64,000 nt of DNA from Fimicolochytrium jonesii (lineage: Eukaryota), in contig NW_026515694.1 of NCBI RefSeq assembly GCF_025526975.1, forward strand, positions 1-64,000, written 5' to 3'. The notes below the pieces were generated by a model that was not told the origin of the DNA, made no database searches, and was given only the letters and a program-made list of their open reading frames with translations. A program made the translations under genes and the position numbers. Positions within the stretch are counted from its first letter, which is position 1; each line of letters starts with the position of its first letter. Below, piece by piece: positions 1 to 64,000 of this stretch.

Positions 1-401
1 CCGCACGGATTGCCAATCCGAGAGTCTTCAATTAGAGAATATGATATGGGGCCAACTTTTCAATTAGGACGCCAACTACGGATCGGCACTATAAGAATCC
101 CAATTTGCACAAGTCCTATAACGTATATATAGCATATATGTCCCCTTTATATCAACCCCCCCCCCCTAGTGGCACCCCTGCCGCCCCCCGTACCCGCACC
201 ACCGCCCATATGACCCATCACTTGCCCTTGCACACCTAGTCCTCCCCGACTTGCCTAGGTGCGCAACACCCCTCGCCACTACATCCCTCAGAGTCAAAAA
301 TTCGAACTGTAGAACACACCCAAAAGCCAAAAAACTCGAAAATTTCTAAGTCCCTAGGGTTCCAGGCAACCCAATAATAAAACCCAACCCAGGGGGTCTT
401 G

Positions 402-519
402 TAACCCTAACCCTAACCCTAACCCTAACCCTAACCCTAACCCTAACCCTAACCCTAACCCTAACCCTAACCCTAACCCTAACCCTAACCCTAACCCTAA
501 CCCTAACCCTAACCCTAAC
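402..519 (+). repeat. Interstitial telomeric tract (TAACCC)n, about 19 units
   Basis: Perfect CCCTAA array; C-rich strand on + fits a left chromosome end. Confidence 0.98.
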
Positions 520-1069
520 GGATGACATAGGGCATGCAAATGGACATGCACTGCATGCTTTTTCCATGATTTGCTGGTTGACAAACACCCTGTCATATCC
601 ATGTATTGCAATGCAAAAAGGCATTTGCCATCCTCCACCAACAGGAGGAGCAATGGAAGAAAAGAAAGTATTTGGGCCTTAAAAGGATTTAAACATGGAG
701 CAAATTGAGAGCAAACCAAAATGAGTCATTCGCCGCCAACTAGAGAACACCCCCATATTGCCTGGAAACAAAAAGTACCAGGAGTTGATGAATACTAGAG
801 TAGATGAAGGTTCCTAGATGTTTTTGGGGATGTTTTCCGAGACATATTCCACTTTAAGCGAAATCCATCCACTCAGAGTTTCAGAAAATGCATTTTGGCA
901 ATATTTTCATAGTAAAAAATCGGAAAAACAGATTTTCCCGGGGCATTGAGTGGAAAACATGCCCCAAAATTTGAAGCACATTACAGTAAGATGCCCCTGA
1001 ACATTGCTAGCAACTTTGTTTGACACTTTTTGGATGGCCAAAAATAACCCATAACCGGGAACAGTCCTG

Positions 1070-1340
1070 TAACCCTAACCCTAACCCTAACCCTAACCCT
1101 AACCCTAACCCTAACCCTAACCCTAACCCTAACCCTAACCCTAACCCTAACCCTAACCCTAACCCTAACCCTAACCCTAACCCTAACCCTAACCCTAACC
1201 CTAACCCTAACCCTAACCCTACCCTAACCCTAACCCTAACCCTAACCCTAACCCCTAACCCTAACCCTAACCCTAACCCTAACCCTAACCCTAACCCTAA
1301 CCCTAACCCTAACCCTAACCCTAGGGTTAACCCTAACCCT
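1070..1340 (+). repeat. Interstitial telomeric tract (TAACCC)n, about 45 units, with variants and an inverted TAGGGTTA near its end
   Basis: CCCTAA array with variants near 1220 and 1250 and taaccctagggtta at ~1316-1329. Confidence 0.98.
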
Positions 1341-1485
1341 AAAAAGGATTAGTGGAAAAAAAAAGTCAGGAAAAAAACAAGGATTAGTGAAAAAAAAAAG
1401 TCGAGAAAAAAAAGGATTAGTGAAAAAAAAAAAAGGAAGAAAAAAAAAGTTAGGAAAAAAAAAGGGGAGGGTTGCAGAAAAAAAC
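1341..1485 (+). repeat. A-rich degenerate repeat (aaggattagtg + oligo-A, three copies)
   Basis: ggattagtg occurs three times, separated by A runs, directly after the telomeric tract. Confidence 0.85.
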
Positions 1486-1637
1486 TGAAGAACAGCTCCA
1501 GGTTGCCTTTGGCCAGACTTTTATAAAAGGAGAGGGCTGTTCAGATTCCCTCCCTCCAAAAGCACGCACCACCACCACGTTTCAGCACCTACGCCAATAC
1601 CAACACCAATACCATCACCAACACCAGGGCCAACACC

Positions 1638-3207
1638 ATGCCTTTCACCGCATTCACCAACAACACCCTTTCGCCGTCAAGCCTTACCTCATCCTTGTCG
1701 AACACCAGCCTTGAGGTCGAAATCTCCCAGACCTCATCCAGCATCGGCAGTTTGGATGTGGAGTTGTCCATTTCTGGTTCAAACGGCTCCAACTTTCATC
1801 ATCATAGTGATGAGGGGCGTGAGGATATCAAGTTGCCAACTTCTCGCTCAAGCTCTTCAGATGAGGAACACCATCACTCTCCTGCCCCTCAGGATGAGCA
1901 GTTTGGGGTCTTTCGCAGTACTGGCTACTTTGATGTGGACTGGATGGCCTTTACGCTCCCTACCACAAAGCTGACCACCCTCTTTGGTGCCTTCACCTTG
2001 GTTGAACTGTTTGGAGTGATGCAGCATATCAAGGACAGTGAAGCTTTCGCCGGTTGGATGCGGATCGCTAGCAGACCTTGTATCATTAGCATTCCATTCA
2101 ATCCAGAGTCAAAGGCAAGGATTCTTGAGTTACTTCACAATGAACATTCGATCATCGTGAGGGAAAGCACGGATCACTCACGATTGATTGCTGGGCGGCA
2201 AAATCTGTTGATGTCTGGATTCCAGGACATCATTGGTGCTGTGTCACCCTCTGTACGCATTGTGCAGTATGGAATGAAGCAACGCATTCGGACTTTGCCA
2301 GCTTATTCCTTTGATCAGGAAGTGAGCAACCATCCCAATGCTGCACTGAACACATGGGACATTGGTCAGACGTTGAACACTCATGGGGTCATTCCTTTGG
2401 TTCGCTACAATGGACGTGGAGTTGGCGCCACCTTTCCCATGCTCACCATCCTTGGTGAGGGATTTGGGTCCACCCGCTTTGACATTGCGGGTCACGCCAA
2501 TGTTCGGGTTACTTGCTACCCAAAGCTTGTTCATGCGCTCAAAGCCTACTCTTCGACTTTGTCTTCGCGAATGCCCCAAACCAAGTCCAGCCTTGGTGAT
2601 CGCAGTGAGACACTGAGAGGTTTACGTCAATGGCTCAACAGTCACCCGCTCCACATTACTGGCATGCGAGTTGAAGTGCGAGTTCAGTGCGCCAGGTTGG
2701 AATCAGCGGAACAGATGGTTTTGAATCTCCATTTGGACCAGATCGAGACCATTTTCCAGCACATGGGCGCAAACTCCTTGAAGCTTGTGCCGGTGGAAGA
2801 GTACTACAGTCTCATCAATGGCATCATGGACGCTGCCACCAGAGTTCTATTCAGAGGAGATCGCAATAGACAGACTACTGTGACAGACTGTCAGCGCTTC
2901 CGAGATGTTCTCAACTTCTTTTGGTTTCAATCCCGGATGGTTCAAAGGCATTGCACCCGTCATTGATCCTGCTCGTGCTTGGTGGGGTCATGGGGATGGG
3001 GAAGTGCCTGATGCTGCTCCCATTGGCAATATCCGTGAACTCTTCCATCAGCATCGTGATCAGCTTCAATGTCCCAACTGTGGAGGCTCAGCTTTTCATA
3101 GCATTGGCGGTCAGCATCGTTTCCGTCTCCGCTGCGCCAGGTACCCTGAGTGCCGTACGACTTTTGGACAGAACCAAGTCCGTGACATGCTTGCGGAAGT
3201 CCTTTAG
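1638..3207 (+). CDS. Unknown intronless protein (~520 aa if joined) with C-terminal Cys4 Zn ribbon; single frameshift near 2920
   Basis: 442-aa ORF 1638-2966 overlaps ORF 2905-3207; removing one T from the T-run at ~2919 joins DVLNFF to GFNPGWFKG. C-terminus CPNCGG...CARYPEC. TATAAAA at ~1522 and AATAAA at ~3283. Confidence 0.7.
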
Positions 3208-4244
3208 TACTGTTGAATGTCGTTGATAACTTTACACCAAAACCCTTTTCTGAATGTGCGCTTTTCCAATGTACTCTAAATCAATAAATGCAATACTACT
3301 TTCCACCATTTTAAATGTTCCATGACAGAGACAGTTTGGCTGAATTTAATAAGTGATCTGGGAAATCTCTAACCCCAACCCTCTCACTCTGCGTACCCTG
3401 CAAGCAAGCCCAGGTCACGTGCTCTAACCTGCATGGACAAACTGTAGAACACTGCTTTAACCGGAAAATGTTCAACAGTTTTGGTAAATACATTCCGCAA
3501 GGGTCCTACAAACAGTCTACGATGCACAGCGGAATCACAAAATAGTTTACTGGAGAACACAGCCAAACCCCTTTGCCTGCACATACGTACTCGTGTCTTT
3601 TGTTAGGAGGATCTTGGGGGTCACTACTTGAGAATTGAAAAGGGGCCCTGTTCTTCAGCCAAAAGCAAGGTTACACAAGATTTGCTACCACATCAGCTAT
3701 GCAAACCATAGGCTACAATCAACTTTCATTAAGTGCCCTACACTGGATAGTCAGCCAGATGTTGAGATATCACCACATTTTCCAACTTTTTACCCCCCGT
3801 CGCGTGAAAATTTCGTTTTTCTAAGTTTCTGAAGCCGTTTCCGCACGGATTGCCAATCCGAGAGTACTTCAATTAGAGAATATGATATGGGGCCAACTTT
3901 TCAATTAGGACGCCAACTCCGGATCGGCACTATAAGAATCCCAATTTGCACAAGTCCTATAACGTATATATAACATATATGTCCCCTTTATATCAACCCC
4001 CCCCCCCCTATTGGCACCCCTGCTGCCGCCCCGTACCCGCACCACCGCCCATATGACCCATCACTTGCCCTTGCACACCTAGTCCTCCCCGACTTGCTTA
4101 GGTGCCCAACACCCCCCGCAACTACATCCCTCAGAGTCAAAAATTCGAACTGTAGAACACACCCAAAAGCCAGAAAACCCGAAAATTTCTAAGTCCCTAG
4201 GGTTCCAGGCAACCCAATAATAAAACCCAACCCAGGGGGTCTTG

Positions 4245-4300
4245 TAACCCTAACCCTGTCCCAGGGGGTCTTGTAACCCTAACCCTAACCCTAACCCTAA
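4245..4300 (+). repeat. Short innermost telomeric tracts with local duplication; boundary of the subtelomeric array
   Basis: cccagggggtcttgtaaccctaaccct occurs twice (4231, 4260); unique sequence follows. Confidence 0.9.
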
Positions 4301-5175
4301 AAAGTAAGAAGCTCTTCGCAGCGGCCGCTCAACTGACAGCTTTATATATGGGCTGCCAGTGGGGCTTGCGTGGCTTCAGTGAGGCTTGGCGCCTTATGTA
4401 ATGTATCACCGGGAGCTCGGGTGGCCAGCCCGGGTCTCGGATCAAGTAGAAGTAAAGAGATATTATACGAAATACAGGTGAAGATGAGATATCCCCGACA
4501 GTCTACATAGTTTTTCGTTTTTCCATTTGCAATTTTGGGGCTGATACAGTCTTATCGCTAATCTTTTCTCGGGGTTTTCTGCAACGTTCGGCGTATACGG
4601 CCACTGGAAATTGGTTTTCTTGTTTTGCAGGTGATTTCTTCAGCGTTTTGGGCATTGTGGGAGCTTCTGGTTGGTTAATAGTCGGGTCGGGGGTGCTTTC
4701 ATGTGTGGGATCCTCTCCTACGCCTACATCTTTCGCATGTCAGTCGTATCCGAGGACAAAACGTCGTTGTGAAGCAAGGTTTCCGTAAAGGTAGTTGTAT
4801 TTGGTAATTCTCGGAGTGTCGGGAACGCAAGTGTGTCGATTTATTGTCGGAAGTTTTGACGGTATTTTGACGTTGTCATATAAAGATGATTTCATTCGCT
4901 CGTTGAAGATTCTAGACGTACAATTGGCGGCGGTATATTATCGACTTCATGCGCAGTTTGAAGCGCACTACTACAACGGTGACACTGTTAGATGGATGCC
5001 GAAAGCTTCGTGAGGCCGTTGAATGCCTGTACCTGTAGGTGCCTTGGAATTGTGTCGCTCGCAATTTCAAGATCCTGGCTGGCTGGCTGGCTGATAGCCG
5101 GCTGGGCTGGTGAGGGGGCTGATGAGGGGGCCCTGAATGAGCTGTTCTTGGCCAATCTTTTGGCCACCCACTGTA

Positions 5176-5302
5176 CAGTCACCTTGCAAAACTCTGTACA
5201 CCCCCTCTAATTGAAATCAATATTGGTTACTCACGTGAATTTGGCGTCGCGGCAGTCGCTGATTTATTTCAGGGGGGGGTACAGAGTTTTGCGAGGTGAC
5301 TG
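5176..5302. mobile_element. MITE (~127 bp), probably Tc1/mariner/pogo-derived
   Basis: ~30-bp terminal inverted repeats: cagtcaccttgcaaaactctgtacaccc versus reverse complement of ggggtacagagttttgcgaggtgactg. TA on the left flank, TC on the right. Confidence 0.8.
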
Positions 5303-5617
5303 TCCGTTCCTCGTCCAGGGCACAATGAGTGCACTTGTTGGCACTATTTGAGGCTATATATATCGAAGACTAAGACAGAAGCCTTCTTTGCCCCACGCCT
5401 CAGGGCAACCAACGTTTCCATATCCTTCTCACCCCGCCCAACACTGTCCCTCCTCCCACCGAACCCAATCTTGATTCCACATTATCCCCCTCACTCTCCT
5501 CCAGCAGCACCACCCAACAAACCCCAATAGCTTCTCAAAGAAACCAGCGACTCCACATCCGATTTCCGCAACTCGGCCTCCGACGAACCAGGCAAGCCAT
5601 TCAGCCCCCAATTCACC

Positions 5618-6654
5618 ATGAGCCGCGCATCTTCTCGTTCATCTGGAAACAGGGTACTGAACTGAACTGAACCTCTTGTCGTTTCGGCTGTCCTCTCTGA
5701 CATTGTACTGTTTCTTTACATGCAAGTCGTCTGTCTTTCCAAGACACGTCAAGGCCCGCGATGGGAATAACTGCCTGATTACCGGGGAGTCTGTGGGCAT
5801 TGATGCCGCCCATATTTTTCCTGTAGAATACGCAGGAACCGTACGTGTCGCCTTTCCATGAAGGGTAATATCAGACTGCAACTCTATAATCACTTTGCTC
5901 TCATAGGCCACCGCTGCGAAGGGGTTCGCTCTCTCCATCCAGGGGCATGACGATGTGCGGAACGGGCTGACCTTAGACAAACAATGGCATACGCTATTCG
6001 ACGCAAATATGTGGTGTCTGAGGTATGATGCGGAGGTATGTAACAAAAGGAAGAAAACTATCATACTATACAGCCTGCCCCTCTCCATACTAAATTTGAC
6101 ATACCTGCTAGGGTTGGCCGTTCGTCCACGTCCTCATACCAGATACACGATTAATGCCGTTTAACGGCCAACGACTCCGGCTAGATGCTGGCGACAGGAG
6201 TAACTGGCCGGCCCGGGACGTAGTCGAATGGCGTGCACGTATAGCCGATGCCTTCTCCTCCGCATGGACGGGTCTACCTAGACCAAGTCCAAGGTGGTGG
6301 GATGGATACGATCCATCAAGCGGTGCCGGCGGCGGCGAGGCTGAGTTCGGACAAGGTGGTGATGGGGCCAGGGATGTGGGTGCGCATGGCGGTCCGGGGT
6401 TTCGACGTAATGTGGGTTTGGGAAGAGGGAGCGGGGGTGGGGCGGGGCCGATGGAGGAAGACATTGATATCGCGGGGGAGGGGGGATATGACAACGACGA
6501 CATCGACACACCAGGAGAACACGAGGAGGCTTGTATCGACACATTGGTCGGTGGCACATTCCTGCACAAAGGTGGGGAAATCTTCGGCGCAACCATACCC
6601 AACTACTATGCCCCGCAAGGAGGCACAAGCCCAAGAGCCATCACCCGACCCTGA
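5618..6654 (+). CDS. Fungal-type HNH endonuclease domain protein (HNH_2-like), spliced
   Basis: Exons encode VKARDGNNCLITG...DAAHIFP and RNGLTLDKQWHTLFDANMW; short introns; TATA-like element at ~5355. Confidence 0.8.
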
Positions 6655-7330
6655 GATGAACTGCGTCTTAGGAGACGCGCGCAACAAGTGACCGGTCTTG
6701 AGATCGCCGACCATCTCGACGGCCTGACTGGCGGCGGCGGAAGCGAGAGCTCCAGCCATCAAGTTCTGCATCAGAGCACTCTCGACCAAAGGCGATTCCG
6801 TCATTCCCTTGGCACGGGTAATACCACCGTACACAATTTGGGCGGTCTTGGCAATGACACCGGTGGGGTTGATGTCGGTAGTACCGGAAGCTTGAATTCC
6901 AATGAAGGCGAAAATGAAAGCGAGAATAACAGCGAGGATTCCTTCACCGACGCCCACACCGAACATAGTGGATCCGACAATGACCGTCATAATGATGGAA
7001 GCGAGAAGACCACCGACCCACATCCACGCCTGGGGTTGTTCGTCGGGGCCTGCAGGGTCTTCCTCAGCGTCCTCGTCGATGGAGCGTGAGGAAGTTGAGG
7101 ATCGGCGAAGAAGCTGAAAGTAAAGACCTTTGAAGCCAGCAACCATAGTGCGCCAGTTCCAGAACCTGCAGAAAACAGTTGAGTTGTTTGATCGCGGTCT
7201 CTTGAACTCAGAGTCTCGCAGAGGAGCGAGTATCAACTTACAATTCGGTGAAGGGAGCGGCAACCATGATCATGATACCAGGCCAGAGCAACCAGTAACG
7301 AGCAGTCGCACCGGTGGGGCTGGCAGCGTC
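6530..7330 (-). pseudogene. Fragment of OPT/YSL oligopeptide transporter
   Basis: IQASGTTDINPTGVIAK and QAVEMVGDLKTGHLLRASPKTQF motifs; only an internal portion is present and it overlaps the HNH gene 3' end. Confidence 0.8.
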
Positions 7331-8145
7331 GGCCGGTTAACGTTACTCCGGCTCCGTTACTTCGAGGATGTGACCCGTAGGCCGGTTATGCAACAGACTG
7401 GCGACTGTTGATAACCGTAGGGACACTAACATAGGAGAGGTTCCGGATCTCGTGGGCCATCAACATCAACGTCTGGTAGATACCTGGTGGCATGCAACCA
7501 CATAGTGACCCGGACACTACTTTGCGGGTAACAAGTAGGGTGGAGCATTTCCTGACAACTCCTTCTTCTCCTGCACCAAGTATCTAACTAGCTCCTCCCC
7601 CTTCTTTGGCCTGATATCATCCCTTGCCCACCTAAATAAAGCAGCGCGTTGTGTGGGAGAAAGGATGGAAAAGATCTCGTGGGAAAATTGGAGGGATGAT
7701 TCTGCATATTTGCGGCGGATTGCCCTGTAGGGTATTCTATATACAGTGCTACTATAATATGATCTAGTTCATTTCGAATGGGGTGGTAAAAATATGCCGC
7801 ATCATAAACCCCGAGAGTCTTCTTCACACATCCGGCCTGCACACATTTTCTGGCGAAGCCTCAGCACCGTCCTCCAGCCTTTCGATATTTACTACAGGAG
7901 ATGCATCGGGTAGCTGCCGCCCGGACGCAGTCCATTTAGCCGGCGGCGGTTGTATAGCACTGCTCGCTAAAGGTCGCAAATTTCTCCTGCTGACGGGGCC
8001 CGCAGGAGTGGATGCGTCCCGCGCGCATGCGAGATCTTTAAACGAGAAGGAAACTCCAGGCGGGTTCGCAGCAGGCCCGTTTGGATTGAGAGCCCGGTTG
8101 ACGATAAAGTGCTGGCGGAGCTCTAAAAATCATCGGAAGGACTTG

Positions 8146-10289
8146 TCAGATACTGCCACACTCGGCTTGCGGGGAAGGCGATGCAATCGTACCTGATTCT
8201 CCATGAGAAACCAGTGCAGTCGTCATGAGGATGGAACTCATATAGATCTGGACCAAATACCGTTCTCTAGTGCCGAAGAACGCCCCAAACGCAATCGCAG
8301 ACTCCACGGCGGAGAAAGTCATTGCATAAGGCCCTCGCAGCCCCGTAAGCGTCCCTCTTGACAGGATGAAGTTGACATGCAGCAAAAGCACGCTGGTGAC
8401 GGAAGCTCCAAGCGCAGCGAGATCCCCACCTTCTGCACGATGATTGATCCACCGCCTCCACGCGTTGACCACCATCCACGCCAATCCAAGCTCCAAGCTC
8501 CCACCGAGCAAGATACAGCTGATCTGCTCCCGTTTCGGATGCTTGGGCCCAAACGCGGCCAACTGTTTGACCCCGGCCGCTAAAATGCACCCGACCGGTA
8601 CCGTCACACAGAGATGGAGGAACCATACCGTGACCGTACGCGTTAGATAATACTCCCCACAGGCCGCGATCACGCTAGAGACAGCGGTGGATAAGAAGAG
8701 AAACTGCTGTTGTCGCTGGGAAACATCTGAGCTGAACGTGATGTACTTGACTTCCCACTCGGCCGCTGGAAATCTTTGCGCGTAGAAATGCAATATGATC
8801 CGTTTGGTGCTCAACAACCCAGCTCGGACGGTCTCCTGTATCCACTTCCACCTCGTTGGAGAGTCTTCTTGTTCGTTGCTCCGCCCGTGATTGCTCCTCC
8901 CAGCCCGAAAAGTGTCCACGACAAAGATATACCTCCAACGAGAACCCTCAAAGAGGGACCCCTGAGCGCCATCTTCGAAATCTTCGTCTGGTGCCAGGTT
9001 CTTCCCACCCTCCCCTTCCTTCAAATTTTCACCATCCTCCACAATGTGAGCACCGCTTTGCTTGCGTAACATTTCCGTTCGAAGGACTGCGACTCGTTTC
9101 GCTTGCGCGGCGTTGCCAGTGCCCAGCTTCTCCAGAATTTTCCTTTGCTTGTTCTGATATAGGAGCGCAAAGTCCTCTTTCTCCTGTATTGCGCGCCTGT
9201 GGAGAAAATAATTCTTTAGCATGACGCAGAGTAGCAGTCCCTTTCCATAAAACGGACTCACCTGCGATCGTCATTCAGCAACGTAACAATCACCGTAAAA
9301 ATCAGCTGCACTGCCACCTGATACCCGCCGCCCACAAAGTCGTCTGTATGCCATGCCGCCGTCAGAAGCGTCCGTACGCCCAATATATACACCACTACCA
9401 CCACCGCCTTATGGATCCACTCGCAATTCACCGCCCGCAGAATGATCCACGTAACGGCGGCTTCCCCGGGCCCAGCCAGCGGCTTCAGCCGCGGGTTGGA
9501 TTGGTAGGCGATGAAGGGAACGTGGATGAAGTAGGTGCTAAACGTTATAAAGAGGAAGAGGGAGACGGCGCTGAGACGGGAGACCCATGGGGGTTTCAGG
9601 AGGATGGCGACGAGGAAAGCTAAGGCGCCGGTTAAGTAGTTTATCTGCATATATGAAAGTGACAAAGCAGTTAGGAATGCGTTGGGTCCTGCGCGGCCGA
9701 CGGTAGCAGTTCTTAATGGGGGCGTCTGCGGAGAAGTACTTACCACATACGGGCCATGGACGATAAAAGCTTTATCCCTCAGCGGCAGGTTCGGGTTAAA
9801 TTCCGCCGATGCTCGCTGCCAAAACACCGCTAGCATAACCCCCCCAACGGTGTAATTGACCAGGTTGCGCCGCCGCCGCTGGCTTGCTACGTGGTGCTCA
9901 TATCTGGCCCCCGTGGATTTGGAGAAGGAAAATACCGCCGTTAGATTCGCCCCACTTCTATTGAAGCCCCCCTTTGCGATTGGGAGCAGCCCACGCGGCG
10001 TACCTCCCCTCCATCTCGGCGTCCCGGAATCGAGCCGTCCATCGCGACAGGGAATATGTAGCCGTCGCCGCGTTTTCCATATCAGTACAGCAAACGCCGT
10101 TTCCCGACGGCGGTCGTTGTCCAGGGATACTCGGAACCGAAAACGCTCGTTATTCGAAATGTCCTTGAACTCTTTACGGACTTTCCCTCTAAGCCACATA
10201 TCATGCGATTGACTTTTAGGCGCACCTCCTGGCTCAGAAGCCGGATCCCAAGAATAGGCACATCTATTTGCCTTCATCCCGCAAATCAA
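8146..10289 (-). CDS. Unknown multi-pass membrane protein (two long ORFs, probably joined by an intron near 9260)
   Basis: 343-aa and 371-aa ORFs with many hydrophobic segments; GTGAGT donor on minus strand at ~9261; true start uncertain. Confidence 0.5.
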
Positions 10290-11111
10290 ACATTTGTGCT
10301 TAATCCAAGTTGGCTTTTCAGGTACCGATGCCCGGAACCCATAGTCGGGAATTCCAACCTGTTAAAATCCTGTCAAAACGTCGGTCGTTAAACCCTGATG
10401 AAAGTGCGTCCCCAACGGAAGTAAAACATACACATATGAGCCCTTTCTGTGCGCAGATAAAGCCTACTTCCGCCCCCCTTCCCTTTTTCTCTGATTCACA
10501 CTGTGTCTAGGCTTCTCTATTCAATGGGATATCATACCGAGATACCACCAATCTACGCCAAAATTGCCATTCTACATAAAAGTTTCTCTACCATAACAGT
10601 GCCAGGACCGCCACCCCGCACACCAGCTTTGCTGCCGCTGTCCCACAATCAAAAAGCACGTTTGCTTTGGCTGAGGACAAGTAACTAAGCCTTCCTGCGG
10701 TGGTATCCCCCTGGTCTACCGAGCGGGGGATACCTGATGCGGTGCAACCACTAGACAAGACTAGTGCATCCACTAGTCGGACATCCGAAAAACCGGAACG
10801 ACGGTTTTTCTGTTGTATTCTGGGATAACGGCGCAGGTATTCCGTTGTTATTATCAACTTAGAGTATCTACTCGTTCCTTCACCATGCCAGGAAGATCTA
10901 GTGGAATAGGTAACGTCCTGGTATGGCCCCCCAACGTTAGGGTTTCAGCTTAGAGTTTCAGCCACAGCTTCCTTTTTATAGTTGCCGTACCCCTTTTCTT
11001 CTCTGCAGATAGAGAGCTGGTTGTGTGTGCGCAGACCGTCCGTTCGAATGTCTATAAAACGAGTGGTGTGTGTGAAGGGGAATAAAGTAACGAGTTCCAC
11101 AACAACCCCAC

Positions 11112-11135
11112 GTCCTTTACACGCGTGTAAAGGAC
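11112..11135. repeat. Perfect 24-bp palindrome upstream of Fanzor ORF
   Basis: gtcctttacacg|cgtgtaaaggac is its own reverse complement. Confidence 0.95.
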
Positions 11136-11137
11136 AA

Positions 11138-11192
11138 TCCTCACTCTACTCTTCCTCACTCTACTCTTCCTCACTCTACTCTTCCTCACTCT
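11138..11192 (+). repeat. 15-bp tandem repeat (tcctcactctactct), about 3.5 copies
   Basis: Seen directly. Confidence 0.9.
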
Positions 11193-11458
11193 TCGCACAC
11201 CTCACGCTCTTGATTGCACCTCATCATGGCCCCCAATTACATACCAAACCTCCTTCCCAACCCCCTTCCTTCCCAACGCAATTGTGGGCAGTAAGCATCC
11301 CCGTTTTCACCTTCAACCGCTACCAGGTAACAACCGCAATTCCTCACCGCTCTCCGCAATCATTACCACAGCACTGACGCGAGTTCTTTGACACACAGCT
11401 ATCACAGCAATCAACTGCAACACCTCTCTCGACTGACTTAAGGCACAGCACAGTCATC

Positions 11459-14417
11459 ATGTCATCACACCAAGCGCTCCAGGGGTACCTGTGGTGTGGC
11501 ATATTTACTGGAGCAACCACACCACGGCGGAAGAGGAGGAAGGTTGCTCCGGTTACCCCGCGGTTGCCCATATGTCTGCCAACTGTACAGACGCCATTGC
11601 AGCCCCCGCGATTCGAGTTCCCACCGTCTGTCCAACGCCACTTGCCCCAAGCAATTGCAGACATGGTTAGCGAGAGTTCCGGCAAGAGTTCCGGCAATGA
11701 AGACGGGCAGCAGCAGCAGCAACAGCAGCGAGGGCTTTCACCCGTGGACAGGGGTCTGCAGCGCCAGCGCCCGTTGAACCTCCCCGCTCCCATCCCGTTC
11801 CTTTTTCCCAGCACACCGGGTGGACCCCTGGTGTATGAACCCCCGCCACCACCACCCGCTCAACGACCCCGCTCGCAAACACACGCCAGCACCAAGGTTT
11901 CGCTTCACCGAATCATCCATAATCAAGCTCAAAGGGAGCAAAGGGAGCGCCTGACAACGTTCATCGGCAATGTTCACGTCCTTGCGCGCCACACAACCTT
12001 CTTTCTCAAGTACTACCTTGGTGAGTTTTTGAGGTACACTGTATATTTCCCATAATATTTCCCATAAACCAATGTCCTGACTACTACGTCTGCCCACCAC
12101 AGCTGATCATCCTCTGCACGATTTCCCGGACATCACGGATAAGCACATCAGCATGATATTTGAGCTGCTAAACAATCCAGGCTACAACGGCAATCCGGTC
12201 ATCACGCAAGAGTTGCGTCCATGGGTTCAAGACTACTGTAATGTTCACGGATTCGCCCCCATCCGCATGCAATATTGCCAACAGACTGCAGCGTACACAG
12301 CTACGAGCATCTTCACAAACCTCAAAGTCAACGTACAAGAGCATTTCATTCAAATGCTTCTGCGCTATGTCAATGAAAGGCTTGGTTTGAAGCAAGTCGT
12401 ACTGCATCTCCGTAGAGCTGGAGTCAACCGAGCGCAGCGGCGACACTATTATCAGCGTGTCCGTCAGTTTAAAAAGTATGTGACGTTTGAAGAGTTTCCA
12501 ACCGAAGAAGAGTTTGCGCCCCTCACACGACTTGAGCGGACCGTCCTCGACGAGTTATGGGCTCTGTTTCCTCCCCAGGATGAACCGCTTGCGTACAGCC
12601 TTGCGGTGGATGCAATGCCATATTTAGGTGAGTTAGTATATTTCCCCCCCCCCCCCCCCCCCGGCTTCCTCTTTTGTCTAATCATGCTCCGTACCTGCCT
12701 CATCACAAGTGCCTACTGTGAGCTCTCATGTCTCTATGAGCGCTGTGGAATGCGGCTGTTTTCAGCGATCCCGCTACGCAAATCTCGAATCCAGTCATCT
12801 GTTAGGATCGACACAAAGGTCCTAGCCACTCATATCCTGGGCTTGAGCCACCATCGCATGGGGAAACTCACCGATCAACGCAAGCGGGAGCTGTGGGGGC
12901 AGTTTCTCAATGTGAATGTAAGTTAAGTCTGTATCCTTCTGCGCTTATTTCACTCACCTCACCTCGCTGAATGACGGATTGCAGGACAAGGTCTTCAAGG
13001 ATCGAAAGAAGCTTGGTCTCAAATTTGATGGCTCAATCAGCACAAACGAGTATTCCGCTACCATCCACTTCAAGAAGCCAGGGCTCAAGTACGGCCATCG
13101 CGCCGGGAAGCGCAGCAAAGCCCAAATGCAGGAAGAAGTCAAGCAGCTGTATTTTGAGCACCACATCGCCGAACTACGGGAGGCTCCAAACATCGTCTGC
13201 ATTGATCCGGGCAAGCGTGACCTCTTGTTCTGTCGAGACATCAAGAAGGAGCGGCCATTTCGGTACGTTTCAGTTGATTACTACTGCCCTGCTGTCCCTC
13301 CTCCCCCCCCCCCCCGTCTCCGCCCGCCAGCCACCACGCACCTCACCCGCCAGCCCCCCGTCTCCGCCCGCCAGCCCCCCGTCTCCGCTACCCCCCCCCC
13401 CCCGTCTCCGCCCGCCAGCCCCTTGTCTCCGCCCCCCAGCCCCCCGTCTCCGCCCACCATCCCCCCGTCTCCGCTGCCGCTCCCACCGCCCCTATCCCCA
13501 CCATCCCCATTGCGGCGACATTCCGTTGCAGCGTTCTCACAATGCACCACCCCATACCAGATACACATCCAATCAACGGGCGGTCGAGACAAAGTCGCGG
13601 TACTTTCAAAGAGACATGAGAGAGCGAAAGATCAATGTTGGCATCGCCGAGATGGAATCACATATTCCGTCGCACAAGAGCATGAAGATCGAGGCGTTCT
13701 CAGCGTTCATTGTGGATCACATACATGCAGGTATGATGTATTATGCATTGTCTTCAAATTCCATAATACATGGGCTGACATCCATATCCCAGATCCCGCC
13801 CTGGATGAGTTTTACCGGGATGAGATTCACGTCGCTCGCAGATTCAAGGCTCTCTCACTGCGGCAAAAGTCTGAGAGCAAGCTCATTAAGAACATGCGAC
13901 GCCGGTATGGAAAGCATTTTTCGGTTGTCTTGGGTGATTGGAGCGATGCTGGGAAAACAATGCGCTTTCAGGAGTCATCAAAGACCAAGGGGTGAGTGAC
14001 CATGATTGGTGGTATCTACTATGTATTCTATTATGCTAACTCATCATGGAAATTAGATTCCGCACACTCTTTGCGAGAAACAGCATTCCATGCTACTTGC
14101 TAGATGAGTATCGAACGTCCTCCGTGTGCCCAGACTGCCACGGGCGTGTGAAGAAAAACATCCGACGGCGGCTGTCATCTCGGCCATGGCAAGCTAGAAA
14201 GGGAAGAATGGAATACGTCCATGGATTGGTGGGTTGCCCCAACCCCGAATGTATCAACCAAGACTGGACGCCATTTGAGATTGCTGGAAGACGACCACTA
14301 CGGATGAAAGTGCACAATCGGGACGTCCTAAGCACCAAGAATTTCCTCTCGATTGTGCGTTCGGTGGTGTTTGGCAATGGCCGCAGACCAGACGCATTCT
14401 CCTGTAACCGTAGGTAG
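11459..14417 (+). CDS. Fanzor1 (eukaryotic TnpB/Cas12-related RNA-guided RuvC nuclease), 7 exons, ~768 aa
   Basis: Introns 12021-12102, ~12632-12709, 12918-12984, 13263-13560, 13731-13792 and 13992-14056 restore one frame. Motifs: IPLRK...RIDT, FDGSISTN, RuvC-I CIDPGKRDLL, RYTSNQR, LGDWS, RuvC-II LDEYRTS, Zn finger CPDC...CPNPEC, RuvC-III HNRDVLS, terminal RPDAF. Start codon and intron-2 donor are uncertain. Confidence 0.93.
13295..13510 (+). repeat. C-rich minisatellite (ccccccgtctccgcccgccag-like) within Fanzor intron 4
   Basis: About seven degenerate copies of gtctccgc within C runs. Confidence 0.85.
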
Positions 14418-14520
14418 TCTAGATTTCACCCCATACCATTTTCCGTGGTGGTTATCTGCCATCCACATCATTGTACCTCTGCCTGAGGCGTCGCCGATGA
14501 AGGCAACTTGTACACTTGAC
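14380..14520 (+). ncRNA. Candidate Fanzor omegaRNA (scaffold plus guide); boundaries approximate
   Basis: Expected position at the ORF 3' end; hairpin gtggtgg-ttatctg-cca(t)ccac at 14445-14466; second stem tgtac..tgcct/aggca..gtaca at 14472-14514. Confidence 0.5.
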
Positions 14521-15083
14521 AGGATTGAACGCGCTGCATTTTGCGGAGGGCATTGCCGAAATTGGCTATTCGCTCACCGTTTTGTCATCGGCCTTGGCAA
14601 GCTAGCTCTTTTCGGGACTCCACGCTGGACTCCACGGGCACCCGCAAATGGGGAAGTCGTGCGCTGCTCCGTATCAAATCAACAACCGCACGGTTATCAA
14701 CTCTCTCCATTAGCGGTACAGGCTCGGCTGCCACTCTGCATGCTTTGAAGCGCAGGTGGGCGCAAGCCCATAGACTTGATGGCCAATAGCTCCACTGACT
14801 GGGATGACCCGAGAAGCGGAGAGGCTGAAAGGCACCTTGGAACGATAGTCACCATCTTCGCTCTCGAGTGAAGTGCAGTTTTTGCCCCTCGCAGGGGGTC
14901 TTCCTGCGAGGAACTAGCCAATGGACTTAACCTGCAAATAGCCTACGGTAAACGAAATCTGATTTGGGAAGCTATTATGGTTCTATTTTGACTAGTGACA
15001 TGATACACATAAAAGGCTATCATAGGGACTAGACTATGAATCGTAACTCCTCCACAACGCCAGTGTTGGATTGGCAGCCATGC

Positions 15084-15908
15084 CTACGTCCTTTTGATTC
15101 GTGATTCCATTACGTCGGCGGTTGCAAATCTCTTACGATCCGGGACGGAATGGGTTCCGCCTAACCGATCGAGGAAACTGAAGATGGGCGCGAAATTCTT
15201 CTTCAACGTTAAATGGTGTTCCTCATGCTCTTGGGCAACATGACGCGCTGAAGGTAGAGCTTTGACAAGCCATTGTAAAGGGCTCATCAAGTAGAGCAGA
15301 GGATGGTCGAGGTATCCGGTGTGCGCCGTATTGAATTCCATGACGAGGGTCAGCACAGGGAGGAGTAGAGTCCAGAGGTTGAGTGTTGGGAAGAACTTGA
15401 GGACCAGGATGACCCAGATCGAGATGCCGGGCGATACGGCCAATATGTTCTCAATATATTCGGCTTTTGCCGTTAGGAAGAGATGGACGGGAACATCCTC
15501 GTGATGGCGTTTGTGGATGTGCACATAAAGGAAGGGGACTTGGTGGAAGGTCCGATGAACGCAGTAGTAGATGACATCAAAGCAGATGTATATCCCGATG
15601 ACCGATACTGCGATGTCCAGTGGCCGAAGCGCGAGATCCAAGCGGCCACTCAATACTTCAGGCGACGCGATGTGCACGAGCAGGGTCATCGGCGTTATCG
15701 AAAGACAAGTGAGATCTTTGAAGTTCTCGGAGAGGTGTCGACGACTGTTTGTCATCGGGCCGAGAGGCGTGCGACGCTTCAGAATCCTCGCGTGGAAGTA
15801 GAGGAAGTTGGTCCACTGCTCAAGGACGAGCATATGCGCTACGGCCCAAGCGGCGAGAAGGACCGACAAAGCGACCCCGACAACAATGGAAACGGAGATG
15901 TCTGTCAT
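15084..15908 (-). CDS. Fatty-acid hydroxylase/sterol desaturase family protein, intronless
   Basis: His boxes HRTFH, HKRHH, AHTGY, HEEHH followed by NFAPIFSFLDRLGGT. Confidence 0.9.
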   Translation of the reverse strand: MTDISVSIVVGVALSVLLAAWAVAHMLVLEQWTNFLYFHARILKRRTPLGPMTNSRRHLSENFKDLTCLSITPMTLLVHIASPEVLSGRLDLALRPLDIAVSVIGIYICFDVIYYCVHRTFHQVPFLYVHIHKRHHEDVPVHLFLTAKAEYIENILAVSPGISIWVILVLKFFPTLNLWTLLLPVLTLVMEFNTAHTGYLDHPLLYLMSPLQWLVKALPSARHVAQEHEEHHLTLKKNFAPIFSFLDRLGGTHSVPDRKRFATADVMESRIKRT

Positions 15909-16548
15909 GTTTGTACAGCAGCGCAGACGGAGTTGGCAGATACATGATGCAATGGGAAAGCCTCTCGTTACCCCGCTTTTATACGGCAAGGGGTTATCTC
16001 GATCTCGGGCCGTCTCGCCAACTCGCCTGTATTGAGCGCGTCTCGCAATTCGAATTGTATACCAACCGTCGCTATTTTAGGAAACCTGACAATGCTGCTA
16101 GACTTCCTCCACGCGCTTTCTAATCCTTGCAGGCTTTCTTTCACGAGATTACGTTCTTTCACAGGTGTCAAGTCCTCTCGGCAAGGTTGATGTACACTTC
16201 CTCCGCCCGCTTTACCATTCCATTGAAACATTGAAAACAAACCGTTCCCGCAGTGCCCGGGTATTTCAAGAAACTGGAAAGGCTTTTTTTTTTGCGCATG
16301 TTAGGTTAGATATGCTTCCTCCATCCGCGTCTTATCCTTGCAAGATGCTTTCAAATGTACATGTAACGCGTCCTCTCGGCAAGCTGGTTATACTTCTTCC
16401 ACCCGCTTCTTAGTCCTTGGAGGCTCAGTTTGAGATGTATCGAATCCGGTCGGCATGCTTGATGTGCTGCAGTCCATATCCCTCCAGATCCTTTCTTGAC
16501 GCATCAGTTAGACTACCATAGTGCGCATAGATTCACCAAATCACAGCT

Positions 16549-17924
16549 ATGCTCCTCAATGAAGTGCGCTTCTTGGATATCACCACCGTTCGATATAGCC
16601 CTGTCGACAGAGTTCTTATCTTACTGCTCTTGCTGGTCAATTTGGGGGCATGCCTTGGAAACGCCTTTTTAATCTACTTGTTCTGTACTGACAAGAAGCT
16701 TCGCAACCCCGCGGTAAGGATTGGGGAAAGTTCCCCGAGGATTTGTGCTCGACGGCTAACGATTTGTATTCTCTTAGACCTACCTCGTGCTCAATCTTGC
16801 CATCATCGATTTGTGTCTTGGCTCCGTCAACGCATTCTGTTTCTTTGCTCCAAATTTGATTACCGGCAAGTTTTACCTTGGCTTTGTCGGCGGACAGATC
16901 AATGGATACGCTGAAGTGATGTTTTGTGTGAGTGAGAATAAGAAACGTGACCTTTCCCAGTATAAAGATGAAGCATTCCTGATTTCGTTTTAAACATCCT
17001 CTAGGGGGCTTCACTCATAAATTTGGGCCTTCTCGGGTTTGACCGCTGGCTTGTAATCGTGCGAAACTACCGTATCAGTACCAAGCAAGCTTTTTATCTA
17101 GCAGCCCTCAGCTGGGTATGGGGCATCATTCTCGCGTCCGTTCCGTTCTGGTTCGGCAACCATCATATTCTTGAGTACAGTCGCCTGTACTTTGCGGGAG
17201 ATTGGTCCAATCAAAGTCCTGGCGGTCTCGTCATGACCATAGGCTGCCTGTTTACCGTGTCAATGCCTCTGCTCTGGTTCACATATTCCTATGCACAAAT
17301 CCTGCATGTTGTGAGGCAGAACAACCGGCAGTGGGCTCAGCTACAGCAACACGGACGGGGGAAGGACAGGAAACTGAGTGTCAAACCCGATCAACGAAGT
17401 CTGAAAGATCTCAAAGCTGCGCAACTAGAGGCTGCGATCGCGAAACGGTCGGCAATCGTCGTGGGTGTCTTCGTCATAAAGTACGTAAGGTGCAGAACAT
17501 CATCGTTCTTGTGGCCGGCGTGAGCTTATGAATCGAACCATCGTGTAGCTGGCTCTTCTACCTTGTCAATTTTCTGGCGGAACTCACAACTGGGCGTCAA
17601 TTCAATGGGACGCTCGACACATTCGCAGTTTTCGGTGCGCATCTCAATTCCTTCTTCAACCCGGTACTATTCATTCTATTGGATCCCCGATTCAAGGCCA
17701 GGGCTCGCCATGCACTCGGTATTAGACGTCATGGTGGTAATAGACGTCATGGTGGTATCCAACGTCAGGATGCGGACGACATCAGCAAAGAGAGTGGAGC
17801 CACGACATCCACGCACCGATCCGCGAACTTGTCTTGGGTGCCTCCGGCATCCCGAACCTCTATAGCTTCTACAGCGGTAAAGTCAACCCCCTCCCCCGTC
17901 ATGGAGGCGTGCACAAACGTGTAG
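16549..17924 (+). CDS. Class A (rhodopsin/opsin-like) 7TM GPCR, spliced
   Basis: TM1 GN, KLRNP, TM2 LNLAIID, TM3 FDRWLVIV, TM4 W, ECL2 E...DW, TM6 W, TM7 NPVLF, DPRFK; three short introns. Confidence 0.88.
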
Positions 17925-18946
17925 CGTGCGTTGATTTAGGCTCAACGGGGAGCGCGACAAGGCCAACTTCCGTACTTCTACTGCTCGCGTCTCGAAGTGT
18001 CTCTCGCCTGAGCAGTACCATTGTAGAATATAGACTTCTCCCACTTCACCGCTCTGATCAACTCGGCGAGTTTTTTCATAAACTCGCATCGTCCATTAAA
18101 GAGCGCATGTTCCGCTACAACCTTCATCTGTGACGTCGTTGCTTAAAATAGATATGTACTGAAATATGGCATCTTCACTTGGAGATGTACAGAGATATGA
18201 CATGGTCACTTGGAGATGTTCTGAGGTACGTTGCGCTGAGATCTTCGCCGTCGAAGTTCTGACCGACAAATCTGCGCCGTCGGCACGGGTGTCCGAACAT
18301 GTCGGCACATTGATCACTTCCAGAGCCCCGGGGGCCTGTCACGATTGTCCCCGTCCTTCCTGCTCCCGGCTAGTCAATGTTATGTGAATGGTTCCATTCA
18401 CACATCGTCTTCGACCTTCCGGCGGCTTGCATTCGCGAACGAAGCTCCATTCACCTAAAAACCTTGATTGTGACAATCGCTCTGCCTGGCTATTCATAGG
18501 AACATTCGCTTGCAGACAGGTGCGTGGTACCGCGACATCCGAAATAGATTGTGCGATGGCTTTTCGACAGCGCGTACCCAAGTGAGGCGGTCGGGAATTG
18601 ACAGTTCCGCGACCCCGCCGTCTCTAGAAGGACGAAAGAAGATGCCAAGGGATGAGCGGAATGCTTTCTAGAGAATGAAGGTTATTTTAGTATCGTCGTT
18701 TCTTCATTTGGGGGCGTTTACGGTCCCCACCGGTTTTCGTCGTCATCTACGCATTGCATAAAAAACTTCTCGTCAGACTTCCCTCCCCAACCGTTTTCAT
18801 TAAGACAAAGAAAAACAGATTTGTGCGAGATCCGCGTGCTACCTATACCCCACGATACACTTCGCCTACTCAGCAACACTCCCCCATACCCACGTTTGCG
18901 CTCTCCATACCCACGTTCGCACTCCCAAATGGGATGCTCGCGAAAC

Positions 18947-21900
18947 ATGTTCAAGCTGGTGCTCGTGTGGACTTTGATCCTCCTGCTTGCGTGGCCTGGC
19001 ACTTCAGCTCAGGGCATTAAGATCGGCGTGAGGTAACTATCGTGACTTTTTCATATCTCTGGATGCCCTCTGACCCGCCTTCTATTTCAATGACCTCCGC
19101 TCTATCCAGTCTATCCTTCCAAGGCGACGACGCCGAGTGGTCCGTCGCAGTGACAGAGGTCATGAACCTGCGGCTGCAGCAGCTGCTCGACCCCGCCGCA
19201 GACTACCCCGTAGTCGCCGATCTGCGTGTCCCGGGAGCGATCCAAATTGTGACCAACGACGCGTCGAGGCCGCATCAGCCATCGGTTCCGCCATCCACCT
19301 CGCTCAGACCCTCAACGCAAACGCGCTGATCGGCGTGGGCTACTCGGAGCCGACGACGGCGTTCGCGTCCGCGGCTCGGACGTTCGGTCTGCCCGTCTGC
19401 GATGGCGCGTCCACCAGCCCGAGCCTCTCCGCCAAGGGCGCGTATCCCAACTTCTTCCGGTTCCTCCCCAACGACAACATGGCCGGGGAACCGATCGTCG
19501 GGCTTGTGCACGCGCAGGGGTATCGGCAGGTCGGGGTCGTGTACAGTGTCGACAGCTACGGCGTCGGGCTCTCGAACTCCGTGCGCGACTATGCCGAGCG
19601 GTATGGCGTCGCGTTGCTCACGAGCCAGACGTATATTCCCGGCACGGGCGATTTCAAACCCGTCATGGATCAGATCGAGGCGTCCGGTGCGACGATCATA
19701 CTGTTCCTGGGCACCCATAACGATCTGCTGAGCATCCTTGCGGAAGCCAGCACGCGCGGGATGGTCGGCGCGGGGTATCAATGGATCACGGGTGACGATG
19801 CGCTCTACACCGATGTGAACAAAATCACTCCGGTGGAGAGGCACCTGCTGCACGGGGTATGGGCGTCGTACCCCAAGGAAGGCACGGGGGTGGCATGGGA
19901 CGCCTTCCTTACCGACTGGCGCAAAACGCACGATTTCGATCCATATTCGTATTCGCTTTTCTTCGCGTCCTGCATCGAATCGTTCGTCTGGTCCTACGAC
20001 CACGCCCTCCGCCACGGCAATGGCACGACCCTCGCCGCCCTCGCATCCAACACCGTCCGGCTCGCAACACCGCACGACGTGAGCTTCCCTGACCGGCTGG
20101 GAGTGACGGGTCCGTTGGCGTTGGACGGGAACGGGGATCGCTGTTTTACTTTGACATGCACGACGGGGATAACGGCACTTTTGCCGCGTTTAGGAATTGG
20201 ACGGGGATTGATGTCAAGGAGTTTCATCAGTACACGACTCCTGTGTACTTCTCCGGAGCGGTGGAGAAGCCTGCCGACGCGCTGGAAATCTACAAGGAGT
20301 ACAGAACCGTAGCGTGGGGTTCGGGACTCGGGGTGTTTGTCGTCATCGTTTGTGCGCTGAGCGTTCTCGCTGTTGGCGCCGTCGCGGCATATGTGCTTGC
20401 AAATCAGCGAAGCAGTGTCTTCAAGGTAACAGCGGGATGTCTCCAACCTTTATGCATCTTCTTGCTACTTTTACTTGCCTCCTGTCACGGAACAACGAAC
20501 ACACTCCTTAGCCATTTTTTTTCTCCCTCCATCTGCAGCCGCTCAGCCCCTCCTTCCTCCTGACCACCCTCCTCGGAACCGCCATCGCATCCTTCTACCC
20601 GCTCACCCTCCTCGGCACGCCCACCATCACATCCTGCACAGCCTCCGTGTGGATCCTCCCCGCCGCGCTCGGCTTGGTGCTGGGCAGCCTGCTCGTCAAG
20701 ACGTACCGGTTGTTTCGCATTTTCCGCAGTCAGGGCTTTGCGACCAAGAGTATGCAGAACTCGAGGATGTTTGTGCTGCTCGCGGTTTGTTTTGCGGTTT
20801 ATATGGTATGTGCGTGCGCGCACACTTCTGCAAGGGATAGAACCGGGGGTGGGGGGGGGGGGGGGGGGGGAATCCGTTTCTGATGGCATTTCGTACGATT
20901 GTAGATGCTGGCTGTGGTATGGACTGCTGTGGATGCGCCGAAACCGCAGTGGCACTTGCAACAGAAAGTGAGCCGCACGCACCACATCTTCGAGTACTAC
21001 TGTCGTTCGGACTCGGAAACGCTTCAGTGGGTTTTCCTAGGTGAGTGTGAAAGAAATCGGGTGCCATGTTTTCAACGATCTTTCTCCCTGTGTTGTCCGT
21101 GATGCTGACGAACGTTTCGTCGTTTCTGTCGCAGGCCTCACTTTTGCATACACCATTGGCTTGCTCATCTACGGCGGGTTCTTGTGCTGGGTCAGCCGAA
21201 ATTTGCCAAAGAAGTTCAGGTGAGCTTTTTGGGAATCTGTCCCTTCTTTTCTCAAGTGTCCAACTCATCATCCGTGTGTATGTTAGGGAAAGCAAACCCA
21301 TCGGCACCCTCCTCTACACGTACATCGGCATCTTCATCGCGCTCATCGTCATCCTCTTCGTCCTCGACCTGAATACCAGCGGGTTGTCCGCCCTCAAGAC
21401 GATCGCCACCGGTGGGGTGGTGGGGTGCACGTTGGGCGTTCTGTTTATCAAGAACTGTTACCTGGCGTGGGCCGAGAAGCAGAAGGAGAAGTCTGCGCCG
21501 CTGCTTGTTTCGGGCGTGGGGGGGACGTCGGAGATAAGGGGGAAGGGCAAGGGCAAGGAGACCTCGAGCGTGGGTGGTGGTGGTGATCAGGGTAACAGTA
21601 ACTTGGCTGTGAAAGCTGGGTCTCGGCATGCGGTGAGTGAGAATGAACATCACTTTGACAGCTGAACCTGTTTGTCCCCGGGATATGCTCATCGCCATGT
21701 TATTCCCCGTTCCTTCTGGTATGCTGCAGACCAAGGTCGGTGCGGTGTTTGTAGCCTCCAAACAATCGTTCATGACGGTTTGGCTCCCGAAACAGTTGAT
21801 CCTTTATGGCGATAAAGGATTCGCATTGATTGTCAACAGCAGCGATAGTGATCCGACATTGAACAGTAACATGCCCGTAAATGGGGGAATCTTTGTTCAT

Positions 21901-22247
21901 CAGTCAGCCCCCTCTCTTTTCTCTCCAACACATCCTCTGTACTTTATCACACACAGACCTGTCACTTCATTATGCTCTCAGAGTTTACATCAAGCATTCA
22001 AGCGTTGGAAACCAAACAACTTTACTGCCTGAAGCTCGCCCACAAGAAGGGCAAGACGGCCAACTTTATGATCCGAGTAGAATCTGAGCAAGAGTTGGAC
22101 GACTGGACGGCGAGACTGGCAAAAGAGTGCAGATCGGCCGTGAACGGGACCAACACCATTGGGGCCGGGGCGATTGCGACGACTCAACGTGTCGCTGCTA
22201 TCATGGAGTCGGCTACGGGGACGTCGAATGGGATGGACAAGGTGTAG
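18947..22247 (+). CDS. Class C GPCR (Venus-flytrap/ANF-receptor domain + 7TM_3) with C-terminal PH-like domain; apparent frameshifts
   Basis: Signal peptide; ALIGVGYS, STSPSLSAKGAYPNFFRFLPND, GVTGPLALDGNGDR; LLVKTYRLFRIF; RNLPKKFRESK; tail FMIRVESEQELDDW. Frame changes at ~19270 and ~20140 without a clear intron. Confidence 0.85.
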
Positions 22248-22839
22248 GCGTTTTGACATCTAATCCCAACCCGGTATTATTGTTGATAGATTCCTCATCA
22301 TCTATATCCTCATGACCGGATATTATGTAAGATTAATGTAAGAGCGTACTGTACGAGCGAGCGACTCGGGGGCTGGTGTCAATGGGTGTATGAAGTGCAT
22401 TTGACGGAAACCGACAGCGCAGACTCCGTTGAGATGATATTTCATCCTACCCTAAGTCACGTGAGAGATGAAATCCCTTGCCATTTGATTGGGTACTAAC
22501 TGGTACTGGCGCCGGGTGTTCGGAGGATGGGTAAAATTTGCGGGGGGGCCCAAATCAGCGAGCGACATGGCCGCCATCCCATCAGGCAGTCTGAGAGACT
22601 CTGAGTAAATACGATGGGTGGATGGAGTAGATGGATGGATGGAAGGGCGCAAGGCGAGGAGGAACGGGCGGGCGGCCGCAAACGCAAAAAGCAACAACAA
22701 ACACCCAACCCCCCTACGGTATATTCTGTACCCTCATCCTACATTATCCTGCTCCCCACCCACCCCAGCATCTCTCTCGCCCAACAACAACCAACCACAC
22801 TACATACAGTCCCCCCTCGCAACAACAACAACAATAACA

Positions 22840-23631
22840 ATGGCTCGCTCCTTCGCTATCGTGTCCGCTATCGCCCTCTTGGCCGCTGCCCCCTTCGCAG
22901 GTGTGCTCGCCCAGGCCGCAGAAGCTCCCTGTCCCGCAGTAACAAGGTTCCCCGCTGCCTCCACCGACGGTTCAAGTATCGGAATAGTCGCTGAGTGTGC
23001 TAGGGCTTGTCTGCAGATGTCCAACGCGGTGAGTAGTCAGACCGACCAACCATCACTCTCCCCTTGGAGTTCCGTCAGTCCCATGAGGTCTCCTTTCTCA
23101 TCCTTCTCCCCCCTTCCTTCTCCCATCCCACAGTGCGTGTGTGGATCCACCAACCCGTTCGCCGACCGCAACTGTGTCTGCACCCAAGAAAAGTTCGAGG
23201 ACGACTTTGTCGGTTGCGCCCAGTCCGACTGCGCCGGCGCAGCTGACATCAACAAGTTCCGTGCCTACAAAACCGGTTTCTGTTCCGGCACCATCAAGCC
23301 CCCTGCCGGACCCGCTGCACCAGCAAAGACGACCTCCAAAGTCGTTGCCTCCACTACCCGCTCGGTGGTCATCGTCCCCACTTCCACCTCAGTCATCGCC
23401 AACCGCACCGTCAGTGCTAACGTCACCACCAGCGCCGTTACTAGCTCCACCTCCGCTGTCGCCTCCGTGACCCTCCGTCCCTCTGCCGTTGCTCCCGTCG
23501 TTGTTCCCGCTCTCACCAGCGCCACCGCCGCCGCCGCCGCCACTGGCACAAACTCGGCCCAGAACAACGCTGCCGTCGGATCCGGCGCTTTCGCAGCCCT
23601 CATGGGTGTCATCGCGGCTGCCCTGGCGTAG
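22840..23631 (+). CDS. Secreted CFEM-like, Ser/Thr-rich, probably GPI-anchored protein
   Basis: Signal peptide, CARAC...CVC...C...C cysteine pattern, in-frame intron ~23029-23133, S/T-rich stalk, hydrophobic C-terminus. Confidence 0.8.
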   Translation: MARSFAIVSAIALLAAAPFAGVLAQAAEAPCPAVTRFPAASTDGSSIGIVAECARACLQMSNAVSSQTDQPSLSPWSSVSPMRSPFSSFSPLPSPIPQCVCGSTNPFADRNCVCTQEKFEDDFVGCAQSDCAGAADINKFRAYKTGFCSGTIKPPAGPAAPAKTTSKVVASTTRSVVIVPTSTSVIANRTVSANVTTSAVTSSTSAVASVTLRPSAVAPVVVPALTSATAAAAATGTNSAQNNAAVGSGAFAALMGVIAAALA

Positions 23632-23999
23632 ATTTGGACGATCGACATATGGAAGTTTCATCTAAACGGCGTACAATCATACAAGTAGAAATCAATGTAG
23701 ATAAAGAGTTACTGTTACCCTCATCTTTTCTGTTTCGCACATATATATAGGCAGGACCCATATGTAATGTAGAAGAGCACTTACAAATACATGTTCAGAA
23801 TCTCATCGCGTTTCGTTCAGAGACCGACTCCGGCGGATGTCAAAACCATATTGGCTCTAACATCAGCGAGGTATCGCACCGTCCCTTTTCCCCAATGCCT
23901 AGATCTAATACGTACGACTAGCCCCTCCACCACCTTCTATTCCTTCGCCCCTCCACAACCGTCTCAAACTCCCTCACGATCCGCTCACACTCCGCCCTC

Positions 24000-26464
24000 T
24001 CAAACCCACTCTTCCTCCCCGCCTCCTCCCACCACGCCTCCTCAACAACCCTCACCTTCCTCCTCTGCCACCACCTCCTCCTCCTCGGCATCCTCGGCCT
24101 TCATACACCTTCTTTGCACGCTTCCGTTTCGCCGCCTGCCTCACAGGCCCCTTTGATCCAACACCCCACGCCGGTCGCCAACCCGCCAAGCGCTTTGATG
24201 AGGTTAAGACACCCGATGAGCAGGCCGAGGAAGCACCCGAGGAAGAACCCGAGGAAGCAGCCGTTGCATCGCGCATATTGGACGGGGGCGACGGAACACG
24301 TCGGCGAACCCGGCCCACACTCCGACGGCGATGTGGCGGAAGCCTTCGACGAGGCCGGCGCCAAAGTTGTTGATGGGTTGCTCGTGCGAGTAGCGGTCGT
24401 AGAGGAGCGGCAAGCGACGGAGGAAGTCGCCGACCTCGATCAGCGTGTAGTAGTAGTAGCCCACTGTTCGATTGGAGAGAAGGACGGTGGGGGTGCGCGT
24501 CAGCCACATTCAAAGATCATCCTTACCGTCCAACCCGATCCCCCCCCCCCCCCCCCCCCCTCCCAAAAAAAAAACACTCACTCTCATAAGGACACCACGC
24601 CAACCAACCGACAGCCAAAAACCCCGTCCAAACCCCCACGAGCACCCGCGCAAACGCACCACCCCCTTTCTCCCCTTCCCTGCGCGGCCTGCCGGGAGAG
24701 CTGGAGGGTGTGTTCTGGCGCGTAGAGGGAGGCCGCGTAGGTGCTGTTGAGGTCGCTGCGGAGGGTGGTGGATAACGCCAGCGAGGCGTGGAGGGCGGCG
24801 ACACCGGTCTTGATGCCGTTTTCCTACGCCCTCTGGTTTGCGATGTGTTGCGCGGCGTGGAGGGTGGCGGGGGAGAGGGCGGTGGTGATTGCGGCGGCGG
24901 TCAGGTCTTTTGCGGGGACCGGGAGGGGCCCCGGCTGTCATCTGCGAGAGGGTGTGGGTGGGTGAGTTTCGTGGTGAAAAAGTGGTTCATCCCCCGAATG
25001 AGACAACCCTTACCCGATAGACCATAGCCCCCCAGAAGACCTGATCCCCGGAAAACGGCACCACCACCGTCGGCTTCCCGCACCTCAACCGCGCACTCAG
25101 CGTCCCCGCCCCTCCATGATGCACCACTTAGGGGGGGGGGGGGGGGGGGGGGGAGTCGCTTGGTCCAGAAAGTAAAAGCCGGTGATTGCTACGTATCTCG
25201 TCGCAATGAGAAAAGAAACTATGACCCCCGTTTAGCGAAAATGGTGCCGGGGTCATTCTATGCAAGAACTCACCGATATTCGGGCCCCCAATCCACGGGC
25301 TTCGGAATCAAACTCGGACTCCAACAGGACGTCCACGGCACCTGCAACTACTCGACGGTCTCTGTGCCCTGCTGCACGCTCAACCCCCTCAACGCCAGCA
25401 CCTCCCTCCTAAACTCATGGATCACATCCCCGACTCCCAACCACGTCACCGTATCCGCGAACTCCGTAGCTCATCCTGTTGACGAGCTTGTGGACGGGCT
25501 CGCTGTGCTCGATGTGGGTGCGCGGAACGAGATCGTGCGCACCCCACGGCAACCGTGAACGACATGTGCCGCGGGATGCCGAGCTTTTCGGGGCAGTGGA
25601 TGTGCCCGAACGAAGGCGGGTTTGGCGATGATCACTGCCGCGCGGAACGGTTCGCCTATGCATTGCGAGGTCTTCATCACCGCTCGTTTCGAAAAGAACC
25701 CATGAGTGATGTTCCCCGCCGTACATACTCGTCTCGTCATCAGCCTCCCCGCAGCTCTTCCAACACCCTCTCAAAATCTCCCGAATCATCTTCCGCTTCG
25801 AGCCGATATCCCCCTTAGCTGGGTGTAGGCCTTTGTTTTCCACCGTGAAGGCCATCAGCACCGCAGGGTCGCCGCTGATCGGGTAGAACTCGACCTCGTA
25901 GCGGCGGATCCACGTGCGGAAGGTCTCGTGCGTTGCTATCCGCACTCTGGGGGATTCGTAAGGGGTTTGAGTTACATGCACCGGGGTGATGTTACTTGAA
26001 TGCCACCTCACCTATGTCCATAAGTCTGCAGCTCCTTCGTCAACGCCGAAAACGGCTGCACGTCCCTGCGACTCCCCACGATCTGGATCACGATATTCAT
26101 CATCGGCACCGACACGTCCGTCCGCGTCTCCCCATTCACTTGCGGAGACGCCGACGGGGGTACGCCGCCGCCGCCGCACATCCTCCGGGCGACGCAAGCT
26201 GCGCGGTTGCCTGAGGGATCCGGCGGTGCTGCTGGAACAGTTCCGTTCCTCGAAGGAGTCGGACGGCACGACTTCGGCTGGTCCTGCATCGTAGGGTGGG
26301 GTGTTGTGGGAGGAGGTGTGCGAGAGGCGGGGGAGGGAGAGGAGACCGTCTTGTTGGAGATTGACTTCGGAGGTGAGCTCCACGAAGGAGCTGCTTTGGA
26401 TCGGTCGCATCTTTGGGAAGGTTGCCCGTCTGACGGCGTTGGGAAGAGGACGGAGCGCCCCCAC
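24000..26464 (-). pseudogene. Sterol 3-beta-glucosyltransferase-like (GT1/Glyco_transf_28) pseudogene
   Basis: MNIVIQIVGSRRDVQPF...GHR/VRIATHETFR...FYPISGDPAVLM motifs; several frameshifts; part of the C-terminal domain appears to be missing. Confidence 0.8.
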
Positions 26465-28739
26465 GCACCCTGGAGCGGATCTATCGATGTTTTCTGGGGA
26501 CGAACGCGGGCGGACTCGTTGGGGGATTTTTATATATCGTCGGCCCGCAGATGCGAAGACACATGCAACCCCGGACGTCCCGAGCGCCCCCCATGGCCTA
26601 CATCACTCTGTGTGTATTTGGGTGACGGGGGCTAGTCTGAGGGTATGCGTATATCGAGTTAGATTTGGGAATGTGAATAGCACAGTGTTTGCAGCAGGAT
26701 GAAGGTCGCCCGGACGTCGGGAGTTCCGCTCCCACCTGGGTTGCGCTTCCATGTCCATGGTTGCTCGGCGTGAACCTGGCTTTGACGCCGAACGAATATC
26801 ATAAAGGTCCGCGAATATGTTTGCCAGCAATGATTGTCCCTTTCTTTGGTTGTTGGGGCGGGTTGTGGCTTTTGACAGTGACGGGATGTTTGACGAGTGA
26901 ATTCGACAGCGCGACTTACATAAACACCCTTGAACGAGTATCGCAGAAGAGAGGATGAGATACAGTATGTACACGCGAGCCCCGACAGCCACGAGGGTAT
27001 GTGTTTTGCCCCGCTTCTGGAGACTGGAGGCCCGACAGCCCCCGGAGAACCGTATAAGCGACATAAGCGACATCGTTCTTTCTTCCGTGGGGTCGTTCAT
27101 GCATGCGAGAGGCGGGGTCACGTGACCTCACCGCTGATAACCGTACTCTGTATGTGGAAGAGGGTTTCTGGACTGAAAGGTGGTTTCAAGATCAAGACAA
27201 GTCACGCAGATGTGGAGCATCTGAGCACAGCCCCATCTGCCCAAGGACAACCCTGCCCGTCGAACGGAGCAGCCGGCAGAGACGAGAGCACCGCCGTTAC
27301 CCCTGTCATCCTGATTGCCTGTGGAACTCTTGGTGGAGACCAAAGTACTCTGTGGAGCGGCGACAACCGAAGATGATATGGCTGGTTTTGGAAGTCAAAA
27401 GGTGGAGGGAGTCTAAAGTCGTGACTGTCGCTCGGGATGAATCGCATTCGCCTTGCTGCAGGAGTTCATGGGACCCACTGTGCTAGATCTACGGCCACCT
27501 CCCGAACAACGGCCGAAGTAAGCATATTCGACCAAAAGCTGGGACGAAAACCGAAGCAACGTCCCAGCACGGTATATCCAATCTCGTGTACGGGCAAACG
27601 TTCCAGGGAGCTCTACGCATTGTTGGTCGATGCGCTGGGTTTTCAGACAGGATCAACCCCTATGCATTGCGCAGAGGAGGTGCGCAGAAGGTTCAGCTTT
27701 ATGGCGACCCACATCTCCGGCGGTAATGTGAGAAGGATATACCAAGCGAAGAAAGATGTTTGAGACAACCTACCGAACCGAATTGGTACCGTACGGTACG
27801 ATTCCGGGGCGGCTCATCACGCGCAGACTGACGGTGGATTGCGTTCACTGGATCAACTGGTTGGCCAACGAGAACATACGGTCATGAGAACAAAGGGTCA
27901 GAACCATGTCAACCACGCAATCATCGCGAACTTCCAGCGAGCATTCCCCCAACGAAAATTGCTGGACGGACTCAAATTTGGAGAGTTGAGAGCAGCTTGG
28001 TCAAGGATTCGAGATGGAACACAAAGGTATGAAGGAGCGTCTGAGTGCCCTCGAACTCCACAAAGCGACAGTAGTTCGAGTCTCTTCCGCCGTTCACTCC
28101 GATGGACAACAGCGACGAAGGGGTCCGTGTGGCATGGGGGTTAGCCTCCAAAAAAAAACGGCGCGGGGATGACCGAAATCCCGTCGGCTGGCCTGAGATG
28201 GAAGACCTTATCTGACGACAAAGCAGCACGAAGCGCTGAAGAAATGCGCTTATCCGCAAAGCGCGCTTCTCCCCGATGACGAATTGGTATTGCTCGCGAG
28301 AACGGAGACGTCAAGGGGAGAGATCTGCCGAGGCGTTCGGGAACGGTCCCAAAGTGCCGCGAAAACCACCCAGCCTACTTACCGGTCGCGAAGAGGCCAA
28401 GATTCAATTGTCGCTTTTTTGTGCACCGCGGGCGGAGTTTATGAGGAATCCGCTACCGTCCGCAGCCTCTGGAAATGTCATCATTTGAACTGCCGGGACT
28501 CGGATGCAGGCTGGAGGTCTGTCGGGCTTCCACTGTATGCTCATGATGTGGCTATTCTCGTGTTTTTGGTTCAATGCAGAATTGGTGCGCCACCGTGATG
28601 GGACTTCTGCGGCGACTTTTGATATGCTACTACCCTTACGACACTTGTGAATAAGCCCTTGAGCATGTCTTGCCATGTCACCTTTGCGCGACATGCTCAA
28701 CGGCTTATGCTATGACCGGACGCCGCCCCGAAGGTGGAG

Positions 28740-29260
28740 TTGTGCACACCTTGGAGGAGACTCGGGAAAACTCGAAGCACTGATCTGGGCAAGCACGTCA
28801 ACGCGGACCACCTCAAAATAAACCCTTCGTGTGCAGCGGCTATGACTGCGCAGCAGCGTTTCCTCGAAGCCCTGATCTCGAAAGACACATCAACGGGGTC
28901 CAAGAGGAATCAAAGCCTACGTGTGCAGCGGCTACGACTGCGAAGCGGCGTTTAAGAATATCGAATTTCCACACCTTGGAGCGCCTGTGAGAAGGTCCGC
29001 TTTTCAATGCGCATTGATAAGGATGTTCGGTTTTCGTGTCCGCGCTTGTAAGCCGCCTTCGTTTAAGGGCCAGGTCCACCATCCCAGAACGAGTCGAAAC
29101 AACCGCTTGGGGTCCACATTCCATCATACAGCCCCGGAGGCGTCTGCGTGGTGTGTGGGGCCACCACATCCGCTGCGTGGAGGACGGGTATTGTCAATGG
29201 TGTCAAGACAGCCCGGGCTGCTTGCAACAAGTGTGGGCGCGCCCAAGCCTATCTTGATGC
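28740..29260 (+). pseudogene. Decayed zinc-finger gene: tandem C2H2 fingers followed by a GATA-like finger
   Basis: Across frameshifts: DLGKHVNADH-KPFVCSGYDCAAAFPRSPDLERHING...AYVCSGYDCEAAF; then CVVCGATTSAAWRTG...ACNKCG. Confidence 0.7.
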
Positions 29261-32200
29261 CATCGCTGCCATCCCGGGCAAACCCGTCGTCCCCTCCACC
29301 ACTCTCCCCGCACCCACCACACGCCTCACCCTCCACCTCCCGGCCCGCCCTCCGACCATCCCAACCCCCGTCTCCGCCGCCCGCGAGCGCATCCTCAAGC
29401 TGCGCGACGTCTTTCAGATCCTCGGAGTCCTAGAGACGCTTGCCGATATTTATGGCCAAGAGCGCAATGCAACCACGCGTGCTCCAACCCAAACCGCAGA
29501 CACCCAGCGTCTGTCTACCGAAGGACAAGAGTATCCACCCGCATCGTCCACAGTCTTCACGAACGCTTCGGCACCCTTCTTGCCCAAGCTGGCGCGATCG
29601 CAGATATACGCCTCTACCAGGCCTACCCCCCCGTCACGACGGTGTCGCCGAGCGCGGCCGCGCCAATAGGAGTCCGAGAAAACGATGCGCCGCACGCGAG
29701 CAACGAGAACCAACCAGGTTCGCTACCATTCCTCTTACACATGGATATCAGCGAACTGATCTTGAGAATATCAAGGACGACGTTTTCGCTCTCCGGGCAA
29801 TGGACGTATCTTCGCAGCGCTGACGCCAGTTCTGGATGGACAGATAGGGACGATCCACGGGCGCAGTGGGTGATCAAGGGGCTATGGTGGGCTTCCAGGA
29901 TGGACTCGAGAAAGAAGGCGGTGCACTCATTGAAGAAGTTGAAACGGCAGCACAAAGAACAACTGAGGGCGGTTCGAAAGGAGGCTGCAGCAGAGGGGGA
30001 GAAGAAACTGCGGGAGGCTGAGAGGCGTATTGCAGAATGCGAAGGGCTATAGGTCACACTATCTTAGGGCGAGCTTCGAGGCGATCCCGAGCTTTGTGGG
30101 CCGCTATGGGGAGGCCGACGACCTCGTACGAGAGATGCGGTCTTTACGGGTCCCGTTGAGCGTAAGTTTTCCCTTTATAAGGTGGCACCCATCCTCGCCG
30201 CGCCTCCCACCGTCGTTACTCGCGGACCAGCGGGGATCTCGCATGGTGCCGCCCTCCGTAACCCGGCGTTCGAGGCATACAGTACATGGCCTCAAAGAAG
30301 TCGCGTCCCGGACCATCACAAGCGTCACATGCATCATCGAGGTCCCTATCCGGATGGGAGGCATGCACGGAGAATTGGGAGATCGACCCATCCCGGAATG
30401 GAGACTCAGAGGAAGGGAAGCAGCAGTTGGTTGGTAGGAACCATTTCTTTCGGCATGCATGCTGTTAAAAGTTCGTTGCCAGGGGAGACGCTATCCGAAC
30501 TGCATCACAGTGAATTCAGGGACGCAGTGGACGATATCAGCAGACATCCACATTAGTGAGTGCACACGGCTGCTAGTAACGCGCAAGGAAGCACCCATCG
30601 GGGATAACGTCCAATCAGCGTTTCTCACTACGGGAGGAACCCTATCAGCACTATGCAACTAGTACTCAGCGATCTACAAGGATTGCACCCGGAGAGTGCT
30701 TAGAGAAGACTTGCGGGAGTTGCGTGGTGCCTGCGAGTGGGTTGTCGTTTGGCGTTCGTTTTTTTGCACATCATGGACTGCATCAAGGAACCCTACCTGG
30801 ATTGTGCAGCTTTTGGGGAAACGGTCTCCCCCACCCAGCGAGGAACCGTCCGACGTTCAAGCTCGCAATGAGCTTCCACCCACCCACCGCAGCGACAAAG
30901 GCGATGGTATGTTCACCTGAATTGAACGATGCAATCCGTGTCTATGCCCAGGACCAGTAAGTAGGTTGAAAGTCCAAGTGAGGGAGGGAGTTATCGAGCG
31001 ACAAGAACGGCGACCCAAAAATTCGACTGCTCGGCGGAGTTCCCCCAGACACTGCATTGTCTCGCGTCAGGCAACGTTTGACAAGCGTTTGCAACCGGAG
31101 GCACTTTTGGGTCTACGCGAAAACAAGCTCTTCGACTGTTTCATCATCTCAGACCTACAGTACAGCAACACACACGGCAACACGAACAACGAGCGAGTCG
31201 ACACCGATGGATACGACCGAACACGAAAGCAGGAACAAAGCGGGTGCAAACCACGTCTATGGACCGCAACAGCCACGGCGAGAGTTGGGAGAATCGTGGG
31301 GGTGATGCTGGGGAAGCTGGCGAGCATGAAAATGACAGGCTCGGTGAGGATAGGATCGAGAGTGACTCAAACGAGGAGAGGGACGACAGTGACCATCCGC
31401 GACCCCTCTCCAATTGAGGCCTCCGGATGGGTCGGACGGCTGCCTGCTCATGGCCTGCCACTGAGTGGAGTGCTCCCCCCAAAACACGAAGGACGATCGA
31501 TGTTTTGGCGCCCATCACCTGTCACTGCAAATCCTGGAGGTCGAAAGGGGGCCGGGTAGGATGCAAGGGGCGTAACGGGGAGTACGACGGTGGCGACAAC
31601 TGAATCAATCGACCGCAAGGATACCCGTCCGTAAGGGACGGCCACACCGGATCACAAACTCCATCTCTCCGCATACGATGCGCATTCGTGCTCATCCTAC
31701 ACATCGCGGAGGACTCTGGTTGTTCCGGGTTCCCAGGCACCACTGGGCGGCCTCGCGGCGACTTCTCCGAGCAAGTCCTGCACGGCGCCCGTGAGGTCTG
31801 TCTCGTAATTGCGCAGATGAACCGCTGGCGACGTACGACTCGTGTGGGCTGCGTGTTTCCAGCATCCTTGGCAGCAAGGGTCGCCTGCATGAAGGGCCCG
31901 CGCGAAGATCTGCGTTGTCGCCGACCGTAACCACCTCCATTTTTCCGTCGTGAATGCGGGCTACGAATCCACATCCCATTCGAGATCGGAACCGACATCT
32001 TTGCTTTCGAGGATGTCGGCGAGATCGTGGTGCATTCAAGGCGGGCACGGGATTGCATTCAGGAGGAGTACCCACACCTGATCCAACCTCGATTCCCTGC
32101 GCCCGCAGCCGAGTGACATACATGCGTATTCGGAGAGCCTCCAGAAGCCATCCTCCCGCGCACATCAATATGGGCCAGCGACATATCTATCCCTTATGAT

Positions 32201-33792
32201 GGGACGGGCATGCAAGAAGCGTGGGCTGCACGGACGCGCTGAATGACGCGGAACTCGGATGGAGGCGACCGGGAGAGGCATCATACATCTCATGCAGTCC
32301 AGCAGAAGTCCGAATCGCCACGGCCAGCCGCTTGTCTGAACAACCCCCTCGGCGCCGGCACGGGTGCGGAATGCGTTGGTAGCGCTTGTATAAGCTGCGG
32401 CGAGACTCCCTTTGCAGCCAATCAGGCCAGTCGTCGGGGCTCTGTCTTTCACCTTCGGCGGTCGAGTAGGTGCGTTGTTTGTGCGCGAAAAATGTGGTTT
32501 AGGACTTGATGTTGCTGGAAGCTCAGTGCGCACATACGTTCGCGCAGTCGCGTCGCTTTTACTGCGCGTGTTCTTCCCAGCCTGGCCGCCCGCGCATTGC
32601 CAGAATCTTGACCCACCATCTTGCAATTCAAAACCCAAAATCACTCAAACCCAACCCAGCATGGAGCAGTTTTCCAGACCCACTCAACATGCTGCCGGAG
32701 AGTACCCTTGGTCAGATCGCCAGAGTTTGAATTGGAAATCTGCGGCTGGAGGGTGACAGTAGATGGGAAGGGGCATAGTGGGCGCACAGGCTTGGTGATG
32801 GTCGACAGCGCAGGCCCCTTGAGTGGGGTTCTTTCTGTAATGTGTATGTGATATCTATAACACATCATCAAACGAGCAGCGTGCAGAGGGGGGTCCACAG
32901 GGGAAAGCCCTGGTGGGGGTGCGGGGTGAACCCCACTGTTGATGAAGTGTAGTATGGTGGGGTTCTCTTCCCGCAGCAAAGTGTAGTTTGGTGGGCTACG
33001 GATCAGGTGGGCGAAGTTGGCAAACCCCACTAAACTGCACCCATACCGCCATCGTCCCTTCCCGCCTAACACCTCTCCCAGACTCTCCGTTCTTCAGAGG
33101 CTTCCACCTTGCCCGACTTAGATGGATGCCATTCCACCTTCTAGAATGACCCACGCTCTTTCCATGTTTTGCTACATACGCCCATTGTCACCCAGTGGCC
33201 GGTCAATGTCTATGGTGGCTATGGACTCCTGGTTCCCCTTCCGCGCGTGCGAAAGCGCGTTCCTTGCTCGGCCGACGCTTGTAATGAATATGAGAGTTTG
33301 TCTTGAAGATTTTTTGTGGCGATTACACATTCCGGCCCGCTCTGCAGACTTGGCGAACGGTTGCTGTGCACTGGAGATGGCCAAGACGGGCGCACGCAGG
33401 ATAGCAGCAAGGACCGGAGCACAAGGGATGGACAAGCGCTCTACGTGGGTGGCCTTGCGAAGCTGAGTTACTCTGTCCGTAGGACGGCAAAAACGTTTCG
33501 TAGATTATGTTCCGCAATTTGGAAAAGCTTTCTTACGTTTCCAAGGGGGAACATGAAGGTTGATCGCCCACGGCGTTAGGCCAATTGCACTTAAGTTTCC
33601 GAGGGTTCCTTTTTTATTCATATGAACAATCAAAAGGGGAAAAGTGGGTGTCTCACGGGACTTTTTCGCTCTCCCCGTCCCCGTCCGTCAGCCTTGTGTT
33701 GGAATATAACCTCTGCCGCGTGTGCCTTGGACGGCAATTTCAGTTTATTGCTAGGGAATGGAGATACAATTGTATATGTAGTACCTACCATT

Positions 33793-34164
33793 TTATTCAT
33801 GATACGGGCAAGGCCGCGGCCTAGGACAGGTTTGTCCTGGCCGCGATGATCCTCGCCCAAAAATAAATCCACAAAACTCGGGCTTAGCTGCAGTATTGCC
33901 AAGGGTGCGCTGTTCATGATAGTGACAAGGTCGTGGCCTCCCGCAGGGTTCTCCTTGCCGGGCTGACCCCAACCCTAGTGTACTTGGACATCTCGTCGTG
34001 TCCGTGGAAATGAGGGAGGACTGTTCCCGGTGAGCGGGAGACGAATCACCCGGAGCACTCGCTGTAACGGAGCACTCCGACTGCGTATAGGATTCCTTCG
34101 CTGACGTTTGCGATCTTTGGTTGGGATGAACCCATGCATCCGGGGTTGATGCACAGCAACCCAT
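33793..34164 (-). CDS. Small (123 aa) MGCC-start protein with two CxxxxGxGSxRxGxxCxRxRPCxYH motifs
   Basis: Open ORF with an internal repeat; N-terminus and motif resemble both termini of the adjacent GBP. Confidence 0.75.
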   Translation of the reverse strand: MGCCASTPDAWVHPNQRSQTSAKESYTQSECSVTASAPGDSSPAHREQSSLISTDTTRCPSTLGLGSARQGEPCGRPRPCHYHEQRTLGNTAAKPEFCGFIFGRGSSRPGQTCPRPRPCPYHE

Positions 34165-34382
34165 TGTTGATGTACCGTTAGTCGGACAAGGGTAGCAAAG
34201 AAACCTCCGAACAGTCAGCGACCCGCCACTAAATTTCCCGAGCTCCTTGATCCCAACAAGCTTGAGTTACATCAACATGTATAACAGGATAACCCAAAAG
34301 GCCGACGGAACTATTCCACGTCCGAATATGACTTTTCACTGTGCTAGAGTCCGGGGGCGCTACCACTGGCTCACACGTCAAT

Positions 34383-36929
34383 ATGGGCTGCTGCGTATCT
34401 TCAAATGCAAGAGTGCAACCCAACAAGAACTCGGCGCAGGAAACAGCGGCGTCAGTTGCGCCGCGGTCAAAGGGCACAGTCGTGGACGGTGAGTGCTCGC
34501 AACACAACCATGTATATTATTGTGAAATTGACTTGGGCTTGTAGCGAACCCTGAGAGTGAACCATCTCCGGCCTACGCCGAACGGCCGTCGCTCCCTCTC
34601 CCAGAGATCAAGTCACATTACAACAATAAAGAAAATGCAGCGTCAGGCTTAGCCTCGCCCTTGGGCTCCTTAGATGCGCTTGGTCCTCCATCCGGTCGGG
34701 TCGATCCAACGGAAGGACGAAGCCCGTTGCACCCGAAACCAATTCAGTTCATCAAGACGACATTGGCCGGTCCCAGCCGAACATTTGAAGTGACTTCGGA
34801 GGCAACCGAGCTTCTGCAGGGCATTAACAAAAATGTATCGGTGATAGGAATTGCAGGAACTTACCGGCACGGGAAGTCTTTCCTGATGAACCAACTTTTC
34901 GGCACCCAATCTGGTTTTGAGCTGGGACCTCTTGCCGAAGGGAAAACCCGGGGGTCCTATTTATGGGCTTTCGAGCAAGCGGACAAAGATGAGGTCTTGC
35001 TGCTGCTTGACTTCGAAGGCCTCAAAGACACGGAGAACAACACGGCTGCGTATGACCTGCAGCTGTTCAGTCTTGCGGTTCTCTTGAGCTCATGTCTGAT
35101 TTACAATCAGATTGGCAGTGTTCTAGATGCCGCTCAGATACAAGATCTCAGGTGTGATGCCTTGAAACGATGTCATCAAACGCAAAAATCACTCAAACTC
35201 TTTGACTCAGCTTCATTATAGACTTGACCAAGCACCTTCGAACTAAGAGCGGAGAAGAGACCGGTGCTGATTTTGATAAACACTTCCCGAGCCTGATCTG
35301 GGTGATGAGAGACAGTGTGTTGGAGCACGTATCCATCGACGGGAAGGAGCAGACAGACGATGAGTATTTCGCTAAACAGATGAAAGAGGAGCCAGGGTTC
35401 AGTCAAGATGTCGACAACAGAAACCGTGTACGCCGACTCATCAAAACGGCGTTCAAGCGACACTATTTTCGACGTCTACCCCGTCCCATACATAAGGAAA
35501 AGGCGCTTCGCTACATTGATAAGGCTCGGCCGGAACAAATTCGTAGCCTATGGTATACTTTAATGGATTCTCTGCGGGAGTTGGTCTTCTCCGTCACGGG
35601 ACCAAAAGAACTCTTTTCTTCCGCTACCGACACAGTCACAAAAGTGAACGGGCCTGGTAGGTTTTCGGATTTCGGGCTTGGTTTGTTTGTCCTGCGGCAA
35701 AGATCATTGGCGGAAACTAAATTGCAAGTATCCAGCATTCCTCCTCATGACCGAGTCGTATATAACAGCTTTCAATCGAGGGGACGTCCCGAATATCAGT
35801 AACACATGGGATGTTTTGTGCGAAAACACCCGCAACAAAGCACAGGCGGAAGCCCTTTTGAAATACACCGAGCTCATGAGCAGCCATGTCCTTCCAAAAT
35901 TCCCCGTGGATATGGACACACTTTTCGAGAATCACTCGGCGTTCCAGGAGCAAGCCATCGGCCGATTTTGTGAAGTCATAATTGGAACTGACATAGAGAC
36001 ACATGTGAATAAGCTAAAGGTATATAAAACACTGCGGCACTTGCACGGGGGTGAGAAAATCTAATTCGAACGGGGATGCAGGGTTTGCTCGCGCAGTACG
36101 ACGAGGAAGGGGTGCTAATCAGCGGCGAATACCATCGATATGTGGAGATGAACCGAAGCAAGAGCCGCGAGCACTGCGATGTCATCCAGGCACGCATATG
36201 TGCCGCCCTGGAAACGAAGATTTCGAAGAAGGCTTTTGCTTCCTACGCGAAATATGAAGCGGCTGTAGAAGCAGCTCTCAAAGAGTATGACACTCTGAGC
36301 GTCGGGCCGATGGCCATGACAGTGAGAGAGACTCTTCAGCAGACCTTGGCCAGAGGCTCCGAGATGCAGGCTCTGCACTTCAAGCTTGATGAGGCCGGAA
36401 AAGTTGCCGCGCGGGAGGTGATGGAGCGTCAACGCCTGGAGGCCAATTTCATGAAAATGCGTCTGGATAATGATCAGCGGGAAAAAGGCCACCGCGATCA
36501 GCTACGGCAGCATATTGCTGCCAATGCGGCCCTGGAGGAAAGGCTTGTGCGAGAACACAGGTTGTGGGTGCAAAAGCACCAGGAAGACCTCGATGAGCGC
36601 GAACGTAAGTGGAAGAAAGCTCTAGAAAACCGGGACGCTCAGGCAGAAATGCATCGGACTCAGGTATTGTATGCACCATGCCTACCGTGATTACGCGACT
36701 TCCGCGCTCACGCACAATTTGACAGTTTGAAGATCTGAAACGGGAGATGGAGAGAATGAATCACATTAGGCAAATGGAATTTGAGGAGATTAGGGCTCGG
36801 CCTGTCCCGCAGATAACTTTTGAGCAAAGCTTGCCTCGGTGGGGCGTTTGCCAAGCTAGACTCGGGCGAGGATCAACACGGCCAGGAGAGCCCTGTGGCA
36901 GGGGAAGACCATGTCAGTATCATGGATAG
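34383..36929 (+). CDS. Guanylate-binding protein (GBP/atlastin-like GTPase) with MGCC N-terminus, helical/coiled-coil region and C-terminal Cys/His motif
   Basis: Exon 1 34383-34488 splices in frame to 34545; G1 IAGTYRHGKSFLMN, KTRG, G3 LLDFEGL, LLSSCLIYN, G4 WVMRD. Confidence 0.92.
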
Positions 36930-37800
36930 CATTCATTGATGATACCAGCTAGCGATCCTCGCCCCTGTTCGACTGCAAGTTTTGCATGGGATTGGGCCGG
37001 CTTGTAACTTGCTGGCGGGGAGGGGGGTTAGGTCCAGCTGCTGTGGTGTGCTCAGCTGAGGCTCGTCCACCCGAAGATCCTGCCGCGTGTAATGTGTTAA
37101 ATCAAGATTTGAAAGTGCCATCCAAAAGCAAGTTGTCTATATTTGTGTATATTCTGTGGAGCGGTTTTAGGAAACTACTCGGCTTCGCTGGTTTGTGTCC
37201 ACCTGCGGCGGTTTAGTTCGCAGTTCGTTCTATGAAAACATCGTTGCCCCGGAGACACGTTGGACTCAGGCCAGGCTGGAAGTGCCGTGATTTAGTAGCG
37301 CAACATATTGTGCGTCGATATTATCATTCCCTCCGGCTCTGGGGAAGTCCCGTTCTATCATGTAGATAGATGGAATCTGCCCCGCACTCCATGGACTCAA
37401 TCACCGCAATGATTCCCACTCAGACAAGAAAAAATCCGCATGCTATTCTCCACACGTCCTCAGCGCCAGCGACAGCGTCAGATACAAGATATACAAACGA
37501 GCGGGTGGGGGATGCTACAGTACACATAGATTACAGAGAGTCGTGGAAAAAGGGGAAGTAGAAGGTACAAGGGTAGTGAATTGTTTTGGATTGGGGGATG
37601 CGCGGCGGGGTGGGTGGGGGGTACGCCATCCGGTGGTCAGGGTGTGGTGGTGGGAACATACAGTATATACGCCGAAAGGGGGATCTCGGTTAGGGTGAGA
37701 GAGACAGGTTACTGATGTCCAAGTAAACGCGGAGAGTGTCCATGTGCGCGAATGTGTAAGAATGTTACGCCGCGTTTGGTAAGTGTCGCGGTTGGAGAGT

Positions 37801-39149
37801 TTAAGCGTCCTGGAGACAAGCAACGGGAAGCAACCCCTGTTGACCGGTCGTTTCGTTCGTTCCTTTCGCCCAGCCTGTAAGAAATACGAGTAAGACACTT
37901 TGCATTCCTTCGACCCAATATCGAGTGGGAACTCGTTCCCAACGTACCATCATTGAACAGGAGATCCAAACGGATCCTGTCGCCGACCTTCAATTGCACT
38001 TCATCTTCTGCGGCAGGTTGGTAATCGTGACGAACGACTATAGGATAGAGATGGAGGTTAGCATCCTACGTAAAAATTTCAATAGAGGAGGACGATCGCT
38101 CGATCGCGCTCGCTTCACGAAACATACCATAGTTCTTCTCCAAAACCGACGCAACACTCAACCCAGCCGCAATCCCCCCGATCGCCGACGAACTGCTCCC
38201 CTCGCCCGCTCCACCAGCCTCGCCCATCTCCTGCTTGCCCGCCGACGCAAACGTCACTGGGGGTGTGGGTCCCATCAACGGCGTGTTGGTGGCACTTCCG
38301 GTCGTTTTCCTGCGGCGGTAGATGAAGAAGGCGGCGATGAGTGCGAGGAGGACGAGTGCGCCGACGATCCCGCCGATGATTGCGCCGATGTGGGAGGAGG
38401 AGGAGGAGGAGGATGCGTTGGGATCTTGATTGGCGTTGGAGTTGTTGGTGGTGGGAGTTGCAGTGGAGGAAGGGTTCGCCGTTGCGGATGCGGCGGAACC
38501 TGAGGATGCGGGGTTGGGAGTCGCAGCGCCGCCTGTGGATCCTGCTGGGTTAGCGGCGTTGGTTGTTGCTGGGGTGGCGGGGTTGCTAGTCGTTGCGGCC
38601 GGTGCGCCAGCTCCCAGTGGGCCGACTTGCGAGTTTGAGCTGCACAATGACGAATACGGAGGGTCGTTGATGCATGGCCCAGTACACAGATTTTGCGTGA
38701 TCCATTTGCGTTGGTCTGTGGAGAAATGAAATGAAAGAACGATAAGTACATCGACCGATGGATCGTTGGAGCGTTGATTGATGGGTTTTGATGACTGATG
38801 GATGACAACGATTCCCTGCTCGCTCGCTCCCCTCGCGCCAAGGATGTTGGGCTGCGGTGGGCGGAGCTGGGCTTTGCCGCACCTCAAGCACTCTCCTCGC
38901 TTCGCTCGGTTTCCAAATTCCCTCCTTCCCTCCACTCGGCCCTCGCTCCGCTCGGTGCGCTCCGCTTCGTCACTCGACCTCTCGGTACCTACCCTTATCA
39001 CAAGAGACAAAGGTGACGCCGTCACAACCAAACTGGTCTTGTGCTGGGGTGCAAGCCGCGCCCAAATGAACGTTATTCTGAGCGGCGACAAAAGACGACG
39101 AGAGGAGAATGGCTCCAGCTGTGAGAGCCAGTGTTTTGATGGAGGGCAT
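37801..39149 (-). CDS. Single-pass membrane protein: signal peptide, Cys-rich extracellular module, S/T/A stalk, TM helix, C-terminal SH3
   Basis: MPSIKTLAL..., ACTPAQDQFGCDG...SC, IGAIIGGIVGALVLLALIAAFFIYRRRK, LKVGDRIRL...DGWAKG...GLLPVACL. Confidence 0.8.
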
Positions 39150-40579
39150 TGTTTGTGAGGGGTGTGTTGGGTGAGTGTGGTGGTGGTGGTTACGTTTTGG
39201 ACGACGTTGGTTGAGTGTTGCTGAGGGCGGGGGAAATCTTTGGCCCCCAGTCGACAATCCCTAGAATTGCGGTGGCTGAAGTGAGCGGGTGACAGTCCGT
39301 CCCCGAAAGAAACGGCTCCTGTACAGCAGTAGTGGAAGGGTGGGTAGTGCAGTGTGCGAGTGGGGGCGGGCGGGTGGTTATGACTTTGTGTTGCAGGCCC
39401 TCTTTTTCTGAGGGCTAGAAAGGCCGGCAAAAGGACGAGGGCGTCTGCGGGCTGTTTGTTGACCGCAACCTCCCTCCCAAGAGTCCCAAGCCACCATGTC
39501 TAACCCTAACAACTCGCATACTGATGAGTTTCTAAACGTCGCGCTTCGAACAGACCCGGTTATATACGGCTATGTACGGTTAGCGTCGAGTTCATTCGCA
39601 TGATCGCCCATCGTCCCACATCCCGATATCCTGGGACTCTCCCCCAAGTCCCAACCCGACGTCCATGACTCTGCCGAACAAGGGGCCGCTCAACAGATTG
39701 TTGTCAAAGTCAAATCCGGACGTGGATCTTCCCACGCTCCTTACTATTTTCTTGGCCAACGGCAGTCGGTTTCAAGGCGTCTGGACCGCCGCTACTGCCT
39801 TGATCCCGAACCCCCGTATATACAGGCATGATGAGGATTGACGATACCCCGTCTGACTCACTCTTTCAATAGTTGCATCTATTCCAGAGAAAAGGATGCT
39901 CCTTCTTCCTGAACGCGTCGTACTGCTCGCCGGTCATGATTTCGAAGGGCGTCCGCGATGCTTTCTTCATCAACTTCTTGAGTTGCTTGCGAGGGTCGCT
40001 GTTGAACCCGTCTGGCAGGTTGATGATGGTTCTGCTAAGCGGGCGGTGCAATTCATCCCAGAACTACTCTTCCAATTTAAGGAATCGGGTTTGAGGGCTC
40101 TCGGCCCATGGTGCTTGCCGATGGAGCCAACTAAGTTCCGTTCGAGTGGGGAACTTGTTGGCACTTGGCGGAGGAGGAGGAAGCGGCGTCAGCAGCCTGT
40201 TGGGTGAATATCATTTTTTATGGTTCCTTTGATCGCATCGCAAATATTCAATTCCAAATATAAGGCTGGCGCACTCTTCACCTCCATCGCTCAACGGTAG
40301 CAAAGATTCATAGGCTCCTACTGTATAACACGCGGTCCACCAAATCACAGTGGTAGGGAAGGAGGCCGTCAATGGTGACTGTCGAACGAGGCCGGGAGTG
40401 GCTTGGGCGTGGCTTGGGCGTGGCGCAACCCTCCTCGTTCCTCTCGCCGATGAGCCCCCAATGCAAACCAACCACCCTCTCGCAATCTGACCACCATACA
40501 GCACGCACAGCCAGGCAGCCGGACGCCGTTCCGTCATATAAGAACCGTCCTACTTGACAACCAGCGAATCACCGAAAAA

Positions 40580-41668
40580 ATGCCTCTTTACGAATTGGTG
40601 TGCATATCAAAGGTATGTATGTGTTCTCTATGAAATTGTTGGAAGAGCAGGAGCTGCGAGTTTACGGGCCAGGGTGTGGGAGAGGTGAGGGAGGGGAGAG
40701 GTGAGGGAGGGGAGGGCGACGTAAATTTAGGTTGTGTGAGCGATGCGCATGGAATTACGACGACTATCGGACGGAGATCGTTCACGAATGAACGAATGAG
40801 AAGGCTTGGGAATGTGGACTAAGCAGACGGAGACCAAGAGCATCACTTTGGTTCGACACGTGAAAGCGAGTGCAAAGGGCAACGAGCGAATGAGCCTGAG
40901 AAGGAAGGGACCGCAGCACACCAAGGGGGGATCGGTTTATGTGGAGTGTCTCATGGGCCGGAGGCCTGGGACGACTGGCGAAGGCGGTTAGAGATCTCGC
41001 GTCTAGCTCTCCCGCCGACATCAATGATATCCCTCTCCTTCCCTGCGGAGAATGAGCCCCAATCGCTCACCTGTCGCTTCCCTCACTCCCACTACAAAGG
41101 CCGTAGCGCGGCAAATCCCCAAAAAGCCAATCCCCGCCCCCTCCCCCCGCCCCCGCCAATCCGTCTTCGGCCCCACTTCACCATCCGCCCACCCCCTCGC
41201 ATCCTCCACCCAACCAAAATCAACGTTCTCCGCCTTCAATTCCGCGCCCGAGCCCGAAAAGGCTGACGAGGTCATCCCCCTAACACCCACCGAGGCGCTG
41301 ATGAAGATGGCCGCCACGCAGATTATGGACCGTAAGGGGGTGGTGAAGGGGTTTTCGATAATGGAGCAGAATAGACAGCTGGTGTATCGGATGAAGAGAC
41401 ATCAGACGATCTTTGATAAGGGGGAGTATGTATCGAAATCTTGGGAAGGGATGATTCTGAGTCCGTTGATTGCAGTTACGCTGACGAATCCCTTTTGATT
41501 CGATTATGTAGCACATGGACAATGGAATTCTACGCATCCCCGCAATCCGTCCGGCAAATGTCCAAATCACTCAATTTTGACGAACGGGTCATCCGCCATA
41601 CCGTCGTCAAGCTCGGAGAATCGTTGTCGGAACTCACGGGGTATAGGCGGCCGGAGAATATTGTTTGA
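40580..41668 (+). CDS. MRP17: Mitochondrial ribosomal protein S6 (bS6m)
   Basis: MPLYELVCISK exon; KGVVKG...LVYRMKRHQ; LNFDERVIRHTVVK. Confidence 0.85.
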
Positions 41669-42666
41669 GGGATCTGGAGGTGCGGCGGGGTGGAGGGATG
41701 GGTGGTGGGCGAATGTGGGGGTGCACACGGCGACTTATTGCTGCGCGCGGTTTGTGAAGGTGGAGCGATAGCCGATAGACGATTGACGGGATGGGGATCG
41801 GGATAGATGCGGGCGGGCGGGGAGAGCGAGGTGTATGGGACAGCGGCGCGGTCACGGTCGTCAAATCAACGGGCCAGCTTCAACGTCGACGTGATACCCC
41901 TTTCCGCCTCGTTGGGTTCCCGCCCGCCTCGAGTTTCGGACCTGCGGCGGGGATACGAGGGGATATTGCTGCGAAGCTAACAATGCGCCCAACCTCGAAA
42001 GTCGGACGAGCGGAGGAGGAGAACAGAGACCGGTGTGCGTCCGAGGAGCTCTCGTGCAACCCATCTAGTCCACTGCGGACTCTCTCCCTCTCCTCTCACG
42101 CGACGCACATTCACAGCATCAAACGCCGCCCCCTTGCACACTCCATCTGTACCCATATCTCTGGATTCTAGAATACATACGCCTGTTGCTCGCATACATG
42201 ATCAGAGAGACCTCGCACATGTCCCGTCCATCGTGTTGTTTTACGTGTAGGTCGCATAATGTATCCGGCACCGAGAACTCAGAACGTGCTTTGACTGTTT
42301 ACGGTACATCCATTAGCGTACAGACACTGTTCATTACAAAAGGGGCGATACGGGAATCGATACTCTACGGGTCCTTTCGTCAGAACGGCCGCAAAAGAAG
42401 GGGGGGAACCAACTCGATCGGCCCGGTGCAAGCCGGGGGGGTTGGTACGCACAAAAACCGGGGAATAAAACGAACTAACTACGGTATATCTACTTGGGGT
42501 GGGAATCCATGGACAAAACGGGAACAAAAAAGGGGACAAAAAAGAGGGGGGGGGGGGGGGGGGGTCTGTACAAAAACCAAGACTATACATTGTGTGGGAC
42601 TGGAAGGTGAGGGGGGGGTGGAGAGTGAAACGTTGTTGTGGAAGGGGCTAACGCGCGAGGGTGGTC

Positions 42667-44277
42667 TCACCACAGATCGACGCCGTCATCGTCGGCATCA
42701 AACTCGGGACACGGCGGGAACTCGATCGCAAGCGTGGACGCGTCCAGGGTCGGCAGCGGGTGCGGTCCCGCCGACGGTATCTCCCCCCTGCCGCCCAAAA
42801 CCCCCTTCACAACCGCCCGGGTCGCCCTCCGCGCCAACACGCTCCCCACCCCGACGCTCACGTCCACAACCTCCCCTCCCGAGCCCCTCACCATCTCGCT
42901 CTCAAACACGAGCGGGAGCGGGATGTAGGTGCGGGTGGTTAGACAGAGGTGTGTGTAGGTGTACAGGAAGCTGAGTTCGGTGGGGATGAGGTTGAGGAGG
43001 CGGCGAAAGAGGGGTGTTGTGAGGGTTGAGAAGATGTGGGTGAGGATGGTTGTTAGGTGGGTGAGGAGGGTCAGAAGTTGCGGTGAGGTGTCGGAGGGTG
43101 TGTTTGTGATGGTGGTATGTACGCCTGGTGTGGCGGCGGCGGTGGAGGTATGTGAGGTGTGAGATATGAGGTGCTTATCCTTATGTTGTTGAGGATGTTC
43201 GGTTGGTGAGGTATCATTGGTGGTGGTGGTGGTTGTGGTGAATGAGTGAGAGAGGGCGGGATGTCGAAGGTGGATGTTTGATGGCGGTATTGGGTGCAAT
43301 GGCCTTGAAGACCGTCGTGGGGTATGCGTAGCGGGCGCCGATGTCGTCGGCTCGACAGACGCATTGGCAGATGCAGGTGGCGATGTAAACGCACCCCTCC
43401 CTCTAACGACCCTCCCCACCAACAACCCAACCAGGGCAGCATCCCCCAACGTCCTCGCCCATTTCCTGCGATGCCACTTGGGTTTGAGAATGAGTGCGGC
43501 TGCGCGTTTGGCGCGGACGGCGCAGATGACGAGGCCAGCGATGATGAGTTGGGTGTAGGAGGGGGGTGTGGGCCAGGTGCGGACGGCGGGTGGGGGGGTG
43601 GGAGGAGGCTGGTGGTGGTGGTGGTGATGGTGGTGATGGTGGATGTGGGTATGTTGCCGAGCTTGTTGCTGTTGTCGTGAGTGAGATTCCTGTGGGCGAG
43701 GTTGATGTGATCCATCAAGATGTTGATGTTGGGATGTTGAAGCGCGCTGCTGGTGAATGTGTTGACTGAGTTGCCGTTCGTGATGAATCCGTTGCTTAGG
43801 TGCCGACTCTGGGCGTCGATGGGTGGTCTGCGCAATCGCAATGGAATGCCTTCTCGGTGCCGAGTCTACCGAAGACATGCTCTCCTCCGCCGATTTGCTT
43901 TCCGTCACAATCGCCGCTTTACAGTCACACTGTCCACATGGAAACACGACGAGCCTGTTGATGGATTTGCAGTGCAGCATCTCTGCTTGTTCCATCGCTT
44001 TTTGCAATCTAAGGCTGTTCTGCTGCAAGGCCCAGAGTATTCCTGCCTTTGCTGTTTCCGCTGCTGCTGCCGCCCTCGTGGTTGCGTGTCGCTTTTCGAG
44101 CAGCCTGATCCTCGCGGGCCGGGCCGAAAACACTACGCGAGGTCGGGGTGAACTCAGCAGGAGTCGCCTGGACAGTGGCGCTTTTACTGCAGCTGCTGCG
44201 GAGGTGCTTCGAGAGGAACGCGAGTGAGAGATGAGAAAGGGTGCCACTGCTTTTGTTGCCGGTGCCGTTGGGGGCAT
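42667..44277 (-). CDS. Hypothetical protein, His/Thr/Pro-rich with a hydrophobic segment
   Basis: 536-aa ORF; no family recognised. Confidence 0.55.
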   Translation of the reverse strand: MPPTAPATKAVAPFLISHSRSSRSTSAAAAVKAPLSRRLLLSSPRPRVVFSARPARIRLLEKRHATTRAAAAAETAKAGILWALQQNSLRLQKAMEQAEMLHCKSINRLVVFPCGQCDCKAAIVTESKSAEESMSSVDSAPRRHSIAIAQTTHRRPESAPKQRIHHERQLSQHIHQQRASTSQHQHLDGSHQPRPQESHSRQQQQARQHTHIHHHHHHHHHHQPPPTPPPAVRTWPTPPSYTQLIIAGLVICAVRAKRAAALILKPKWHRRKWARTLGDAALVGLLVGRVVRGRGAFTSPPASANASVEPTTSAPATHTPRRSSRPLHPIPPSNIHLRHPALSHSFTTTTTTTNDTSPTEHPQQHKDKHLISHTSHTSTAAATPGVHTTITNTPSDTSPQLLTLLTHLTTILTHIFSTLTTPLFRRLLNLIPTELSFLYTYTHLCLTTRTYIPLPLVFESEMVRGSGGEVVDVSVGVGSVLARRATRAVVKGVLGGRGEIPSAGPHPLPTLDASTLAIEFPPCPEFDADDDGVDLW

Positions 44278-46636
44278 GTTCAGGAGGTTGAAGAGTCGTG
44301 GGCCATGCGTGAGGGAATGTCTTCGGAGCAGTGCTTTTCTTATGGTCGTTGAGTGTTAAGTGGGCGGTATCGGGCTGTGGGTGAAGGTAATCTTGGGCCG
44401 TGAAGGTGGGAGATCTGCGCGTGAGTTGCGGGTTTGCCCCGAGAAGCCGCCGAGGGGAGTGATGGGGGGGAGGCGGACGGGCACGTCGTCGCCACTTCCT
44501 GGAGTGGAAGCCCCTTCTGCAATGGGCCTACTCTCAAGGGATGGCGGTTGTGGTGGCGAGCGAGCGGAGAAGGAGAGGAAGGAGGAGAGAAAGGGGAGGG
44601 AAAAAAGAGCGGCGGGTGAAGCCGGCGGGAAGCGCAGCTCCATCTCAAGAAAGGGCCCCCCTTGCTTCAGTAGCTATCATCCATCACCCACATGCATGAT
44701 GTCCTCGAGATATCGATCTCAGCTCTCCGTCGCAACCATCTTAGTTACATATGGTAAATATGCATGGAAGATGGATATGTCGTCGGCTCACAGGCGCAGG
44801 GTTCCTAGGTACACTCAATATGTTGCCACCATGACCTTTTGACTTGGGAACTGCCCTGGATGTCCCTTGAAAATTAGCGATGAGGAAGCGAAAAGTCCGC
44901 CAGTTGATCTGTGTTGGAAACCCTCAAAAAGGTTGTCTACGTACGTACAGTACATGGCTTCTATGAATGGCGCTGGAACGCATTGATGCAACGTCCTCGA
45001 CCTAACAACACCAGCGCGATATCGACTTTTGTCTTTGCTGACATAGATACTGCACATGCATAGATAGATATGCATCAGATGGTGGTGGGTTGGATATCTC
45101 GCAATACGCTGGCAACAGCTCGCCATGGGAATACCCTGCGATCATGATCGGGAGTGCGTGGAGAGGGGGGAGGGCCAAGGCTGGATGCACATTGCACACC
45201 TTCCTGCTCTGATACGAGACCATCCCAAAGGAAAGGAGCGCGATCACGAAGGGGTGTGCTCACGCGTTTCCGCGCAATGTCCGCCGCCCTCCCCTGCCCG
45301 TTTGTGTTCCGCTCCCGCTCGCTCGCGCCACAGTTTGCAATGGCTGACATCCAAGCGATTTGTACATCTCTCTGATGGATCAATCTCCCTTTCTTCGCCC
45401 TGCAGAGTGTCTCGCGAACGTCGGATGGATGGGAAAGGTCAGGATCACGCTCTTCCCTGACGCCATACTGTATGCGGTATGTAGTGTACAGTGCATAGAG
45501 TTTCGAGCATAGCCATATTTACCATCAATCTTCCTGGATGTCGATCGGGCTCGCCGAAGGTCCTCAGACCCTTGAGATCAGGAATCAGGATTTGGGCTTT
45601 GCGTTTCATGCAGGACGCAAAATCGTAAAGATGCACAAAACGAACTGGAAATACTGTACTATGACCGGGCGCGACAGACACCTAAAAACCTTACTCGGAT
45701 TGCGCAAGCCAAGGCAACTTGGGATCGATGTACGGACCACGGTATCATCATGCATTTGTGGTTCCGCCGAAATCTAGGGGCGCTTCTGCAGGGAAGGATC
45801 GTCCGTCTGGACTATGGATCGCATTTTCGTGCAGAGTCGGAGCTGATCGTCTGCCCGGCATGTCGTCAGCGCATGATATTCGCCGCGGCGAGACACCGTT
45901 CAGGTTTTCTGTGATCTCGTCCGCATTCCGTGCATGTGTGAGAGCGATCTATACGCGTATGCATCCTCGTCATGGGCGCCCCAAATGATATAGGGGCATC
46001 CCACATATCCCGTTGGAAAACCTTCGAGGATGGCATTGCGAGCATCTGTACGAATGGCGTAGCCTGGACCATCCCCGCTCTGCGACCCGCCTGCAATCCG
46101 TGATTTGCGCCATACATCCAGGCCCCAGGCTCCAGCCGCCGAGGGCGGCGCAAACCAGGCATGTACCAACCTCGCCCAAAATCCGATCAAACACCAGGAC
46201 TTCACGCCCCTCCTTCCTTCTCTGATACGCCCGTCTGGGAACAGAACCGTTCCCTCCGACGTACCCTCCTTGAAATTGAGATCCATGTACGACTGGCCGC
46301 ACTGATCTTGCTCGCTAGCCGAGAGAATACATGGCATGGCTCCGACATGGCGCAATCCCTGCCGTTGATCGCATACACGGTCGATCATGGACCGCGGATG
46401 TTGCGTAGTGTTCTTCCAAAGTCGCTGCAGCCGGAACAGGACATACACACTGTACATACACAGCACAATCTTCGCCAATGGACGTCCCGGCTATAAAAGC
46501 TCGACAGGGCACGCTGCTCCCTTCTTGGTTTTCCTACACATCCCCACACACATACACACCGCTGCCCGCTGGACTCGGCGCAGACCCACATCCCTTAGAT
46601 TGCGTACACAACTCATATACCCCCTCGACCACAACA

Positions 46637-48141
46637 ATGGTCTTCCTCGCCCACGCCTGCACGGCCTTGGCCGCCACCGCGGCCCTCCTCAGCAGCACCG
46701 TCCTCGCCGGCCCGTACACCAACCACCAACTCGTCCGCGTCTCCACCTCTTCTTCGGACGGTCTTGCGGCCCTACATGCCCTGCTGGAAGACCAGCTCGG
46801 TCTCGATGTGTGGAACACGGGCGCGGATGGGATTGATGTGAGGATCGCGCCCGAAGAGAGGAAGTTCTTGGGGACAAAGGGGCCGATTGCGAAGGCGGTG
46901 AAGGTTTACAATGCGACAGTGGAGGTTTTGGAGAAGAATATTCAGGAGATTGTTGATAAGGGGGAGAGTGTCAACAAGGCGGCTAGCTTGGTGAGTCTTC
47001 CATTGACAATATCATCAACTGTTTGCGTACGGTTACGCTCTTTGTAAGAGCTGACTCGTTTCCCCCCCAATCGATAATGCAGGGCTTCGCCGCTAACCCC
47101 ACCGCCGCCGCCGCCGACTGGTTCTCGGCCTTCCACACCTACGACGAGATCAAAGCCTGGTACCAAGCCCTGGCCACCAACAACCCGACCCTCGTCACCT
47201 TTGTCCCCTCCATCGGGAAATCCCGTCAAGGCCGCGACCTCTTCGCGGTCAAGATCACCAGCAACAAAAACACCGCTACGAAAAAAACCTTCTTCTTCCA
47301 AGGCCTCATCCACGCCCGCGAATGGATCTCCGGCTCCACCGTGCAGTGGGTATCCAACCAGCTCGTCTCGCAATACGCCTCTGCGCCGACTCTGCTCGAC
47401 ACGACGCAGTTTGTGATTGTGCCGATCGTTAACCCCGATGGCTATGTGTACACGTGGGGGTCCAACCGACTCTGGCGCAAGAACAGGGCGAGCCCGAGCG
47501 GGGTGGATTTGAACAGGAATTACGATGATGGGCATTGGGGACAGGGCGGGTCGTCGTCGTCGACGTCGAGTGACACGTACAGGGGCCCGTCGGCTGGGAG
47601 CGAGCCGGAGACACAGGCGGTGCAGAATTACTTTTTGGCGCAGACCAACCTTGTTGGGGCTATTGATTTCCACAGGTAAGCACAAACAGTCTTTGCCCTG
47701 AACGGCGACTTGAGGACTCGCGTTAACCCTCCAATGACTTTACCCAGCTACTCCCAACTCGTCCTCCGCCCCCTCGGCTGGACCAGCGCCGACTCCCCCG
47801 ACGAAGCCAAAAACAAGGTCATCGGCGACGGTCTCCGCGACAAGATCTACGCTTCACACCAGGTCCGCTACACGTCCCAAAAATCGATCGACCTGTACGT
47901 CACCACGGGCACGTCCACCGATTTCTGGTACAACCGCAAACGCATCTACGCGTTCTGCATTGAGTTGCGCCCGGGGAATGCGTTCGGGAACCAGGGATTT
48001 GTGATTGACCCGAAGCAGATTGTGCCTACGGGAGAGGAGATTTGGGCCGGGGTTAGTTGGTGGGTGCAGTATGCGTTGGCGAACCCGTTGCCGACGAAGG
48101 CGGCGAGCCTTCAGGCTAGGTCTGCTGCTCGCTCGGCCTGA
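46637..48141 (+). CDS. Secreted M14A zinc carboxypeptidase with propeptide
   Basis: IHAREW, NPDGY, WRKNR, GVDLNRN, SEPE, IDFH, IELRP; two introns. Confidence 0.95.
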
Positions 48142-48604
48142 ACGGCTGTTGACGCCAGACTGAGACGCACGATCTGAAGTCTGTCGCTTGCTTGGGCATT
48201 TCCCGACTCCCTATCTGTACTTTTCCCCCGGCGCCTTGAGCACCGCTGTTTACATATCTGACCTTAGTGCCTTAGAGGGGACATCGCTGATGCCCTGGCC
48301 TGAATCCTGATGCGGATCTCTTCTGATATACCTACCTGTATATGGACTCCTCTGCTTTTCGTGATCAAATCTGTACACACCAATACCTCGTTGTATGTTC
48401 CGCTTTTCGCTACTTCGCTTTTGTTCGCTGCAGATATATCATTTTGGCAGCTCTGAGGCGAAAGGATGGCCTCTTTCAATTGGGGAGAGCTCCTACACCA
48501 AACATTGCGTAACATTTCCGACTTTAAGTGTGGAAAGAGTGCGATTTCATTTGTACAGATTCGGCAACGACGATAAATAAATGCATGCAACTTCCGACTC
48601 CGCC

Positions 48605-50294
48605 TCAACACCTACACTGCAACTCCCCACCCGCCTCACTCCCATCACACGGCACCAACCCGCTCGTCTCACAGGTCAACTCCACCCTTCGCACACCCTT
48701 CTCCAACGGCGCGCTAAACAGCACAAACGGTCGCTGCCGCCTATCCTCGCCCTTCCAGAACTTGCCCTGCAGATGCAGCTGGTTGGAGGTAAAGTAGATG
48801 CGCCCGTTGGCTGAGACGCTGAGGGTGTCGGCCCATTGGATGCGGGGGTCGCGGATGAAGGGGGTGAGGACGAGGACGGGCGGGGGCGGGACTGCCGGTG
48901 TTGTTGCGTTGGTATTGTTTTTGGCGTTCGGGAGGGGTTTGGGAAGAGGGCTCTGGACCAGTCGCCCGCGGAGGATCGCGTTCTGGTCCTGGTTGGTGAT
49001 GTAGATGTTCCCCTGGTCGTCCGCCTCGAGCCCGTCTGACGTCCCGCCCTTCTCGCCATGGTCGATAACGGTGGACGCGGTATCGTTGTCCCCCGCGATG
49101 GGGTCAGCGAGCAGGCGGGTGGAGACGGAGAAAATGCGGCGGGATGCGAGCGGGGTGTAGAAGAGGCGCAGGCCGTCGGAGGAAAGCGCGATCCCGTCGG
49201 AGCCGTCGGTCATGTAGCCTTGTGGCGCCGAGGCGTTCGGTTGGAGGAAGATGGGGAGGCCGGAGACGGATGGGACGAAGGAGGGGGTCGGGAGGGTGGA
49301 GGGGTGGCGGTCGAGGCGGCGCCAGGATGCGCCGGTCTCCAGGTCCTGATGAAGCGAAGTCATCCGTTAAGTCGAGGGATTCAACGAGAAGAGCGTTACT
49401 TCCCCCGTACTTACCACCACCACGATCCCGTTGGCACCCTTGTCGGACGAGTCTGTAATGTAAGCGACGCCTTGCGTCAAGATCCTCAGATCGAAGCGGA
49501 TATCGTTCAAGTAACTCTGCGGAAGTGCGACGGTCTAGGAAAACGGACGGCATTGTCGATTATGAATCTCTGCCGCCCTTCGGAGAAGATAATGGACCGG
49601 TGGATCTTACCTCGGGGAAAAAAATGGTTTTGACGATAGTGTTATTGTTCAAAGCGACCGCAATCAGCTTCGGTCCACCATAGGAAGCCGGCTGCATAGT
49701 CTTGTTGATGGTGGGCCGGCCCGTATCCAAGATCCTGCACCCAAATGCATCAGATGTCATCCCTCGTCAAACCGCGTGGAACCCCAGATCTTTCTCAAAA
49801 CTCACCACAACCGATCTAACGGATCCACTACCACACTCTGCACGCTAACCAACGTCTCATTCTGCCGCGTCGTATTCCACGCTCCCGGCCCAACCAAGGA
49901 ATGATCAATGCCCTTAGGCGGGAACGGCACCTCCTTCTGGGATTTGAGGTCCAGCTCCGCAACGGTGAATTTGATGTCGTCGGACCAGTAGGGGTAGTTG
50001 ACGAAGATACGATTGGATTTGGAGACGGTTACGCCTGTGGGCATTTGGGACTTGAAGAGGAATCTACAGGTGGGTCGGCGATGGCTCTGTTAACAATTTC
50101 CTGCGATCTCGTGTTAACTGCATAGCCCGCGTTTGTCCTTACTCGGTCCTGAGCTTTGGCCCAGACTTGCCCTCATCCTTCAATATGTTGCCATCCTGTC
50201 TGTGTGTGACGGAGTGCAGCACATCTATAGGGTTCGCGAACACTGCCGCCAACACCGATGAAACCGCCAAGTATTGGAACAGAGTGCGCAACAT
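48605..50294 (-). CDS. Major royal jelly protein/yellow-like secreted beta-propeller
   Basis: PTGVTVS...RIFVNYP, SVQSVVVDPLDRLW/ILDTG, AYITDS, DGIALS, DPRIQWADT. Confidence 0.9.
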
Positions 50295-51164
50295 CTTGTT
50301 CCTCTGGCTTAATGGGGGATCTGATTTACAGGGCGAAGAACCACTTTGGAACAGGAATGGAACTGGCAGCACCTGTGGCCGTTATATATGCGTGCGCCGC
50401 ATCCCACCCATCCCACCCATCCCTCATTTTTTCCGTTCTTGTTCAGCAAACCATTGTTCCATAATCTTACATACAAAGCGTCATGACGAACGCTTCGCCA
50501 GAACAACCAAAAAAAGAACACAGGACGATCGCCGTTGCAAATAAACGTGCACGTCCCTTATGCGCGCGCGTCGGTTGTTTACGTCAGTCATGCCTCGCGT
50601 TCTTCCTTCAGCCCTTCCTTTCGCCGAGAGTCCGTGTTTGGGAAAGCCCGCTGTTATGGAATAAGGCGGTTCGGCGGACGTTTGTGTGTGTCCGTCGGTG
50701 CGGCGGCGAAAGGACGGTGTTCCGGAGAAGGAACGGCTGCAGGAGGCTGGGGCAATGGAGAGCACATAGCCATCCATGTCCTAGCTTTCTGCTTGTGGGT
50801 GCAGGGAGACTCTGGGTTTCTCGCCATCGGCCACGGCCGCGCCTGCGGTGCGAGTGCGATGACGGGCGACGATCTGCTGTACAGTATGTTGCCCTACAAA
50901 CCAGCATCTGAGGAATCTGAGGAACAGAGCGGCGAAACGATAGATATGCCCGTGGAGCATGGACAATCGCACCACGGGAAGAAAGCTCGACCAATGCATA
51001 AGCAAGTCTAAGCAAGTCACAAGACAGCAACAAATCCAAGACATCCAATGCGATCAATTGACATGCATTAGATAAATTGTGGTACAAGGGATATCGGAAA
51101 GAGTGGATTGGAAAGCTGGTGCGGGAATCTGAGAGGGTACTAACAACAGCCTTTCATCGTTTCA

Positions 51165-52717
<1,553 letters not shown>

Positions 52718-52968
52718 GGCTGATGTTGCTGTCTGTCGACTTTTGTGACAATTGAGAGCGTTGGCAGAAGGGGGGAGCGAAAGGAAGGATCGCACAGCTT
52801 GCAGCGACTTGGTGGGAATGGGGCGAGTCGCGGGGGTTGAATTACGCTGCACGTGACACGTCATGTGACTGTCATGGGAGAGAGAGAGAGATGGAGGATA
52901 TGGGCAAGCAGAGGAACGCATCCCTTTTCGCTCTTTCCCTTTTTCGTCGCTGAACTCACATTGCAAGG
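52718..52968. promoter_or_regulatory. Bidirectional promoter region between RPS14 and RPS27
   Basis: 251 bp between divergent ATGs; pyrimidine tract before RPS27; cacgtgacacgtcatgtgac in the middle. Confidence 0.6.
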
Positions 52969-53923
52969 ATGACTGTAAGTAGCATACACCCCCATAGAGA
53001 CACTCACACACTCCACAGGACAAAGTTGCAACCGCTAGGTGGAGGGGGAGGCTATGCCCGACCGAACAGGGACAGAGAGCTGTGGCGGACGTGCAGGCTG
53101 AATCGAACGGGCGAGAAGGGCGGTAATTCGGAATCGCGAAATAGAAATTTTGGCGCATTTGGTTACCCTCCTGGGAGTCCCACGGGGGCTGGCAAAGAAG
53201 GCTAGGGTGGACCAGGTCTCTTTGGACTCGACTTTTCCAGATGGTTCAGTGGGATTTTGGACTTTGGCGAATCCCAGTCCATTCTCGACAGGATTCCGCT
53301 CCGGAATGGTCGCAAGCGAAGGGATTCGGAATTGAAATGCCAAACCGCTCCTCCTCCGCACAAGCAGCACAACCAGTCTGTCCTTCTCTCCAGAGTCTAA
53401 CGCTGGCCTTCCTCTTCCGCCCCTTCCCACAGTTGGCCGTCGATCTCCTCAACCCCTCCGCGGCTAGCGAAGCCCGCAGGCACAAGCTCAAGCGTCTCGT
53501 ACAGAGCCCCAACTCTTACTTCATGGACGTCAAGTGCCCTGGTACGTACACTGGGATCGCTTTTGCTTGCGGGGGTGCATCTTATCGGGCTTGCGCTTGC
53601 GAGTCGGGTATCTCAGAGGGGTTCATTTACTTATCACATTTGCCTCATTTTCTCCCTTCAACAACAGGATGCTTCAACATCACCACAGTCTTCAGCCACG
53701 CTCAGACTGTCGTTCTCTGCGGAAGCTGCGCAACGGTGCTTTGCCAACCTACCGGTGGTAAGGCCCGTCTTACCGGTAAGTACCGTACTTTTGAAGGCCT
53801 TTGTCTTGGGTGGTGCACCTTCTCCTGCATTCACGTCGGTTATTTTCGAATCTACACCGTACTCATTACTTTCTCCACTCTCGTTTCACAGAGGGCTGCT
53901 CTTTCCGTAAGAAGTCCGGTTAA
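52969..53923 (+). CDS. RPS27: 40S ribosomal protein S27 (eS27)
   Basis: ATGACT|GTAAGT first exon; [39 protein letters not shown]. Confidence 0.96.
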
Positions 53924-54433
53924 AGCATCCGTAATATAGCAACAAATCTCAGCACAGACCCCTCCGCATTTGTTACATATATTATTGATCTTTTTCTCGC
54001 ATCATCAAACCCCGACGGGCTAGCCTGCTGTTGTTGCTTGACGAACTTGGAGGACGGGAAAGGGATGCTGTACCTGCGATGCGATGCGATGCGAGCTGGA
54101 GCACGCATACGTTGTTTGGATCGTTGAAATAAAGAAAGGTCTCAAATACAGTTGTGCTGGTGCATGTGCTCCTTCTGCAGGGTCCATGGCTGTGAGCGGA
54201 TAGGCTCCATTGCGGGAAAACTGTACGCTTTCAAGCTGGCCGAACTATGAGATCTACGAGTCGTTTTCGGGCATTATATACAGTACAACCTACGAAGGGG
54301 CCTTCCTTGGTCGGTTTCCATACAGCACAATACGCGCGTAGGAAACACGCCACCCTATCAAAGTACCTGCCTCCCTACGAACACGCCGTGACTCGGAACA
54401 TGACTTTCTTCCCTACTGCCATCCCCTAGCCCG

Positions 54434-55797
54434 TCATCTCCTCCTATCATAGGGCGACCGTGACCATGACCGGCCCCTGAATCTCCTGGTCGGCGGTGGT
54501 GACCGCGACCGAGACCTGGAACGCGAGGGCGAGCGTCGTCTGCGTGTGTCGTTCCGGTCGGGACTTGGTGAGAATGATCGTGACCGATTGCGGGATCTGC
54601 GGGCGGGTGGGGATCGTGAACGTGACGGGGAGCGGTTTGAGCGAGTGCCGGGTGGTGGGGAGCGTGACCTTCGTCGAGATGGTGGTGGTAAGCGCCGAGC
54701 GTGAGAGCGGGGCGGTGGTGAGCGTGATCTGCTTCTCCGTGATTCCCTTCTGCCAGTATCGTCCCGTGCCTCCCTTGGTAATGTCTCGCGATCGCCATGT
54801 TTGTCGAACGAGCGCTTTCCATCGCCATCCACAGACGTCCTCCCCCGCTCCGCATCCCTGCCCCTCCCCGCCCGGTCATCGTGTCCATCATCTCCAACCG
54901 CCGCCGTCCCTCGCTTCTTCTCCTTTTTCTCTTTCTTTTCCTTCTTAGCGGCCTTCTTGGCTGCTTTTGCTTTCTTTTTCGCGGCTTTGTTCAGCATGTA
55001 TGCTCGCATGGGGTCCTCTTCGTCCAGGGCATTTGCTTCGTCGTTGTCTTCTGAATCTTCACGAATGTCGGTGTTAGTATGCGACAAACTAGTGAAGCTC
55101 TGCGAGGACAGACAAGACATACCTTCTTCTGCACCAGCCTCGCGCGGCCTTAGATGAGGCGGAAGGATCTGGTTTTTCCGTTTTCGTTCCTCTTCGGAAT
55201 CATAATCATCGTCTTTCTTTTCCCCACGGTATTTGGCTACATGGTCTACGCGTATTGTTCTGTTACGGATCTGCGAATGATAATGGGATCAGCAACTCGG
55301 CCCAAACTTGAATGAAAGGACCCCTGGCAAAACACCAATCACCCGCTCGACACCCACCTTAGTCCCATTGAAGTTATCAACACTCAAAACCGTCGACCTT
55401 TGATCCTCAAACCCCACAAACGCAAACCCTTTACTCTTCCCCGTCTCCTTATCACGGACCAAGTTCACATCCACAATTTCCCCGAACTGGGAGAAAATGG
55501 TGATCACGTCCCCCTCCGTCAGCTCGTATGGTAGTCCGCCGACGTAGATGTAGGCCGAGTCCTGGTGGTTGGAATGGGGTTGGTTAGCGGAAAAGTGGCG
55601 AGTGGGGAAGTTGGGCAGTGGGTCGGAAGTCTTACCTGGTATTGCGAGTGCCATGATGCTGTCTCTTTGGTGTTTCGCAATAGTTCGGAGTTGTTGAGGC
55701 GGTCGATTTCCTTAATGACGCTGTTGGGATTGCGGCGGTTAGCGATCGAGATGACTTCACACAATTGAGTAGGGATTCGTCCAGTCACGTACTTCAT
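54434..55797 (-). CDS. RBMX2: RES complex RRM protein (Snu17/Ist3/RBMX2) with RS-rich tail
   Basis: SWHSQY, SAYIYVGGLPYELTEGD, NLVRDKETGKSKGFAF...EDQRSTVLSVDNFNG. Confidence 0.92.
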
Positions 55798-58103
55798 TTT
55801 GTGCTGGGCTTTCCTGCGTTCCGACTCCTACGCCGTTGACGGAGATGTAAGCTTCTCCTCGTATTATTGTCCAAGAAACAAGCTTTGGAATAGGGCAAGA
55901 ATATAGTACGGTTCGGTGGATGGGTTCCCGGCCTGGACGTCGCCGTTGAGACAGACAACTGTAAGTCCGCTGGGAGAACGTAGGGGAAAGTGAACAACGA
56001 GGTCCTTCACGTAAGCAGAGCGCGCTTGCCTTTTCATCCCACACACGCAGACTGGGAAATCGCAGTGGATACCTGCTGAGGTAGAGAACGCCCCATTTGT
56101 TTGTGGTTTCAAAGTTTGCAACATTACAAAGAGGATTGGGACCCAGAGAAGTTGAGCAGATTGAGCAGTTCCATGCTGAGGCTGCATCGAGCTTCATGTG
56201 CCTTGGATATACTGTTTTGCAGCAGACTTTGCGACGTGGGCTTACTCGCTCCCATCTTTTTTGCGAATGGTAGCCGCAAGTAGGAGGGCTAGGCTTTTTG
56301 GTTGGTTGTGCACCTGCCATGGACACCACCTGGGCGCCAACCTGGCGACCAACGCCGGTTTCACTTTGAGTTCCGATTCGACAAGACGACGAAGAAGGGT
56401 TCGCATCGCGCGCCATCCTACTCGCGTGCCTGGGCTATTTTTTGGCGGCCACATGGTCTTGCGTGTGGCGACAGCAACGAAGAACCCGCCAAATGATCAC
56501 ACCTCGAACAACACAACCAGAAGATAGGCAGACCTCATTAGCTGCAGGGACTCCAAACACCCGAGAATGAGTACGCATTCCGCCAACGTGCTGAAATATG
56601 CACACTCTCATTGAGTAACATCGTATTCGGCCAGTTGTCCCTGTGGCCTCTGCCTTCATTCCTGCCGCCACCATGGGTGCATTCCGTACGGTTCCTGCGC
56701 CAACAGGGGAAGTGACCTCTGTTAAGTCAGACCAATATCCCTTCTTGACCCGCAAATGGGTCCAACGCGGATATGGCACCCGGGTGAGGAAGGCTCTGAA
56801 TCAGCGCCTACATCCGGGAACGCATCCTTCGGATAACAGATTGCCTACAAGATCAGCAGGAAAATGGTGGATGAGCAAACGTTGTTGTTCCTTCAGCGAG
56901 AACTGTGGACAGGGAAGAGGGTTCGTCTACGGGACGACCTTCGGTGACGAAATGATCAAAAGTACGGCCTGACTGAACTCGCTTTGCCTCACACAAGCCT
57001 ATCGTTTACCGTCTAGATAGGCCATGTTATCCCTCTTGTTGTGAGAAAAATTGTCTTCATTGTCTGTATCGTGGTCATTTTATGCGTTGACCATTCTTGT
57101 TCCATCATGTGAGCTGGAGAACTAAATACAGAATGGAACATCTTGACGTGGGAGCTTTGCCGTTGCTCTACTGACATACTTCAACAGTTTTTCACAGTTC
57201 GACTATGCTCTTCGAATGGGTGCGACTCCGGAACAGCGGAATGTAATAGCATCATCCCCGGTTCGAATGGAGATTTTCTTGCTTGTAATCGCCAATCGAA
57301 GGAAGTAAATGCAGGACCTTCTCTGGAAGGAGCTGCATGTGGTCGGCTCTTGTTCACGTATCTTTCACAATAAAAAGGACGGCATTAGGCCCGCGAATTC
57401 CACGCTCTCGTATATATGTACACCTCGAGTTTCAACACTGCTGATAAACACGGTGTCGCTTTCTCTCTCTATGCCACGTCATCCCAAGCTGAAAGACCAC
57501 AACAGCAATGAGGACCGACTCTTTATGGGCGAGTTGACCAATCATGCGCGTCCCAACAGCGCGTATAATTATTTTTGCGCCTTCTAGAACCGCCATCCGC
57601 TCAAGTGACCCCGGCTCGTCCTCAAATTTGATTAGACGTCAGCCGCGTTCGATGCGCGCAGAAGTGATAAGGGTCTCTCATCAAAAGGGAGCTGAAACAG
57701 GCGGCTTTTGATTAAGGTGGCTGGGTTTACATACGCCAGGATGAGCAGCAGCAGCAGCAGCACGCACAAGCAAGCGCATCTGCAAAAAAGAACAGAAGAG
57801 AACAACACTGGCCGCCCCGCTTCGCAAAGTCCCCCATCGATCCGCAAGGCGCACATCTCGCAGGTATGTATTGCGGTGGCTATTCTTGCTTGGAAGCTCA
57901 AGCAGAGGTCTATATCCTATCGGTGTTGTGTCGTCTCTCCGCTCCATTTGCCCGATCCAACTTTCAAACCCTCTTCCATCTCGATTCTCACACCCACCTT
58001 TTGTCTTTCTTCGTGTTCGCTCATCGCAGTCCCATCTACACAACGCTTGGACAAACCAAATCGAATTCATAACCAACTACACCCCCGACACTACCCCATA
58101 ACA

Positions 58104-59619
58104 ATGGCTGAGAGAGGTAAGAGGCAATACTACCCTAGGCCTGGACTCGAGACGACGCGTTGACTATGCACGATGCGTGGGAAAACCAGCTGCATCGCAG
58201 TTCTACTGCCCTTGAGGCAAGATGATGCGGCTGGGGTTTTCAGCTCTGGGAAGACCGTACGCCTTCAGGCGCGATTTCTTCGTTCGTCTGGCTAACTGTA
58301 CGTTCTTCATCCTACCGTTTCTTAGCACGTGAGGACCAGGTCTACATGGCCAAGCTTGCTGAGCAAGCTGAGCGATACGACGGTGAGTACTGCTCTGGCC
58401 TTTTACACTCGGAGGAAAGCAGATGGGGTAGTCTCAAACTCGGTTCTGCGGGGAGTGAGAGGGTATTACCTCGTGTGGGCGGTTTCACAATGAGCAAATA
58501 GTTTGGGTACCTTCATGCTATTTCCACAAGATCTGGCACTCATACGTACTTTCCTTTCGATCTTCCTTTTTCGCAGAGATGGTCTCTTTCATGAAGGCAA
58601 GCATCCGGAATTTGTCAACCGCAGGGGGCTTGTAACAACAACTTATACTTTCCTTTATCCACAACGAATTTCGAAACTGCAGGAGGTCGCAAAGGTAAGG
58701 AATTTACGGCACTTTACGCTGTATGAGTTCGTGGAGGGTCTTGGACATCGCTGATGGAAACTACTCCATCTTCGCGTGAGCAGCTCGGTGTCGAACTTAC
58801 CGTTGAGGAGAGGAATCTCTTGTCCGTCGCTTACAAGAACGTTATTGGTGCCCGCCGTGCTTCGTGGAGGATCGTTTCCTCCATTGAGCAAAAGGAGGAG
58901 AGCAAGGGCAACGAGGGACAAGTGAAGAAGATCAAGGACTACCGCATTAAAATCGAGGGAGAGTTGGGTGACGTCTGCACCGATATCCTGAATGTCCTCG
59001 ACGACCACCTCATCCCCGCCGCCGAGGCTGGCGAGTCCAAGGTGTTCTACTACAAGATGTAAGTCGAGCTTTGCCATAACTGGAGCGGGCACGTCTATCG
59101 CCGTTTTGACCGTCGCATATTCTAACCTATTCATCCGTCATTCGGACATACAGGAAGGGAGACTACCACCGATACCTCGCCGAGTTCGCCCAAGGGGAGA
59201 AGCGGAAGGAGGCCGCGTCGCACGCCCACGACGCCTACAAGTCCGCCACCGACGTCGCACAGACCGAGTTGGCCCCTACTCACCCCATCCGCCTGGGTCT
59301 TGCGCTCAACTTCTCCGTTTTCTACTACGAGATCCTGAACTCTCCGGACCGTGCTTGCCACCTCGCCAAGCAAGCCTTCGATGACGCTATCGCTGAATTG
59401 GACACTCTGAGCGAAGAGTCGTACAAGGACTCTACGCTCATCATGCAATTGTTGAGGGACAACTTGACATTGTGGACTTCCGACTTGCAAGATGGTAAGC
59501 AATGACGTCGACCTTTCACCCAAGTCGGTATATGTCGCTGACTTGGATTTCCTTTCGATTTAGCTGAGGGCGAGAAGGGCGAGGAGACAAAGGTTGAGGA
59601 GACCGAGGAAGCGAAATGA
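58104..59619 (+). CDS. 14-3-3 protein
   Basis: [64 protein letters not shown]. Confidence 0.98.
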
Positions 59620-61004
59620 TTTGGTATGTGCTAAATCGGCGCACGGCTGACGCATTGAATCCAGGACTCATTGAACATCCACATCTTTCCTTCCACGAAA
59701 AGATGCTCAATGTTATTTCAAGTTTTATATATGTAGCGGAGAATCGACCCGGAGTTGGGTGCAGATGCAATGAACATTGGGAGGCCCTGGGAAGACCAAC
59801 GGACCATCAAACCACCGAGCGGAAGGATCTGGGGGGAACGTTGATCCGGGGAGCAGGGGAGACAATTGTTTTTCGTTGTCGTTGAACGTCATGACTTTAT
59901 TAGGTTTTGATTTTTTACCCCTATCCTCGGACTGCAAATATCACCTCGTGCTTCTTTCTACTTCATGTGTGTAATTTGTTTGCCCTTGAACCGTGCTAAT
60001 CGTATGCGTTTGTGAGAGCGTCTGGTCCAGAGTTACTTTTTTATGGGAGCGTGTGTGATGCGGCATTGGCACCCTCGATCTCTACCTTGCAAAGCTTAGG
60101 AGGACGAACCAGGCCAGGCGCGGCATTGATCGCCTCGTTTCGTTTCACGGGCTTTCACTGGTTGTCGCGCCGTCACCTGAAGGTCCGTCGTCCGTACCGC
60201 AGAAGCTGCATCGAAGCCACGTGGGAACGACGGTAGGTCCCTAGGGTGCATTTGACCCAGACCCATCCATGAACCCGGTCACCGCTGATTGGGGGGTCGC
60301 TACATACCCATCATTGCTCTCTTCGGTCAGGAAGGGACGCTGTGCCGCCCCGAACATGTTTCCAAAGAGTATAGGTGGGGAACAAATGCTGTCAGTTGGG
60401 GAAGTGACAGCGGGATGAATTTGACAGGGTTCCGGAAGTGTTGGTATATTTTCTTTTGTGATCCCTCCGAGGCTCCTCGTTCATATACAATATACAGAGG
60501 ATGGTACAAAAGGGATGTGGTAACAGGAGGTCTTGAGCCTAGACGAATGTCGCCCGGCGGTGAGAGCTAGACCACGATTTTGGTCCTTTTCATATCGCGG
60601 GGTTGGGACGCTGCCGCGTAGTCTTGCAGACAGCTTCCAACCTGACGGACACCAATCTGTAAGAACGGAGCTCCTTAAATAGGTAGCCAGAGGGTTCTTT
60701 TGTCTTAGTGTATCACATTACTACGCCGTCAGACTTGATCGAGGCTGAACTAGGATGTTCACTCGATCTCTTCGATTATGGTACAAAAAAACGACAAAAG
60801 TCCAATGTTGGTAGAGAGTTCAGCGTCAGACAAGGGGACAAGAGTTCCAAGGAGATGAACGAATTACATAGACGCTACGCTGGATATCGAAGGCACATGG
60901 ACGCAAAGTCGTGGTTCGAATAGGGTCTTTCTTGCTATGCGCGGAAGGTGCGCAAAAACGAGCTCAGGTACATAGACCTGGTGTGGGGGCCGCGGTGAGG
61001 AAGT

Positions 61005-64000
61005 CTACACCTCGGTGACATTCTTCTCAGCCTCATGCCGGGCAGCAATGTCACGAATCAACGCAGCGTTGGCCTGCCCCGTTGCCTCGACCAGATCCGC
61101 AAACAACGACTCCGGGTTGGCCAACAGGACGTGCGGGGTATCAAACTCGACGAAACGACCGTCTTTCAAGACAAGCACCTTGTCGAAACCAGCGATTGTG
61201 TTCAGACGATGTGCGATGCTGACTACCGTGCAATGCTTGAAATGGGACGAAACCATTTCCTGAATCCGCTCGTCGGCTTCGTGGTCGACGCTCGCTGTGG
61301 CCTCGTCCATGATGATGATCTTGGCGTTTGATAGGATGGCTTTCGAGAGCACGATTAACTGTCTTTGTCCAGAAGACAGATTTGCGCCGCCCTCGGTGAC
61401 TTCCGCGTCGAGCTGACTGGGCAGGCCGGAGATGTACTCCTTCATACCCGCCATCTCCAACGCCTTCCAAATCTCCTGATCGGTGCGCTTGCCCCTACGA
61501 TCGATGTTGGAACGGAAGGTGCCTGAGAAGAGGATCGGCTCTTGCGGAATGATCTGCAGACGTTCGCGAAGGGTGTCTAGATCGAGCTCGGAGATGTCTT
61601 GACCGTCAACGTGGATGGAGCCTTTGTAGGCCTCGACAATGCGGAACAGGGCGAGCATAAGCGTCGATTTGCCGGCCCCGCTCCTCCCGCAAACGGCCAC
61701 CTTTTCGCCGGCGCGGATGGAGACAGACAGGTCCTGCAACACAGGCGCCGCCGTCGAATCGTAGCGGATCTCGAGATCCTTGATGTCGATGGCTCCAGAT
61801 TGCGGCCATGCGTCGGAGACTTTCACCGTGCCGACCTGCCTTTCCATAGGTAATTTGCCTGCGTAGTAGTCCATCCGCTCGACAGCGTTGAATGAGGCCT
61901 CCGTCATGGATATCATCAACAACACAATGTTTAACAGAGAGGCCAGGTTGATCAACCCCACCAACATCAGGCCCGCCGCGCTTCCTTCCACCACCCCAAC
62001 TTCGGCGAGAATCAATCCAGTCAGCACAATGATCGAAGTGAACAGCGCCATCCGCAGACTGATCCACAGCTTCGCCGAGTCCATCAGTAGCAGCGCTTTG
62101 CTCGCGAGGTCGGTGGTGTGTTCCTGTCGGGCGACGAAGCTCGCTTCCCAACGATACGCCTTGATCGATGGTATACCGTAAAACGTCTCGGAACAATGCG
62201 CGGAGAGTGGGGACTTGAGAATGGAGGAGAGACGCTTGAGTTCGCGGTACGACCCTTGAAAAAAGCGGAAAGCCCAGACGGAAGGTATCGACAGGATGGC
62301 GAAAGCGATCAGGATGTATGGCGTTCCATACGCAACCATGACGACCGCCGAGAAAAACATAATACCGCAGTCAAACAAATTCACAAGATCTGATAACGCA
62401 AGTGTTAAGCCAGTCAGACCATGATCGATGTACTAATCAACACTTAAGCTCATACCTTGTGAGAGGGTCAGGTCCATTTGCAAGACGTCGACCGTCATGC
62501 GATTGATGATCCTTCCCGCCGGTTGACCATCGAACCATCCCAACTGTTTTCGATTCAGCGTTAGCATTACACCAAAATCCTGCAACGAGCAAAGCAGGTG
62601 ATGGAGCACTTACCGGAGCGCGCACTAACGCCGTCAAGGCATTGTGATGATATGCCTTCGAGGCGCGGTAGTTCAAAACATACCAGCACGTAACACTCAT
62701 CAGATTAGAAGCCAGTTTGACAGTTCCGACGATCCAGTACAGTTGGAAGTACTGAGAATCCGACCAGCCCCACGAGTTGTCGGACCAGATGACCATGATA
62801 ATGTTGCCAAACGCCGCCAAGAACACGGCGAAGGGAAGCCATAGTAACGGGAACAGGGCGAGAAGGAGGCCGCCATTCTTGAAATAGCGCCAAATCACGG
62901 CGCCGGAAACAATGCCCTGAAGGAAAAAAGAGCGTGTTAAAGCCCGTCCGAACCCGTAGATGATTGCCCCTCGCCAAATGCTCTTACCTGCTGCCTGTCT
63001 TCGGCAATCAGTTTCTGCTCCTCAAACTTCTTCAAGGCCTGTTCAATCTCTTCCAGGTCCCCACCGTCCTTTTCCTTATCCGGTTCGTCTTGCACGACTT
63101 CATCTTCCCTTCCCTCGACCGCGTAGTTCTTCATCATGTTCGCCAGCACACCTTCTGGCAAGTTCATCAACTCGGTGAAGGTACCCGACTCAGCCACCTT
63201 ACCACCGTTGAGGACGACAACCATATCAGCCTTTGATATCAAATGCAGCTGATGTGTCACGAGCACGACTGTTTTGCCTTTCATGGAACCAAGGATCGTT
63301 TTGTCGAAGATGGTTTTCCCGACTTGAGCGTCCAGCGCCGCAAGTGGGTCGTCGAGCAAGAATATGTCGGCGTTCGACGCAATGGCGCGGCATAGCTGCG
63401 TTCGCGCTTTCTGCCCGCCTGACAGAGATATGCCCTGGAATTTTTGGATGAGAATAAGCCCAACTTTGTAAATCCGCACAATTTATTTTTGGATGGAAGG
63501 GAACCATACCTTCTCGCCGACCCGGGTTCCGAGTCCATGTGGAAAGGCCTCTATGTCGCGAGTCAAACAAGCGGCTTCGACCGCTTTGGAGACGTCGGCG
63601 TGGCTCAAATCGGCGGAGAACCCTCGAATGTTCTCTTCCAAAGTGCCCGATACTACCCAGGGGTCCTGCGCGCAATAACCGATCGAACCGACGAGCGTCG
63701 CAGACCCGGAGCCCACCTTGCGCATGGACCCAACCATCGCAGAGAGCAACGATGATTTCCCGCTGCCTACAGGTCCCACGATAGCAACCAGCGCCCCACG
63801 TGGGATCTCGAGCGTGATGTCAGATAATTTGAAGGCTTCCTTCGGCTTGTCACTGCCAGCTGTCTCGCCTTTGGCCTCCTGCTCCGCCTCTACAACGACG
63901 GTGTTGACCGATGTGGTCTCCTTCTCCCGTTCTTGCATCTCGGCGCCCTTCTTGTCAGCACCCTTCTTTCCTCCCGCTTTGTTTGCTTTGGTTGATCCTT
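61005..64000 (-). CDS. ABCC/MRP-type ABC transporter (YOR1/YCF1-like), 5' part lies beyond the window
   Basis: NBD1 GPVGSGKS, LSGGQK, LLDD; TMD2; NBD2 GRSGAGKS, IIPQEP, LSSGQRQ, MDEATASVD. Confidence 0.96.

What the first reader, a model, noticed from the sequence alone, without database searches (positions are those of the whole stretch)
11459..14417. Intact, six-intron Fanzor1 RNA-guided nuclease gene with no adjacent transposase
Seen: four unrelated-looking ORFs join via six GT-AG introns into one ~768-aa frame with all three RuvC acidic residues (D at 13204 in IDPG, E at 14106 in DEYRTS, D at 14322 in NRD), a CxxC...CxxxxC Zn finger and a basic NLS-like PRRKRRK. Known: these motifs mark the TnpB/Fanzor family, eukaryotic relatives of Cas12 that use an omegaRNA, so the family itself is described. 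Inference: this is a probably active and possibly uncharacterised programmable nuclease, in a non-autonomous or domesticated element about 7 kb inside the subtelomeric repeats.
Basis: partly seen in the sequence, partly recalled or inferred. Interest (0 to 1): 0.9.

Follow-up and report, generated by a model that had tools for sequence, protein, structure and literature searches.

The report
Damaged copy of multicopy Fanzor1 transposon
This is one of at least 52 near-identical copies of a known kind of RNA-guided DNA-cutting gene (Fanzor1) in a chytrid fungus, and this copy is likely inactive because one splice site and two highly conserved residues are mutated, although it still carries a predicted guide RNA.

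Summary
The gene is a real Fanzor1: 44% identical to SpuFz1, and a sister copy folds like it. The host is Fimicolochytrium jonesii. This locus's annotated 288-aa protein is already listed in Yoon 2023 Table S2.

'Intact' is not confirmed. Five introns match sister gene models. Intron 2's acceptor reads AA where sisters splice (13 of 13 models); the next AG frameshifts to a stop at codon 401. The copy also has G454E (Gly in 133 of 139 homologues) and R764C (Arg in 98 of 115). Like 15 of 17 sister models, it has Gly where SpuFz1 has its TAM-anchoring Arg96.

'Domesticated' is not supported: 52 gene models on 31 contigs average 92% identity. An omegaRNA-like two-stem fold lies at 14438-14514. No terminal inverted repeat or transposase was found, and no RNA data were available.

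Verdict: a decayed member of a young, intron-rich, non-autonomous Fanzor1 family; a new member of a known kind.

The parts
11459..12020 (+). Exon 1 (aa 1-187): ~125-aa P/Q-rich extension with NLS-like PRRKRRK (11522-11542), then the start of WED/REC
   Evidence: the extension has pLDDT <50 for aa 1-119 in sister P0051 and is absent from the SpuFz1 and Gaertneriomyces models
12021..12102 (+). Intron 1, 82 nt, GTGAGT...CTGAC...CAG
   Evidence: 13 of 14 spanning sister models join here (one has an extra Y), 1 reads into the intron end
12103..12627 (+). Exon 2 (REC); codon 214 (12180-12182) is Gly where SpuFz1 has the TAM-groove Arg96
12628..12708 (+). Intron 2 as used by sister copies: donor GTGAGT, branch-like CTAAT at 12678, acceptor dinucleotide 12707-12708 reads AA instead of AG; contains a 19-C run (12644-12662)
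12709..12917 (+). Exon 3 (end of REC helix, WED); a TAG at 12823 is reached if the next AG (12709) is used
12918..12984 (+). Intron 3, 67 nt, GTAAGT...CAG
   Evidence: 22 of 23 spanning sister models join at the same length
12985..13262 (+). Exon 4: WED TDG/TNG motif mutated to TNE (G454E, codon 13048-13050); RuvC-I Asp506 at 13204 (IDPG)
13263..13560 (+). Intron 4, 298 nt, with a C-rich 21-nt tandem repeat (13298-13474)
   Evidence: 31 of 31 spanning sister models join here; the intron end is also seen in sister model P0038
13561..13730 (+). Exon 5 (RuvC)
13731..13792 (+). Intron 5, 62 nt
   Evidence: 45 of 47 spanning sister models join here, 2 read through part or all of the same intron
13793..13991 (+). 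Exon 6 (RuvC, GDWS at 13933)
13992..14056 (+). Intron 6, 65 nt, GTGAGT...CTAAC...TAG
   Evidence: 46 of 46 spanning sister models join here
14057..14417 (+). Exon 7: alternative RuvC Glu665 (14106), C4 zinc finger, RuvC-III Asp737 (14322), R764C, stop
14438..14514 (+). Predicted omegaRNA scaffold: unpaired 5' UUUUCC, stem-loop 1, 5-nt linker, stem 2 closing on the last base
   Evidence: MFE -24.8 kcal/mol, z -2.62, 3 of 200 shuffles as good; 1 of 58 TTTTCC-led 77-mers in the window has this layout; U5, C6, C7, U16, U18, C19 match positions named for SpuFz1 in Saito 2023 section 10
14515..14529 (+). Predicted 15-nt guide from the right flank (boundary inferred; it could lie up to 5 nt further right)
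   Evidence: inference from the SpuFz1 layout and the folds
11112..11135 (.). 24-bp perfect palindrome about 55 nt below a TATAAA (11053); possible left-end or 5' UTR feature, role unknown
   Evidence: the only perfect palindrome of 16 bp or more in the 64-kb window; hairpin z -5.8; TATAAA position

Best explanation
This is one copy of a young, multicopy, six-intron Fanzor1 gene family close to SpuFz1, and it is likely a decayed passenger of a non-autonomous DNA transposon that would make little or no active nuclease. Shown: Fanzor1 sequence and fold, the D-E-D triad, copy number, the same introns in sister models, and the lesions in this copy. Inferred mechanism for intact copies, by analogy with SpuFz1/TnpB: the spliced, NLS-bearing protein binds an omegaRNA made from the element's right end plus about 15 nt of flank. 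It cuts TAM-plus-guide sites, which exist only at the empty allele after excision, so homologous repair copies the element back. A transposase acts in trans, and copying goes through DNA because the introns are kept. Inferred for this copy: the strong intron-2 donor splices to the next AG and gives a frameshifted, probably NMD-degraded message. Any rescued protein carries G454E and R764C. The copy can at most supply an omegaRNA to protein made by sister copies, like SpuFz1's ghost loci.
For: SpuFz1: 44% identity over aa 162-763, E 1e-162; PDB and Foldseek hits for sister P0051; triad maps to SpuFz1 D383/E541/D606. Copies: 52 of 72 F. jonesii models cover aa 650-675 at 80% identity or more, on 31 contigs; mean pairwise identity 92% over aa 600-700 in 43 models; the copies form one clade with terminal branches of 0.02-0.07 (quick tree). 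Lesions: acceptor AA; junction length invariant in 131 of 131 spanning homologues and inside helix 350-365 of the model; G454E, Gly in 133 of 139 rows and Glu in 0; R764C, Arg in 98 of 115 rows and Cys in 0. The public model of this locus covers only the last 288 aa. omegaRNA-like fold. Ghost omegaRNAs work with SpuFz1, and no transposase lies within Spu-1 elements (Saito 2023).
Against: No transcript or small-RNA data, so splicing and omegaRNA expression are untested. No terminal inverted repeat or target-site duplication was found, so the transposon superfamily and left end are unknown and the empty-site logic is not shown here. Sister copies were seen only as automated protein models, never as DNA. 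Retention of intron 2 keeps the frame open (794 aa), and a cryptic donor exists. A single-base assembly error at 12708 cannot be excluded. The omegaRNA fold is only moderately better than shuffles, and longer windows were not significant (z -1.55, -0.35, -0.35).
Confidence: 0.72

Rival explanations
1. One reading: this copy is intact and active, using the 12632 donor (768 aa), retaining intron 2 (794 aa), or having a true AG that the assembly misreports.
For: Both alternative frames are open. Triad, zinc finger, NLS-like motif and omegaRNA-like fold are all present. Many SpuFz1 RNA-contact residues are kept, e.g. R387, R414, Q482, W570, W596.
Against: The stronger donor lies 4 nt upstream. No indel at this junction in 131 of 131 homologues, and it is mid-helix. 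G454E and R764C are independent of splicing. Gly replaces the TAM-groove Arg, whose Ala mutant abolished GtFz1 cleavage (Xu 2024).
Confidence: 0.1
2. Most of the family, not only this copy, no longer cuts DNA or uses a different TAM mechanism. The protein binds omegaRNA and perhaps DNA, and copies spread as hitchhikers or act as RNA-guided binders.
For: 15 of 17 sister models have Gly and 2 have Arg at the SpuFz1 Arg96 position; among the 54 next-ranked non-F. jonesii rows, 27 of 33 non-gap rows have Arg and 3 Lys. N133 is Ala in all 6 F. jonesii rows of the alignment, and that loop is 5 aa shorter than in SpuFz1. Only 2 of 72 models are near full length with the triad.
Against: The triad is kept in most models (21 with all three residues). 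Across distant homologues this column is variable (35 of 96 non-gap rows Arg), so the alignment of this loop is uncertain. N385G is common elsewhere (40 of 82 non-gap distant rows). Fragmentary models may reflect annotation rather than broken DNA.
Confidence: 0.15
3. A domesticated, host-maintained subtelomeric gene.
For: Six introns and an NLS-like extension; no TIR or transposase found; it sits between ordinary host genes.
Against: At least 52 copies about 92% alike, many fragmentary. This copy carries damaging private changes. The nearest other-species relative is only 52% identical (Gaertneriomyces). Intron-containing Fanzors inside transposons are known (Bao and Jurka 2013; Jiang 2023).
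Confidence: 0.03

Closest known systems
SpuFz1 / SPu-1 element of Spizellomyces punctatus (Bao and Jurka 2013; Saito 2023; PDB 8GKH, 9CEU-9CEZ)
   Same: 44% identity, same fold (target TM-score 0.91-0.92 for sister P0051), D-E(alt)-D triad and zinc finger; multicopy with no transposase inside; omegaRNA-like scaffold of about 75 nt just after the stop, with 5' UCC, SL1, linker and SL2.
   Different: SPu-1 is a single ORF in 2.1 kb with 30-33-bp TIRs and TA duplications. This gene has six introns, a ~125-aa disordered extension and no detectable TIR. It has Gly for R96, Ala for N133 and Gly for N385, so the CATA TAM is probably not kept (inference).
Gaertneriomyces sp. JEL0708 HDU85_005947 (P0058)
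   Same: Nearest relative outside the species: 52% identity; sister to the F. jonesii clade with SH-aLRT 100.
   Different: 637 aa, no N-terminal extension, keeps R96 and N385. Its intron status could not be checked.
Intron-containing Fanzor1 of Chlamydomonas CRe-1/2/3 Helitron2 elements (CrFNuc)
   Same: Multi-exon Fanzor1 in non-autonomous elements (5 or 10 exons).
   Different: Those elements have Helitron2 ends (asymmetric TIRs plus hairpins). No partner for the 11112-11135 palindrome was found near the right end here (best match 4 mismatches in 12).
PpFz1 and GtFz1 (Xu 2024)
   Same: Fanzor1 fold (Foldseek E 2.9e-32 and 7.3e-20); SL1 of similar size (7 bp there, 8 bp predicted here).
   Different: About 20% and 16% identity; both keep the TAM-groove arginine.

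Membership tests
Fanzor/TnpB superfamily | Motif D-X(125,275)-[TS]-[TS]-X-X-[C4 zinc finger]-X(5,50)-RD (Bao and Jurka 2013 abstract) | tested here: met
   Regular-expression match from D506 to D737 on the sister-type splice model
Fanzor | DPG signature and alternative RuvC glutamate (Yoon 2023; Jiang 2023) | tested here: met
   IDPG at 13201-13212; E665 aligns to SpuFz1 E541
Fanzor1 | Fanzor1 fold with enlarged REC/WED and placement among Fanzor1 proteins | tested here: met
   AlphaFold2 model of sister P0051, pLDDT 84.6, pTM 0.80; the top 7 Foldseek hits are SpuFz1, PpFz1 and GtFz1; tree. The window's own spliced protein was not folded.
Fanzor1 | TDG motif in the WED domain (Yoon 2023) | tested here: not met
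   This copy reads TNE (G454E). The family meets it: 30 of 31 sister models have Gly. The failure marks a damaged copy, not another family.
Fanzor1 | omegaRNA scaffold at the right end: SL1 plus SL2, no pseudoknot, followed by a flank-derived guide | tested here: inconclusive
   Predicted layout fits, but there are no covariation or expression data; no Rfam match
Fanzor1 (active nuclease) | TAM-groove arginine (SpuFz1 R96, GtFz1 R85) | tested here: not met
   Gly214; 15 of 17 sister models Gly, 2 Arg; loop alignment not certain
Fanzor1 (active nuclease) | RNA-guided, TAM-dependent dsDNA cleavage | not testable with these tools
   needs a biochemical assay
SPu-1-type TIR element | About 30-bp terminal inverted repeats and TA duplication | tested here: not met
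   Best ungapped inverted match scored 12.5 against 10-14 in 15 shuffles. An 11-nt match (10268-10278 with 14496-14506) is reached by 54 of 2,000 random windows and sits at the 90th percentile in a gapped test.
Helitron2-type Fanzor element | 5' hairpin plus asymmetric TIR upstream of a 3' hairpin | tested here: inconclusive
   A 5' palindrome exists, but no matching 3' arm was found; the true ends are unknown
Transposable element copy | Dispersed copies with independent flanks and defined ends | tested here: inconclusive
   Dispersal shown at protein level (31 contigs), and fused models carry unrelated neighbours; ends not testable without the genome

The most novel reading that the evidence does not exclude
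An SpuFz1-type Fanzor1 lineage gained six spliceosomal introns and a disordered NLS arm, lost its terminal inverted repeats and, in most copies, the TAM-anchoring arginine, yet still expanded past 50 copies. It would be a Fanzor that spreads without the known cut-and-restore function or without a TIR transposase, working as an RNA-guided DNA binder or with a new TAM-reading loop.
Probability: 0.15. Interest if true: 0.65.

Novelty: new member of a known kind. Interest (0 to 1): 0.3.

Why it matters
As a tool candidate this copy is the wrong one. The family, though, is a natural allelic series of a close SpuFz1 relative with changed TAM-contact residues, so a full-length sister could widen the Fanzor1 TAM range. 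With over 50 copies, each with its own flank-derived guide, in a cultured chytrid, it also allows a direct test of why eukaryotic transposons keep Fanzor. It may also show how an intronless transposon gene gained six introns; gain is inferred, because SPu-1 and the metagenomic relatives around it in the tree are single ORFs.

Tried and rejected
Whole genome: none is held for this window, so copy DNA, ends and ghost elements could not be examined.

RNA: no RNA holder was listed; this is no evidence either way.

Related DNA loci: the metagenome scan gave 1 weak locus of 51 pattern matches (30% identity over 65 residues, not used); the viral scan 0 of 14; the prokaryote-genome scan 0 of 43.

Family libraries: Pfam barely sees the protein (Cas12f1-like_TNB, E 0.015, below cut-off). 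Rfam gave 0 matches.

Element ends: TIR searches were negative. No second copy or ghost lies in the 64-kb window. Sister protein models gave no usable read-through into the flanks to mark the ends.

CpG decay as the cause of the lesions: rejected; exon CpG observed/expected is 0.97, like the rest of the window.

The upstream ORFs as cargo: rejected; the search of longer proteins returned one OPT-domain host model on a contig of the same length.

A recurring partner transposase in fused sister models: not found; one tyrosine-recombinase fusion (P0084), one CUE and one CHZ fusion, none alike.

The careful tree did not finish; the quick tree was used. It held 47 rows picked from the hits, without true outgroups. 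Earlier scan findings: nothing. The protein atlas gave no answer for the telomeric ORF.

Literature: searches for Fanzor plus Fimicolochytrium, Fimicolochytrium alone and recent Fanzor screens showed no study of this family. Supplements of Saito 2023 (9 files searched, 1 picture PDF not searchable) and Jiang 2023 had no Fimicolochytrium row. The Jiang files did not list Spizellomyces either, so that blank says little. bioRxiv supplements and subscription journals were not visible.

Full report
1. Observation. Five introns have good GT-AG ends: 12021-12102, 12918-12984, 13263-13560, 13731-13792 and 13992-14056. Intron 2 does not. Its best donor (12628, AG|GTGAGT) and the first AG after the branch-like CTAAT at 12678 (AG at 12709) give a frameshift with a TAG at codon 401. 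The next two AGs are also out of frame, and the first in-frame AG, 57 nt on, would delete 19 residues.

2. Source and copy number. The last exon found 14 proteins among 104 candidates, 13 of them from Fimicolochytrium jonesii. P0001 (KAI8817495.1, 288 aa) is 100% identical to aa 480-767 of the model. The upstream gene matches an OPT-domain model on a contig of the same length, 427,701 bp. From I collected 72 F. jonesii models on 34 contigs (contigs told apart by length); three cluster members not from this species and one ENA protein were left out of the counts. Of the 72, 52 cover aa 650-675 at 80% identity or more, on 31 contigs; 21 have all three acidic residues; only 2 (P0051, P0052) are near full length with the triad. 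Mean pairwise identity over aa 600-700 is 92% among 43 models. These are automated models, so fragments may partly be annotation artefacts.

3. The splice lesion. All 13 models spanning junction 2 read YLGAYCEL, which needs an acceptor at 12707-12708. The window reads AA there. Model P0011 reads through the intron end as CLITGAYC, against CLITSAYC in the window, the one-base difference expected. Among the 145 aligned homologues, all 131 that span this stretch have the same length, and it lies within helix 350-365 of the AlphaFold2 model of P0051. The other junctions agree with sister models in 13 of 14, 22 of 23, 31 of 31, 45 of 47 and 46 of 46 cases. Sister models that read into introns 1, 2, 4 and 5 show these introns are shared by the family, so copies spread through DNA rather than spliced RNA (inference).

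4. Other lesions. Twenty positions differ from the family majority. Two hit conserved sites. G454E lies in the Fanzor1 TDG motif (Yoon 2023 passage); Gly stands in 133 of 139 non-gap rows and Glu in none. R764C has Arg in 98 of 115 rows and Cys in none. It aligns to the C-terminal Arg that Xu 2024 places in the groove of RuvC-bound DNA (their R631; their numbering appears one lower than Saito's, my inference from W569/W570). In addition, SpuFz1 Arg96 aligns to Gly214. Xu 2024 reports that this Arg is conserved in three Fanzor1 structures and that R85A abolished GtFz1 cleavage. 15 of 17 sister models have Gly and 2 have Arg. Against over-reading this: the loop is 5 residues shorter than in SpuFz1, and the column is variable among distant homologues.

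5. Family. Sister P0051 matches SpuFz1 (8GKH, E 4.6e-149), PpFz1 (2.4e-37) and GtFz1 (2.1e-4) by sequence. Its model (pLDDT 84.6, aa 1-119 disordered) matches SpuFz1 structures at E 1.9e-53 with target TM-score 0.92. The window model is 44% identical to SpuFz1 and 52% to a Gaertneriomyces protein. In a quick tree of 47 rows, the 8 F. jonesii rows form one clade (SH-aLRT 100) with short tips, sister to Gaertneriomyces (100), inside a 29-row group (97) with SpuFz1, Rhizophlyctis, Phlyctochytrium and metagenomic ORFs. SPu-1 is a single ORF, and metagenomic relatives of 608-630 aa lie on contigs of 2.0-2.4 kb, so intron gain in this lineage is the simpler reading. It is inferred, not shown. Introns and NLSs in Fanzors are already described (Jiang 2023; Bao and Jurka 2013).

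6. omegaRNA and ends. Twenty bases after the stop, 14438-14514 folds into an unpaired UUUUCC leader, an 8-bp stem-loop, a 5-nt linker and a second stem closing on the last base (z -2.62; 3 of 200 shuffles as good). This is the layout described for SpuFz1 (Saito 2023 section 10): 6 of the 9 nucleotides named there for positions 5-22 match in register, although one other start position in 42 also scored 6. Only 1 of 58 TTTTCC-led 77-mers in the window has both stems, but that test was designed after seeing this fold. Longer windows were not better than shuffles. The guide would be about 14515-14529. Unlike SPu-1, no terminal inverted repeat was found. The element must lie between the OPT-domain gene (annotated start 10080, minus strand) and a fatty-acid hydroxylase ORF ending at 15084. 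No transposase family was hit by 86 ORFs or 9 more. The only transposase-named hit is a sub-threshold IS1595 zinc ribbon 8 kb away in a telomeric repeat unit.

7. Mechanism. Shown: family, triad, copy number, shared introns, lesions. Inferred from SpuFz1/TnpB (Saito 2023 discussion passage): intact copies would cut the empty site left by excision, guided by flank-derived omegaRNA, and be restored by homologous repair, with a transposase in trans. This copy is likely unable to supply protein but may still supply a guide (confidence 0.72). Rivals: an active copy (0.10), family-wide loss or change of cutting (0.15), a domesticated gene (0.03).

8. Novelty. Yoon 2023 Table S2 lists 33 F. jonesii rows, among them KAI8817495.1, this locus. 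The two full-length sisters I looked up (KAI8821362, KAI8822135) and KAI8824436 are not in it. The main text does not mention the species, and my searches found no study of the family. What I saw of each paper: Saito 2023, passages, section 10 and a supplement search; Bao and Jurka 2013, passages; Jiang 2023, passages and a supplement search; Yoon 2023, passages and supplement rows; Xu 2024, passages; PMC12247965, two passages (not relevant to Fanzor).

Noticed in passing
window 1-4300: A unit of about 3.84 kb sits between TAACCC arrays (1-446 repeats at 3841-4300, 94% identity). It holds a 479-codon ORF (1527-2966) with no Pfam match and, in another frame, a 107-aa ORF (2884-3207) with a weak IS1595-type zinc ribbon (E 5.7e-4, below cut-off). 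It looks like a telomere-interspersed repeated element of unknown kind.
   Followed up: partly
window 11112-11135: A 24-bp perfect palindrome, the only one of 16 bp or more in the 64-kb window, between a TATAAA (11053) and a 15-nt tandem repeat (11138-11192); unexplained.
   Followed up: partly
window 5661-6164 (+): Intron-split HNH endonuclease gene (HNH_2, E 7e-6 and 0.004) whose 3' end overlaps the end of the OPT-domain gene on the other strand.
   Followed up: partly
protein P0084 (another contig, 313,765 bp): An annotated fusion of a tyrosine-recombinase-like ORF (Phage_integrase, E 5.6e-4, below cut-off) to the middle of a Fanzor copy. It is probably a nested insertion, but it is the only mobile-element enzyme seen beside a copy.
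   Followed up: partly
window 11291-11398 (+): GT...AG segments with a CTGAC branch-like motif upstream of the start codon suggest one or two more introns in the 5' UTR.
   Followed up: no
window 17005-17523 (+) and 19074-20312 (+): A rhodopsin-family 7TM exon (E 4e-13) and an ANF-receptor ligand-binding ORF (E 5e-27).
   Followed up: no
window 34532-36690 (+): A guanylate-binding-protein (GBP) gene with N- and C-terminal domains.
   Followed up: no
proteins P0095, P0245-P0249: Phlyctochytrium arcticum also holds at least 6 closely similar Fanzor1 models of the same clade, the two placed in the tree almost identical: another very recent expansion, possibly with active copies.
   Followed up: no
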